53,770 nt of DNA. Source: a virus (lineage: Duplodnaviria; Caudoviricetes). Position numbers and translations under genes: made by a program. Numbering within the stretch: the stretch's first letter is position 1; each line of letters begins with the position of its first letter. Shown piece after piece: positions 1 to 53,770 of this stretch. The notes beneath the pieces are model-generated. The model was not told where the DNA came from. It saw only the letters and a program-made list of their open reading frames with translations, and made no database searches. The stretch lies in IMG/VR virus record IMGVR_UViG_3300009684_001705, positions 1-53,770 of that record; one strand, given 5' to 3'.

Positions 1-1
1 A

Positions 2-77
2 TGGTGCTACCTGTCGGATTCGAACTGACGGCCTATGAATTACTAGTTCATTGCTCTACCAACTGAGCTAAGGTAGC
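2..77 (-). tRNA. tRNA-Thr(AGT)
   Basis: Cloverleaf on revcomp; anticodon arm ATGAA-CT AGT AA-TTCAT; G1-C72/C2-G71; encoded CCA. Confidence 0.9.
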
Positions 78-83
78 AAACTT

Positions 84-203
84 TTAAAATACGCTATAAA
101 CAAAATACCCAATGATACCAAGGAAAATAGTATACCCTGACAATAAAGCTAGGTATTCATATGGAGCTGTCTTATTAAAGATCTTAGTCGGTGTCATTTG
201 CAT
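84..203 (-). CDS. small membrane protein (39 aa, not in ORF track)
   Basis: MQMTPTKIFNKTAPYEYLALLSGYTIFLGIIGYFVYSVF; AAAGGA RBS upstream; one hydrophobic segment; fills a tRNA spacer. Confidence 0.65.
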   Translation of the reverse strand: MQMTPTKIFNKTAPYEYLALLSGYTIFLGIIGYFVYSVF

Positions 204-229
204 TTTGGTTTCCTTTGCTGTTATAATAT

Positions 230-307
230 TGGTGCCCTCCCTCGGATTCGAACCGAGAACCTCTTGCTTCTAAGGCAAGCACCTCTAACCAGTTGGGCCA
301 GGAGGGC
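230..307 (-). tRNA. tRNA-Leu(TAG), short variable loop
   Basis: CTTGC-CT TAG AA-GCAAG; T arm CTCGG-TTCGAAT-CCGAG; about 5-nt variable loop; CCA. Confidence 0.85.
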
Positions 308-312
308 AATAG

Positions 313-387
313 TGGAGCGGAGTACAGGATTCGAACCTGCGACGAACAGCTTGGAAGGCTGACACTCTACCACTGAGTTAACTCCGC
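313..387 (-). tRNA. tRNA-Gly(TCC)
   Basis: Cloverleaf, loop CT TCC AA, U73 CCA. Confidence 0.95.
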
Positions 388-395
388 ATAAAAGT

Positions 396-470
396 TGGAG
401 CGGGCAATCGGACTCGAACCGACGACATCTTCGTTGGCAACGAAGTGCTCTACCACTGAGCTATACCCGC
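396..470 (-). tRNA. tRNA-Gly(GCC)
   Basis: CTTCG-TT GCC AA-CGAAG, CCA. Confidence 0.95.
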
Positions 471-475
471 ATAAA

Positions 476-552
476 TGGTGATTGAGGAAGGACTTGAACC
501 CTCAACATCCGGTTTCGAAGACCGGCGCTCTATCCAGTTGAGCTACTCAATC
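476..552 (-). tRNA. tRNA-Arg(TCG)
   Basis: CCGGT-CT TCG AA-ACCGG, CCA. Confidence 0.93.
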
Positions 553-556
553 AATA

Positions 557-631
557 TGGAGGTGCTTCCCAGAGTCGAACTGGGTTCTCAAGGATTTGCA
601 GTCCCGCAACTTACCGTCCGCCCCAAGCACC
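557..631 (-). tRNA. tRNA-Cys(GCA)
   Basis: Loop CT GCA AA, U73 CCA; D arm atypical. Confidence 0.85.
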
Positions 632-645
632 ATAATGTTATTTAT

Positions 646-721
646 TGGATCCGGAGGATGGACTCGAACCACCGACATACAGATTCAGAGTCTGTCGTTC
701 TACCAACTGAACTACTCCGGA
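646..721 (-). tRNA. tRNA-Gln(CTG)
   Basis: ACAGA-CT CTG AA-TCTGT, U1-A72, CCA. Confidence 0.93.
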
Positions 722-727
722 ATAAAA

Positions 728-804
728 TGGCGACCTCGACCGGACTCGAACCGGCGACTTCTAGCGTGACAGGCTAGCACTCTAACCAACTGAGCTACGA
801 GGCC
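728..804 (-). tRNA. tRNA-Asp(GTC)
   Basis: CTAGC-CT GTC AC-GCTAG, G73 CCA. Confidence 0.95.
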
Positions 805-809
805 AAACT

Positions 810-970
810 CGCACTGGTTACTACAATCCAGCTTCACTCTATCGCGGTGAAAGATTAATTGAGATTAAGATCGAATCAGCTAAATGGACTCCAGTGGCCA
901 CACACTATACCCGAAGATGGCGGCTGACTCCACGATCGCCGGCGAAAGAGAGGTTCTCATCTCCCCCCTT
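810..970 (-). ncRNA. candidate structured RNA in tRNA array
   Basis: GC-rich spacer with nested stems CACTGG/CCAGTG, AGTCCA/TGGATT, TTCAC/GTGAA, CGGC/GCCG; no ORF. Confidence 0.45.
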
Positions 971-977
971 TAAATAT

Positions 978-1055
978 TGGAAACGGGAGTGGGATTCGAA
1001 CACCACGATTTTCAGTTTATGAGACTGACGGGAACGACCTCTTCCCTATCCCGCT
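978..1055 (-). tRNA. tRNA with CAT anticodon (Met-like), atypical
   Basis: TCAGT-CT CAT AA-ACTGA; bulged T stem; A1-U72; CCA. Confidence 0.8.
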
Positions 1056-1059
1056 ATAA

Positions 1060-1133
1060 TGGTGCCCCAACGAGGAATCGAACCCCGGACGACTGATTAC
1101 AAAACAGTTGTTATACCATTTAACTATAAGGGC
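1060..1133 (-). tRNA. tRNA-Thr(TGT)
   Basis: Loop TT TGT AA, CCA. Confidence 0.92.
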
Positions 1134-1211
1134 GAATAAGTGATAGTTCCGATATCTCCCATCGTCACTAACAACCGTTGAGTATCAGATGCCCCCGATA
1201 CTGTTTGCCTT

Positions 1212-1287
1212 TGGTGGAGACATGCGGGATCGAACCGCAGACCTTCTGAATGCAAATCAGACGCTCTCCCAACTGAGCTATGTCCCC
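1212..1287 (-). tRNA. tRNA-Ala(TGC)
   Basis: GGGGAC acceptor with G3-U70, TGC anticodon, CCA. Confidence 0.95.
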
Positions 1288-1292
1288 AATAA

Positions 1293-1368
1293 TGGTACCC
1301 GGTGACGGGATTGAACCGCCGACAATCTCCGTGTAAAGGAGGCGCTACTACCGCTGAGCTAACCGGGC
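1293..1368 (-). tRNA. tRNA-Val(TAC)
   Basis: Loop TT TAC AC, CCA. Confidence 0.93.
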
Positions 1369-1376
1369 GAACTAAT

Positions 1377-1513
1377 CTAACATTAAAGATTCACAGTCCT
1401 TAATGTTAGCAACTCTATCCTCGTTGCCTCACTATCACTTGTTCCGCTGATATGGCAGTTGTGAACCTGCTTTCTCAGCCTCACTCAATGAGGGTCCATC
1501 CAACGAAGATGAG
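1377..1513 (-). ncRNA. candidate pseudoknotted ncRNA
   Basis: Five to six stems; loop GTTCACAA complementary to loop CTGTGAA; a G-U pair supports the minus strand. Confidence 0.6.
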
Positions 1514-1519
1514 TTAATT

Positions 1520-1595
1520 TGGCTCCCCGACCAGGGCTCGAACCTGGGACATTCTGATTAACAGTCAGACGCTCTACCAACTGAGCTATCGGGAA
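1520..1595 (-). tRNA. tRNA-Asn(GTT)
   Basis: TCTGA-CT GTT AA-TCAGA, G73 CCA. Confidence 0.95.
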
Positions 1596-1599
1596 AAAC

Positions 1600-3120
1600 T
1601 CATAGTATACTTTTTTTATACCTATCAAGATATTCATTAAATGGTTTTTGTATATCATATCTAAATGGTAAACCTTTTTTACCACTTTCACGAATATCTT
1701 TTATCAATGTTTTAATATCATATCCACTATTATAAAGATATGGCAAAGAAAACGCACCACCAATTCGGTTAGCTCTTTCCATCGTAAAAGTTCTTGATAA
1801 TTCTAAAACTTCTTCATAAGAAGACCATGGACTAGTCCAATTTCTTGGATTATCGTTTGGTAAAACATAGTCTTTAAATGGATCGTTTCTAGATTTATTT
1901 ATCTCGTTTTTATCTTTATTTTTTACATATAAGACAAATGCAGTATATGCATAATGGTCCAGATAATATCTGCCTTCAATACTGTTTAACCACTCATATG
2001 TTTCGATCATATGTGATATTGGTTCTTTGGGCAAACCAGCGATAAACAATCCAGTAAAAATAGCTTCATCTTCAAAAACATCTCTCAATATTTCTAAAGA
2101 TTTTAGAAGCCTAACTTTATCAGTTACTTTACCGATAAATGGTCCTGATTCTTTATATAAACTTTCAATACCGAAATTAGCCCCAATCATACCAGATTCT
2201 TTTAAAAGAATCGCTTGTTCTTTGGTTCGAATAGTATCTAATCTAGCATATCCAGTCCACTTAAAATCAATACCAGTTTTATTCCTGACATCAATTAAGT
2301 ATCTGATTTTCTCGGGTGTATCATTAACGATATTATCAGTTAATGTATAAAAGTCGATATTGAAGTTTTTATGGTTTTCAATAATTTCTTTTTCAAAACT
2401 ATCATATGATCTTGTATATTCGTTTTTCTTTTTTCCTAATGCAGCGTAATCACAAAACGAACAACTGAATATGCATCCAGCAGCAACTTCTGTACATATG
2501 CTTTCGTTAGGAAAAATTTTATCATCTAAAATATATGTCGAAGCACAATCACTAAAATCAAATAAATCATCAGTGCGTAAAATAGGTTTACCGTTAATGA
2601 TACTAATTTCTAATGGTTCTTCATTACATATTTTTTCTATAATATCAGGATTATTACCAATAACAAAATATGTTACATACTTTGATAATAAATCAAAACC
2701 CATAATATCTTTTTTTCTTTTCATGGCAATAGAAGTTATTTCCCAGCCACCCAGAATATATTTGAAATTATTCGCTTCACATATTTTTCCTATGTTCAAC
2801 AGGAACAGTATGGTTTTTAATCCCCATACTCTAGTTATGTCTTCAAATTCTTTTGATGGAAGTTTAAACTTTTTATTTTTTCTATCGACACCAGCAAGAA
2901 AAGAAGTGCTAACACAAATAAGAATTTCTTCATTATTAGAAAAATCAGAAACAATTTTATTAAGTTCATCATAAGAAAAATTAGTGCAATGGTGTATCTG
3001 TTTTACTTCAAAGTTTTTTTTACGTAAAGCATATGCAATTCTTGAAATAGATGCGCTTTTAAGCGGCATAGATTCTAGAGTTTTAAAATCGCCAAATATC
3101 AATATCTTTTTAATCATCAT
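1600..3120 (-). CDS. radical SAM protein with probable N-terminal B12-binding-like domain
   Basis: CIFSCSFC (CxxxCxxC), TDN, YARLD, FGIESL, IAGLP motifs; about 200-aa N-terminal domain. Confidence 0.85.
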   Translation of the reverse strand: MMIKKILIFGDFKTLESMPLKSASISRIAYALRKKNFEVKQIHHCTNFSYDELNKIVSDFSNNEEILICVSTSFLAGVDRKNKKFKLPSKEFEDITRVWGLKTILFLLNIGKICEANNFKYILGGWEITSIAMKRKKDIMGFDLLSKYVTYFVIGNNPDIIEKICNEEPLEISIINGKPILRTDDLFDFSDCASTYILDDKIFPNESICTEVAAGCIFSCSFCDYAALGKKKNEYTRSYDSFEKEIIENHKNFNIDFYTLTDNIVNDTPEKIRYLIDVRNKTGIDFKWTGYARLDTIRTKEQAILLKESGMIGANFGIESLYKESGPFIGKVTDKVRLLKSLEILRDVFEDEAIFTGLFIAGLPKEPISHMIETYEWLNSIEGRYYLDHYAYTAFVLYVKNKDKNEINKSRNDPFKDYVLPNDNPRNWTSPWSSYEEVLELSRTFTMERANRIGGAFSLPYLYNSGYDIKTLIKDIRESGKKGLPFRYDIQKPFNEYLDRYKKSIL

Positions 3121-3152
3121 ATTATCCTGTTTTTATTATTTAGCAGGATTTT

Positions 3153-3228
3153 TGGTGAACCATGAAAGATTCGAACTTTCGACAAAGAGATTAAGAGTCT
3201 CCTGCTCTACCAGCTGAGCTAATGGTCC
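3153..3228 (-). tRNA. tRNA-Lys(CTT)
   Basis: GAGA-CT CTT AA-TCTC, CCA. Confidence 0.93.
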
Positions 3229-3236
3229 GTAAAGAT

Positions 3237-3309
3237 TTGCCGTATAGGATTTGCACCTATCTCTCACCCGACTCCGCAGATGTGTCCTAACTTATAGACG
3301 AACGGCAAA
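3237..3309 (-). ncRNA. tRNA-like RNA / pseudo-tRNA related to tRNA-Glu
   Basis: Cloverleaf with TTGCCGT/ACGGCAA acceptor, Glu-like D arm, T arm ATAGG-TGCAAAT-CCTAT, non-canonical anticodon arm, no CCA. Confidence 0.7.
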
Positions 3310-3312
3310 AAT

Positions 3313-3387
3313 TGGTAGGGCGTAGGAGAGTCGAACTCCTCTAACAGGAATGAAAATCCTGGATCCTAACCGATAGACGAACGCCCC
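3313..3387 (-). tRNA. tRNA-Glu(TTC)
   Basis: CAGGA-TT TTC AT-TCCTG, CCA. Confidence 0.93.
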
Positions 3388-3394
3388 AAATAGC

Positions 3395-3508
3395 TCCGGT
3401 CACTATCGTAGTCCGGCAACGGATGGTTATTTAAGTGTCTCTCATTGATGCTGCAGCTTGAGAGAGAATCATTTACCATCACCCTAGTCTGTTTCAACAC
3501 TAAAGGGC
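3395..3508 (-). ncRNA. candidate three-hairpin RNA
   Basis: Stems CCCT..AGT/ACTAGGG, GATGGT..TCTCTCA/TGAGAGA..ACCATC, CCGG/CCGG. Confidence 0.45.
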
Positions 3509-3514
3509 ACGTAT

Positions 3515-3604
3515 TGGCGGAAGAGGTAGGATTCGAACCCACGGTACCTTGCGGTACGTCGCATTTCAAGTGCGGTGCCTTAAACCAGACTCGGCCACTC
3601 TTCC
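3515..3604 (-). tRNA. tRNA-Ser(TGA)
   Basis: Long variable arm GTACC-GCAA-GGTAC, TGA anticodon, G73 CCA. Confidence 0.95.
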
Positions 3605-3611
3605 GTATATT

Positions 3612-3688
<77 letters not shown>

Positions 3689-3693
3689 ATTAT

Positions 3694-3768
3694 TGGTTGG
3701 CGCAGAAGGTAACGATCCTTCCACCCCTGTCTTATCAGGACAGTGCTCTTCCTCTGAGCTATGCGCCA
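3694..3768 (-). tRNA. tRNA-Ile(GAT)
   Basis: CTGTC-CT GAT AA-GACAG; variant T loop ATCGTTA; CCA. Confidence 0.88.
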
Positions 3769-3774
3769 GTATAA

Positions 3775-3850
3775 TGGTGGACACTCTGGGACTCGAACCC
3801 AGGACCATCAGATTAAAAGTCCGATGCTCTACCAACTGAGCTAAGTGTCC
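3775..3850 (-). tRNA. tRNA-Lys(TTT)
   Basis: Loop CT TTT AA, CCA. Confidence 0.95.
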
Positions 3851-3854
3851 AATC

Positions 3855-3948
3855 TGTTTCTACAAAGATACACCTAATCCCTCACCTTCAGGAGCCTCTT
3901 ACGAGTCGGTCCCGATGTATCTATGAAGAAACAACTTTCGTTGTTTCT
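3855..3948 (-). ncRNA. structured leader / candidate ncRNA ahead of first tRNA
   Basis: Long stem TGTTTCT..AGATACA/TGTATCT..AGAAACA enclosing CTC-GTAA-GAG; overlapping GAAACAAC-GAAA-GTTGTTTC hairpin. Confidence 0.5.
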
Positions 3949-3957
3949 AGGTTTAAA

Positions 3958-3970
3958 TTGTCAAACAGCG
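3958..3970 (-). promoter_or_regulatory. boxA-like antitermination element
   Basis: CGCTGTTTGACAA just downstream of the tRNA-array promoter; resembles rrn boxA TGCTCTTTAACAA. Confidence 0.55.
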
Positions 3971-3986
3971 CCGATTTAGTATCACC

Positions 3987-4025
3987 ATTATACCCTAGAT
4001 AGAAACCTAAGTCAACAGTTATTTT
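3987..4025 (-). promoter_or_regulatory. sigma70-type promoter of tRNA array
   Basis: AAAATAACTG-TTGACT-17 nt-TATAAT. Confidence 0.85.
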
Positions 4026-4032
4026 AACAAAG

Positions 4033-4060
4033 AAAAAGGCGGGAACTTTTCAGCCCCGCC
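4033..4060 (-). terminator. intrinsic terminator
   Basis: GGCGGGG..CCCGCC hairpin followed by T run. Confidence 0.8.
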
Positions 4061-4085
4061 TCTAAAATTCCTGATTTAGGAACCT

Positions 4086-4343
4086 TTAGACGAGACCAGC
4101 CGCAAGAGCCTTATATCCTGCAGCAATAACTTTACGAGATGGTGTGCCGAATGAATATTTATTCGTAACACGTCCCTTAGTATCTGTGTGTTTATTACAG
4201 TAGATAGAGTAACCCTCCATACGTAGCTGGTAAACAGCATCGTGTGGATTAGCAATATTATATCGTGCAGAAATCTGCTTAGCAGTGAGCTTTTCACCGT
4301 TAAGTACTAGAGCAGTATGCAGCTTTTCAAATTGGGTTGTCAT
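4086..4343 (-). CDS. small winged-HTH DNA-binding protein
   Basis: LTAKQISARYNIANPHDAVYQLRMEGYSI helix-turn-helix pattern; GGAG RBS. Confidence 0.7.
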   Translation of the reverse strand: MTTQFEKLHTALVLNGEKLTAKQISARYNIANPHDAVYQLRMEGYSIYCNKHTDTKGRVTNKYSFGTPSRKVIAAGYKALAAGLV

Positions 4344-4371
4344 TAGATTCTCCTGATTAAATTATTTAGTA

Positions 4372-4410
4372 AGTATACTACAATTTTTAACGAAAGTCAA
4401 CAGTTATTTT
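4372..4410 (-). promoter_or_regulatory. sigma70-type promoter
   Basis: AAAATAACTG-TTGACT-17 nt-TATACT; same 16-nt upstream motif as the tRNA promoter. Confidence 0.8.
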
Positions 4411-4583
4411 CACAAAATGTCAATAATTCGTCCATTCATATCCACACAGCGAACTCGCTGTCCAGGAAACTGGGAGGCAAGAGAATGCATCCCAGAGTAG
4501 ATCATTTGGGAGTTGCTCAATGTAACTTGATACGTACGCCAGTTACCAGTCGTATCCTGAAGCTGAATTTGCACCTGATCCAT
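4410..4583 (-). CDS. hypothetical protein (57 aa)
   Basis: ORF; GAGG RBS before MDQVQIQ. Confidence 0.65.
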   Translation of the reverse strand: MDQVQIQLQDTTGNWRTYQVTLSNSQMIYSGMHSLASQFPGQRVRCVDMNGRIIDIL

Positions 4584-4584
4584 A

Positions 4585-4998
4585 TTAACCTCTCCTAGAC
4601 TTTGAGCCGACCTGTGTAAGATCTTCACCAGGAGTCGCATACTGCAATCCGCCTTTATTGAACAGAGGCATCACACGGCTCGCCTTCATAAGGATTTCCT
4701 TACGAACGTTTTCTGGTTCCTTATGGAGGTTGGTCATAATGTCACGTTTTAGACAGGAAGCAGCGTTGCCGCTCATCCCGGATGATTCGTAATCATTACC
4801 CTCAACAACCATAGTCTCATTATACCTTTTTTTCCATCCTACGTCAACAGTTTTCTTTGCCCTGATTTGATCAGGATGTACACCATTTTTACGTAGCCAG
4901 AGATCGTGTTTCGATACCTGGCCAGTCACCTTCGACTTACTCTTACGTTGTCTAAGATTCGTGGTCGTGTAATAGGCGGGAAGGATCTGTGTTGACAT
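4585..4998 (-). CDS. hypothetical protein
   Basis: ORF with GAGGAG RBS and upstream promoter. Confidence 0.75.
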   Translation of the reverse strand: MSTQILPAYYTTTNLRQRKSKSKVTGQVSKHDLWLRKNGVHPDQIRAKKTVDVGWKKRYNETMVVEGNDYESSGMSGNAASCLKRDIMTNLHKEPENVRKEILMKASRVMPLFNKGGLQYATPGEDLTQVGSKSRRG

Positions 4999-5023
4999 AG
5001 TGTTCTCCTCAAGCTTATAACCA

Positions 5024-5051
5024 ATTATACCCTATCAGAGGAAAAAGTCAA
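5024..5051 (-). promoter_or_regulatory. sigma70-type promoter
   Basis: TTGACT-16 nt-TATAAT. Confidence 0.7.
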
Positions 5052-5290
5052 GCGATTTTTTTGATTTCAGAGTCGATTTCTTCCTCGTCGATCACCTCTA
5101 CGACGAAATCGTAGAGGGCTTCTCGGAGAAGATTCTTGGCCGGGAGATATCTATCGGCCTTAATACGTTCCATGTGTCTATAGTTAGAGTACTTCTCTTC
5201 CTCCCACATATCATCTCGGGCATCAATCATCTCTTCAAGAGCTGTGATAAATTTATCAATATTCTCTATTGGTAGCTTGGATTTCTTCAT
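5048..5290 (-). CDS. hypothetical protein
   Basis: ORF in co-directional string; start refined to MKKSK. Confidence 0.65.
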   Translation of the reverse strand: MKKSKLPIENIDKFITALEEMIDARDDMWEEEKYSNYRHMERIKADRYLPAKNLLREALYDFVVEVIDEEEIDSEIKKIA

Positions 5291-5621
5291 TACGATCTTC
5301 CATGTCTTCGACCAAGATATACTTGGCATCCTTGTCGAATTGAGCATAAGCATCAAGTAGACGGCGAGCTTTCATTAGTCTATTAATAACGCTATTGATA
5401 GTCTTATGTACTACAGGATCGTTATGATTGTCCTGTAAATCCATTAATGCAGCATCTAAATTTGAATCCACTGAATAATCAATATGATACTTCATTACCG
5501 AGCCGTCTTTATCCATTTTCTCTTCTAAAATTAGAGGAGGAAACAGTATAGTTTTAATCTCTTCAAGTCTTTCGTCTGAAGGAGTCCAAGTCTGTTTCAC
5601 AATTTTCCATGGCATTTTCAT
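5256..5621 (-). CDS. hypothetical protein
   Basis: ORF; GGAG RBS before MKMPW. Confidence 0.7.
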   Translation of the reverse strand: MKMPWKIVKQTWTPSDERLEEIKTILFPPLILEEKMDKDGSVMKYHIDYSVDSNLDAALMDLQDNHNDPVVHKTINSVINRLMKARRLLDAYAQFDKDAKYILVEDMEDRNEEIQATNREY

Positions 5622-5751
5622 TACAAATAATACTCCCTTGCGTTTTTTCAGCAATTAATATAGTTACAACAACGTCAGGAGACTTCTTTTTTCTCCGAAA
5701 TGTTTTACGAATTTCGTCGATATCTCGTTCAATCTCCTGACAGTTTTTCAT
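5563..5751 (-). CDS. possible small hypothetical protein
   Basis: ATGA overlap with regA stop; overlaps next ORF. Confidence 0.35.
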   Translation of the reverse strand: MKNCQEIERDIDEIRKTFRRKKKSPDVVVTILIAEKTQGSIICNENAMENCETDLDSFRRKT

Positions 5752-6149
5752 TTCTTCTTACGCCCCATGTTATACTTAGCCTCTAGGGTCCATTCATTCT
5801 TTTCTTTATGATTAATGATCTTAATCTGACTCATAGATGCCAGCGGATCTTTAATTTTTTCAGAGTCAACGACCTTTAACAGTCCCCAATCCTGGAGCAA
5901 ATCAATAATTTTATTACGTCGTCCGATATCTTCATCGGAGAAATTAGAAGGTTTACCGTCAATTGCAAACATTTCCTTAAAGTGGACAATATAATATTTG
6001 CCTTGCTTATGAAAAATGTGGCAGGACTGATAGAGTTTTTTTTCTTTTCGGGAAGCAACCCCGATCCTTGTAAGAGTTTCTTTAATTTTAAGAAAGTCTT
6101 CTTCTTCTGCTATCCTCACCTCAATTAAAGTTTCCAGAATGTCATTCAT
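5748..6149 (-). CDS. regA: translational repressor RegA
   Basis: DFLKIKETLTRIGVASRKEKKLYQSCHI...YYIVHFKE signature; position after gp62. Confidence 0.97.
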   Translation of the reverse strand: MNDILETLIEVRIAEEEDFLKIKETLTRIGVASRKEKKLYQSCHIFHKQGKYYIVHFKEMFAIDGKPSNFSDEDIGRRNKIIDLLQDWGLLKVVDSEKIKDPLASMSQIKIINHKEKNEWTLEAKYNMGRKKK

Positions 6150-6526
6150 TTAATCCCACCCTTATCCAGTTTTTCTTTTATGGTTTTAACATTTTCTTCT
6201 GTAAGAATGGATAAAGCTACTTTGGCTTTCTGGTAATTATAACCAAAATACTGTTGGATTGCTTCAATATCCGTATCTTCCTTACGCTTCGCCCACTTAG
6301 ACTTTTTACGGGCTTTCGGGCGTATTGTATTTATTAAATATTGAAACTGAAGTTTATGGTCAAGGTGGTGGTTGGTATTCATCTCCTGGGCGTAAAGGAT
6401 AGTATCCGGGTGATATGACAGTGCACGATTTGTAAGAAAAGGAACATATGCTTTTTCCGATATTTCGTCGACTATCAAATTTTCTTTAGTTTTAAGAATA
6501 GAATCGACATAATCGAAAGGGTTCAC
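6146..6526 (-). CDS. gp62: clamp loader small subunit
   Basis: NPFDYV..YVPFLTNRALS..YFGYN; GTGA overlap with gp44 stop. Confidence 0.92.
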   Translation of the reverse strand: MNPFDYVDSILKTKENLIVDEISEKAYVPFLTNRALSYHPDTILYAQEMNTNHHLDHKLQFQYLINTIRPKARKKSKWAKRKEDTDIEAIQQYFGYNYQKAKVALSILTEENVKTIKEKLDKGGIK

Positions 6527-7467
6527 TTTGCAAACTCCAGCTCCATCATCATCTCTGTCAAACAAGCCATGACATTAATCTCGGCATCGGCAGAGAATGC
6601 TGCCTGATATTGATAGCGTCCGAGCAAAAGAACGAGTGCAGGAACACTTGATTTAACAAGAAATTCAGCACAGTGATCATACAGCTTACGGAAAATCATA
6701 TTCTGATCGCTGTCGAGATTCTCACCAACCCATTTACGGATGCCAGTGAAATTCTTTTCTCTAAGAAGAGTAACCAATTCGTTAAGAGAGATCTCCTGGA
6801 TATTTGCCAAAATACCAGAATCAATTGCACCAGTGGCAGAGTAACGCTGAAGTTCATTAAGAACACGACGCCAATCAGGGAAATGCTTATTGATAACTTC
6901 CGCAACAACTGCCTTATCATTTGTCACGTTTTCGGTAGTCAAAATACTGGTAACTCGCTTTAGGAACTGGACAGCGAGTTTGGCCATATCTTTCTTGCCA
7001 ATTTTAAAATCGATTACAGAACATCGAGAATGAAGAGGCTCGATAATTCGGTTCTTAAAATTACAAGTAAGGATAAAACCACAGTTTCGAGAGAACTCCT
7101 CCATAAAGTTACGAAGAGCTGGTTGAATTGTTTGGGCGTTCATATAATCTGCTTCGTCTAGAATAACATATTTACGACCACCACTAAGCGAGACAGAAGA
7201 TGCAAAATTTGCAATCTCATTTCGTAGAGTGTCGATCAATCTACCTTCATTAGATCCGTTGATTATAATATAATCACAACTGAGCTCTTCAAGCATGGCA
7301 CGAGCTATTGTCGTTTTACCAACACCAGCTGTACCAGACAAAATAAGATTAGGAATATTTTTTTGATCCACGAACTGTTGGAAGGTCGCCTTAAGTTCAG
7401 CGGGAAGAATAGTTTCTTCAATTGTTTTCGGACGATACTTCTCGACCCAGAGAAAATCATTATTCAT
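6523..7467 (-). CDS. gp44: clamp loader large subunit
   Basis: LWVEKYRP, GTAGVGKTT, DEAD, SRC motifs. Confidence 0.97.
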   Translation of the reverse strand: MNNDFLWVEKYRPKTIEETILPAELKATFQQFVDQKNIPNLILSGTAGVGKTTIARAMLEELSCDYIIINGSNEGRLIDTLRNEIANFASSVSLSGGRKYVILDEADYMNAQTIQPALRNFMEEFSRNCGFILTCNFKNRIIEPLHSRCSVIDFKIGKKDMAKLAVQFLKRVTSILTTENVTNDKAVVAEVINKHFPDWRRVLNELQRYSATGAIDSGILANIQEISLNELVTLLREKNFTGIRKWVGENLDSDQNMIFRKLYDHCAEFLVKSSVPALVLLLGRYQYQAAFSADAEINVMACLTEMMMELEFAK

Positions 7468-7813
7468 TACAATCCACCTTATCATTAATAAACAATTCAA
7501 GATTCAAAGTCGGTATTTGAAGTTGTTCATTAGTTTTCCAACCAAAACCTTTCTTATTGTTACGGTTTTTCTCGTCAAAAGCTAATTTAGATATAGATCT
7601 AAAAGAATTAACATGCAAAGTTCTCGGATCAATATTTTGCATATATTGTTTTACATAAGTTTCCTCAGAAGGAATAAGTTTATGAGTTACTTTGCAATAA
7701 ATCAAAAGCGGAACCTGTTTTTGATCATCAATTCCCAAAAGTTCAGTTAATGGATTACGAATCGGTTCATACGATTGCATCAATCTTTTAGGTTTTTTAT
7801 TAGACATTCTCAT
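7460..7813 (-). CDS. hypothetical protein inserted between gp45 and gp44
   Basis: ORF with GGAG RBS and own promoter; low GC. Confidence 0.6.
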   Translation of the reverse strand: MRMSNKKPKRLMQSYEPIRNPLTELLGIDDQKQVPLLIYCKVTHKLIPSEETYVKQYMQNIDPRTLHVNSFRSISKLAFDEKNRNNKKGFGWKTNEQLQIPTLNLELFINDKVDCNE

Positions 7814-7830
7814 CACATATCTCCATAACA

Positions 7831-7873
7831 AAAAGGGGAGAGCTATTATACTCTCCCCGAAATAAAAAGTCAA
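7831..7873 (-). promoter_or_regulatory. terminator hairpin overlapping a sigma70-type promoter
   Basis: GGGGAGAG-TATAATAG-CTCTCCCC-TTTT; TTGACT-17-TATAAT with the -10 box in the loop. Confidence 0.7.
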
Positions 7874-8527
7874 TTAGAAAGTTGAAGACTGTTCAACAGC
7901 AATCCAGTATTCAGCTTCCTTACCTACAAAGTGAGAAATACCACGGGCAGAAATATCTACACTATACTCACCAGGAATAATTTTGATATTTTCTGATTTA
8001 AAGATAGCCTTGAAAACCTTATCGGTAAGGCCAATATTAATTGAGTAAACGTCGCTAGAAGGATTTTTAGTATCAGCAGCTTGAAGAAAAATGTTTGTAC
8101 CATCTCCAGAAATTACGATTTCTGGAAGCTGAAGAACACCAGCACCTTTTTCTACATCCTTAAGGTTCTTATCTGTAAGGATAAATGATACATCAATAGA
8201 AGGAAGGTTAATCTCCTTATTTGGAGCCTTATTAATCGCTGCCTCATCAGCATACGTATAATTCGAATGTGCATTATTATCCGAAATAACGACAAACTTA
8301 TCCTTAAAGTCTAATTCAGGATCGTTAAACAAACTGAGTGCAGAAAGGAAACGATCCATATTATATATGGCAAAATGCTTATGAAATTCAGTAGCGACCG
8401 TTGCCTTAGCCATGATAGTTTTCGATGGCGAAATGGTTTTCAAAACATTTCCTTCTGTAATAACAATAGAAGGATTAATCTTTGCGAAATTCTTGAGCAC
8501 GTTGATGGTGTTTGTATCAATCTTCAT
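7874..8527 (-). CDS. gp45: DNA polymerase sliding clamp
   Basis: T..VLKNFAKINPSI...YWIAVE; synteny with gp44/62. Confidence 0.95.
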   Translation of the reverse strand: MKIDTNTINVLKNFAKINPSIVITEGNVLKTISPSKTIMAKATVATEFHKHFAIYNMDRFLSALSLFNDPELDFKDKFVVISDNNAHSNYTYADEAAINKAPNKEINLPSIDVSFILTDKNLKDVEKGAGVLQLPEIVISGDGTNIFLQAADTKNPSSDVYSINIGLTDKVFKAIFKSENIKIIPGEYSVDISARGISHFVGKEAEYWIAVEQSSTF

Positions 8528-8555
8528 AATATATTCTCCAATGATAAAGGGAAGT

Positions 8556-8593
8556 GTTGCTATTGTACCCTACTTCAAGCACAATAGCAACAT
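8556..8593 (-). promoter_or_regulatory. 12-bp inverted repeat containing promoter-like TTGCTA-17-TACAAT
   Basis: TGTTGCTATTGT...ACAATAGCAACA upstream of gp45. Confidence 0.5.
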
Positions 8594-8599
8594 TTATTT

Positions 8600-9457
8600 T
8601 TACTTCTTCTTGGGTTTTCCACCAAGCTGCGAAGGATCAGCAGTAGCTGATGCACCAATTGATGCAAGATCAGCAAGAGATCCACCAAAGATATAAGTGC
8701 CAACATGCTGCATTTTCATCCAAGGACAGAACCAAGTTTTAAGATTAGCTTCCTGAGCCTTTTGGCAGAACCAGTAGTCTTCCGAAAGGTAACGCTTAGA
8801 CTTAGGATCGACTTCCGCCTGGAAAGCCATCATGATTTCACGAGTGCCATCGAAATGTTCAGTGCGAACATGATCGGGCTTATACATATACTGAGGATAG
8901 AACTCACAGAACTTCTTCATTGCTGGCTTTGAAATCATCATGAAACCAGTACCAATTTCAAGAACCTCACAAGGTTCACCGATTGCGATGCTCTGCTGAC
9001 CGCCCTTTGGATTGAAGACATAATCACCAACAAACTTTTCAAGAACGTTTGGATCTTCGTCAGCAATACCCTTATCAACAGCGAGCTTAATCTTTTCCCA
9101 GCTGATGCACTTCTTAGGATAAGGACCGCCAATGATGTCATACTTATCAGGATCCTGAGTTTGAAGAGCCATAAGAGCGATAATATCTTGTGGATTAAAA
9201 CCAATGTCCGAGTCGATAAACATTAGATGATCTGCATCAGAACGAATAAATTCATCGACACAATAGTTACGTGCACGAGTGATCAATGATTCGTTGAAGA
9301 GAAAATAAAACTGAAGAGGAATTCCATACTGTGCACACAATGCTGAAAGATCAGCAACTGAACGAGCAAACATACCAGCACACATACCACCATACATTGG
9401 TGTAGCAATGAAAAGCTTACGCTTACGAAGCTCTTCAATATTAATATTAATTTCCAT
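8600..9457 (-). CDS. GT-A fold glycosyltransferase-like protein
   Basis: IATPMYGG, ITRARN, MFIDSD (DxD), GTGFM, LSEDYWFC, HVG motifs. Confidence 0.75.
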   Translation of the reverse strand: MEININIEELRKRKLFIATPMYGGMCAGMFARSVADLSALCAQYGIPLQFYFLFNESLITRARNYCVDEFIRSDADHLMFIDSDIGFNPQDIIALMALQTQDPDKYDIIGGPYPKKCISWEKIKLAVDKGIADEDPNVLEKFVGDYVFNPKGGQQSIAIGEPCEVLEIGTGFMMISKPAMKKFCEFYPQYMYKPDHVRTEHFDGTREIMMAFQAEVDPKSKRYLSEDYWFCQKAQEANLKTWFCPWMKMQHVGTYIFGGSLADLASIGASATADPSQLGGKPKKK

Positions 9458-9801
9458 TATTTACCATCCTTATAATGATCCACATATAAACACATTAGCG
9501 TGTAGTGGAGCGTTTTCATCAAATCAGCTTTATTGCTGCCATTCTTTTTACCATAACGCCAAAGATACTTGAGCGCTGTGTTACGAAACGTAGGCATCGA
9601 ATCACCAAATGCAATCCAAGCATCAAAACATTCAATGCTCTGATCTTCAGACTTGTAGTGTTCACCATACGTCTTATCTATATAGGTTTTGAAGTCGGCG
9701 ATAATCCGATCCTCAGCATACTTATAAGAAATATTTTCCGAATCTTCACAAACCATATTAGTTGATTTCAATGACATATAATAATCTTTATCTATCTGCA
9801 T
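9457..9801 (-). CDS. DUF3310-like protein (putative nucleotide kinase, T7 gp1.7-like)
   Basis: HY..IECFD..N.LKYLWRYGKKNG..DL.K..HY pattern. Confidence 0.75.
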   Translation of the reverse strand: MQIDKDYYMSLKSTNMVCEDSENISYKYAEDRIIADFKTYIDKTYGEHYKSEDQSIECFDAWIAFGDSMPTFRNTALKYLWRYGKKNGSNKADLMKTLHYTLMCLYVDHYKDGK

Positions 9802-10339
9802 TATAAATCTCCACGTCTGCAGTTATTGCCTCAAACACCCTTTCTTGTTCTTCCAAGTTATTGTTGGCAAACTTTGTAATATGAAACATCAATCCAAAAT
9901 TAGTAAGGATGTTTCCAATCTTTGTTTCTCGTCCCTGAAGCCAAGTTTCATTTTGCTCGCTACCACGTTCTTTATATCGTTCTGTACGAATTTCTTTATT
10001 CGTTGAAAGATAAACGATAGTTGTATCGTAGTTATCAACGCACGACTCGAGAAACGAAGCTGTGAAAAGACGATCGCCTTCATAAAGAAGAACTGCATCT
10101 TTGGGCAAAGTAGCGAGGAATTTAATAGCCTCTGGCTGAACAGCCATGCTCATACGATCTGTTCCGGCGAATACCTGACCTTCTTCATACTTACCAAGAA
10201 CATATATGTTCTCTTTCTGAAGATAAGGTACAAGCTTCACCGAATCATACTTAGGTTCGAGTTTATAATTCTCGATAATACGTTTCATCAAAGTAGTTTT
10301 ACCAGATCCTGGTTCACCACCAATAGCAATAACTTTCAT
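9788..10339 (-). CDS. P-loop kinase, probable 5-hydroxymethyluracil-DNA kinase
   Basis: GGEPGSGKTT, GKY..FAGTDRMSM, EGDRL; adjacent to aGPT-Pplase. Confidence 0.8.
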   Translation of the reverse strand: MKVIAIGGEPGSGKTTLMKRIIENYKLEPKYDSVKLVPYLQKENIYVLGKYEEGQVFAGTDRMSMAVQPEAIKFLATLPKDAVLLYEGDRLFTASFLESCVDNYDTTIVYLSTNKEIRTERYKERGSEQNETWLQGRETKIGNILTNFGLMFHITKFANNNLEEQERVFEAITADVEIYNADR

Positions 10340-10341
10340 AA

Positions 10342-11331
10342 TTACTCCATAAATGCTTCAATGCCAGCACTCTTCGTTTCGAAGATACCAGTTGCATCGA
10401 GAATATTAGAATTAAGGTATAGACTCATTTTACTATGATTTATACTATTAGTCAACAGTTTATTTTGTATAGTTTCAGACCTGGAGTCCCATAGTGGTTG
10501 CCAGTCAATACCATTCCAATTATCTTTTTCGCATTTGGCAATCTCTTCGGCCTGTCGATCTAGATAATAACCTAGATACCTACCATGTTTAACACGAAAC
10601 AGTTTTTTAAACGAACAGAGACATGTTTCCATATCAAAGTAATCAGTGTTGGGGAAATCTTTACGAATCTCGTTAAGAATATCTTGCGCCTCGCCTTCAA
10701 GATAAGCAATTTGTGATGCAGTAAGTTTTTGATCATACCACTCATCAAGACCAAGAGCCATAAGCAAACCATTACGATGTGACCTTGAACCATCGTAATC
10801 GTCAAGCATAAGATTGTTTGGTTCAATTGGCATATTACAACACTGTTTAAGCGTTTGTAAATAAAACCAAGTTGAATAACGTCCAAACTTATGGAACTTC
10901 GACTTTATTTCGGGCCAGAGTTGTTTGAAGTTTTCATCGGGGGATCCTGTAAGGAATGGTTGAAATGCTTCCCGTTGAGTTTTATCGCCCACCCATTGTT
11001 TGTAGGACTCGAACTGGGCTGGAAGATGACCCTTATTCCACTTGGTGTCAGTTTGATAACGGAGCCGTTTGTAATTGTTATTATTCCATTCGCGAAGTCG
11101 TTCAACGCCAACGAGCTCCATATCCGGAAATTCGTTCCAAATCACCCATGTAGTTGGGAGGTAATATGTTGTACCATAGATCCAAGAAATCCAAAGCTTC
11201 TGCTCCTTATTATGTTCAAATCTATCAAACAAATAATTTGTCATGAAAATCGCTGGATCGCAATCCTTAATGGAAAGCGACCAGCGATACCAGTTAATAA
11301 AATCTTGTTTACGCTGCAATTTGTTTTTCAT
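10342..11331 (-). CDS. alpha-glutamyl/putrescinyl thymine pyrophosphorylase family (amino acid:DNA transferase, clade 2-like)
   Basis: DCDP, HhH-like KFGRYSTWFYLQ, S.SHRNGL, ETCLCSFKK, RYLGYY. Confidence 0.8.
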   Translation of the reverse strand: MKNKLQRKQDFINWYRWSLSIKDCDPAIFMTNYLFDRFEHNKEQKLWISWIYGTTYYLPTTWVIWNEFPDMELVGVERLREWNNNNYKRLRYQTDTKWNKGHLPAQFESYKQWVGDKTQREAFQPFLTGSPDENFKQLWPEIKSKFHKFGRYSTWFYLQTLKQCCNMPIEPNNLMLDDYDGSRSHRNGLLMALGLDEWYDQKLTASQIAYLEGEAQDILNEIRKDFPNTDYFDMETCLCSFKKLFRVKHGRYLGYYLDRQAEEIAKCEKDNWNGIDWQPLWDSRSETIQNKLLTNSINHSKMSLYLNSNILDATGIFETKSAGIEAFME

Positions 11332-12760
11332 CAAACAACATATTGACAATATTATTTATCATATTACCCTTTCTTGTGGTGTCATAACGAGCTGGCAAAG
11401 AAACAATAAACACCATGGCATCATTATGTTTCCCAACAAATGGAACATACCCATTTATGGCTTTAGATTTATCAGGGAAAAAATTATAAAATTCGAAATT
11501 ATTTTTCACATTTTGAAAAATTTTCGTTTCTTGGTTTTCAGTTTTAGTTTCTGTATGATATGCAAGAATAACTTCAGCAGTTTTTCCTTGCGAAGATCCA
11601 GTAGTGCCAAAGAAATTAGCCGGATTAGAAATTGCATCGCGATGCAAACTTGAAAATGATGATCTACTAACTGATGCTTTAGGGAATTTCATGTTAACAT
11701 AATAAGAAATTTTTTCAAGCAACTTATTAGCACTATAATTTACCCAATTATCGCTTTTTATCTCATTTTCTTCATATTTTTCTTTATATGATTTAAGGTT
11801 TTGAACTAAAGCCTGTGTACTAAATTTTTTGTAATATAAAGCTTTAAAACATTCACAAAAATATTCAAAAGAGTTTTCAAATAATTCTTTATGATCCATA
11901 TGAAAATTATGAATGTGATTCGGTAGTTCTTTACTTGGATCCTGTGCCTTTTTATATTGTTCAGGAATATTTCGAGCTGAACAATAATTTCTCATGATAG
12001 AACTAGTGTCATTGAATACGTTTGATTTAAGCCTAACTACAGGAACAGTTGACCAAATTTTGCATTTTTCAATAGCATGCACAGTTGTCGTGCCATCCAA
12101 ACGCATTTCTGTACCATCTGGATATTCAACGATTGTACAAGCTTCAACTTTTCGAACAGCTGCAATAGGATCTCGCAGCATAGACTCAGCGACTTTACTG
12201 ACTTCTTTAGGATCTACATGATTTTCAGTAATTTGCAAAAACTCCATTTTAACCATGCGATCAACAGGTTCATAAGTTACCTTATGAATAACTTTATCAG
12301 GAGTATCCAATTGGACAATAACTGCTTGTTTAACTTCTGAAGCTAATTTTTCAATACGTAAATTAATTTTTTCATATTCTTCAACAGAATACTTTTCTGG
12401 AAAAATATTATAAAAAATCATATTTTCACCAACAATATAATCTTTTTCTTCAAGAATACTTTGGCGAGCGCCACCAACATATCCACCGCCACTATTTTTA
12501 TTGTAAAGATCAATTGCATTATTTTTCGCAAGATTGATTAAATATGTTTCAAGAGCATGAGCTTTTTCTTTGCTCTCACCTTTATAAACAATATATTCGT
12601 CGATTAAATTATCTTCAATAGCTTTTTGAAGAAAAATACTAGATGAAGAATGTGTGTATGATTTGCTGCCAATTTGATGATGCAAACCAATATAAAAACA
12701 ATTGATAGAATTATTATGCAGGATATATACGTACCAGTAGTTCGGTTCAAAGTTCAACAT
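11309..12760 (-). CDS. GIY-YIG domain protein with large C-terminal region (possible ParB-like subdomain)
   Basis: WYVYIL...FYIGLH, E..LI, YN at N-terminus; LDGTTT..AI..VPV; low GC. Confidence 0.65.
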   Translation of the reverse strand: MLNFEPNYWYVYILHNNSINCFYIGLHHQIGSKSYTHSSSSIFLQKAIEDNLIDEYIVYKGESKEKAHALETYLINLAKNNAIDLYNKNSGGGYVGGARQSILEEKDYIVGENMIFYNIFPEKYSVEEYEKINLRIEKLASEVKQAVIVQLDTPDKVIHKVTYEPVDRMVKMEFLQITENHVDPKEVSKVAESMLRDPIAAVRKVEACTIVEYPDGTEMRLDGTTTVHAIEKCKIWSTVPVVRLKSNVFNDTSSIMRNYCSARNIPEQYKKAQDPSKELPNHIHNFHMDHKELFENSFEYFCECFKALYYKKFSTQALVQNLKSYKEKYEENEIKSDNWVNYSANKLLEKISYYVNMKFPKASVSRSSFSSLHRDAISNPANFFGTTGSSQGKTAEVILAYHTETKTENQETKIFQNVKNNFEFYNFFPDKSKAINGYVPFVGKHNDAMVFIVSLPARYDTTRKGNMINNIVNMLFDEKQIAA

Positions 12761-12799
12761 TTTATATCTCCTAAATTCTCATATTTTGATAGAGCGAGA

Positions 12800-13402
12800 T
12801 TATATCAGCATTAAGAACTCATTATAGCGTGATGGATGTCCAAAGTCAAATTTAGTATGTTTTTTAACTTTTTTAGCTATCCATTTTAATTTTGCATTAC
12901 GAAGTTCTTGTGGATATTTGTTTATGATTTCACTTGCAGTCATATTTTGCGTATCTTTAAAACATTCTACGCCTTTCATGTTAATAGGAAGGTCGCAGAA
13001 CATGGAATGACCTATGGTTGTTCCCCAATAAGTCATTCCAAGCCTATCATAAAAGCCGAGGGCTGAGCGGTTACAGTCTAATCGTATGCTTGTAGCCCCG
13101 ACATCAACTGCTTCGAGAATATTACGATGTAACATTTCTCTGGCAGAACCTTTACCCCTGCCCGGAACAGGAGTAAAGATATTAGATATGAAGAGAACTC
13201 TGGATTTTGATTGACCAGAAAGTTTCATAAAACACACGGACAAAATCTCACCGTTCTCTTCTAAAACTCTGGGTGGCCATTTATCCCAAGCTTTCATATA
13301 GTTCCACATACCTATGGCAACTTTCGAAAACTTCCGATCTTTCCCAACCAGAGTATTATTATACCTCAAATATGCTTCTTTGTCAAGCGTTTTGTAGATC
13401 AT
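12800..13402 (-). CDS. GNAT family N-acyltransferase
   Basis: RGKGSA motif A; ALGFYDRLG. Confidence 0.85.
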   Translation of the reverse strand: MIYKTLDKEAYLRYNNTLVGKDRKFSKVAIGMWNYMKAWDKWPPRVLEENGEILSVCFMKLSGQSKSRVLFISNIFTPVPGRGKGSAREMLHRNILEAVDVGATSIRLDCNRSALGFYDRLGMTYWGTTIGHSMFCDLPINMKGVECFKDTQNMTASEIINKYPQELRNAKLKWIAKKVKKHTKFDFGHPSRYNEFLMLI

Positions 13403-14319
13403 ACTGAAAGAAATTTACGAGACTTACCGAGCTTGTTAAGACCAAGTTTTTCGGCAGTTTCATCATCAAGGTTGCGATCAGTACGTTCATGTTTGGTCTT
13501 TTCCCAACCAACATACATCTCATGATCGTATTCAAATGGTGGAAACTTGTAATCATTGTAGAACAGAATTTCCTGTACGTCTGGACCATTATTGAGCGCC
13601 GCATCAATCCATTCAGTGGCAAACTTGAAACAGTCTTCGATTTCACGTCGATCAACAGAGCTACGGAAACAACGAAATTCAATAGTCTTAGAATTTTTAA
13701 GAGCGTATGTGTGAATACCATATCGGAAAGGGCGAGACTGAGTAACCGCATCTTTACCACAACAATGAACACGAAGCCAATCATTGAAGTCAGTCGGTAC
13801 TGTCCCAAGATTAGTTGCGAGCCAGTCGGCCATAATACGCCCACCATCGTGCTTAAGATAAGTTTTGGCAGTCTTAGTGAGATCCATATTTGGAACAACT
13901 CGAAACTGGTAACAACGATCAATGGTCATGTGCTGATTATCACGAAGATAAAGCGACAGACGCTTCAATGCATCGATGTCTTCGGTAAGGCCAGGAACAT
14001 GAATATGGAGATGTCCATGGTTAACGCAACCGGCAGTCGGTACAGTGCCATGATCAACAAACATATCATGAAGCTTCATAATGTTGTCGACTTGCTCCTG
14101 CCATGTCTTAGTTGGTTTGGTATTGATCTCACCACCAACAGGTGGGTTAACACCCTTCGGGTCAGAGCCTAGTCCACGGTAAGGATCACGAAGATTTATG
14201 ATATCAGTTTCACAATATTCCCATGCGCCGAGCTCTTCGGGAATTGGCATTTTGCGATCAATATCACCCCATTCAATTTCATAACCATAAGTGAATGTGT
14301 TTCGATCATACTTTGTCAT
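13399..14319 (-). CDS. amidoligase (COOH-NH2 ligase family)
   Basis: GYEIEW, GGEINT, HGHLHIH, TIEFR motifs. Confidence 0.85.
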   Translation of the reverse strand: MTKYDRNTFTYGYEIEWGDIDRKMPIPEELGAWEYCETDIINLRDPYRGLGSDPKGVNPPVGGEINTKPTKTWQEQVDNIMKLHDMFVDHGTVPTAGCVNHGHLHIHVPGLTEDIDALKRLSLYLRDNQHMTIDRCYQFRVVPNMDLTKTAKTYLKHDGGRIMADWLATNLGTVPTDFNDWLRVHCCGKDAVTQSRPFRYGIHTYALKNSKTIEFRCFRSSVDRREIEDCFKFATEWIDAALNNGPDVQEILFYNDYKFPPFEYDHEMYVGWEKTKHERTDRNLDDETAEKLGLNKLGKSRKFLSV

Positions 14320-15002
14320 TGTAAATCCTCAATGTTATCCGGAACAGATATACCATGGCTCATAAGCGTAAAATCTATCACCATATAAACACGGTACATC
14401 TCGGTTTTTTCAATATCAGTTAATCCTGCCCGCTTTAAAATGTCAGCAGTCGAGGCAAAAATAGTCATTCTAGAATCAGAATAATAATATAAAGGTCGTT
14501 CTTCATTTCTAAATGCAGTAATTACCTTATCATTATCAATAGTACAAACCGCCATCGATGCCGGTCTAAATGTTTTTAATGGGTGTCCTTTTCCGCTTTC
14601 AAGTTGGCGCAAAATAAGTTCTGAGTCATTGGCTGTCTCAGTTTCAAAACCAAAGGATTTTCTCCATAATTCTTTTGGTTCTTGTGTGATAACTCCATTG
14701 TGGACGATTGAGAGTTTATCAGACGCCATAGGCTGATTGTAGTTAAGATCACTGGTAGAATAACGGATATGCCCAATACAATATAAGTTACCATCTTCAT
14801 TTCTCCAAGAATTTAAATCTTGAGTTTTAATAAATTCATCAGCGGGGATTGGTTCTTTAATTGTATTTATCATTTCGTTTTTCACATACGAAACGCCTGT
14901 GGCATGTTTACCACGAATCATAGACTGTTGAAAAAGACCACGAACTAAATCGTGATCTCCTTCATTAAAATTATCAATTGTTATTGCAAGAACACCACAC
15001 AT
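14316..15002 (-). CDS. class II (Ntn) glutamine amidotransferase
   Basis: MCG N-terminus, RG.HATG, GHIRYST, HNGVI, NDSE. Confidence 0.92.
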   Translation of the reverse strand: MCGVLAITIDNFNEGDHDLVRGLFQQSMIRGKHATGVSYVKNEMINTIKEPIPADEFIKTQDLNSWRNEDGNLYCIGHIRYSTSDLNYNQPMASDKLSIVHNGVITQEPKELWRKSFGFETETANDSELILRQLESGKGHPLKTFRPASMAVCTIDNDKVITAFRNEERPLYYYSDSRMTIFASTADILKRAGLTDIEKTEMYRVYMVIDFTLMSHGISVPDNIEDLQ

Positions 15003-16312
15003 TAAAAGAATGAATCCAAACTAGCTGATTCTACTTTTTTATATGGATCGTTCATATAATGGGCTTTCATATAATCATACCATTCTTTATCTTCCCACAT
15101 TGCAGGAGATACACCATTCCAAAGAGTGCGATGCAATTTATGATTTTTATTCATACGCCGTTCTTCAACATATTTCTTGCGAAGCATTTCATAATCATAT
15201 GACTTAAGGTCAACCATCTTTTCACGGAAATATGCAACAATGGTCATACGATCGTTGTCATCACCGATAAGTTCATCGTTAGCATGAATACCTTCGTGAT
15301 TATTTACAAGGAGCATATCACCAGGCTGGAGATTAATAGCAATACGGTACTCAGGGAGAATAAATTGGCCACCTCTCCATCCTTTCCCGTCAGGCCCAGT
15401 AATACCGCATATGTTACTGAAGCCAGTAGTAAGATCGCCTGCATCACGGTGGCAGGCAGTGCGCCAGTTATGGTTAACAGTAAGAGTAGTGAAGACAGTG
15501 CCATCGATGCGGAATCGATAGTCAAGTTTGTCGGCCTCTGCATTTTGAGCTTTCCATCTACCAGGAATCAGTTCACGAAACTGATCATTCAGCTTGTGTA
15601 GATAAGGATATGAAAGAGCAAACTTATCTGGATTCTTTTCATTATATGCACAAGCACGACCATGAGGGATACGAGGATAACGATCAAAGTATCCAGCAAT
15701 ACCAGACATCACAGACTGCGCATAATTGGTGTCTGAAATATAATTATCAATAACATGCTGCGCTTCATTCATCTGCTCTTCACGAGACATATTATGAAGA
15801 CCCATAAGCCACTTATCAAACCAACCATGGTACTCAGGATAAATCTTAGTTACTTCCGAACGAAGCCAAACCTGACCACGTGTTTCTTCTTTTGAATTAT
15901 GTTTGTAACTTTCCTTAATTGAATCCAAAGTTCGATGTTCGTTATGTTCTACCATAGGATTATTAGGACGACACAGATACTCTAAAATTTCAATCTGTTC
16001 TGGTGTAACCCAGTCGCGATTACCACGACCTTCCTGACCTAGCTGGTCTCCACGAGGTCCAGCCGCCATACCACGGTTTTGTGATTCTGTTGCAGCCCCT
16101 CTCAAACCAATATATGCAGAATCGCATTCTTCTTTCGTAAATGTATTTTTACGAAACTTGAAAATAATATTATCTTCGGTGAGAGTACCGTCGATAGCTT
16201 CTGCATAAAGATCACAATCATCTTGAATAATTCTATCATAATAATTATTACCGACAAATGTTCCAAGAACTTCTTCTGAACTGATCTTTGGTCTTACTAA
16301 AATTTCTACCAC
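15002..16312 (-). CDS. TET/JBP-family 2OG-Fe(II) dioxygenase
   Basis: FTTLTVNHNWRTACHRDAGD (HxD), HAN, RMTIVAYFRE; resembles the JBP1 thymine hydroxylase core. Confidence 0.85.
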   Translation of the reverse strand: MVEILVRPKISSEEVLGTFVGNNYYDRIIQDDCDLYAEAIDGTLTEDNIIFKFRKNTFTKEECDSAYIGLRGAATESQNRGMAAGPRGDQLGQEGRGNRDWVTPEQIEILEYLCRPNNPMVEHNEHRTLDSIKESYKHNSKEETRGQVWLRSEVTKIYPEYHGWFDKWLMGLHNMSREEQMNEAQHVIDNYISDTNYAQSVMSGIAGYFDRYPRIPHGRACAYNEKNPDKFALSYPYLHKLNDQFRELIPGRWKAQNAEADKLDYRFRIDGTVFTTLTVNHNWRTACHRDAGDLTTGFSNICGITGPDGKGWRGGQFILPEYRIAINLQPGDMLLVNNHEGIHANDELIGDDNDRMTIVAYFREKMVDLKSYDYEMLRKKYVEERRMNKNHKLHRTLWNGVSPAMWEDKEWYDYMKAHYMNDPYKKVESASLDSFF

Positions 16313-16359
16313 AATTATCTCCTAAATTAGTTGAATCATATACTCGTATATATGCAATG

Positions 16360-16779
16360 TTACAACGTAATTTGTGCATTTCTCAAAACAATTTCATCAT
16401 GTGACTTTTTCAATACGCCAGCAATATCTGGTGGCGTCCAACCTTCGGGCTTTTGTACCTTACCATCCGCACGACGAAGAACCTTACCATCAACTAGCTT
16501 TGCCATATTTGAACGATGAACTTCTTCAAACACTTTATCTAAAGGAATACCATATGAAACGGCTGTTCCCAAAGCAATGTAGATAATATCAGCAAGAGCA
16601 TCTGCGATTCCTACAATGTCAGCATCTTCTTCAGCATCAAAATATTCATCAAACTCTTCTTCAAGAAGAGACATACGAAGTACACACTCATCAATACTTT
16701 CGGGAATAGCAGGAACTTCGCCAATACGTTGACCGAATGCCCGATGAAAATCTTTTACGTCATTAAACCAATTAGTCAT
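16360..16779 (-). CDS. MazG-like (all-alpha) dNTP pyrophosphohydrolase
   Basis: EEEFDE, DALADIIYI, EVHRSNMAK, DGKVQKP. Confidence 0.9.
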   Translation of the reverse strand: MTNWFNDVKDFHRAFGQRIGEVPAIPESIDECVLRMSLLEEEFDEYFDAEEDADIVGIADALADIIYIALGTAVSYGIPLDKVFEEVHRSNMAKLVDGKVLRRADGKVQKPEGWTPPDIAGVLKKSHDEIVLRNAQITL

Positions 16780-17326
16780 TAATCCACTCCGGAGGTTGGC
16801 GGTTTTTCCACTTATGCAATTTTGACTTACCTATTCTATAATAATTCCGATAGTTAGTCAAGGGTTCATTTGAAATAATATACTCATCAGCCATGCATGA
16901 TGGCATAGGAGTCCAATCATATTCATGCAGGTTCTTGGGTGGCGACTGAAGCATATACGAGATCTCACCATAACATTTATGCTGTTTTTCGTAACGATAC
17001 GTATACTCGCCCATCAATGCAAAAAAGTGATCAACGAGCCAAGTATAATTTTCAATAGAATTACGGCACCAGACAGCAGAAGGATGATTGATATGAGTCG
17101 CTGCATACAAAACTGAATCTCTTGAATCATCAAGAACCCAAGCTTTGGTTTTGCGAGCGGTTTTCTTTTCTAAATTAACTTTGACGCCTTCTACCTGACG
17201 ACCGTCAAGAACACGATGTGCTGTCGAGAGCAACTGTGCACTCTCGAGGATCATCTTAACCACATGCTTATCAACCATCCATTCGGCAGCTTGAACGGGA
17301 TCATGATCAATATAGAAAATATTCAA
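16772..17326 (-). CDS. pyrimidine-dimer DNA glycosylase-like (Pyr_excise family) protein
   Basis: MNIFY.D..P..AA..DKHVVKMILESAQLLSTAH, H.NHPS..W. Confidence 0.8.
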   Translation of the reverse strand: MNIFYIDHDPVQAAEWMVDKHVVKMILESAQLLSTAHRVLDGRQVEGVKVNLEKKTARKTKAWVLDDSRDSVLYAATHINHPSAVWCRNSIENYTWLVDHFFALMGEYTYRYEKQHKCYGEISYMLQSPPKNLHEYDWTPMPSCMADEYIISNEPLTNYRNYYRIGKSKLHKWKNRQPPEWIND

Positions 17327-17327
17327 T

Positions 17328-17813
17328 TTACGCTCCGTTTTGTTTCCAGCGCTTCATGGCCTGTTCCCGATGGAACTTATTTGCTCTCTGATAATAAACT
17401 ACGCCATCCAGATGATCTAGTTCATGCTGGAAAATACGTGCTGACAAACCAGTAAACTGCTTAGTCAAAGTGTCTCCATTCGGTATCTGAAACCGAACCT
17501 TGATATGTTGCGACCTCTTTATCTTAACTAAAAGACCTGGAAAAGTCAAGCACCCTTCTTCGAGGACAATCTGATCAGTGCCAGGCATAACAATCCTAGG
17601 ATTAAAACAAACAAAGTTCTCAGGTGCGGCACGCATAGCAAAAATGCGATATCCAACACCAACCTGATTTGCTGCCAAACCAAGACCATTTTTTTCATAC
17701 ATAAACTTAACTAGATTTTGTGAAAATTCAATAGGGTCAAATGGTGGGTTTAAAAAATCAAAAAGTTTACATGTTGTCTTTAAAATAATATCGTCGCTTT
17801 TAACTAATTCCAT
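17328..17813 (-). CDS. def: peptide deformylase
   Basis: GLAANQVG, EGCL, QHELDHLDG. Confidence 0.97.
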   Translation of the reverse strand: MELVKSDDIILKTTCKLFDFLNPPFDPIEFSQNLVKFMYEKNGLGLAANQVGVGYRIFAMRAAPENFVCFNPRIVMPGTDQIVLEEGCLTFPGLLVKIKRSQHIKVRFQIPNGDTLTKQFTGLSARIFQHELDHLDGVVYYQRANKFHREQAMKRWKQNGA

Positions 17814-17847
17814 AGTATTTCCTTCACCAGTGTCTTATTAAGTTTTA

Positions 17848-18498
17848 TCATGTTTCTCGTAAAATAAGATCGAAATTAATGATACAACGATAATTAATCG
17901 TTGGTTGACTTGAACAATGATATCTACTTCCATCAAAAAACACCATACGACCACGTTGTGGAGTTACTCTCTGGTGTTCTGTTAATGCTACTCCTACCGA
18001 ACCACCAACAGCATCATTGCTGGTTTGGTCGTATATAATAGTATCACCATCAGATCCATTACAATAATAGATACAAGCAATATGCTTCATCTCTTTTGGA
18101 AGATCTACATGAATACCATTATGCTCTTTCTTATATTGAGGAGCCATTGGTATTTGCAAAAACGCTCGTGTATAATGGACTTCTTTAACTTCAAGGCCGA
18201 AACTATAAAATTTTGGCTGGAAAATATTATTTACAATGGGTAGATAATTGGGAGATCGTTTTTGAATATCAGGATGTTTCAGAACATGAACGAAACCATG
18301 AGAAGGATATGAATGATTATTTACGCCACTAACATCGTTTAGAAATTTCCAATCAGACGCCATAATTGAATCATGTACTAGCTTCTGTTCGTTTTCGTTC
18401 AAAAATTTATCGACGATTTTTGTCTCAAACATTTTATTTTTCATAATTGTTTCGTACATTATATCGTACGTATCATACCATACTTCTTTTTCGGTCAT
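17848..18498 (-). CDS. 2OG-Fe(II) oxygenase
   Basis: HVD, IYYCNGSDGDT, FDGSRYH, RCIINF. Confidence 0.85.
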   Translation of the reverse strand: MTEKEVWYDTYDIMYETIMKNKMFETKIVDKFLNENEQKLVHDSIMASDWKFLNDVSGVNNHSYPSHGFVHVLKHPDIQKRSPNYLPIVNNIFQPKFYSFGLEVKEVHYTRAFLQIPMAPQYKKEHNGIHVDLPKEMKHIACIYYCNGSDGDTIIYDQTSNDAVGGSVGVALTEHQRVTPQRGRMVFFDGSRYHCSSQPTINYRCIINFDLILRET

Positions 18499-20201
18499 GC
18501 TATCCTCGAGAAATTTTTATGTTTTTCAAACACAATGCATCGATCGAACTTATCCTGAAGCTGATCACCCTTATGACTTATTATAAATGTATTCGTGTCT
18601 GAAGTCAAGCTTTTTATTACCTTCAGGAACTCTTCTGTGCCATTAGAGTCAAGAGAGCTATCAAACACCTCGTCCATGATAAGAAGGTTGGTATTGATAC
18701 TATTACGCAGTTTGGCCACCGCTCTCCATGTGAACAGGATCGCGAGATCGATTCGCATTTTCTCTCCTTCCGAGAAAGAAGCGTAGGAGAATTCATCACG
18801 ATATCTTGATTTGATTGTCTCATTAAAATTCTCGTCAAGTTCAAACTGACACATAAACTCCATGGAAGAAAGATACTTGTTGATCAATTTATTAATCACA
18901 GGTATATATTGTTTGATAATTTTCGACTTAATACCACCATCCTTGAGCACAATACCTGCAGCGTTAAGAAGGTTTTTTTCATTATAAAGATCGTTATAAT
19001 TCGTTTCAATTTCTTTTAATTCGACTTCAAGATCGTTTATCTGAGCGCCGTCATGCGCTTTTGATTTTTTACTTAAATTTGATATTTCTTTTGTAAGTTC
19101 GTCGCGGTAGTCAACAAGAGAATTAATTTTTGTTTTGAGGCGATGAATTTCCATTTTTTCATTGTTTATTTGCGAATGAATCTCAAGAATTTTATCAAGA
19201 CTAGCGTTTGTTTCGTCATATTGAGTTACTAGTTGGTTAAGACCAGTATCGATATTTTCTATTTCTCGAGTTTTAGTATCAATAGATATTTCACGAAAAT
19301 CTTTACTAATGGTCTGAGTACATGTAGGACAATTTTCATGTTTCTTAAAAAAATTAATATCATTGGAAATAATAGCACGTTTGGCTTCTATCTGATGTTT
19401 CAGAGAAGAAAGTTTCTGAACTTTCTTAGTAAGAGTCGTTTCATCACTAACGGATTCTTGAAGAGTTTTTAACTTATTTGATAATTCCCAATACTGATCA
19501 TTGATAACTGTAATATTATCATTAGTTTCATTAATCCGATTACGCTTCTCTTCGATCATTTGTTCATTATTACTTTGAAGTTCAAGAAGATGAACCTTCA
19601 TAAGTTTAATCTTTTCTTCAATAATTTTCTTATTATTAGAACATGTAACGATAGAGTCGTTGTTGATCATGATTTTGTTTTTGAGAAGCAAATTCATTGT
19701 CGTAAAAATTTGTAAATCAAGAAGGTCTTCAATAATATCGCGACGAGCAGCAGGAGACAACTGCATAAAGGACTGAAACGTTGCCGATCCAAGCACAACT
19801 ACCTGACAGAAAGACTTATGATTTACCTTAAGAATTTGTTTCTCTAAAATTTCCTGATAATCTTTCATCTCAGCTGATTGATTCATAAGATTACCATTCA
19901 TCCAAACTTCGAATATATTTGGTTTGATTCCACGAATGATTTTATAATTATTCGAATTAATAGAGAATTCTACTTCAACGACGAGCATCTTATTGGTGAT
20001 CGTATTGATCATCTGACCTTTATTAATTTTACGAAACGCTTTACCAAACAGAACAAATGATATAGCGTCAAGAATTGTAGACTTACCAGCTCCATTCTCG
20101 CCAACGATAATCGTCGACGTGTGAGTGTTCAAATCGATCTCTGTAAACATATTTCCTGTTGACAGAAGATTTTTCCATCGAAGTTTATTAAATAATATCA
20201 T
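18495..20201 (-). CDS. gp46: recombination endonuclease ATPase subunit
   Basis: GENGAGKS, CPTC zinc hook, FSEGE, DEVFD. Confidence 0.97.
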   Translation of the reverse strand: MILFNKLRWKNLLSTGNMFTEIDLNTHTSTIIVGENGAGKSTILDAISFVLFGKAFRKINKGQMINTITNKMLVVEVEFSINSNNYKIIRGIKPNIFEVWMNGNLMNQSAEMKDYQEILEKQILKVNHKSFCQVVVLGSATFQSFMQLSPAARRDIIEDLLDLQIFTTMNLLLKNKIMINNDSIVTCSNNKKIIEEKIKLMKVHLLELQSNNEQMIEEKRNRINETNDNITVINDQYWELSNKLKTLQESVSDETTLTKKVQKLSSLKHQIEAKRAIISNDINFFKKHENCPTCTQTISKDFREISIDTKTREIENIDTGLNQLVTQYDETNASLDKILEIHSQINNEKMEIHRLKTKINSLVDYRDELTKEISNLSKKSKAHDGAQINDLEVELKEIETNYNDLYNEKNLLNAAGIVLKDGGIKSKIIKQYIPVINKLINKYLSSMEFMCQFELDENFNETIKSRYRDEFSYASFSEGEKMRIDLAILFTWRAVAKLRNSINTNLLIMDEVFDSSLDSNGTEEFLKVIKSLTSDTNTFIISHKGDQLQDKFDRCIVFEKHKNFSRIA

Positions 20202-21265
20202 TCTACAGTCAATGCCTCTTGATATAATTCTATAATTTTACTCGTCAATTTAACTGTATCAACGTTTTTAATTTGTGTCGTTTCAAGATACTTTTTAAAA
20301 ATATCAATGGTTGATTCAGCTTCATTGACAATGTCACCATCATCTTCTAAATTAAGGTTTAAATGATCTTCTACAATTTGCATTTCAATAGGATTTTCTG
20401 ATTCAATATTTTCAATAAATTTATCGAACCACAGTGGGTTATTTTTATTTTGAACAATGACCTTAACAATTTTTTTTCGATACTTGCTGTAATCAAACAC
20501 TGTTTCTAGGAACTTGGTGTCCGTGTCATTGTACCAAACTTTTTCGAACATAGTATATGGATTTTTTATAAAAGTTAATTCCCTAGTTTCTGTATCAAAG
20601 ATATGAAAGCCTTTTGGATCGTCATAATCAGACCAAGTAAACTCTCCATGACTGCCCAAATAACAAATAGTACCATCAGAGGAACGGTGATGGTAATGAC
20701 CACTGAGAACAAGATCAAAACGGTTAAAGATATTACGATCATCGCCATGAGAAACCATAGAACCTCTATACATCTCAAATCCTGCAAGCTCAAGGTGTCC
20801 CATAACAATTTGGGCCGGTGTAGATTTAATTTTTTCAAGTGAAACTTTCCTATTCTCGTCGCATATCCATGGAAGTAGTAGTACTATTATATTATCAAAC
20901 TCTACCTCGACTGGATAGTTGGAGTATACCTTGAACGTAGGATACTTACCGACTACAAGCTCGCGAAGAGCGTTGATATCGTTTGTATTTTTAAAGTATG
21001 TGTCATGATTGCCAGCGATGAAATGAACGGCGAGATTACGATCAGATAAAGGTTTTAGAAAATCTTCGCGTAAACGTCTGGCGGTATTGATGTTAACATA
21101 CTTACGGCGATCAACAAAATCCCCGAGATGTACAACGGTAGAAATATGATTGTCATCAATGTAAGGAAAAAATGTCTTTTCGAGGAACATTTTGCTATTG
21201 TCCATAAAGGCGACATTATCATTTCGAACTCCCCAATGAGTATCTGTAATTAATGCAATTTTCAT
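20198..21265 (-). CDS. gp47: recombination endonuclease nuclease subunit
   Basis: DTHWG, GD..DRR, GNHD, GHYH. Confidence 0.97.
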   Translation of the reverse strand: MKIALITDTHWGVRNDNVAFMDNSKMFLEKTFFPYIDDNHISTVVHLGDFVDRRKYVNINTARRLREDFLKPLSDRNLAVHFIAGNHDTYFKNTNDINALRELVVGKYPTFKVYSNYPVEVEFDNIIVLLLPWICDENRKVSLEKIKSTPAQIVMGHLELAGFEMYRGSMVSHGDDRNIFNRFDLVLSGHYHHRSSDGTICYLGSHGEFTWSDYDDPKGFHIFDTETRELTFIKNPYTMFEKVWYNDTDTKFLETVFDYSKYRKKIVKVIVQNKNNPLWFDKFIENIESENPIEMQIVEDHLNLNLEDDGDIVNEAESTIDIFKKYLETTQIKNVDTVKLTSKIIELYQEALTVE

Positions 21266-21266
21266 A

Positions 21267-21485
21267 TTATCTACCGATACGAGTATTGGCTAACTTTGAT
21301 CTGGTATCTTTATCCATAAACGAACGTTTATCCCGAGAATAAGTGTTCAAAATCATTGTACAATAATCTCTAATTGCTTCAATTCGAAGTTCATAATTAT
21401 CTCTCTCGGTGCTCCGTAAATTAGGATCGTTGAGTTTGTGTGCAAGGTCAATCACATTGACCGGCAGCATATGTTCATTCTTCAT
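21267..21485 (-). CDS. hypothetical protein
   Basis: ORF between gp55 and gp47 with GAGG RBS. Confidence 0.65.
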   Translation of the reverse strand: MKNEHMLPVNVIDLAHKLNDPNLRSTERDNYELRIEAIRDYCTMILNTYSRDKRSFMDKDTRSKLANTRIGR

Positions 21486-22035
21486 CACATACCTCTTTAA
21501 TTTCCTCCAATATTGGAGTATCAGTAAATTTTTCAACACCACTTAGTTTACTATTTTTTTTGATGTTAGTCAACTTATTTTCATAGCTACGGACAACTTC
21601 ATCAGAATATTCGTTTGCTTTTAAATGAATATTTTCAGCATCTGTCCAAAGGTTATTCATTAAAAATGCGTTCTCGAAATTTTTATGCTTGATATATGTT
21701 TGTTTCTTTTCTTTATGAATACGGCGAATAAAAGCATTCCATGCTATCTGTGTAAAGTAAGCGAAAGGATTGTTTGTTTTATCAGGATTAAAATTATCAA
21801 CAGCAGCGATACAATCTATGATGCCATCAGAGATCATGTCCTGCTTATATGTATATCCTGAAAAATTAGGTTTCTTTGCTAAATTATTACAAATTAAAAG
21901 AATAGACTGTCCGATATAATTTGTAACCTGTGGCTTGGGTTTATCTTCTCGTTTCGAGATCTCAAGCTTCGTTCTGTGTTCAACCATCGAGGTATAAAGT
22001 GTTTTATTATTAATATAATTCTTTGCTTTCGCCAT
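21475..22035 (-). CDS. gp55: late transcription sigma factor
   Basis: YINNK, PNFSGYTYKQDMISDG, NPFAYFTQI. Confidence 0.95.
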   Translation of the reverse strand: MAKAKNYINNKTLYTSMVEHRTKLEISKREDKPKPQVTNYIGQSILLICNNLAKKPNFSGYTYKQDMISDGIIDCIAAVDNFNPDKTNNPFAYFTQIAWNAFIRRIHKEKKQTYIKHKNFENAFLMNNLWTDAENIHLKANEYSDEVVRSYENKLTNIKKNSKLSGVEKFTDTPILEEIKEVCDEE

Positions 22036-22045
22036 AATTAATTCC

Positions 22046-22073
22046 TTGACTTTTTCTGTAGAACGGGTATAAT
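22046..22073 (+). promoter_or_regulatory. plus-strand sigma70-type promoter facing into uvsW (antisense)
   Basis: TTGACT-16 nt-TATAAT, matching the other promoters of this phage. Confidence 0.6.
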
Positions 22074-22100
22074 CACTATGTGGTGTGTGAATGAACAGTA

Positions 22101-23549
22101 CTACTGATTGATTGCTACTTTATAGATCTTGTATGGAAACTTCTCCTCATTATAGATCTTAATGCGCTCCATAAAGTGGAGCAGTGTAAAGTTCTTCTTT
22201 GTTTTCCAAGACATATCATCAGATATGTCATATAAGGTTGACTCTGTCTTTGTCTCTGACCTACGAAGACCACGACCAATAGACTGAAGGTTACGTATAC
22301 GAGACTTAGTCGGTGAAGAAAAGATTACGTTATGAAGATTCTTAATATTGATACCTGTCGAGAACGTGCCATACGAAGCAACGATGATAGCATCAGATTG
22401 AGTTTCCACAATCTTTCTGATCTCTTCTCTTTCATCAGCGTCAACAGATCCAGAAACATAATGCACCGGACGATCTCCAGCTTCTTTTTTAAGAGTTTCA
22501 AATAGACCCTTACCATGTTTATCAACGAACTGGAACAGCAACAGAGTGTTTCCTTCAAGAGATAATGCGAGATTACGAACGAAACGATTACGTGCCTCGA
22601 GTCGAACGATATAATCCATTTCTCCCTGATAATTCATCTTAGAAACGAGCTGACGAATTTCATCGGAGTATGACAGAACGATTGCTTTGATTTTAAAATC
22701 CGCAGCATACTTATTTTCGATAAGCTCGGAAGTAGTAGTGACAACACGAACAGTGCCGAATAGCCCTTCAAGTACGAGCTTATTAGTCGAAGTACCATCA
22801 AGAGTTCCGGTAAATCCGAAACGATACTTACATTTATCTAACTTAGTCATGATAGTTATAAGAGACTTTGCCTTAAATAAATGCGCCTCGTCGCCTATTA
22901 CCACATCAAACTGTTCGAAATATTTTTTATCCATTTTATATATGGACTGCCATGTGGAAATTGTGATAGGTTTATTCGTTTGTTTATCTTGCCCTGCATA
23001 TATTCTGTGAACGAACTTATCAGATTCAAAACCATAGTCGGCAAAATCAGAAGCAAGCTGACTAACCAAAGAAGTAGTTGGGACAATAATAAGAGTACGA
23101 GCACTATAATACCTCATTAATAGATAGATAATAAAAGATTTGCCTGATGAAGTTGGGGAAAGTAAAAGAGCTCTACGTTCACGAACAGCATGGACAAAAG
23201 CTTCCATCTGGTAGTCACGTGGCTTCATAGTTGGTGCAAGCTTATCAACGAAATCTTTTGCCTCTTTAAGCGAAAACTCGTCCGAACTAAGGTCATTAGT
23301 ATAATCAACAACATAGTTTCTTGAACGACAAAACTCTTCAACATAAGAGTTTAGGCCACCATAAAGGGTGCATGATAAAAGATTAAATAGACGAATTTTA
23401 CCGTCCCAAACTTTATTTTGAAACGCTGGCATAAACTTTGCGCCAGGAACATCGAAAGTGAAGTACTCATTAAGCTCATATGCGATTGCTGGATCGCAAT
23501 GAATTTTATTATATACTTCGTTTAATTTTTCAATATTAACAGTATCCAT
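22101..23549 (-). CDS. uvsW: RNA-DNA/DNA helicase UvsW
   Basis: RDYQ, SGKS, DEAH, QSIGRGLR. Confidence 0.97.
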   Translation of the reverse strand: MDTVNIEKLNEVYNKIHCDPAIAYELNEYFTFDVPGAKFMPAFQNKVWDGKIRLFNLLSCTLYGGLNSYVEEFCRSRNYVVDYTNDLSSDEFSLKEAKDFVDKLAPTMKPRDYQMEAFVHAVRERRALLLSPTSSGKSFIIYLLMRYYSARTLIIVPTTSLVSQLASDFADYGFESDKFVHRIYAGQDKQTNKPITISTWQSIYKMDKKYFEQFDVVIGDEAHLFKAKSLITIMTKLDKCKYRFGFTGTLDGTSTNKLVLEGLFGTVRVVTTTSELIENKYAADFKIKAIVLSYSDEIRQLVSKMNYQGEMDYIVRLEARNRFVRNLALSLEGNTLLLFQFVDKHGKGLFETLKKEAGDRPVHYVSGSVDADEREEIRKIVETQSDAIIVASYGTFSTGINIKNLHNVIFSSPTKSRIRNLQSIGRGLRRSETKTESTLYDISDDMSWKTKKNFTLLHFMERIKIYNEEKFPYKIYKVAINQ

Positions 23550-24106
23550 TATGCTCTCATTTTACAATTATCAAAGTGCCATCTTAACATACTAGAACCT
23601 TTTCCAATTTTATTGCAATGTGGACATGTTCTTTCTATAGAAGCAATGTTTTTTAATAATGGATTAGGTAAACCTTTATTCCATGCTTTTTGTTTGCCTT
23701 TTAAACCCTTATTCCAAGGATTTTTCTCTTTCATTCTTTCTGAATGTTTTAAAGCTGCATTTTTTTGTTTTTCTGTTCTTTTTTCTCCTTTTAATAAATT
23801 AGTAGGAGAAACTTTACCAGTTCTAATTGGAGGAGATCCACCTCCAATTGTAGAATTATAACACATAGGATTTTTAATCATTTCTATACTAACAAGTTTA
23901 GATTCAAATATCAAAGCTTCTGATCTATCGTTAAAAAATGATATTATTTCTTTTTTAAAATTTTCTATTCCATATTTTTTAATGGCGTTTTTCAAACCAT
24001 TACCCGAACCTAAGTAACCGTCTTCTAAATTTTCTGTAGAATGGACACCATAATAATATTTGTTATTTTTAATATTTGTTGTTTTATAGATTATATGAAA
24101 AATCAT
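23549..24106 (-). CDS. free-standing GIY-YIG (Seg-like) homing endonuclease
   Basis: IIYKTTN..YYGVH..YLGSG; PWNKG repeats; CPHC..WHFDNC. Confidence 0.88.
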   Translation of the reverse strand: MIFHIIYKTTNIKNNKYYYGVHSTENLEDGYLGSGNGLKNAIKKYGIENFKKEIISFFNDRSEALIFESKLVSIEMIKNPMCYNSTIGGGSPPIRTGKVSPTNLLKGEKRTEKQKNAALKHSERMKEKNPWNKGLKGKQKAWNKGLPNPLLKNIASIERTCPHCNKIGKGSSMLRWHFDNCKMRA

Positions 24107-24141
24107 AGAAATTCCTCCATAATCTATTTAGGTAAAAGCTG

Positions 24142-24579
24142 CTATTGACCATTAATAAATTTTTGAAAGTCGATAGCTGCTTTAATATTGAATCCACGAT
24201 TAACTAATGATTTGATAATTGATTCGATAAAATCGATTTTTTCGTTCTGAATACCAATTTTAAGAGACAATTTAACAATATCTCGATCGGCGTCCATGTA
24301 CATTGGAATATCAGACTTTAGGATTAATCCTTTGGCGGGCATTACCCAACCTTTTTCTTTGGTCTCTTCGTTAGGACCCTGAGTATAAAACTCATATTTG
24401 TCTAACTTTAACTGTTTCATTTCAGCATCGTATTGACGAAGAAGAAGTCTTTCACCAATATACATTTGATAATATTTGTGATGAAGCTTTGGTATTTTAA
24501 GAACTTCATCACCAAGCTCAGTACGGTCGATATCCGAATCTTCTTTCCACTGTGTAAAAATATCTTCTATCTTCATCAT
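24142..24579 (-). CDS. uvsY: recombination mediator UvsY
   Basis: W..DS.ID..IPKLH.KY..R.FNIK.AIDF.KF. Confidence 0.92.
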   Translation of the reverse strand: MMKIEDIFTQWKEDSDIDRTELGDEVLKIPKLHHKYYQMYIGERLLLRQYDAEMKQLKLDKYEFYTQGPNEETKEKGWVMPAKGLILKSDIPMYMDADRDIVKLSLKIGIQNEKIDFIESIIKSLVNRGFNIKAAIDFQKFINGQ

Positions 24580-24604
24580 CTCTCCTTCAAAAATATTATA
24601 TTAT

Positions 24605-24633
24605 ATAATACTATACTTTTAGGAAAAAGTCAA
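24605..24633 (-). promoter_or_regulatory. sigma70-type promoter for uvsY/uvsW
   Basis: TTGACT-17 nt-TATTAT. Confidence 0.65.
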
Positions 24634-25154
24634 GGAATTTTATTAATGTCATAGTAAGTATATTTGAAAACTGCAGAAGCTTCGATATAATTGACGTCTG
24701 AATCGATAGTGTTGAAGTTGGCACCAGTCAGGCTTACTGGGAATGCATCGACATAAACAATTTCATAATTTGCTTGTTTAGTACTTGTCAAAACGATCAG
24801 CGATATATCAGAATAGATACCATCTCCAGATGCAATTGGTTTATTTTCGATAGTTTTGTATTGATCAAAATTTTGTGGTTTACCAAGAGACTTGAGCCAA
24901 TTATGAATTTCTAGATAATTTTGAAGCGCCTCATCAACCTTAAAGGTTATGCTAAGAGTTCCATAATTAATATGTTCGCCTGGATATGGAATTTTGACAA
25001 AAGGATTTGGAGATGTTGCTTCTTGAAGCGTAATGTCTGCGATGTTAACTTTCTGAATAAAAAAGTTAACATGAGGCGCTTTCTTAATTTGAAAACGAAA
25101 ATTAAGTGGTGATAAAAAGTTTTTATTACTAGGTGTATTATCAATAGCTGACAT
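24630..25154 (-). CDS. gp3: tail completion / sheath stabilizer
   Basis: NFLSPLNFRF, YG.L.ITFKVDE..NY.EIHNW, AFPVSL. Confidence 0.9.
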   Translation of the reverse strand: MSAIDNTPSNKNFLSPLNFRFQIKKAPHVNFFIQKVNIADITLQEATSPNPFVKIPYPGEHINYGTLSITFKVDEALQNYLEIHNWLKSLGKPQNFDQYKTIENKPIASGDGIYSDISLIVLTSTKQANYEIVYVDAFPVSLTGANFNTIDSDVNYIEASAVFKYTYYDINKIP

Positions 25155-25255
25155 CAATATTTTCCTTATTATATGTACCATCTGTTTTTTTAAAGATGAT
25201 AGTTTGAGAGTAAACAGATGTTATCATTATTAGGAGTGCAAATAATATTTTAATA

Positions 25256-25669
25256 TTAAAAATCTCTAGATTTTTTTAATTCGTCTGGATCTTTTATTTT
25301 GGCATTTTCAAGATCATCATGACTAAGAGTATGTGTTTTTATTGTTTTAGCGCCAGCCCAATGTTGTTTTGCTACTCTATGCGAACCATCTATTATCCAA
25401 CCGTCTGGGTGTAACATTACCGGATGTTGCGTATCGGCTTTCATTGTTCTTTCTTTAAAAGAATCGCTGGGGTTTTTTAAATTATCAGCAAAATTACCTT
25501 CTTTTGTACCTAAATCAGAATTGTTACTTATAACTTGGTGAATTGGCGTGTCATCTGGTTTTCTTTTTGAAACAGTTTGAACTAATTTATTAATACTATA
25601 ATGATTATCACCATCGCTATATGTGCCTGGTACAAATGTTTCTTTTATAAATTGTTTAAAGTTTTTCAT
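25256..25669 (-). CDS. candidate internal head protein with ParB/Srx-like domain
   Basis: N-terminal MKNFKQFIKE; HPVML..IIDGSHRVAK motif; late promoter upstream. Confidence 0.7.
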   Translation of the reverse strand: MKNFKQFIKETFVPGTYSDGDNHYSINKLVQTVSKRKPDDTPIHQVISNNSDLGTKEGNFADNLKNPSDSFKERTMKADTQHPVMLHPDGWIIDGSHRVAKQHWAGAKTIKTHTLSHDDLENAKIKDPDELKKSRDF

Positions 25670-25691
25670 TTTTACCCCCATCAATTACAAC

Positions 25692-25699
25692 TATTTATA
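25692..25699 (-). promoter_or_regulatory. T4-type late promoter
   Basis: TATAAATA just downstream of the gp23 terminator. Confidence 0.75.
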
Positions 25700-25703
25700 T
25701 GTG

Positions 25704-25731
25704 AAAAAAGGAGAGCCGAAGCTCTCCTTTT
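25704..25731 (-). terminator. gp23 terminator
   Basis: GGAGAGC-TTCG-GCTCTCC-TTTTTT. Confidence 0.9.
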
Positions 25732-25832
25732 AAAGTTTGCGGCTTGAAACCGTCTTAAAATATCTTGCCTTCATTGAGCAAGTTTAATACTATAGAACTT
25801 TTTTAGTAAATAATACTAAAAAAGTATAGTGA

Positions 25833-27239
25833 CTACATAAGATTATTGACGATAATACGACGATAATAAACGTTAGTCGAGATAGCAAGAGCGCCTGAGC
25901 CCTTTGTTAGACCCTGTGCGAATGGGTTCGCGACAACGCCGTAACGAGTCTTGAAACCAATCTTAGGCTGGAAAGTTGACTGATCAACTGCACGTACCAT
26001 CTGTAGAGGAACGTATGGGCAATAGAATAGACCAGCGTCGAACGCTGACGAACCCTTATAACCAACAGTTAGATAGTTACCACCAAGTGCGTATGGATCA
26101 ATGTAAACCTTGAGGCGACCGTTAAGAACACCAGCGAAAGTATTACCAGTATCATCTACATCGAGCTTGTTGCTGTTAAGAGCAGGAGCGTAGTCAAGAA
26201 CACCGGCCATCTGAAGTGCAGACGCGACGTCTGAAGAACAGATAACGATGTTACCCTTGCCACGACGAGTCTGACGAGCAATAGCATTAGCTTCACGTTC
26301 AAGCTGGAACATAAGACCCTTAAACTTTTCAACTGACCAACGACCGTTTGAGTCAGTGTCAAGATCGAAAACACCAGCAGTCGTAGTATTGTCAGCAGCA
26401 CCAGCAACAGCTGTGATGTTGATAGTACGAACGATTTCACGATTGATTTCCGAAAGGATTTCAGCCGAAAGGATGTTTGCAAGTTCAGTTTCAGCATCAA
26501 GACCGTGAATAGCCTTAAGGTCCTGTGCAAGTTCCATAGTGTACTCGGCCTTTAGAGCACGAGTGTTAGCAGATACAGTAACCTTTTCAATCGAGAAGGC
26601 CATCTGTGGGAATACGTTACCGGAGTCAACACCAAGTGATTCGCCAGCAGCTGTAGTCATACCACCACCAGTGTTATAGGTGTTGGTTGCAGTTAGAGGG
26701 CTAGTGTTGGTTGCGCCTGGGATAGTACCCTTGAAACCAAGACCAAAGTTATTGCTATTAACGCCAGTTAGACCACCAGCACCAGTGAAGGCAGTGTTAA
26801 CTTCATTGTAGAAAGTTTCGTTGTCCTGAACAGAACCGTTCGAGAAAGTAGTGTTTGAACCAGACTGGTTAGAATAACGCGAACGCATCGCGAAAATAAG
26901 ACCAGTTGGGCCAGTCATTGGCTGAACGCCGCAAATGTCATAAGCAATGAGGTTAGGCATTGCACGACGTACTAGAGAGATAAGAACTGGATCGAAAGTA
27001 TCGATACCACCAGAACCAGCAGTAGACGAAGAACCGCCCATTGCGTTGACTGGGAGACCAGATGATGTTTCTGTAAGAGTTTGATAAGAACCATGAGCAG
27101 ATGACTCGATAAGAGCTCTCTCAGTGTTCTCAAGCATGATTGCGGTTACGGAACGGCGATGCTGATCCTTGATGATGCCAAGAGCGGCGTGATCGAGCAC
27201 AGGTGCCCACTTGTTTTGAATTGCCTCAGCTAGATACAT
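25833..27239 (-). CDS. gp23: major capsid protein
   Basis: DPVLISLVRRAMPNLIAYDICGVQPM, KAEYTMELAQDLKAIHGLDAE, FQPKIGFKTRYG. Confidence 0.99.
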   Translation of the reverse strand: MYLAEAIQNKWAPVLDHAALGIIKDQHRRSVTAIMLENTERALIESSAHGSYQTLTETSSGLPVNAMGGSSSTAGSGGIDTFDPVLISLVRRAMPNLIAYDICGVQPMTGPTGLIFAMRSRYSNQSGSNTTFSNGSVQDNETFYNEVNTAFTGAGGLTGVNSNNFGLGFKGTIPGATNTSPLTATNTYNTGGGMTTAAGESLGVDSGNVFPQMAFSIEKVTVSANTRALKAEYTMELAQDLKAIHGLDAETELANILSAEILSEINREIVRTINITAVAGAADNTTTAGVFDLDTDSNGRWSVEKFKGLMFQLEREANAIARQTRRGKGNIVICSSDVASALQMAGVLDYAPALNSNKLDVDDTGNTFAGVLNGRLKVYIDPYALGGNYLTVGYKGSSAFDAGLFYCPYVPLQMVRAVDQSTFQPKIGFKTRYGVVANPFAQGLTKGSGALAISTNVYYRRIIVNNLM

Positions 27240-27276
27240 TTAATTTCCTTTCGGTGTAATAAGATATTGTTCAATT

Positions 27277-27284
27277 TATTTATA
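27277..27284 (-). promoter_or_regulatory. T4-type late promoter for gp23
   Basis: TATAAATA upstream of gp23. Confidence 0.8.
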
Positions 27285-27289
27285 TAAGA

Positions 27290-28822
27290 TTAGTTCTTAA
27301 CTGTTTTCGAAATTGCTTGAACGTAACGATTTACATTTGGATCGACATATTTTGAACCAGTTGATTCATATAAATCGCCTTCGAACGTTTCTTCTTCAAT
27401 GTTTGAAGAATAGGTAGTCTCTGTACGGAAATAATTTTCCTTGATGATCATAACCTTACGTGCATAAGTTTCTAAATCGCCGTCAAATTCAATACCTTCA
27501 ACAAGAGCGTTGAATTTATCCTGCTGTGTTAGTGCAAGGTCAGAAGCGATTTCTTCAAGGATTTCTTCTTTCTTTGTTTCAAGAAGATATCCCTTAAGCT
27601 CTGTATTTTCTGTGATGGAATCATCAAGTCTATCTTCAAGAGCATTTACCTTATCGGCAAGAGCTTCGAGAACGTCTACCTGTTCCTGTGGTACAGAAAT
27701 ATAATGTTCAGCGAATAAATTCTTAAGACCTTCCATGAACTCTTCGGCAAGTTCATTACGGAGTGTTGATTCGATCGCTACTTCGTTCTCTTCCATCCAC
27801 TGTTCAACAACGTAGTCAAGGTACGAGTCAAGCTTAGTTGTTATACTTTCATTGAAGTTTTCTAGTTCTTCGCTGATTGCATCTTCATATTCTTCTTCAA
27901 GACGAGCCATTTCGGCGATCAAACGAGCGTTGATTGCAGCTTCAAAAAGAGTTGATGCTTTTTCCTTGAAATCTTCTGATAGTTCTTCACCAGCGAACAT
28001 TTCTTCAACGTCTTCCTTGACGTTAAGCTTTGGCATTGCATCTCTAGTTTTTGGACCAGTAGTTTTAGAAGCGTGTGATGGGCTCATGTCGATTGAAGAC
28101 TGATTTGAACCTGACTTATCGCCAACACCGTAGTTTTTACCTGGACCAAACTGACCCATTACCTGATTAAAAAAATTAACCATGTCGCTTTTTTCCATAG
28201 AATTCATAGTATGCATCATACGAGACATCATACCAATCTTTGAATTATCTAGCGACTTAGGGTCTGAAATTTTTCTTGCACCTGGCTTAAGCGAAGAAGA
28301 AGCCATAGTGTCTTCTTCAAGATCATATTCTTCAGCGTTGAAACGATTACCAACCGCATTAGTCATTTTATCAAAAGCCTTTGCTCCGTACTTTTTACCA
28401 AAACGTTCTTTTGATTTTGCAAATTTATTGAAATTCTTTTCGGCATTTTCTTCATCACCAGCATTTTCGGCATCGATGCCCTTAGCGGCACGGCCAAAGA
28501 TTGTTTTACCAGCCTTTGATTTAGAAACCTCGTCGAGTTCATATTCTTCTTCATAATTTTCTTCTTTTAACATACTTCTAACATGTTCAGCCGCATCTTC
28601 AACAGAATTGTGATGTCTAATTGTTGGGCTGCCCAAACCAGAAATAACATCTTCATCTGATGTTTTTATTTTTCCATTACCCATATCGTGGATTTTAACG
28701 CCATATTCATCATTACCTCTACGACGATGAACATAAGCACCAGTAGATTTAAGACCCGAAAGTTTTGCAATTTGTTTTGCAAGTTGTGCACTTTCAGTCA
28801 GTTCGTTGTAATTATCGGCCAT
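27290..28822 (-). CDS. gp22: prohead core scaffold protein with long N-terminal extension
   Basis: C-terminal LSEDFKEKASTLFEAA..YLDYVVEQWMEEN; position between gp21 and gp23. Confidence 0.92.
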   Translation of the reverse strand: MADNYNELTESAQLAKQIAKLSGLKSTGAYVHRRRGNDEYGVKIHDMGNGKIKTSDEDVISGLGSPTIRHHNSVEDAAEHVRSMLKEENYEEEYELDEVSKSKAGKTIFGRAAKGIDAENAGDEENAEKNFNKFAKSKERFGKKYGAKAFDKMTNAVGNRFNAEEYDLEEDTMASSSLKPGARKISDPKSLDNSKIGMMSRMMHTMNSMEKSDMVNFFNQVMGQFGPGKNYGVGDKSGSNQSSIDMSPSHASKTTGPKTRDAMPKLNVKEDVEEMFAGEELSEDFKEKASTLFEAAINARLIAEMARLEEEYEDAISEELENFNESITTKLDSYLDYVVEQWMEENEVAIESTLRNELAEEFMEGLKNLFAEHYISVPQEQVDVLEALADKVNALEDRLDDSITENTELKGYLLETKKEEILEEIASDLALTQQDKFNALVEGIEFDGDLETYARKVMIIKENYFRTETTYSSNIEEETFEGDLYESTGSKYVDPNVNRYVQAISKTVKN

Positions 28823-28853
28823 TAGAAATGTCTCCTTTAATAGAATTTTAAAT

Positions 28854-28861
28854 TATTTATA
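28854..28861 (-). promoter_or_regulatory. T4-type late promoter for gp22
   Basis: TATAAATA overlapping the gp21 stop. Confidence 0.7.
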
Positions 28862-29534
28862 TAATGCGTGTGTTTACTGTTAATGAAGCCATATAGTCTT
28901 CAAAAATTGTTAGTCGCTGTTCTTCTAATTGAGAATGTGACATTTTTCTAACAGCTTTTTTAATACCTTCGGCCTTTTCTTCGAGCCAAGTATCTTTGAT
29001 TGGATCATAAATCCATTCAACGCCTTCCATAATACCTTCGACGAAAGCATGTGGAGCCGATGGGTCATGAACAATATCCGCTGCTGTTGCAAGACGATAG
29101 TCGCCCTGAACTTCCATAATTCCATCTTTACCTGGCTTGAGCGAACCCATACCACGTGAAGAAACACCAATTTTACCACCAGACTTTAAAATACCTTTGG
29201 CAATATTTCCCATTGGAGTATCAGTAAGTTTCGCCTTACCAATATAATTACGACCGTCTTTTTTAAGATCGATAATAATATGAGAAACACGATCAAGATT
29301 AATTGATGGACCTGTAGGATGACCAAGTTCACCAAAAGCACGTGAATGCTTTACCATATCTTTCATATAACGTTCTACTTCTTTATCCAAAACATCAATT
29401 GGATAAATTCGACCATTACGGTTTTTCATATTGCCCTGAAGAAAGATACCATGAATGTAGTGTTCCTTTTCACCGCTTTCTTTAGCTTCTGAAAGGTATT
29501 CTACCTGTTCATTCATTTCGGTAATAAGCTTCAT
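28857..29534 (-). CDS. gp21: prohead protease
   Basis: MKLITE, NRNGRIYP, GELGHP, GVSSRGMGS, DPSAP. Confidence 0.97.
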   Translation of the reverse strand: MKLITEMNEQVEYLSEAKESGEKEHYIHGIFLQGNMKNRNGRIYPIDVLDKEVERYMKDMVKHSRAFGELGHPTGPSINLDRVSHIIIDLKKDGRNYIGKAKLTDTPMGNIAKGILKSGGKIGVSSRGMGSLKPGKDGIMEVQGDYRLATAADIVHDPSAPHAFVEGIMEGVEWIYDPIKDTWLEEKAEGIKKAVRKMSHSQLEEQRLTIFEDYMASLTVNTRII

Positions 29535-29543
29535 TTTAGTTCC

Positions 29544-29786
29544 TTAATATTTATAAGCAATTGATACGGCTTTCATATTAGCACCCGTAATCAAATCTGT
29601 TGCAGACTTTTGCAAAACAATATTTTCAGTGTTAGTAACTGTTAAATTTGCATAAACTAATGCATTTGCAAATGCAACGTTACAAGTTGCGGCAGCACCG
29701 GTGTTAATAATACGAACAAGAGTTGCGTTGGCGACTGAATTTGCTGTGGCGATAGATGTTTCTGCACCTAAAACTTTAATAATCAT
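29544..29786 (-). CDS. small conserved head-module protein
   Basis: 80-aa beta-rich ORF upstream of gp21, TAATG-coupled. Confidence 0.75.
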   Translation of the reverse strand: MIIKVLGAETSIATANSVANATLVRIINTGAAATCNVAFANALVYANLTVTNTENIVLQKSATDLITGANMKAVSIAYKY

Positions 29787-31135
29787 TATACTCTCCCCTG
29801 AGCGACGCCATCGCCTACGTTACCAGAAGAAAATGACATTGGTACATCGGAAGGAGATGATTCTTTTTCTAATTTGTTAGTATTTTTCTTTTTCTTTTTA
29901 CCGCCTTCTAGCATTGGCATTGCTAAATCTTCTTTAACATTACCATATATGATATAATCATGAATACTGCAAATAGAAGCTTTGGCTGTAGCAACTTTAG
30001 CCTGTACCCATGGTTCAATATGCATATTTTTTGGCATTTTTTTAAGAAGCTCACTGGCATCGGCAATCATAGCTTTTAATTCTGTAGTTACCATTGATAC
30101 TTCTTCTTCTGTATCATTATAACTTTTTTCTTCATAAACTTTTTTACCGGCAAGATTATTTTCACGACCGGTCATATACTGAGCAATTTCTTCTGGATTA
30201 GTCAATTTTACTGTTCGTAAATTTCCATTTGCATCAGGAACTAGTTTATGTGGATTCACAGGTCTTCCATAATGTTCATCGGCCTGTCCACGTGCTAAAG
30301 GGCTATTAGGATCAAAATCTTCATGCATTTTTTTATTTTTATTATCAAGCATTCCACGTTTGTTTACAGTAGCCCAAGCAATGTTTTCAGCTTCTTTTGA
30401 AGAATGTCCAGCTTTCTTTTCGTTTGCTGTAATATAACCGACCATACGATCTACTTTGGCGCCTTCTTTAACGGCAATAATTTCAGCAAGACCTTTTTTA
30501 CCACCAAGCAAAAGTTTTTTTTGGGCGCCACATTCACACTCTTCTTTGGAGCAAGTTTCGCACTTCATTCCTTTTGCTTCATAAACTCTACGTCCATTTT
30601 TATAAATTGGATCGCCCAAAATTTCAGTTGCTCTTTGCATTCCTGTCATGCGGTTACCAGCTTTACGATTTATTTCTTTTGACTTTTTCCGAAGTTCATC
30701 GACACTCATACTTACACCAGTTGGTAATACATCTTTTAATATTTTGTTTCTTGATGCTTCTGCACCAGGAAGGTATTTACGACGTAAAAAATCTCGGCCT
30801 TTAGCTGTATCACCAATTTCATCAAGCTCTTCTACTTCTTCATAAACTTTTTGAGCAGCGCCCTGCATATTACCATGACGCTTTTCTTTTTTAGAATTTA
30901 AAGTATAATGTTCTGGGTTACCGGTATATGGTTCGTCTGTATTACCGACACGATCTGCATGCTTTTCAGTTTTATGAGCAGCAACAAACTTCTGTCCCAT
31001 TTCGTCTTTTGGCATGTAGTCGACCCCTGGATCTTCGCCAGTTGATCCAGCTTCGATCGAAGACTTCTTTACGCCCTTAAGGTCGAACTTAGTATCCTTT
31101 GGTGCTGCAATGCTTCTTAGGGGCTTCTTTGCCAT
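29786..31135 (-). CDS. large prohead core / internal polyprotein (gp68 position)
   Basis: Charged 449-aa ORF with repeated ELDE/VYE/MHE putative gp21 cleavage sites; EPWVQAKV segment. Confidence 0.7.
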   Translation of the reverse strand: MAKKPLRSIAAPKDTKFDLKGVKKSSIEAGSTGEDPGVDYMPKDEMGQKFVAAHKTEKHADRVGNTDEPYTGNPEHYTLNSKKEKRHGNMQGAAQKVYEEVEELDEIGDTAKGRDFLRRKYLPGAEASRNKILKDVLPTGVSMSVDELRKKSKEINRKAGNRMTGMQRATEILGDPIYKNGRRVYEAKGMKCETCSKEECECGAQKKLLLGGKKGLAEIIAVKEGAKVDRMVGYITANEKKAGHSSKEAENIAWATVNKRGMLDNKNKKMHEDFDPNSPLARGQADEHYGRPVNPHKLVPDANGNLRTVKLTNPEEIAQYMTGRENNLAGKKVYEEKSYNDTEEEVSMVTTELKAMIADASELLKKMPKNMHIEPWVQAKVATAKASICSIHDYIIYGNVKEDLAMPMLEGGKKKKKNTNKLEKESSPSDVPMSFSSGNVGDGVAQGRV

Positions 31136-31139
31136 TTAA

Positions 31140-31340
31140 CTATTCCTCTGAGTTATCTTCGTAATCGCTTTCATCATCATTAGAATCATACATCTGTTGA
31201 GCGATTTGAATTTTTTTATCGTAAATTGCATTTTGAATTCGGTCAACTACCAAACTACCAAAAGCCTGTTCGAAATCTAAAGGCTTGGCCGCGACAGCAG
31301 CTGAAACTAAATCTTCTAATTCATATTTATATTCTGTCAT
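31140..31340 (-). CDS. gp67: prohead core protein
   Basis: Small acidic ORF directly downstream of gp20. Confidence 0.75.
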   Translation of the reverse strand: MTEYKYELEDLVSAAVAAKPLDFEQAFGSLVVDRIQNAIYDKKIQIAQQMYDSNDDESDYEDNSEE

Positions 31341-31358
31341 ATTATAAATTCCTTTTTA

Positions 31359-33137
31359 TTATTGTGCCCTGCCAGCGCCCATTTGTTTGGCAATATCTGG
31401 GTTTTTAGCAACAATTTGAACAGCAGCTTTATATTTAGATTGATCTTGTATTGAACGTTGATCTTTAGGTTTTTTCTTCATTTGTTCAACAGTTATTATA
31501 GCCTGTCGAACTTCTTCTGCTTTATTTTTATCTTCCGGAGAAGCTGTCTGATCGCCATCTGGTTGTGCAGCACTTTGCTGATCCTGTTGCATCATTTGCA
31601 CATTTTGTTCGATAGTTGGGTTTAACCAACGAGGATCTTGTGACTGCGATTCTTCGGTAATTTGTCCATCCATCTCTTCGATGTCATCATCAGACTGTTG
31701 AAGGATATTTTTACGAATCCATTCATGCGAATAATATTTACCAGCCATATCTTGCATATTACGTGCAAGGTTTGCTCTACCTTCGGTAATTTCATTAGAC
31801 TTAAGTTCAGTAAAATAATTATCTTTTGCAAAGTCGAAACGGATATCCATCATCATTGTTTGGAAATCTTCAATCGTCGTTACACCCTTAAGAACTAACT
31901 GTTTCTCGAGCATTTTAGTAAACAAGTGAGAGAAACGAAGACGTAAACGATCAACGAAACGAGCAAATTTCAATTCGTCACGAGTGATTTCAGTGGCTCT
32001 ACCAATTGAGAACAAAGCGTCTGAATTTAAACGTGAAATAGGCACATTAAGTGTTTGGAGAAACTTTTTTTGAAAATACAGAACGTCGTCCATCTGACCT
32101 AATGTTTGACCACCAGGAAGGGTAGTAACTTCCGTACCTCTTCCACCTTCACGACGAGGAAGCCAATAGTCTTCAAGCATCGTCATAAATTTGCGATCAT
32201 CTCGTACTTCGCCTGTTGAGGCGTCGTAAATTAATCTGTTTTTATGTTTAACCATGATGTCACGAACGTACTGTTCAGCTTTCATCTTTGGTAAATTACC
32301 AACGTCAATATACCAGATACGACGTTCAGGTGCACGTGCAAGTCGATAAATAACTAATGCATCTTCAAGAGTGCGTAGTTGATTCAAAGCTTTAATTGCT
32401 TTATGCATATAAGAAAGAACCATTGTTCCCTGATTGTCAGTTAGACCGGAAACAACATGTAGGATAGAATCTTTGGCGATTTTCAAACCGTTGGTGCTTG
32501 GACCAACTGATTTATTACCATAATTAAATCCTTTATCATTAAAGATAAAATATTCATTAACTACTTTAGATAAAGCCGATTCATTAGTACCTGCACCACT
32601 ACTCATACCAGCCTGAATTCGACGCTTTGAAATTTCTCTAACTTTACGAATTTTACGGGGATCGATATAACGAATTTCTTTGATACCCTCTTTAGGCGCT
32701 TTTTCATCAACAAGAATATGATAATATAGACGACCATCGATATACCAACGACGATAAATTTCATATGCATGTTTATTAAAATCAAGCAATTTTAAACAAG
32801 TTTGAAATTCTTCTCTCACTACTTTTTTAATAGAATCAGAAACTTTAACATTATCAAGATTAATTTGTACGATAATTTCATCATCGATTGAAATAGATTC
32901 ATTTACAATTTCATCAACAGCAGCATCACACTCTGGCTGAAGAGCCATTTCTCTATATTTCGTTACCAATTCTGCTTCGGTACGTACAGTACCATCAAGA
33001 TCAACATATGTACCAAACGCACCACCAGCAGCTACGACTAATGCACCGTCATCCTGTTCTTTAGGAGTAAACGATGGTATCTGCTCTTGATCTTTAAGGC
33101 TTTTGCGTTTAAACTCAAATCCGAATAGTTCTGCCAT
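31359..33137 (-). CDS. gp20: portal protein
   Basis: WYIDGR, EDALVIYRLARAPERR, EDYWLPRREGGRGTE. Confidence 0.98.
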   Translation of the reverse strand: MAELFGFEFKRKSLKDQEQIPSFTPKEQDDGALVVAAGGAFGTYVDLDGTVRTEAELVTKYREMALQPECDAAVDEIVNESISIDDEIIVQINLDNVKVSDSIKKVVREEFQTCLKLLDFNKHAYEIYRRWYIDGRLYYHILVDEKAPKEGIKEIRYIDPRKIRKVREISKRRIQAGMSSGAGTNESALSKVVNEYFIFNDKGFNYGNKSVGPSTNGLKIAKDSILHVVSGLTDNQGTMVLSYMHKAIKALNQLRTLEDALVIYRLARAPERRIWYIDVGNLPKMKAEQYVRDIMVKHKNRLIYDASTGEVRDDRKFMTMLEDYWLPRREGGRGTEVTTLPGGQTLGQMDDVLYFQKKFLQTLNVPISRLNSDALFSIGRATEITRDELKFARFVDRLRLRFSHLFTKMLEKQLVLKGVTTIEDFQTMMMDIRFDFAKDNYFTELKSNEITEGRANLARNMQDMAGKYYSHEWIRKNILQQSDDDIEEMDGQITEESQSQDPRWLNPTIEQNVQMMQQDQQSAAQPDGDQTASPEDKNKAEEVRQAIITVEQMKKKPKDQRSIQDQSKYKAAVQIVAKNPDIAKQMGAGRAQ

Positions 33138-33147
33138 TTAAATCTCC

Positions 33148-33176
33148 AAAATGGAGAGGGAGTTTATTCCCTCTCC
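33148..33176 (-). terminator. terminator after gp19
   Basis: GGAGAGGGA-loop-TCCCTCTCC-ATTTT. Confidence 0.75.
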
Positions 33177-33193
33177 TAAATCACTATTATTAT

Positions 33194-33808
33194 TTAGGCT
33201 GGACCAGATGGACCATTCTGGATCGCACTAGCGCCATAAGTATTTACGCCACCAGCTTTCTTATCGGAAGCTTCGATACCAGGAATCCAGTAATCGTATG
33301 AGAAGTTAACTGTGAAAGTTTCAACCTGATTTGCAGAATCCCAATCAAGAGCAATTGCACCAATCTGAGTTGGGAAAGCACCGATTAAGATATACGAACG
33401 AAGTTCAGAACCGTCTTTACTGTACTGAATAACTTCAAGGTCCTGTTTATACTGTTCTGCAGAAAGAGCAGGATCACGAATGTTTGATACCATGCGATTA
33501 AGCGCATTTGACCATGATTCGAATAATGAACGAACAGCAAAGTCTTCGTCATTCATTACAGTTACTGACCAATCAGTGAACTGACGCTCACCAGCGACCT
33601 TAATTTTACGACCGAAATATGGGATTTCGATTTGTGAAATTGTTGAATCAGGAATTTCAGCTGCGCGACAAACGAAACGGAACTTATCCACTGACACATT
33701 GTCGATGCCAATCCCTGCAGGGACTGACATAAACACGTTGAATAGGGATGGTCTGGTACCACCATATACCAGACCATTTGACTTGAAAGCACTAATATTA
33801 AAAGGCAT
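33194..33808 (-). CDS. gp19: tail tube protein
   Basis: GGTRPSLF, YFGRKIKVAGER.F.DW.VTV.NDEDF. Confidence 0.96.
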   Translation of the reverse strand: MPFNISAFKSNGLVYGGTRPSLFNVFMSVPAGIGIDNVSVDKFRFVCRAAEIPDSTISQIEIPYFGRKIKVAGERQFTDWSVTVMNDEDFAVRSLFESWSNALNRMVSNIRDPALSAEQYKQDLEVIQYSKDGSELRSYILIGAFPTQIGAIALDWDSANQVETFTVNFSYDYWIPGIEASDKKAGGVNTYGASAIQNGPSGPA

Positions 33809-33838
33809 CTATCTTACTCCTCGAGTTTTATTTATTTA

Positions 33839-36082
33839 TTAAAACTTGCCAACAACTTCGGAGAACTGAACGCCAGATGCAACAGCAACGAAGTTAAGCT
33901 GAATGAAGTTAATTGAACGAGCTGGCTTAATATAGATGTCGCCGACGAACTGATTCGTATCAACAATTTGCGGAGTATTATTGGTGTCGTCACAAACAAC
34001 CAAGAAGTCAGTAATACCACGACGACCCTGAATATTACGGAGGTATGGTGTTACGAGATTCTTAAACTGCGATCTTGTGAAAGCATCGTTAAACTCGAAA
34101 AGAGAGTACTTAGCAGCAGTTGAGATAGCCTTTTCAAGAACAATAAACAGACGACGAACGTTAATACGGTCGAAAGCTGATGGCTTTGCCTGTGCAGTTT
34201 TATCACCATAAAGAACAGTGCCCTGACCTGGGAATGTTACAACTGGATTGATGCCATTCTTATAAAGAATATCGCGATCGGCCTTGCGTGGATTATATGC
34301 AAGCTTGACAAGATTTTTAATTTGACCACGGTTGAAACCAGCAGGTGACCACCATGCATCATTAGTATTGTCAGTACGAGCACATAGACCAGCAATGTCG
34401 CCGTTCAATGGAATCCAACGATAAAGATCATTGTAACGATCATATTGATACTTATATCCAGAATCAATTACAGCATATGATGATGAGTGAACCGAATTTC
34501 TCCAAGAAACAAGATTAGTTGCTTCAGTACCAAACGAATTTAATGTTTGTAGTTTATCAGGAGAAACGAATACAACACAGTCTTTGCGAATTTCAGCGAT
34601 ATTATCGATAAGATAATTCGAAAGCTGCCATGAAGAACCAGAAGGTCCAATAGGACGACCCTGAAGAACAAGAGAAATGTCGATATCTTCGGCAGAAGCG
34701 AAATAATCATATGCAGATGCAATAATTGAAAAATTATTTGAAGAAGATTCATCGTAACCATCAGCGCCAAGAGTCATAATAATATTGGCAGGAACATAAT
34801 TGGTTGATGATGTAACAAGGGCCGCATTAGCAGATGCAGAACCTGAACGATCGTTCGCCCACCAAATATATTTTGAATCTTGATTAATTACATCTTTGTA
34901 ATAATTTCCAGTAGTATCAAGATTTTTTGCATCGGTTGCACGTGAAAGACCCTTGAATACTTCAAGAACACTACCAGGAGTTCCAGTAAACTGACCATTG
35001 TCATCAACAACTACAATATGAAGTTCATCTTTGGCGGCAGTATTACCATTTACAAGAACATAATTTGAAATACCAGGAGCAGTGTCGACAACATTATTAA
35101 ATTCCCAATAACGAGATACTGTATTTGTAGAGTATGCAGTATGTAAACGATATGGATCTTGAAATTGCATAGTCAAAGTTGTATTAGTTGAATTAGATAC
35201 AGCATTGATTTGAGTAATTTGAAGATACTGAAAACCAATAGTTGCATTACCAGCAAGAATTTTATCACCAATTACATATTGAGAAACGTTAGCAGAAGTA
35301 TTTGAAATTCCTGCAAAATTGGCAATGGCAACGTTGCTACCAATAGTAAAATCAACATTGGCGCCATAAGAGATATTAGACGAAAATGAATTTGTACTAC
35401 TACAAACTGAAACACGTAGAGAATTACCGATATCACCTGGATACTTAGCAACGAATGCAACATCAGAATCGAAAGAACCATCAAGTGTAGTGTATGCATT
35501 AAGATTAGGTACGATTTGATTTACAAGGTTAGCAACATAAGCATTTGCAGAATTAGTATCGAAACCAACAGCGTTATATGAAGTTTCTGGACGTCCGAAG
35601 TACATAGTAACAGCGCCATTCGAAACACCAGCATTGTTTGACATAGTAAAGGCAGTTGAATTGATAACTGCCGAAATTACTACAGATTTACCAGTATTGA
35701 AAGCAGCGCTGTTAGATACTTGAGTTAGATACATACCAGCGACAAGAGTGGCTGTGTTTGATACAATTACGTTAGCTGAAGCGTTTGTAACGTTCGCAGA
35801 AACAGATGGAGTTACGCCACTGGTGTTAGCAGCACGAACTACATAAAGACGATTTGAGTAAGATAGAAAATTAGCAGCAGTGAAAAATGTTTCTGCATTA
35901 TAATTGTTTGGTTTGCCAAATGTTTTAACGAGAACATTTTCGTTATCAACAAGATATCTTACACCGACTGGACCCCAATGGAATAGGCCCGCAAGTGCAC
36001 CATCAGATGTAGCAACTGCAGGGACAACCGTGGTAAGGTCAATTTCGGTTACATTAACGCCGGGACTTAGTTGGAATGCCAT
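33839..36082 (-). CDS. gp18: tail sheath protein
   Basis: SPGVNVTEID, WWSPAGFNRG, DRINVRRLF, KPARSINFI. Confidence 0.98.
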   Translation of the reverse strand: MAFQLSPGVNVTEIDLTTVVPAVATSDGALAGLFHWGPVGVRYLVDNENVLVKTFGKPNNYNAETFFTAANFLSYSNRLYVVRAANTSGVTPSVSANVTNASANVIVSNTATLVAGMYLTQVSNSAAFNTGKSVVISAVINSTAFTMSNNAGVSNGAVTMYFGRPETSYNAVGFDTNSANAYVANLVNQIVPNLNAYTTLDGSFDSDVAFVAKYPGDIGNSLRVSVCSSTNSFSSNISYGANVDFTIGSNVAIANFAGISNTSANVSQYVIGDKILAGNATIGFQYLQITQINAVSNSTNTTLTMQFQDPYRLHTAYSTNTVSRYWEFNNVVDTAPGISNYVLVNGNTAAKDELHIVVVDDNGQFTGTPGSVLEVFKGLSRATDAKNLDTTGNYYKDVINQDSKYIWWANDRSGSASANAALVTSSTNYVPANIIMTLGADGYDESSSNNFSIIASAYDYFASAEDIDISLVLQGRPIGPSGSSWQLSNYLIDNIAEIRKDCVVFVSPDKLQTLNSFGTEATNLVSWRNSVHSSSYAVIDSGYKYQYDRYNDLYRWIPLNGDIAGLCARTDNTNDAWWSPAGFNRGQIKNLVKLAYNPRKADRDILYKNGINPVVTFPGQGTVLYGDKTAQAKPSAFDRINVRRLFIVLEKAISTAAKYSLFEFNDAFTRSQFKNLVTPYLRNIQGRRGITDFLVVCDDTNNTPQIVDTNQFVGDIYIKPARSINFIQLNFVAVASGVQFSEVVGKF

Positions 36083-36125
36083 TTTCTATCTCTCCTTTTT
36101 ATCGAGAACATATTTTATTTATTTA

Positions 36126-37778
36126 TTAAAAGTTGTCTCTTACATTATGCATCCAGGCGTCAGGAACGAAGTGTTCAATTTCTTCATCGTAGTCTTCTCG
36201 TCCATCAAAGAAAAATCCAAATGGCGCCATATCCTGATCAAGGTCTTCTTCTGATTTTTCTTTTAACGATAATAATGTATTAATATTAGTATAATCTTTA
36301 AAATATTGCTGTTCTGAAAGCCAAGCGAACAGAACCAAACACATTACTAAGTCGTCATGTTTACCAGATTCAGCTTCATATGAATTGCTTTTTTTCGAAA
36401 AAGTAGAAAATTCTTGAATTGTATTAAAATCATTAATTAGTATTTGGTTTTGTTCAACTAAAAGTTTAATTATAGAACAACCGATAGATTTAACAACTTT
36501 TGTTGTACGAATACCTTTATCTGTATTTCCACCACCGAAACCACCGGTAATACGTTTACCTGATCTTCCGGCATTTTCAGTAAATAATACGTTCTCATAA
36601 CCAAGATCATAATGTAATGTATGAGAAACCTGTTCGCCGATATCATTTACTTCGACAAGAACAGAACAATTATTATATGCTTTGGCAACTCTATGTATTA
36701 TTTCAGCATAATCAGCTGGTCCGACATTGTTATTTCGGAATACACATACCTGCTGATATGGCATTTGTGTAACATCCATAAGCTGGAACGCTGAATAGTC
36801 TAAACCTTTACCACGTGAAACGTCACATACCATCATATAAACATGATCTTTTATGGGTTGAAAATATTGTTTAAGACCATCTTTATCAACTAATGGATTT
36901 TGATGAACTAATTCTTTAAGTTTCCAACCAGAGATAAGCGTTCCAGAAGAACCAATAAACTCACAGCAATATTCCTGTTCAAACTTTGCTGTATCGAAAT
37001 TCATGGCGGCTAACGTATCTTGTTTCCAAGCTTCGTCTCTGCCAGGAACATTTTGCCATTCAACTCGAATACTTACATACTGGTTACGTTTTTCTATCGA
37101 ATTAATCCAAATACTATAAAAGTGATTCAAACCATTTGGAGTTGAAACAAGAATAATTTTAGATTCAGTACCAGATGAAATGGTAGGATAAACTGAGGTA
37201 AAAAACTCGTCCCAGTTTTCAATGAAGGCTGCTTCGTCAATGAATAGTAGGTTGATAGCGTAACCACGGATAGCGTCAGTTGACGTAGCTGCAGCAAGAA
37301 CACGTGAACCGTTTTCAAGTTCCATAGAACCCTTATTCCATTCTTTCACACCCTGCTGCAGCCAAACCGGAAGGTGCTGGTACGCTAACTGAATTTTACC
37401 AAGAATTTCTCGGGCCGTATCGCCTTTGTTGGCGAGCAGAGCAACAGTTTTATCTGAGTGGAAAATAATATACCAAAGAATAAATGCACAGGTAGTAGTT
37501 GACTTACCTGCCTGCCGTGCTGTGGTAATAATATTAAAACGATTCGCAGCAAACGATCGTAACATAATTTTTTGATAATCATATAATTTAAAGCCGATAA
37601 GACCTTTATCGACGTTAACAATTTTCATATAAGTTTCGGTAAAATAAACTGGGTCTTGTGAACATCTAATATATTCAGCAACGGATTCTGTTGTCCAATC
37701 AATAGATTGATTGGCTCTTTTTAGAAGAGCATTACCATTATAACCAGTTGCAACATTAGATAGATCAGGAGCAAACAT
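36126..37778 (-). CDS. gp17: terminase large subunit
   Basis: RQAGKST, IDEAAF, STPNG, DVSRG.GLDYS, HDDLVM. Confidence 0.98.
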   Translation of the reverse strand: MFAPDLSNVATGYNGNALLKRANQSIDWTTESVAEYIRCSQDPVYFTETYMKIVNVDKGLIGFKLYDYQKIMLRSFAANRFNIITTARQAGKSTTTCAFILWYIIFHSDKTVALLANKGDTAREILGKIQLAYQHLPVWLQQGVKEWNKGSMELENGSRVLAAATSTDAIRGYAINLLFIDEAAFIENWDEFFTSVYPTISSGTESKIILVSTPNGLNHFYSIWINSIEKRNQYVSIRVEWQNVPGRDEAWKQDTLAAMNFDTAKFEQEYCCEFIGSSGTLISGWKLKELVHQNPLVDKDGLKQYFQPIKDHVYMMVCDVSRGKGLDYSAFQLMDVTQMPYQQVCVFRNNNVGPADYAEIIHRVAKAYNNCSVLVEVNDIGEQVSHTLHYDLGYENVLFTENAGRSGKRITGGFGGGNTDKGIRTTKVVKSIGCSIIKLLVEQNQILINDFNTIQEFSTFSKKSNSYEAESGKHDDLVMCLVLFAWLSEQQYFKDYTNINTLLSLKEKSEEDLDQDMAPFGFFFDGREDYDEEIEHFVPDAWMHNVRDNF

Positions 37779-38194
37779 TATTTTTTCATCTCAGCTATTA
37801 CTTTTTGAAGTTCTGCGGTAGAACCCACGAACAAATTATTTGTTACTGATTTAGCATGTGCATTATTAGGTTCGTCGATATTTTTGATTTCACGAATTTT
37901 AGTTTGAAGTTCCATTAAATCTTTATTAGCCTGCAGCATAGTATCCATAAGCTTTGCCAAAACTTCAAAGGCTCTTGGATGTTGTGAACTGTCAGCAATT
38001 TGACCAAGTTTGAATATAGCTTCTTGACCAGTTTGAATAACTTCATGAATATTAGAGCGAGCCATTTCGAAATCGTTTGTGGCGCTATCATTATGTGCTG
38101 ATGATATAATATCTTTGACAGTATTATTAACTGTCGTCATTGGATTAATACCTAAAGCATCACTCAATGGATCATTATTAGCATTTTTTGTCAT
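37778..38194 (-). CDS. gp16: terminase small subunit
   Basis: HPRAFEV, NNLFVGSTAELQK. Confidence 0.93.
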   Translation of the reverse strand: MTKNANNDPLSDALGINPMTTVNNTVKDIISSAHNDSATNDFEMARSNIHEVIQTGQEAIFKLGQIADSSQHPRAFEVLAKLMDTMLQANKDLMELQTKIREIKNIDEPNNAHAKSVTNNLFVGSTAELQKVIAEMKK

Positions 38195-39048
38195 TCTAAC
38201 TCATCTGTGTTGTAGATTTGGGAAATATATCCAAAATCGTCAGTCGCTTCAATTTCAACATAAGGAATAGTACCAGTACTATTATTTGCAGCACCATACC
38301 AATTAATTGGTGAACCGTTTGATGATAAACCTGGTTGTACTGTTACTCGTTCTGCAGGTGATGTATTACCGACCGAGTCTGCCAATGTTCCATCTGGAAC
38401 ACTGGGAATATAAAAAGTTGTATTAACGAATTTAATGATACCAGATTTTTTAACTGGACCATAGATATAACCTTTAAGTGTAAGATCGAGAGTCCAAACA
38501 ATAGATCTACGCTCTTTAAATTCCGAATCATACTTATCTTCATAACGAATATCATTAAGAATAACAGGAATATCCATAATAATTTCCATTTCTGGAATAA
38601 GTTTAACAGTCGTGGTCCAGTCTGGTGTAAAATATGGAAGAATTTGTTCTATAATTTTAGTACCATCTTCTGCATTTTTAGCATAAATATAAACTTTAAA
38701 ATTAAAATTATATGGTACTGGATTATATTGATATTTAAAATTACTGGCATCAAACTTAACTGAAGATTTAACAAGAGTATTTAATTTTCTAGTACCATCG
38801 TATTTTATCTGTCCCATTTCAAAAGAAATCATTGGCAATGTAATCATTGCTGTTTGACGATCAATATTAGGATCCTGTAAAACACGGGCCAACATTTTAT
38901 CTTTTGGTGCATAAGTAACAGGCACTTTCACAATAGAAACTACGTTACCAGTTTTATTTTCTTTTGTAACACGAATATCGTTGAATAATGTACCAACGAG
39001 AATTACGTATTTACGGATAGTTTGGAAATAAAAACCTTGTCCGAACAT
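38191..39048 (-). CDS. gp15: tail sheath stabilizer
   Basis: IRKYVILVGTLFN, VPVTYAPK, IIEQILPYF.P. Confidence 0.95.
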   Translation of the reverse strand: MFGQGFYFQTIRKYVILVGTLFNDIRVTKENKTGNVVSIVKVPVTYAPKDKMLARVLQDPNIDRQTAMITLPMISFEMGQIKYDGTRKLNTLVKSSVKFDASNFKYQYNPVPYNFNFKVYIYAKNAEDGTKIIEQILPYFTPDWTTTVKLIPEMEIIMDIPVILNDIRYEDKYDSEFKERRSIVWTLDLTLKGYIYGPVKKSGIIKFVNTTFYIPSVPDGTLADSVGNTSPAERVTVQPGLSSNGSPINWYGAANNSTGTIPYVEIEATDDFGYISQIYNTDELE

Positions 39049-39770
39049 TAAATATCGCCTTCGCTAAATGGATCTATTGCTGTAAAATCAACAAACAGAT
39101 CAGACTCGTTCTGTATTTGTTGATTATCAGCGCCTGGTAAAATCTGACTAAGACTAAATTTTTCAGAAACAAGATAATTTTCTGATTCATCAAGAAGATA
39201 ATTTCCAGCTTCATCTGTAATAGTCCAATCAATGATATTGGTCGAGAACTTTTTCTGTAAAATATCAATTTCAGGTATACCAGTATTTAATATCTCATTA
39301 GAATATTCAAATAATTCACAAGTCATTTCCCAAGTTTGTAAAGCTCCGAGCTGATAAAACATTTCGAATTTGTTAACAAATTTAATTTGGAAACACTTTT
39401 TATTGAGTGGGAAATATATTAAGTCGCCTTCATTAGGTCTAACTTGTGTATTGTAAACTTCAACTTCTTCTGTAAATCTTCTTTGTGCAACAGAGAAAAT
39501 AACTTGATCCCGAATTTCAATACCAAACTTAGACATGAAATTGCCATCGCCCTGAAATCCATCAACAGACTTAATATAAATTTCAATTGGATATGCGATT
39601 TCATAACTTGACTGATCATCAGCACCATATACAGAATCATAATTATTGAGTTTACGGGGAATATAATACATATCCTGACCGTAAATACGGACAGCCTCGA
39701 TAATCAAATTTTCAATAAGTTGTTGTTCTTGAGATGATTGAAAATTATTGAAGAAAAAGTTAGTTGCCAC
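39048..39770 (-). CDS. gp14: neck protein
   Basis: EAVRIYGQDMYYIPR, RPNEGDLIYFP, FYQLG, CELFEYS. Confidence 0.95.
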   Translation of the reverse strand: MATNFFFNNFQSSQEQQLIENLIIEAVRIYGQDMYYIPRKLNNYDSVYGADDQSSYEIAYPIEIYIKSVDGFQGDGNFMSKFGIEIRDQVIFSVAQRRFTEEVEVYNTQVRPNEGDLIYFPLNKKCFQIKFVNKFEMFYQLGALQTWEMTCELFEYSNEILNTGIPEIDILQKKFSTNIIDWTITDEAGNYLLDESENYLVSEKFSLSQILPGADNQQIQNESDLFVDFTAIDPFSEGDI

Positions 39771-40341
39771 TTTGTCTCTTTCTTAAAACTAAATTCATTT
39801 GACCAATTTTCTGTTGATTTGGATCTGTTGTTTTCTTATCTGCATACATAGGAGAATTTTTGTCGAGTGGAATTTCTTCGCCGTTTGGATGACGACCAAC
39901 AACTTCTAAATTAGGATCATCATGAAAACGACTCCACATTTTTTGTGCATCTGGCGAATGGCCAGTGCCAACAAATTCAGTGTTATTATTTTTGATGATA
40001 TTACTGTAAACTTGATTCATATGAACTGGTGAGTTTTTTCTGCTTTGTGCAGTTAAATATTTAAGTTGAGTTCCACCATCAGGAGTATCTGTTTTTTCAA
40101 CAGCATGTATAACATGATGTATTTTTTTATCTTCCGGACTCCAAGTAAAATGTGTCACACCACCCATACCATTATCAGACGAATGAATTTCCAATGGTCC
40201 TTCTTGCCCAATTTTTTGTGCATTAGGTTTAAAATCAGTTGGTGAATTATACTTGATATTTTTGGTAACGGATGCTTCTCTCGAACTTTTTCCGATACCA
40301 TTAGTCCAAGCTTCTGCATTAAAGTTACGGAAAGATTTCAT
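39760..40341 (-). CDS. candidate internal head protein, possibly GNAT-like fold
   Basis: N-terminal MKSFRNFNAE; HSPDAQKMW segment. Confidence 0.6.
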   Translation of the reverse strand: MKSFRNFNAEAWTNGIGKSSREASVTKNIKYNSPTDFKPNAQKIGQEGPLEIHSSDNGMGGVTHFTWSPEDKKIHHVIHAVEKTDTPDGGTQLKYLTAQSRKNSPVHMNQVYSNIIKNNNTEFVGTGHSPDAQKMWSRFHDDPNLEVVGRHPNGEEIPLDKNSPMYADKKTTDPNQQKIGQMNLVLRKRQSGN

Positions 40342-40347
40342 AGGAAT

Positions 40348-41016
40348 TTATCGTTTTTTGCATTTATCATTATGATATCTTCCTATAGTTCCTGGGTTTC
40401 CTTCAAAATCACAATGCACACATTTGATTTTCATATTATTTAGTTCTTTAAAAACTGTTGTGCATTTGATTTTGTTTTTATGCTCTTCGGAAAGTTTTCT
40501 TCCTCTATTAGCTGCAGCGGCCATAGCAAGAGCTTTAGAATTATCTTTGCCTGTATTTTTACCTACCATAGATTTACGGCGCTTTTCACGAACTTCGAGA
40601 TTTGATGATTTAGTATCTCTTGTTGTTAATCCGGCAAGGTATTTTTCACGAACATCTGGTTTTTGCATTGCTTCTTTAGTTTTTTTAGATATTTTTTCTT
40701 TTATTGAAAATGAAGAATTTATGTCAGTTGTCCAATGACCCCATTTATGTTTACGTAAATTATAATATTTTTTACCCAATTCTTCTTCTTTTATAAAAGA
40801 AAACCATCGATGTTCTTCTTCAAACATTTGATTTCTGTCAGAAATATTAGTATTTAATATTTTTCTTTTGAAATCTTTTGGTCTTCTTCTATAAGCATCT
40901 CTCATTCTATTAGAAGAACAAAGGTATCTATCGTTTACATTTCCCCAATGACAACCAATGTAATACATTTTACGTTTTCTATCAAACCAAAGATATACGA
41001 ATCCATACTTTTCCAT
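40348..41016 (-). CDS. free-standing GIY-YIG (Seg-like) homing endonuclease
   Basis: GFVYLW..YYIGCH..YLCSS; NUMOD-like LSEEHKNKI; C-terminal CVHC..YHNDKC. Confidence 0.88.
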   Translation of the reverse strand: MEKYGFVYLWFDRKRKMYYIGCHWGNVNDRYLCSSNRMRDAYRRRPKDFKRKILNTNISDRNQMFEEEHRWFSFIKEEELGKKYYNLRKHKWGHWTTDINSSFSIKEKISKKTKEAMQKPDVREKYLAGLTTRDTKSSNLEVREKRRKSMVGKNTGKDNSKALAMAAAANRGRKLSEEHKNKIKCTTVFKELNNMKIKCVHCDFEGNPGTIGRYHNDKCKKR

Positions 41017-41018
41017 AT

Positions 41019-41070
41019 TAAATACTCCTTATAAAGATAAAATTACATTATGCTATATAAGGAGTATTTA
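41019..41070 (-). promoter_or_regulatory. 15-bp inverted repeat sequestering endonuclease RBS, with late promoter in 5' arm
   Basis: TAAATACTCCTTATA...TATAAGGAGTATTTA immediately before ATG. Confidence 0.8.
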
Positions 41071-41084
41071 GTAAAACGAGTGCT

Positions 41085-41825
41085 TCATCCGATCATATCT
41101 GTAACCGGCATTGAATAATTCATGATCATTTCTTTTTCGAGTTCAGCTCTTTCTTGTGTAGCTTCGTCGTAAATTTTTTGACCATTGAATGTCAATCCAC
41201 CGGGCATTTTCATGCCTTCGAATTTCTTAAGGTTTTGTCCCCACTGCTGCTTAATAAGGCATTCGGCATAACGAGAAAGCCAACGATCGCCCCAACAACG
41301 TGGATAAAGATCAGGATCAATAATTTGATACGCTTCAATAATAACAAAGTCTCCTTCGTTAATAATGTTCCAGTCCATATCAATAAAACATTTATTTTGG
41401 TGGCGATTATATCTTAAAGGCTGTTTACCAACTAGCATCTGCTCAAGGAACTGTACATGCTGCATTGCCATGTAATATGGCACCATGGAAACAGATGTCA
41501 ATGTGTAAAGATCATTTAATGCGATCTGATAACGAATGTTAAAAAGGTTATTAGTATTAAGAGCCTGTCCAATTTCGAAAATATTAATGACACCGATAAT
41601 ATTTTCTGGCATAGTAATATACCTGTTAGCTTTATCAGTATTAGTTATCTGAGCTTTATAATAAATTTTATCAGCACCATCGAAATGGTAATCCCAAAAA
41701 TAACGAAGAGCTTCGTCAATGCGATCTTCTACCTGATCATCATCAACGTTGATCTCAATAACTGGCTTACCAAGTTTACGAAGGCAATACTCTTTAAATT
41801 GTGATCTAGATGTTGGTAGCGACAT
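41085..41825 (-). CDS. gp13: neck protein
   Basis: YCLRKLGKPVIEINVDDDQVEDRIDEA, QWGQNL.KF. Confidence 0.96.
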   Translation of the reverse strand: MSLPTSRSQFKEYCLRKLGKPVIEINVDDDQVEDRIDEALRYFWDYHFDGADKIYYKAQITNTDKANRYITMPENIIGVINIFEIGQALNTNNLFNIRYQIALNDLYTLTSVSMVPYYMAMQHVQFLEQMLVGKQPLRYNRHQNKCFIDMDWNIINEGDFVIIEAYQIIDPDLYPRCWGDRWLSRYAECLIKQQWGQNLKKFEGMKMPGGLTFNGQKIYDEATQERAELEKEMIMNYSMPVTDMIG

Positions 41826-41843
41826 TAGTTGTCTCCTTTAAAC

Positions 41844-41851
41844 TATTTATA
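41844..41851 (-). promoter_or_regulatory. T4-type late promoter for gp13
   Basis: TATAAATA upstream of AAGGAG RBS. Confidence 0.8.
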
Positions 41852-41854
41852 ATA

Positions 41855-42829
41855 CTATTTGAGTGACCTCAAAAGTTCCTTATCTGTTAAAAGTATATCT
41901 TTTACCAACTGATTAGTTTCTTCGTATTGAATGAAGTCCACGCCCATCTCAAGCTTATTGGCGTCTTGGATAAACTCTGGATCTTTCTCTAATTTTACGG
42001 CTGCATCAGCAAACATCTTAACAGTTTCATCACTCATTTTCGGCGATCCAAATACCAGTCTGGCTAATTTTACATTTTTCTCATAATATTCAAGTATTTT
42101 GGTCTGAGTCGGTGTCTTTAAATATTCTCTGGCGTTTGGTACATTTGGTAGTATCGAATGCCTTTTTGGAGAACCTACCTGAAGGATAGGTCGTATCTGA
42201 TTTCCTTCTTTAAACCATTCTGGAAAACGTACTTTGGCGTTTAGCAAAGAACCAAATCTTGCATCAATCTCGTTAATTTGTAGGGCAGTAATTATGTTCT
42301 TATAACCAAAAATTAGTTTTGATTTTACACCAACAATATCTTTCAAAATATAGGTTTGTATATTATTTGGACCGGGATTCCCAATAACATAGTCGTTATC
42401 AACCATCATCTTATCGATGTTTGTCAAACCTCTAGAATTATTTGCCCAAAGAACAAAAACATTGTCATCACCATCTTCCGCCGAAAATAACCATTTGAAC
42501 TTATTAATGTCATACTTAACAGATGGATCTTTTAAAATACCGTCCAGTATAACATCACTGTTAACATTTAGAAAAGCAATATTAGTATTTGGATCAGCAA
42601 CATTATACAACCAGTTTGCCATGGTTAAACCACCGGCACCGGGCATGTTTATTACACTGACTGATGTATTTGATGGTAAATGTTTTGGTAGGTGTTTCGC
42701 CACAACACGAGCCTGAAGATCGGCGCCATTTCCAGCAGCACTATGGACAACTACATATATTGATGAAGCATAACAGGTATTGCTTATAAATAAGAATAAA
42801 GACATCAACAAAATTTTAAACATATTCAC
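41855..42829 (-). CDS. TctC/Bug-family periplasmic substrate-binding protein
   Basis: Signal peptide; D..ARV.AKHL, NMPGAGG, LPNVP, DPEF. Confidence 0.85.
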   Translation of the reverse strand: MNMFKILLMSLFLFISNTCYASSIYVVVHSAAGNGADLQARVVAKHLPKHLPSNTSVSVINMPGAGGLTMANWLYNVADPNTNIAFLNVNSDVILDGILKDPSVKYDINKFKWLFSAEDGDDNVFVLWANNSRGLTNIDKMMVDNDYVIGNPGPNNIQTYILKDIVGVKSKLIFGYKNIITALQINEIDARFGSLLNAKVRFPEWFKEGNQIRPILQVGSPKRHSILPNVPNAREYLKTPTQTKILEYYEKNVKLARLVFGSPKMSDETVKMFADAAVKLEKDPEFIQDANKLEMGVDFIQYEETNQLVKDILLTDKELLRSLK

Positions 42830-42846
42830 TCCAAGAGGTTTTTTTA

Positions 42847-43755
42847 ATGAAAGACATATTATTATTTTCCGGCGGTGCCGACTCAGCTTATATAGCTTAT
42901 AAAATTTTAACCGAAACTACTAATGAGTTAACCACACTAACACTAGTTAACTCACCAGAAGGTACTACCAGTTGGGCACCAAAACCTAGATTTTTAACTA
43001 GAATCGATGCTCTTATCGAAGAATTAAAGAAAATAAGAAATTTCACTTCTATCAAAAAGTCAGTGTTTGATTCTGAGATAACATTCGAAAACGATCATAC
43101 ATATTTATATGGCATAGAATGGGCATCACCTTTTATGAATGATGGAACTTATGATCGTTTCATCACAGGCAGAACTTGGGAACAGCAGAACCAGTCTCTG
43201 TTTAAGGGAAGCACACTCAAAGGAACACCCACATACTTTGCATCAATTAATCTTTGGAACAAACTCGTTACCAAAGGCGAGCTATATGATCCTTTAGTAA
43301 ACAATGATTACAATGTAAACTTCAATAGATATGATCTTTTCAACGAACTACCAAATAACATCAAAGCACATACAATTTCTTGTCATAACCCATCATTTAA
43401 TGCAGAAGGTACAGATGTAATCGAATGTGGTAAGTGCTTCAAGTGTCTATGGGATGAGAAAACTAAAGAGTTTATATCAAAAGGTTATACTCCATCACAA
43501 CTTAATGCATGGCGTCGTATTAAGGCGCTTGAGTATGGTGGTGGCAATAGCGTATCAGCACCTATGAGATACTGGTTGCCAATTGAAATGAGCAAAGGTG
43601 ATATTATAAATGTTACCAATAGTGCTGGTGATAAAGTTAAATTGAATACTAAAGAGAAAATTCAAAACCTACTTCAAACTGAAGACCACTACACATACAG
43701 AGACAGACCTAAGATAGGCATCTGGGACTTCAGCAACTTTCTAAATGGGGTTTAA
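42847..43755 (+). CDS. QueC-like PP-loop ATPase
   Basis: FSGGADS; SC...ECGKCFKC zinc motif. Confidence 0.75.
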   Translation: MKDILLFSGGADSAYIAYKILTETTNELTTLTLVNSPEGTTSWAPKPRFLTRIDALIEELKKIRNFTSIKKSVFDSEITFENDHTYLYGIEWASPFMNDGTYDRFITGRTWEQQNQSLFKGSTLKGTPTYFASINLWNKLVTKGELYDPLVNNDYNVNFNRYDLFNELPNNIKAHTISCHNPSFNAEGTDVIECGKCFKCLWDEKTKEFISKGYTPSQLNAWRRIKALEYGGGNSVSAPMRYWLPIEMSKGDIINVTNSAGDKVKLNTKEKIQNLLQTEDHYTYRDRPKIGIWDFSNFLNGV

Positions 43756-44532
43756 AAAGTTTTTCTTATATACTGGTATATGAACTTTTCGAGTTTTTAT
43801 CCAGCTATCATATAGAGACTGATCAAAATTTAATTTTGGGAATGAACCCGAATAGTCTAATTCATTCCCAAAAAGCGCATGATCAACGAAAGATTTGCAG
43901 AAATATAGAATGCTTCTAATCTCTTTTTTGCTAGTAGTTGCTCTAAAAAAACGAAATTCAAGAGTATCATTTTTCACCAGTGATAATAAGTTGATGAAAT
44001 AACGGTCAGAAATTTTGTTTGGATTACAAATACAATTTGCATAAAAATCTGTTGTATTTTGTGTTTTCATAATTTCTTTAAATTTTTTAGGGTGGTACTT
44101 TCTTCCGCTATCAACATTTAGATATTTCTCAGTTCCAATCCCATATATTTCGTCTATAATTCGATCCTGATGATCACGAGCAGACTGAATTATTTTCTTT
44201 AATAACATCAAATCATTTTTCAATTTTGGTATGTAAACATGAACATGTGTATTAGAAACACAAGACGCCGTTGGTTGGTAACCGTTTTTATTAAAAAAAT
44301 TTAATAATTTTTCAAAAATATTAATTTGTTTTTCTATATCATAAGTAGGGATTGTGTTTATTTCACCACCTACTGGTGGGTTTATGCCGAATGGATCAAC
44401 AGCAATACCCCAATAAGGATAAGTTTGATTGACGATATCACATTCATTATAGTTCCAATAACCACAGTCGGCGGGGAGAGTTAGGCTCCTCCTTACATCA
44501 CCAAATTCTAATTCTAGCCCCCAAGAATACAT
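43741..44532 (-). CDS. amidoligase, paralog of 13399-14319
   Basis: GLELEFGD, NPPVGGEINT.PT, HVHVY, TLEFRFF. Confidence 0.85.
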   Translation of the reverse strand: MYSWGLELEFGDVRRSLTLPADCGYWNYNECDIVNQTYPYWGIAVDPFGINPPVGGEINTIPTYDIEKQINIFEKLLNFFNKNGYQPTASCVSNTHVHVYIPKLKNDLMLLKKIIQSARDHQDRIIDEIYGIGTEKYLNVDSGRKYHPKKFKEIMKTQNTTDFYANCICNPNKISDRYFINLLSLVKNDTLEFRFFRATTSKKEIRSILYFCKSFVDHALFGNELDYSGSFPKLNFDQSLYDSWIKTRKVHIPVYKKNFLNPI

Positions 44533-44552
44533 TATTTTACCACGGAGTTGAT

Positions 44553-45491
44553 ATGAAAAAACTACTTATGATTCTATGTATTATATTTTGTCTACCAGCA
44601 AATGCACAAGAATTAAACATTATTCTTTCTTCAGAGGGAGACGGTCATTCTGCAAATGCTCGCATATTTGGTAAATATTTGGCTAAAAATATTTCACCAG
44701 AAACTAATGTGCTATTTAAAATAGTTCCAGGTGCAGCAGGCGTCAATGCTGCCAATTATCTCTATAATATTGCACCAAAAGATGGAAATACTATCGGAAT
44801 ATTATTTAAAAATATTCCGATAATTGGAGCTATCGGAGGTTCAAATATCAATTTCGACGCTAGGAATTTTATTTGGCTAGGGTCAGTTGCTGACGGTCGA
44901 AAAGATGCAGTGGTACTCGTTTCAAACAAACCTTATACAGGCGACGAGTTGGTGGTTGGTGCTGAAAGTGTCGTTTCGGCAGACCCAATTAATTTTATTG
45001 AGAAATATTCTGGTTTGAAAATTAAAAAGATAACAGGATATCAAAGCTCTAATTCGGTTAGACTTGCATATGAGAGAAAAGAAATAGATGCTTTTGTATC
45101 TAGTTTACAAGGCATCAAAACTTTTAGAAAAGAATGGCTCACTAGCGAATTATTTATATTGCAATTAGGTAATGGGAAAATTAAACATTTGGAATTGCCT
45201 AATACACCAACGATAAACGAGCTAATTAAAGATGAAGAGAGTTTGAAGCTATTAACAGTATTTGAATCTCAATTTGCTTTATTAAGACCATTTGTTGCTC
45301 CTCCGGGTGTTTCCGAAAATAAAAAGAAAGAGCTAATATTAGCATTCGAAAAAGCAGTAAATGATAAAAATTATATTAAAGAGGTTGCTAGGATTAATTT
45401 AGATATTGATCCTATCTATCACGATGAAGCGCAAAAAATAGTTGATTTTACTTATTCAGCTTCGCGAAAAATTCTTGATGAAATTAAGTAA
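44553..45491 (+). CDS. TctC/Bug-family periplasmic substrate-binding protein
   Basis: Signal peptide; PGAAGVNAANYLYNIAPKDG.TIG, LP.TPT..E, RPFVAPPGV. Confidence 0.9.
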   Translation: MKKLLMILCIIFCLPANAQELNIILSSEGDGHSANARIFGKYLAKNISPETNVLFKIVPGAAGVNAANYLYNIAPKDGNTIGILFKNIPIIGAIGGSNINFDARNFIWLGSVADGRKDAVVLVSNKPYTGDELVVGAESVVSADPINFIEKYSGLKIKKITGYQSSNSVRLAYERKEIDAFVSSLQGIKTFRKEWLTSELFILQLGNGKIKHLELPNTPTINELIKDEESLKLLTVFESQFALLRPFVAPPGVSENKKKELILAFEKAVNDKNYIKEVARINLDIDPIYHDEAQKIVDFTYSASRKILDEIK

Positions 45492-46533
45492 TATAATATC
45501 TCTCAGATGGCACTGAGTATTTTTTCTTTATATCGATTTCTTGTTTAACTTGCCCGATCATATTTTTATAAAGACGAAATATATCAGAGTTTTTATTATC
45601 AATCAAATACGTATCTCGACAACTTAAAAATTGACTACCTGATTTACCTGCCACAAATTTAAGCGAGTTTTTCAAATTATAAATTAATGGCTTTATCGAT
45701 TCAATATAATTTGATTTAAATTTATGTTTAAATTCTTCGCCATCAACAATACAATTTTGAATATAGTAATTTTTAATAATGTGTAACTGTTTACGTATTA
45801 ATTTTTCTGCATCTGGATCTGTATAAAAATTAATTCTTGAAGCATTATTAAAATTGTATTTACAATAATTAGCGATAGAAGCATCGTCGAAATACGTATA
45901 AAATGCATCATTATTTTCTTCATAATTAAGATATGGTTTTTCAGCAGCTAATAATATAGCCGAGTTTTTTTTCAAATTTAAAAATTTATCGATATCATAC
46001 CAAAACAAATACGTTACGCTAGGATAAACACCGATAAATTTGTAATATTCAGCACCATACTGTTGATATAATGAAAAATTATTTAAATTTTTAAAATAAT
46101 CTGTATAATCTATAATTGTTTTTTTCGTATTAGGGAAATTCATAAAGTTCAAAGTGGGTATCACATTTTCATAAATTTCTCTATTATGATTAATATCTCC
46201 AATATTAGTTTTATCTTGAGAAAAAGAACCCACTGATACGATCTCATCTATATGAATATTATTGTAATAAAAAGACTCTAACATATTTGTTGAATCAATA
46301 CCACCAGAATAACATAAAACTACATAATCATATTTGTCACGAATCTGTTGAGCTCGTTGTTTATAAAGCTCCTGTAAAGATTCAGTGGGTTCTTTTTTCC
46401 AATCAACTTTTGAAAATTCAGCTGCTCGATAATTAAATTTTATTTCATTATTAGTTGACAAATTATATTTGATAGCATCGTATCTGTTATCAAAAGTTAA
46501 ATTTGGATTTATAACATCATAATAATGCATCAA
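45484..46533 (-). CDS. PP-loop (adenine nucleotide alpha-hydrolase) enzyme
   Basis: RAQQIRDKYDYVVLCYSGGIDS, IDEI, EKP. Confidence 0.75.
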   Translation of the reverse strand: MMHYYDVINPNLTFDNRYDAIKYNLSTNNEIKFNYRAAEFSKVDWKKEPTESLQELYKQRAQQIRDKYDYVVLCYSGGIDSTNMLESFYYNNIHIDEIVSVGSFSQDKTNIGDINHNREIYENVIPTLNFMNFPNTKKTIIDYTDYFKNLNNFSLYQQYGAEYYKFIGVYPSVTYLFWYDIDKFLNLKKNSAILLAAEKPYLNYEENNDAFYTYFDDASIANYCKYNFNNASRINFYTDPDAEKLIRKQLHIIKNYYIQNCIVDGEEFKHKFKSNYIESIKPLIYNLKNSLKFVAGKSGSQFLSCRDTYLIDNKNSDIFRLYKNMIGQVKQEIDIKKKYSVPSERYYIT

Positions 46534-47323
46534 AATACTTCTTTAAAAAAACATCAGGTTCCATAACCCACTTATAATTAGGAGTTTGTTTTCTACCAGT
46601 AATTAAATAACGTGCATAACTTTTGGTAATTTTTGTAAAATTAGCATATATTTTTTGTCTGTAAGGTATTTTATAAAGGTTACATTTAAATGTTTGAGAA
46701 TCTAAATTATTCATCTGACTAACCATAGAATATACGATTTCTGGCGTGTACATAAAAAAATCGTATGTGTAATTATCGATAATAACATCATTATAAAAAT
46801 CCCACTCGTTAACTTCTACAGCAACTTTATCGTTTATATCACCGATCATATGTTCAGCTTTGACGTATATACCACCGTTATTTTTAGCATATTCTGCCAT
46901 AATTAATGCTGGTACAGCACCTATACCAAAACTATTGAGTTTATCTTTAATGTCTAATTTAGATCTCATTAAAACGTTTTGTTCATCAATATTTAATATA
47001 GTCGGAATTATATTGTACTCTTTACAAATGTCAAAAGCTATTGATGATTCTTTTTCGTAACATTTACTATAAACTATTACAGGAGTAAATGGGACATCAT
47101 AAAACTTAAATTTACGAAAAACATATTCTGAATCAATACCACCACTAAGACCAATATAAATTTTATTGTTTATTTTATAAAGTTTTTCGATAACTTCTTT
47201 TGACGCCTGTTCAAAATCAAGTTTACGATAATTTGACACATTTATTGTAATATCGAAATTAGAATTATGGTCGTTCAATCTATTTGCAAGATTATGAGAA
47301 ATCCAGTTATTCTCTGATGGCAT
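46517..47323 (-). CDS. PP-loop enzyme
   Basis: IGLSGGIDSE, FFMYTPE. Confidence 0.72.
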   Translation of the reverse strand: MPSENNWISHNLANRLNDHNSNFDITINVSNYRKLDFEQASKEVIEKLYKINNKIYIGLSGGIDSEYVFRKFKFYDVPFTPVIVYSKCYEKESSIAFDICKEYNIIPTILNIDEQNVLMRSKLDIKDKLNSFGIGAVPALIMAEYAKNNGGIYVKAEHMIGDINDKVAVEVNEWDFYNDVIIDNYTYDFFMYTPEIVYSMVSQMNNLDSQTFKCNLYKIPYRQKIYANFTKITKSYARYLITGRKQTPNYKWVMEPDVFLKKYFDALL

Positions 47324-47753
47324 GAGATTTCCAAGTACCAAATATCATATCCCAGATAGGAAAGAACACACCATAGTTATAATTTTTGTTTATATGATGT
47401 ACAAGATGCCAACTACCGCTTGTTAGAAAAGGATATATATCAAATTTAGGATTATGTTCGACTGATTCTTGAATGAATGCTGCCCATATATAGTAGACGA
47501 CAAAGAGCCACCATCCAAAAAACAGGCTTAATACGATTGTAGGGATTACTTCTGTGTACCACTGATCGAGTGTACTTTTAGGCGAGTCGAAGTACAAGAA
47601 CAGGTTTTTCCAATTCAATCCTTGAATAGTATTATGAGATACCTGCTTGTGATGATCAGCATGAATATTTTTAAAATAAGGAAGTATATGTACTAGGCGA
47701 TGACACCAGTACACGACCAGAGTCCATAACAAAAACACAAAAACATAATACAT
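47307..47753 (-). CDS. fatty acid hydroxylase / sterol desaturase family membrane protein
   Basis: His boxes HRLVH, HADHH, HLVHH; NYG..WD..FGT. Confidence 0.88.
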   Translation of the reverse strand: MYYVFVFLLWTLVVYWCHRLVHILPYFKNIHADHHKQVSHNTIQGLNWKNLFLYFDSPKSTLDQWYTEVIPTIVLSLFFGWWLFVVYYIWAAFIQESVEHNPKFDIYPFLTSGSWHLVHHINKNYNYGVFFPIWDMIFGTWKSHAIRE

Positions 47754-47760
47754 GATGATT

Positions 47761-48024
47761 TTACTCTTCGTAAAAACCCTGTGTAACTGACCACTTGGTT
47801 TGACCGATATGAATAGGTCTTTCTATCTCATCGTATTTATAATCGGGGTCTAAGTCTTTTATGATCTCATAAAGAGCCAACTCTTCATCAGTTTTCCCTA
47901 TAATATTTACAATGTTATCAGTTTCCACCAACTGATAACCTTCCGGAACAATATCATCGATAGAATTAACTACAATTACACTTTCAACAATACCAGTTTC
48001 TAAATTTACAAGCGCCGCTTTCAT
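47761..48024 (-). CDS. hypothetical protein (possible fibre-associated chaperone)
   Basis: A....GIVE.VIV..HIG..W...GF pattern; follows a Gly-rich gene. Confidence 0.6.
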   Translation of the reverse strand: MKAALVNLETGIVESVIVVNSIDDIVPEGYQLVETDNIVNIIGKTDEELALYEIIKDLDPDYKYDEIERPIHIGQTKWSVTQGFYEE

Positions 48025-48032
48025 GATACCTC

Positions 48033-48833
48033 TCAATTAAAAGAAAATAGTAAAAATGAATTAGTTTCAGATGCATTCACAACAGTTGGTTGATATGTGA
48101 TAACAATTATACCATTTGCGCCCGCAGATCGTCCAGCTAAACCAGCAGCACCGCCACCACCACCACCATAAAGACCACCGTTACCACCAAATGTGTATAT
48201 AGTACTATCACCAGATGCGTATGAGTGGAAAGCGCCGCCGCCGCCGCCACCAGCATAAACACCAATAGAACCATTAGCACCATCGGAGCTATTACCACCA
48301 GCGCCACCAGCACCACCACTTGGTGATCCACCAGCACCACCAGCACCACCAATAGTTGTTAGTCCACCACTACCAGCATTACCAGCAGAAGTAGCACCAC
48401 CTGCACCACCACCACCACCACCACAAGAAGCTACTGTACTGTTACCTGATCCACCGTTACCACCGGCAAATTTAACAGTACCTACCGAAGTTGCTGTTAA
48501 ACCACCAACACCACCTGTATAACCGGAACCTTGGGAACCACCTTTGGCAAGAATCGCACCACTATTAAAACTTGTGTCGGAACCAGCAGTTCCTTGTGTG
48601 CCACCAGCACCAATAGCTATTGGAATATTAACACCGAATGGCAGTACTACGTTATTGCTTCGGGCATACGCACCACCACCACCACCTGGACCACCATAAT
48701 TAAGGCCAGCAGTTCCTTGAAGTAAACCACCAGCACCACCACCATAACATTCGATAGAATTGTTAGAATTGTTCCAATTAGATGGAAGTTTCCATGTTGT
48801 ACCAGAAGTTAAAATTATAACAGTATTTGCCAT
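48033..48833 (-). CDS. glycine-rich virion-type protein
   Basis: TSGTTW, GGGAGG, many GGGGG blocks, G.IVITY. Confidence 0.8.
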   Translation of the reverse strand: MANTVIILTSGTTWKLPSNWNNSNNSIECYGGGAGGLLQGTAGLNYGGPGGGGGAYARSNNVVLPFGVNIPIAIGAGGTQGTAGSDTSFNSGAILAKGGSQGSGYTGGVGGLTATSVGTVKFAGGNGGSGNSTVASCGGGGGGAGGATSAGNAGSGGLTTIGGAGGAGGSPSGGAGGAGGNSSDGANGSIGVYAGGGGGGAFHSYASGDSTIYTFGGNGGLYGGGGGGAAGLAGRSAGANGIIVITYQPTVVNASETNSFLLFSFN

Positions 48834-48845
48834 GGTGTCGCCTTA

Positions 48846-49298
48846 TTAACCGATAGCCCCGTCGACGATCACACTATTTGTAGTATAAACAAATACTGAC
48901 ATTGAACCATATTGTGTAGAGCAAGTATATGATCCAGTTCGTGAATTTAAAGTTACACCACTGGCATTACCAACAACAACATTACCTGTATTTAACATGT
49001 ATACTAAACATCTAAACCCAACAGGCAGACCAGTTGGCACAGTTACTGTCTTAAGAGCTGTATTAGAAATAGTAATAACTGAGCCACTATCATTAGCTGC
49101 CAAAGTATAATTGTCCGTTTTGTTTGACACAAACAAATTTGCACTAGTGATAGAGCCATTGACTGACATATTCGTAGAATTTACAGTGCAATAATTATTA
49201 CCACCAGCAATGATACTGAATGTGTTCGTACCAGAATACTGAATTCTATTATTGCCAGTTGATTCTAAATGTAAATTTGCTACTTGAAGTGTTGACAT
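48846..49298 (-). CDS. fibre-associated beta-rich protein
   Basis: YTLAANDSG..TVP..GF; similar to 52415-52930. Confidence 0.7.
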   Translation of the reverse strand: MSTLQVANLHLESTGNNRIQYSGTNTFSIIAGGNNYCTVNSTNMSVNGSITSANLFVSNKTDNYTLAANDSGSVITISNTALKTVTVPTGLPVGFRCLVYMLNTGNVVVGNASGVTLNSRTGSYTCSTQYGSMSVFVYTTNSVIVDGAIG

Positions 49299-49309
49299 TC
49301 TATTACCTT

Positions 49310-49855
49310 TTAATTAGAAAACAAATCGATTAAAGTCAAAGATGGACCAGTTTCCCATATAACTTCCATAAGAGGTCTTTCATAATCAAATCTAAATCTA
49401 GCAGCCTCTGGTTGATTCATTGATACACACTTAACTGTGCTATTTAAAACTCGACAGCTCATTGGCCTTACTTCATGAATATCACAAGAACTTTCGCTGT
49501 TTAAGAAAATACAAGGTTTTTTACCCAACCAATCTTTAAACGGTTTCTGGTTATCTTTCATAATTTCAGGCATATTATCAACCAGGTATTGTTTCCATTC
49601 TACAATAGTATCTTTACCTCTTTCGGCGATCATCTTGCGCATGTTATTTTTATCAATATATTCCGCAATATCATCCCACTCTATTTTAGAAGTAGGTGCA
49701 ATTTGACTACAACAGAAACCACAACCTTTTGCACATGCCAATTTTAACGGTTCTTTATTACTTAATTCATCGTGTACATTATGCACAGCTTTCGCAAATG
49801 TAACACCTTTTTTAATTTCTTTATCTACTAAAATTTTCACATCATTTTTATTCAT
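49310..49855 (-). CDS. YkgJ-family cysteine-cluster (CxxCxxCC) protein
   Basis: CAKGCGFCC..PCIFL..CDIHEVRPMSCR. Confidence 0.9.
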   Translation of the reverse strand: MNKNDVKILVDKEIKKGVTFAKAVHNVHDELSNKEPLKLACAKGCGFCCSQIAPTSKIEWDDIAEYIDKNNMRKMIAERGKDTIVEWKQYLVDNMPEIMKDNQKPFKDWLGKKPCIFLNSESSCDIHEVRPMSCRVLNSTVKCVSMNQPEAARFRFDYERPLMEVIWETGPSLTLIDLFSN

Positions 49856-49869
49856 AATATAACCTCATA

Positions 49870-50739
49870 TTAAGTGATATAAACTGTCCAGTTGTACATA
49901 ATGTTAGTTGGGTTAGTTGCCCATGTTGGGCTTACCTGTTTAAATTCAAAATAGCTACCAGCAGTAACAGCAATATTTAATGAAGTATTGCTAAAATATA
50001 ACGAACCAGAAGACGCCATATTAAGTGCAACGCTACCATGGAACGTCGTGTCAGTTGTGTTATTATATCTAAAATAGATAGTAAAAGTTTCTGCAGATCC
50101 TTGGGTACCAGCGGCATTATAAGTCGAAAGGTAAATCGCAGTTACGTTACCGGAAACTGGTATATATTGACGATTTTGATCGGCACTGGTAATTAATGTC
50201 GCCTGTGGTTGAGACCCAAAATAGTATGTAGTAGCGTCAGCAAAAGACGATTTCTGTAATGTACCAATTAATGCTAAACCTTTGGTTGAAACTGTTGACC
50301 AATATCCAGTAGTGCCATTTGAGGTAAGCAACTGACCAGCAGTACCAATTGTGCCATTAGCAATAATACCAGCAGTAGAACCAAAAGTAACATTTCCGTT
50401 ATGTACAGTGTTAGCTGAAAATGTAGTATTACCGGTAATCGTAGTGTTACTACCAGAAATAGTGGTGTTACCAGTAATCGTGGTGTTACCGCCAGAAATA
50501 GTGGTGTTACCAGAAATAGTGGTGTTACCGCCAGATGAAATAGTAATTACGTTAGATACACCGAAACCAACGTTTCCAGTTGCTGTAGAAACTAAAATAT
50601 TAACTGAAGAATTTGGTCCTAAATTTAAACCACCACCTGAAGATAGAACTAGCTGACCTGCCAAAGTATTGGCAGATTTAACAGAAACATCTGTAGTTGC
50701 ATTTACTGAATTGACTGTTGTAACTGAAAGTGTTGACAT
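49870..50739 (-). CDS. tail fibre-like protein with internal repeats
   Basis: T/N/G/S rich; GT.GQLLTSNG...YW motif. Confidence 0.75.
   Translation of the reverse strand: MSTLSVTTVNSVNATTDVSVKSANTLAGQLVLSSGGGLNLGPNSSVNILVSTATGNVGFGVSNVITISSGGNTTISGNTTISGGNTTITGNTTISGSNTTITGNTTFSANTVHNGNVTFGSTAGIIANGTIGTAGQLLTSNGTTGYWSTVSTKGLALIGTLQKSSFADATTYYFGSQPQATLITSADQNRQYIPVSGNVTAIYLSTYNAAGTQGSAETFTIYFRYNNTTDTTFHGSVALNMASSGSLYFSNTSLNIAVTAGSYFEFKQVSPTWATNPTNIMYNWTVYIT
50423..50545 (-). repeat. in-frame 18/21-bp tandem repeat
   Basis: About six units encoding I(S/T)G(G/S/-)NTT. Confidence 0.85.
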
Positions 50740-51401
50740 TATACGATTACCACCCTAGCGCCTGTTGATACGGTTATTGTATTACCAGTTCCAACTGTTA
50801 TTGGCCCAACAGCCAAAGAATTTTCACCAGTAGCGAAAGTAATATTATTTGAAACTGTGTTCGAATTTATACGAAACATATTGTTAACGTCGTTAGGGTC
50901 GCCGATAGCCCCTTTATTACCTTTATAATAACCACCACCGGCCGAAATTACACCATTAACATACAGACCGGTAGAATTAATATATGAATTTTGTACAGAA
51001 TTACCGATAAAAATCGCTGTCGTATTTACAACAACGTTGGCACCAACACCAACAGCCGATGTATTAACAAATACGTTAGCACCAGTATAAAAACCAGTGG
51101 CAAATGTTACGTTGGCTCCGATAAAGTTTAAATTGCCAGACATAACTCGTGAGTCAGTATTTTGAACATATCCAGAAGCAACAACACCACCGAGATTTGT
51201 GGCATTATTGGCTGTGCCTGAATATGCTGTCGAATTGATCGCAGCACTAACAGAAGAGTTACCGATGGTAAGGGAATTGTTTGTTAGTACAACACCATTT
51301 GATGTAGAGTTAATCGACGAGATATAAATTGCTGTCGAATTAACAACGATATTTGTGTTTACTACTAAACCATTTTTGACTACGAAATTAAAGTCAGCCA
51401 A
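50739..51401 (-). CDS. tail fibre-like protein
   Basis: NFVVKNGL start; YVQNTDSRVMSGNLNF; C-terminal GARVVIV. Confidence 0.75.
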   Translation of the reverse strand: MADFNFVVKNGLVVNTNIVVNSTAIYISSINSTSNGVVLTNNSLTIGNSSVSAAINSTAYSGTANNATNLGGVVASGYVQNTDSRVMSGNLNFIGANVTFATGFYTGANVFVNTSAVGVGANVVVNTTAIFIGNSVQNSYINSTGLYVNGVISAGGGYYKGNKGAIGDPNDVNNMFRINSNTVSNNITFATGENSLAVGPITVGTGNTITVSTGARVVIV

Positions 51402-51429
51402 AGATCACTCTCCCTGTTGGCGTTTCTTT

Positions 51430-51437
51430 TATTTATA
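51430..51437 (-). promoter_or_regulatory. T4-type late promoter
   Basis: Intergenic TATAAATA upstream of the ORF starting at 51401. Confidence 0.7.
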
Positions 51438-51494
51438 CAAATGCAATTATATCGATATAATAATATTACCAGTTATATACCAAATCGACTATAT

Positions 51495-52415
51495 TTACGG
51501 GGCACTTACGAATGTAAGAATAGCACGGCCATCTGTTCCGTTTGTTGATCCTGAACCACCTTGACCAGAGCCGTTTCTATCAGAATCTGCGCTATTTCCC
51601 GGTGTAGAACCACTTCCTGCTGTCAATGTTGCTGATGAAACTGTTCCTGAATTGAAATAACCAGATCCGCCACCGCCACCGCCAACATTACCACCACCAC
51701 CGCCATAGTAGCCACCACCACCACCACCGAGAGAACCATCGGCGTTTTGACCCAGTCCGCCAGTGAGAGCGGAACCTGCTGTAGAAGCATTGTAAGCAGC
51801 AGCAGCACCACCTGCGGACTGGGTGCCACCAGCACCTCCTTGTGTAGCTACACCAATGCCACCAGTTGTTCCTCCACCAGCACCAGCAGATGCAGCAAAT
51901 CCAGAATCAGACCCACCGCCACCACCACCAGCCATTAACCAAGCATTGCCTTGTGTTACACTTGTTGCAAAAATGCCTGTATAACCTGCACCTTCAGCAC
52001 CCCAACCCCTATTATTTGTTTGAACACCACCAGAAAGATATGTTGCGCCAGCCGTATTCAAATTAGCAATAGTGTTTCTGCTTCCACCACGAGCAATTCT
52101 TAGTATATAAGTTGATCCACTAGTTAACTGGAAAGTGCCGACAGCATAACCGCCGCCACCGCCCGTACCTATGCTTGTTGTCGGTGGATAGCTTGAAGTA
52201 TATGCGCCGCCCGGCGCACCACCACCACCCCACATCTTAGAAGTGACGGTCACAGTGCGAGACATCGTTATAGTATATTCACCAGATGTTCCTATATTCA
52301 AAGCGCCATCAGTAGTGAGGTTCCAACTTGAGATGCCTCCGACAGCCGGACTGATAGTAAAATCAACTACTTTAGAATTTGAAAAAGATGCAATCAATCC
52401 TACTACCGATGTCAT
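51495..52415 (-). CDS. glycine-rich virion-type protein
   Basis: MWGGGG, AGGGGG, GGGGGGYYGGGGG, GGGGSGY. Confidence 0.8.
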   Translation of the reverse strand: MTSVVGLIASFSNSKVVDFTISPAVGGISSWNLTTDGALNIGTSGEYTITMSRTVTVTSKMWGGGGAPGGAYTSSYPPTTSIGTGGGGGYAVGTFQLTSGSTYILRIARGGSRNTIANLNTAGATYLSGGVQTNNRGWGAEGAGYTGIFATSVTQGNAWLMAGGGGGGSDSGFAASAGAGGGTTGGIGVATQGGAGGTQSAGGAAAAYNASTAGSALTGGLGQNADGSLGGGGGGYYGGGGGNVGGGGGGSGYFNSGTVSSATLTAGSGSTPGNSADSDRNGSGQGGSGSTNGTDGRAILTFVSAP

Positions 52416-52930
52416 TATGTTAATCCTGCCCCAGAGATAACGAATGTGTTAGCAGCTACACAGACTACGGTGCAAATACCACGTTGTGCCAGTGTCCTAT
52501 TACCAGTGGTAGCAGTACCCGCCAAGTACATAGTTACGCTTGTGCCTTGTGTTATGGTCTGTGAACTTCCGCTGTTGTTGTAAATAGTTATGTTGTTACC
52601 AGCACTAAAAATGCTGCCGTTAATCGTGACACCACCGGTGGTAATATTAATCATCTTGCCGTTGTCAGCGGCTACTAACACATATGCTGCTGTTTTGTCG
52701 CTGTTAACTATATCACGCACGTTGCCGATAGTATCATACGTGCCAGAACTATTTGCAACAAATAAAGCTCCAACAGTAATGCTTAAACCATTAACAGAAA
52801 ATACACTAGTATTTACCAACAGTCTATCAGATGAACCTGTTCTGATGGTTACAACATCCGCAGTTGAACCAAGAATTCCATAAGTTTTACCTGTGCTTAA
52901 CCAAACGTTTGCTACTTGAATTTCTGACAT
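52415..52930 (-). CDS. fibre-associated beta-rich protein
   Basis: YVLVAADNGK..GNRTLAQRG..ISGAGLT. Confidence 0.75.
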   Translation of the reverse strand: MSEIQVANVWLSTGKTYGILGSTADVVTIRTGSSDRLLVNTSVFSVNGLSITVGALFVANSSGTYDTIGNVRDIVNSDKTAAYVLVAADNGKMINITTGGVTINGSIFSAGNNITIYNNSGSSQTITQGTSVTMYLAGTATTGNRTLAQRGICTVVCVAANTFVISGAGLT

Positions 52931-53770
52931 TATACGATCACCAATCTTGCACCTGTTTCGACTGTTAAAGTAAATCCTGTATTGACCTGATATGGACCAA
53001 CAATTAATGAGTTAACTGTATTTGATACAGTATAATTAAATCCTAAAGTTGGTTTATTTGCGTGTTGGATATGTGCTGTAACGGTAGTCAAATTAGTAGT
53101 TGAGTTTGCCGTGCTGTTACCAACAAACAAAGCTGTTGTATTAGCAATAACGTTTGCGCCAACAAACAAACCAGTATTAAAAAAGTTATTAGTACCTGTA
53201 AAATTCAAGTTACCAGAAAGAACTCTCGAATCTGTATTTTGTACGTATGATGCAGCAGCAACAGTACCCAAAAACGAAGCATTGTTAGCATCAATAGTAG
53301 CAATATATGTAGCATTCACAAACACACCAGTAGCATTAGCGACAATTCCGGTATTTGCTAGAACAGAGACCGTACCTGTGGTTGTGATAGGTCCGCCAGT
53401 CATACCATTGCCAGTAGCAATGTTTGTTACGGTTCCTGATCCACCACCTGCTGATGACCAATATACTGTTGTTCCATTTGATGTTAGCACTTGTCCGGTA
53501 GTACCTATACCACCATTTGCTTGAAGACCAACAGCAGTTCCAAGAACAACACGTGAAGTATTTGCAATAAACGAAGTACCAACGGAAAGAGTAGCGCCAT
53601 TAACAACGCCAGTACTGTAAATGCCAAGGGTGTTACCAAAATTACCGGATCCACCAAGATAAGTTGCACTATTAGCAGCAAGTGTGGCTACGTTAGAGGA
53701 CAACCCAGCAGTAGTTTGATAATTAGCAAGATTACTAGACAGTTGAGTATTCGAAACCACATTGGCAGCA
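52930..53770 (-). CDS. tail fibre-like protein, 5'-truncated by window edge
   Basis: Open frame to window end; GQVLTSNG, GTVTNIATG.GMTGGPITT, GARLVIV. Confidence 0.8.
   Translation of the reverse strand, partial: AANVVSNTQLSSNLANYQTTAGLSSNVATLAANSATYLGGSGNFGNTLGIYSTGVVNGATLSVGTSFIANTSRVVLGTAVGLQANGGIGTTGQVLTSNGTTVYWSSAGGGSGTVTNIATGNGMTGGPITTTGTVSVLANTGIVANATGVFVNATYIATIDANNASFLGTVAAASYVQNTDSRVLSGNLNFTGTNNFFNTGLFVGANVIANTTALFVGNSTANSTTNLTTVTAHIQHANKPTLGFNYTVSNTVNSLIVGPYQVNTGFTLTVETGARLVIV

Follow-up and report, generated by a model that had tools for sequence, protein, structure and literature searches.

The nearest analogue of the RNA element described here is the pair of species 1 and 2 RNAs of bacteriophage T4 (rnaC and rnaD), which the T4 record lists as 'small, stable RNA' abutting tRNA-Arg with no function given. 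Earlier work maps 'RNA species I and II' to the T4 tRNA region (PMC2330249). Both T4 RNAs resemble the element in being small and non-coding, at 139 and 119 nt compared to 151 nt, and in directly adjoining tRNA genes of a T4-type phage, on the same strand as these and without signals of their own. RnaC is furthermore strongly folded (z −4.57) as the element is, whereas the stability of rnaD is not unusual (z −0.83). RnaC also differs in its canonical T arm and in a closure resembling an acceptor stem, both of which the element lacks. Moreover, rnaC and rnaD follow the last tRNA of their cluster while the element is located between two tRNAs. Homology to rnaC or rnaD was detected neither by blastn nor by searching the T4 region (L054) at E≤10 with R1, the covariance model built from the element and its homolog. 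The comparison with the unexplained stable RNAs of the T4 tRNA cluster, which was already drawn in a preliminary description of the locus, is apt. A second study describes GOLLD and ROOL as structured phage RNAs often found near tRNA islands that assemble via RNA-RNA contacts, with GOLLD including lake-derived members (PMC12286853). These RNAs are likewise phage-encoded, structured and of unexplained function, but they span 500–800+ nt with elaborate conserved folds, whereas the element measures 151 nt, belongs to one lineage and matches no Rfam family.

The element is encoded on an IMG/VR record of 53,770 bases, analysed at its full length and referred to as the window in the following, which is estimated to be 33 % complete. 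It was assigned to a T4-type myovirus by PHROGs hits to a clamp loader, an SbcCD-like nuclease, a helicase, the major head protein, the scaffold, the portal, the sheath, the large terminase and the sheath stabiliser. The DNA runs containing this phage are labelled as freshwater or lake metagenomes. At the left end of the window, ARAGORN and Rfam detect 19 tRNA genes between positions 2 and 3850, all of them on the minus strand. This array is interrupted by a 1.5 kb radical-SAM gene (1600–3120), which precedes the element within one transcription unit. Ahead of the first tRNA, a sigma-70-like promoter TTGACT-17-TATAAT (3987..4015, minus strand), identified by consensus match only with 11/12 positions agreeing, is likely to be the start of the transcript carrying the element.

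As defined by the ARAGORN gene ends, the element is the entire 151-nt spacer from tRNA-Asn to tRNA-Val (1369..1519, minus strand; nt i of the element corresponds to window position 1520−i), which is slightly wider than the 1377–1513 initially assigned to it. Directly upstream lies tRNA-Asn (GTT) with an encoded CCA (1520..1595, minus strand, ARAGORN, Rfam tRNA score 67.1 bits), while tRNA-Val (TAC) follows directly downstream (1293..1368, minus strand, ARAGORN, Rfam tRNA score 50.4 bits). A consensus scan of 1369–1519 revealed no promoter-like or terminator-like site, and the hairpin at the 3' end does not qualify as an intrinsic terminator, since its 13-bp stem is AU-rich and followed by AUUAGUUC. 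Inspection by eye found no small ORF in the element, whose AUGs open frames of only 3–4 codons. Roles as a CRISPR-repeat mimic, a pseudo-antitoxin or a CsrA-type sponge were considered as well. The element occurs as a single copy in the record and is not repeated, the number of GGA motifs is roughly what one would expect, and no terminal repeats were noticed upon inspecting the junction ends by eye.

The minus-strand RNA folds with a minimum free energy (MFE) of −54.1 kcal/mol (z −5.51), a stability equalled by none of 200 dinucleotide shuffles, while the plus strand reaches −41.9, a difference of 12 kcal/mol in favour of the sense strand. The copy in the related locus L023 displays a z of −6.87, again with 0/200 shuffles equally stable. 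The element is a real, strongly folded and RNA-strand-specific structure. According to the consensus fold of window and L023, it consists of a 107-nt rod and a subsequent 33-nt hairpin, leaving 3 nt unpaired at the 5' end and 8 nt at the 3' end. The first stem therefore starts 3 nt after the CCA of tRNA-Asn, and the last stem ends 8 nt before tRNA-Val. At the base of the rod, a 16-bp long-range lower stem is formed between nt 4–19 (1501..1516, minus strand) and nt 94–110 (1410..1426, minus strand, A104 bulged), which is found in the MFE, centroid and two-sequence consensus structures with a mean pair probability of 0.95–1.00 and values of 0.77–1.00 for individual pairs. It is followed by the one-sided 7-nt bulge GAUGGAC (nt 20–26, 1494..1500, minus strand), which is unpaired in the consensus, carries the same letters in L023 and might possibly act as a hinge of the rod. 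The upper rod (nt 27–93, 1427..1493, minus strand) is composed of a middle helix, the helix 41–45/70–74 and an apical hairpin of nt 50–65. In the window the middle helix is ambiguous, with 27–34/86–93 set against the alternative 29–33/81–85 (p 0.30 against 0.67), and the U83>A exchange in L023 abolishes that alternative. On a 4-bp stem, the apical hairpin displays the 8-nt loop GUUCACAA (nt 54–61, 1459..1466, minus strand), which contains UUCACA, forms a hairpin loop in all folds and has the same letters in L023. Abutting the rod without any linker, the 3' hairpin (1377..1409, minus strand) pairs nt 111–123 with nt 131–143 in a 13-bp stem with pair probabilities of 0.92–1.00 and exposes the 7-nt loop CUGUGAA (nt 124–130, 1390..1396, minus strand), which reads CCGUGAA in the other two haplotypes. 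Three G.U pairs lie within the confident helices.

This architecture differs from the pseudoknotted arrangement of six stems proposed in the preliminary description. The letters of all these stems are indeed present on the minus strand, and three of the stems persist with a mean p of 0.99 each, namely GCUGA 41–45/UCAGC 70–74, GCAG 50–53/CUGC 62–65 around GUUCACAA and the 13-bp hairpin. CAUC 9–12/GAUG 20–23, CCUCA 27–31/UGAGG 37–41 and GCAAC 93–97/GUUGC 107–111 are on the other hand out-competed to near zero (p 0.000–0.001), because the 16-bp stem 4–19/94–110 uses their letters. This long-range stem, the dominant feature of the fold, was absent from the structure proposed first, which amounts to −33.3 kcal/mol as a whole, compared to the MFE of −54.1.

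To place the element among related phages, 49 IMG/VR stretches with related arrays were fetched by a conserved tRNA-Val pattern. Its sole homolog was found by blastn in 1/50 related loci, at L023:3372–3522 with 94.7 % identity over 150 nt. The R1 model also retrieves only the window and L023 from 522,620 bases of 51 sources including the 49 related-array loci, the next hits with E values of 1.9 and 6.7 being a simple hairpin and part of a coding sequence, respectively. No match of the element was obtained by blastn against 50,697 phage records, and a 4-kb query against the phage collection matched with tRNA-sized pieces only. Exact-pattern scans of IMG/VR with three different stretches of the element returned L023 and two hits in sequence that looks coding by eye, while the same type of scan gave two chance hits only in JGI metagenomes and 0 hits in GTDB genomes. 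None of the 4227 models of Rfam 15, among them GOLLD, ROOL, T-box, small ribozymes, tmRNA, 6S and Y RNA-like, matches the element at the gathering threshold, all 19 matches in the window being tRNA; at E≤10 over 780–1620 the only overlap is with snoU54 (1362–1429), a chance-level match whose score of 17.2 bits (E 1.5) lies far below the threshold of 35. For 11 related loci, the best 150 of 204 Rfam matches are all tRNA as well. Open-access full text yielded no paper on the element or on small structured spacers in T4-type arrays. No k-mer connects the element to other spacers, among which neither the hexamers of the two loops nor the bulge GAUGGAC is found notably more or less often than by chance. 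Contigs identical to the window were found in the DNA runs X3 and X6, whereas X4 and X7 contain a second haplotype whose listed element differences are only U125>C, corresponding to A>G at window position 1395 on the plus strand, and C151>U. On its own, the element is a lineage-restricted orphan.

The single diverged homolog allows for a limited view on how the fold has evolved. Window and L023 differ at 9 of 151 positions (6.0 %). In the lower stem, U13>C converts U13.G100 into C-G and A95>G converts A95-U18 into G.U, while G121>A in the 3' hairpin replaces G121.U133 by A-U. The combined exchanges U70>A and G75>U make the 5-bp helix slide by one register, to 40–44/71–75. The remaining differences are located in internal loops (A47>G and U83>A), in the hairpin loop (U125>C) and in the 3' tail (C151>U). 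Four of the nine fall within the 38 confident pairs, where three preserve the pair, while U70>A is balanced by the G75>U exchange. The probability that at least three of four such changes keep pairing is 0.02–0.11, depending on the transition bias assumed, and none of 47 pairs is altered on both sides. At fourfold sites of six neighbouring ORFs, 27/247 positions (10.9 %) differ, so that the element diverges at about half this rate (binomial P 0.027); its divergence is about that of the flanking tRNA genes and about that expected from the 94–95 % genome average identity between the two phages. The strand-specific structure with its G.U pairs on the tRNA strand points the same way. Altogether the fold appears to be under selection with mild constraint, with both the pairing test and the fourfold-site test being marginal.

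As most related arrays do not contain it, the element is an accessory insert that is dispensable for the flanking tRNAs. Among 23 arrays with tRNA-Asn directly before tRNA-Val, including the window and counted after dropping one duplicate locus, 15 junctions measure just 4–7 nt and 8 are occupied by spacers of 68–173 nt. The eight long spacers fall into groups without mutual matches when clustered at E≤1e-4. The empty junctions are AU-rich, and the fillers retain similar AU-rich linkers at both ends. Alternatively, the element might be a functionless or selfish structured insert, or a recombination scar, that landed in a permissive AU-rich junction and persists since it is harmless. We regard this explanation as rather unlikely, although several observations are in line with it: apart from the window and L023, the element is seen only in metagenome contigs that are nearly identical, with wider scans adding no copy, the junction is filled by unrelated spacers in other arrays and left empty in most, several spacer families are found at other junctions from one array to the next, and the element has diverged no differently from the genome average. 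Its strand-specific structure, the helix substitutions that preserve pairing, a divergence of about half the fourfold rate, the single copy per genome and the lack of noticeable terminal repeats argue against a mere insert, but they only weaken this explanation, because a selfish element could preserve its own structure too.

The explanation we favour, to which we assign a probability of roughly 0.58, is that the tRNA operon carries the element as an accessory cassette for a small RNA, which would be released by tRNA processing. Release by this route is to be expected, because the element lies wall to wall with tRNAs and has neither promoter nor terminator of its own. It would be co-transcribed with the tRNAs from upstream promoters, and RNase P, which cleaves at tRNA 5' ends in the general maturation pathway of tRNAs, would cut at the 5' end of tRNA-Val and thereby create the 3' end of the element 8 nt past the last stem. 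Its 5' end, 3 nt before the first stem, would likewise be produced by the endo- and exonucleases maturing the 3' end of tRNA-Asn. The predicted product is an RNA of about 150 nt, which is probably long-lived because almost all of it is base-paired. The species 1 and 2 RNAs of T4 are made from the tRNA cluster in the same manner. In outline, the initial idea of a stable RNA arising from the processing of the flanking tRNAs is hence retained, supported by a structure on the tRNA strand that fills the space between two tRNAs and has no signals of its own. If this holds true, RNAs riding on tRNA operons in this way, as predicted here from sequence, reach distant, uncultured T4-type phages.

The 16-bp lower stem, stacked on the 13-bp hairpin, might instead serve as a double-strand-specific site, either as an RNase III-type target splitting the transcript or as an exonuclease barrier protecting a neighbouring RNA, which we consider improbable. 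The abutting helices could stack to about 29 pairs, the two rod stems around a bulge resemble in outline the RNase III sites of phages such as T7, and T4 species 1 RNA is reportedly cut by RNase III in vitro. The presence of the 1.5-kb radical-SAM gene upstream of the element on the common transcript also fits this idea. L023, however, keeps the element without this gene, with its Lys(CTT)-Asn gap measuring 18 nt, while L002 keeps the gene without the element, and most arrays are processed without such a site. The same two loci led us to reject a linkage of the element to the upstream radical-SAM gene.

Another feature highlighted from the beginning is the complementarity between the only two hairpin loops of the element, in which UGUGAA (nt 125–130) could form six Watson-Crick pairs with UUCACA (nt 55–60). 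The complementarity is genuine. When only the unpaired letters were permuted and the structure was kept as it is, 6 bp were reached in 5/5000 trials and 5 bp in 32/5000. Upon applying the same test to 179 inter-tRNA spacers with at least two hairpin loops from the 49 related arrays, the element came out on top, followed by its copy in L023. Taken together, the spacers are not enriched for loop complementarity (6/179 at p≤0.05), and a best p of about 0.001 among about 179 tests is expected in about one of six such sets, so that the complementarity is only suggestive, because about 179 spacers were tested and their class shows no excess. The calculated loop duplex amounts to −5.8 kcal/mol. U125>C, the only change among the 12 loop letters, breaks one pair and leaves 5 bp and −4.7 kcal/mol, without any compensating change. 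Collecting homologs to examine loop covariation, as had been suggested for the locus, accordingly yielded one diverged homolog and no compensatory exchange.

Kissing complexes such as those of ColE1 RNA I/RNA II or of tRNA pairs with complementary anticodons are intermolecular and experimentally established. The two loops of the element share with them a length of 7–8 nt and six contiguous Watson-Crick complements, whereas their contact is a possibility seen in the sequence, shrinks to 5 bp in all haplotypes but one of the three and would require a sharp bend of the rod. By helix count, the arms on both sides of the bulge would be of similar length, with about 19 bp and the internal loops between hinge and apex of the rod and about 29 bp for the lower stem and the 3' hairpin, so that the two loops could meet if the rod folded back at the bulge. 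It is therefore possible that a loop-loop contact closes the molecule into a paperclip. That such a self-closing paperclip acts as a tRNA-His-responsive switch, or as a sponge or decoy for host factors recognising GUG-type anticodon loops such as anticodon nucleases, with UUCACAA either kissing its own 3' loop or pairing with all seven letters of the anticodon loop of the phage tRNA-His, we consider highly improbable. Such an RNA would represent an RNA-based companion to the counter-defence set of phage tRNAs.

The 3' loop was originally described as having the form of a tRNA-His anticodon loop. A self-kissing RNA that imitates or reads such a loop would act in trans, either as a decoy for an enzyme recognising GUG-type anticodon loops or by binding tRNA-His via its apical loop. 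CUGUGAA does share the CUNNNAA form of 13/24 anticodon loops in L023, and the same seven letters make up the anticodon loops of a called tRNA-His in L039 and of a cloverleaf in L044 that was missed by ARAGORN. The apical loop can pair with all seven positions of the tRNA-His loop UUGUGGG of L023 (five Watson-Crick and two G.U pairs), compared to at most four positions for the other 23 tRNAs of this locus. These matches, together with the six loop pairs that rank best among the 179 spacers and their duplex of −5.8 kcal/mol, make up the case for a relation to tRNA-His. Phage tRNA sets, moreover, are known to counter tRNA-cleaving defences (PMC11555353; PMC13728456). With CCGUGAA found in L023, X4 and X7, however, the form Y32-U33-GUG-R37-N38 that an anticodon stem-loop mimic should keep is lost in two of three natural haplotypes, where the universal U33 is replaced by C and the loop contact shrinks to 5 bp. 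The significance of both matches is moreover limited, as a loop p of about 0.001 is expected about once per six sets of 179 spacers and as 240/5000 permuted loops reach a seven-position match to some anticodon loop.

The surroundings of the loop do not resemble a tRNA either. Its stem comprises 13 bp instead of 5 bp, none of the 19 tRNAs called by ARAGORN falls in 1369–1519, the Rfam tRNA model does not match within the element even at E≤10, and neither tool finds D, T or acceptor features. Covariation that could back the pairing is not available. His-anticodon mimicry as proposed initially is consequently not supported beyond the C-U-NNN-A-A form of the window loop, and a mimic or decoy becomes a low-probability rival, because U33 is C in two of three haplotypes, the stem has 13 bp and nothing else is tRNA-like. 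In the T-box specifier loop and the dicistrovirus IRES PKI, one finds a further parallel in that the CAC-A loop of the element could pair with a GUG anticodon-type loop; different from these systems, the element has no Rfam match and only tRNA downstream, with no gene to regulate. In L007, a tRNA-His is located directly before tRNA-Val, which had prompted the idea that the element is a decayed tRNA-His. This origin was rejected, as the element shares nothing but the letters of the loop with the 19 tRNA-His genes that were called and as the T-like and anticodon-like hairpins come in the wrong order for a tRNA.

An accessory cassette as favoured here would not be an isolated case. From the related arrays, 205 spacers of 35–320 nt were extracted, which form 30 multi-member clusters and 109 singletons, with some families changing their junction from array to array. 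Folding of 172 out of 201 spacers and comparison to mononucleotide shuffles resulted in a median z of −1.63 with 42 % below −2 and 27 % below −3, and the sense strand is the more stable one in 141 of these 172. The related freshwater arrays contain scores of unrelated spacer families that are strongly folded on the RNA strand and are gained and lost at tRNA junctions. tRNA operons may accordingly be a place from which phages generally launch small RNAs, with the tRNA-processing enzymes being borrowed for their maturation, and this wider picture may outweigh the single element in importance. One sister spacer family, represented in the window at 805–977 and always located before tRNA-Asp, exhibits compensatory changes in 12 of 30 predicted pairs across six arrays.

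The spacers separating the tRNA genes were examined across 49 related arrays, which together hold 201 inter-tRNA spacers, 172 of which were folded. The median z, comparing folding stability with that of shuffled sequence, was −1.63, with values below −3 in 27 % of the folded spacers, and the sense (tRNA-coding) strand was more stable than the antisense strand in 141 of the 172. Judged by these predicted folds, structure on the tRNA strand is a feature of the inter-tRNA spacers as a class. Sequence clustering divides them into 30 multi-member clusters and 109 singletons, some of the families occupying varying junctions, and for the freshwater T4-type phages that carry them, these tRNA arrays seem to serve as a reservoir of small RNAs not yet described.

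The spacer of approximately 170 nt that precedes tRNA-Asp (window 805–977, minus strand) is a conserved structured RNA family. Its other members were found in a close relative of the window phage, L023 (4306–4489), and in the related arrays L003 (8909–9076), L004 (13735–13910), L011 (3446–3613) and L014 (7621–7789), and tRNA-Asp lies directly downstream in all six arrays that carry the family. Compensatory changes occur at 12 of 30 predicted pairs among these six sequences, and a 3' hairpin, CUGGAU.G.AGUAACCAG, is near-invariant. An Rfam search with the window member returned no match at E≤10. This set of spacers looks more promising as a new RNA family than the folded spacer between tRNA-Asn and tRNA-Val at 1369–1519.

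Compensatory changes were also seen by eye in other spacers. The 127 nt spacer following tRNA-Ser (window 3388–3514, minus strand) is conserved in three arrays, recurring at L023:2916–3042 and L004:13059–13185, and contains a hairpin whose constant loop CUACGAUAGUG is closed by CCGG/CCGG (window), CCAAA/UUUGG (L023) or CCAGA/UUCUGG (L004). An RNA of approximately 100 nt, present in L002 (7413–7515), L021 (13248–13349) and L025 (1980–2083), combines a nearly invariant core with a 13 bp closing stem in which many positions differ and pairing is kept, a covariation judged by eye; it occupies the junctions Asn>Val, Val>Ala and Val>Lys, so that tRNA-Val is always its neighbour. The 78 nt spacer between tRNA-Ala and tRNA-Thr (window 1134–1211, minus strand) has a 3' hairpin in common with the spacer between tRNA-Thr and tRNA-Met in another array (L013:2074–2175), the letters reading UAGUGA...UAUCAC and CAGUGA...UGUCAC, respectively, with both sides of one pair changed on inspection by eye.

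Some spacers probably conceal tRNA genes. Among 90 seven-nucleotide hairpin loops in the spacers of loci L002–L051 and the window, 12 have the anticodon-loop form CUNNNAA, where 0.6 would be expected. Besides the CUGUGAA loop of the 1369–1519 spacer there are eleven such loops, and five of these (five folds inspected) lie within spacers of 85–104 nt folding as cloverleaves, which are probably tRNA genes missed by ARAGORN; examples would be a His-type gene at L044:5976–6063 and Tyr-type genes at L002:4454–4557 and L043:11828–11913. An 84 nt spacer (window 3229–3312, minus strand; L023:3118–3201) was likewise uncalled by ARAGORN and matched no Rfam tRNA model at E≤5. By eye, its D-arm letters are similar to those of the preceding tRNA-Glu, and with a T-arm-like AUAGGUGCAAAUCCUAU and acceptor-like ends it resembles a tRNA that has decayed or is aberrant.

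Protein genes are interspersed in the array as well. A radical-SAM protein of 506 aa (Pfam PF04055, E 2.1e-12) is encoded at 1600–3120 on the minus strand and may be a tRNA-modifying enzyme. A relative at the same place in the array of L002 (5001–6542) shows 58 % identity by tblastn and 60 % by alignment; L023 lacks the gene, having 18 nt between tRNA-Lys(CTT) and tRNA-Asn. The tRNA-Leu/tRNA-Thr spacer harbours a 39-codon ORF (window 84–203, minus strand; L023:5321–5440) with a GGA-rich leader, whose product MQMTPTKIFNKTAPYEYLALLSGYTIFLGIIGYFVYSVF has a hydrophobic C-terminal half and is identical at 35 of 39 residues between the window and L023, probably representing a small membrane protein gene.

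The last gene at the window end, tRNA-Thr (2–77), matches the tRNA-Thr(AGT) that is directly followed by tRNA-His (5524–5599) in L023, so a tRNA-His of the window phage, if there is one, would lie just past the contig end.
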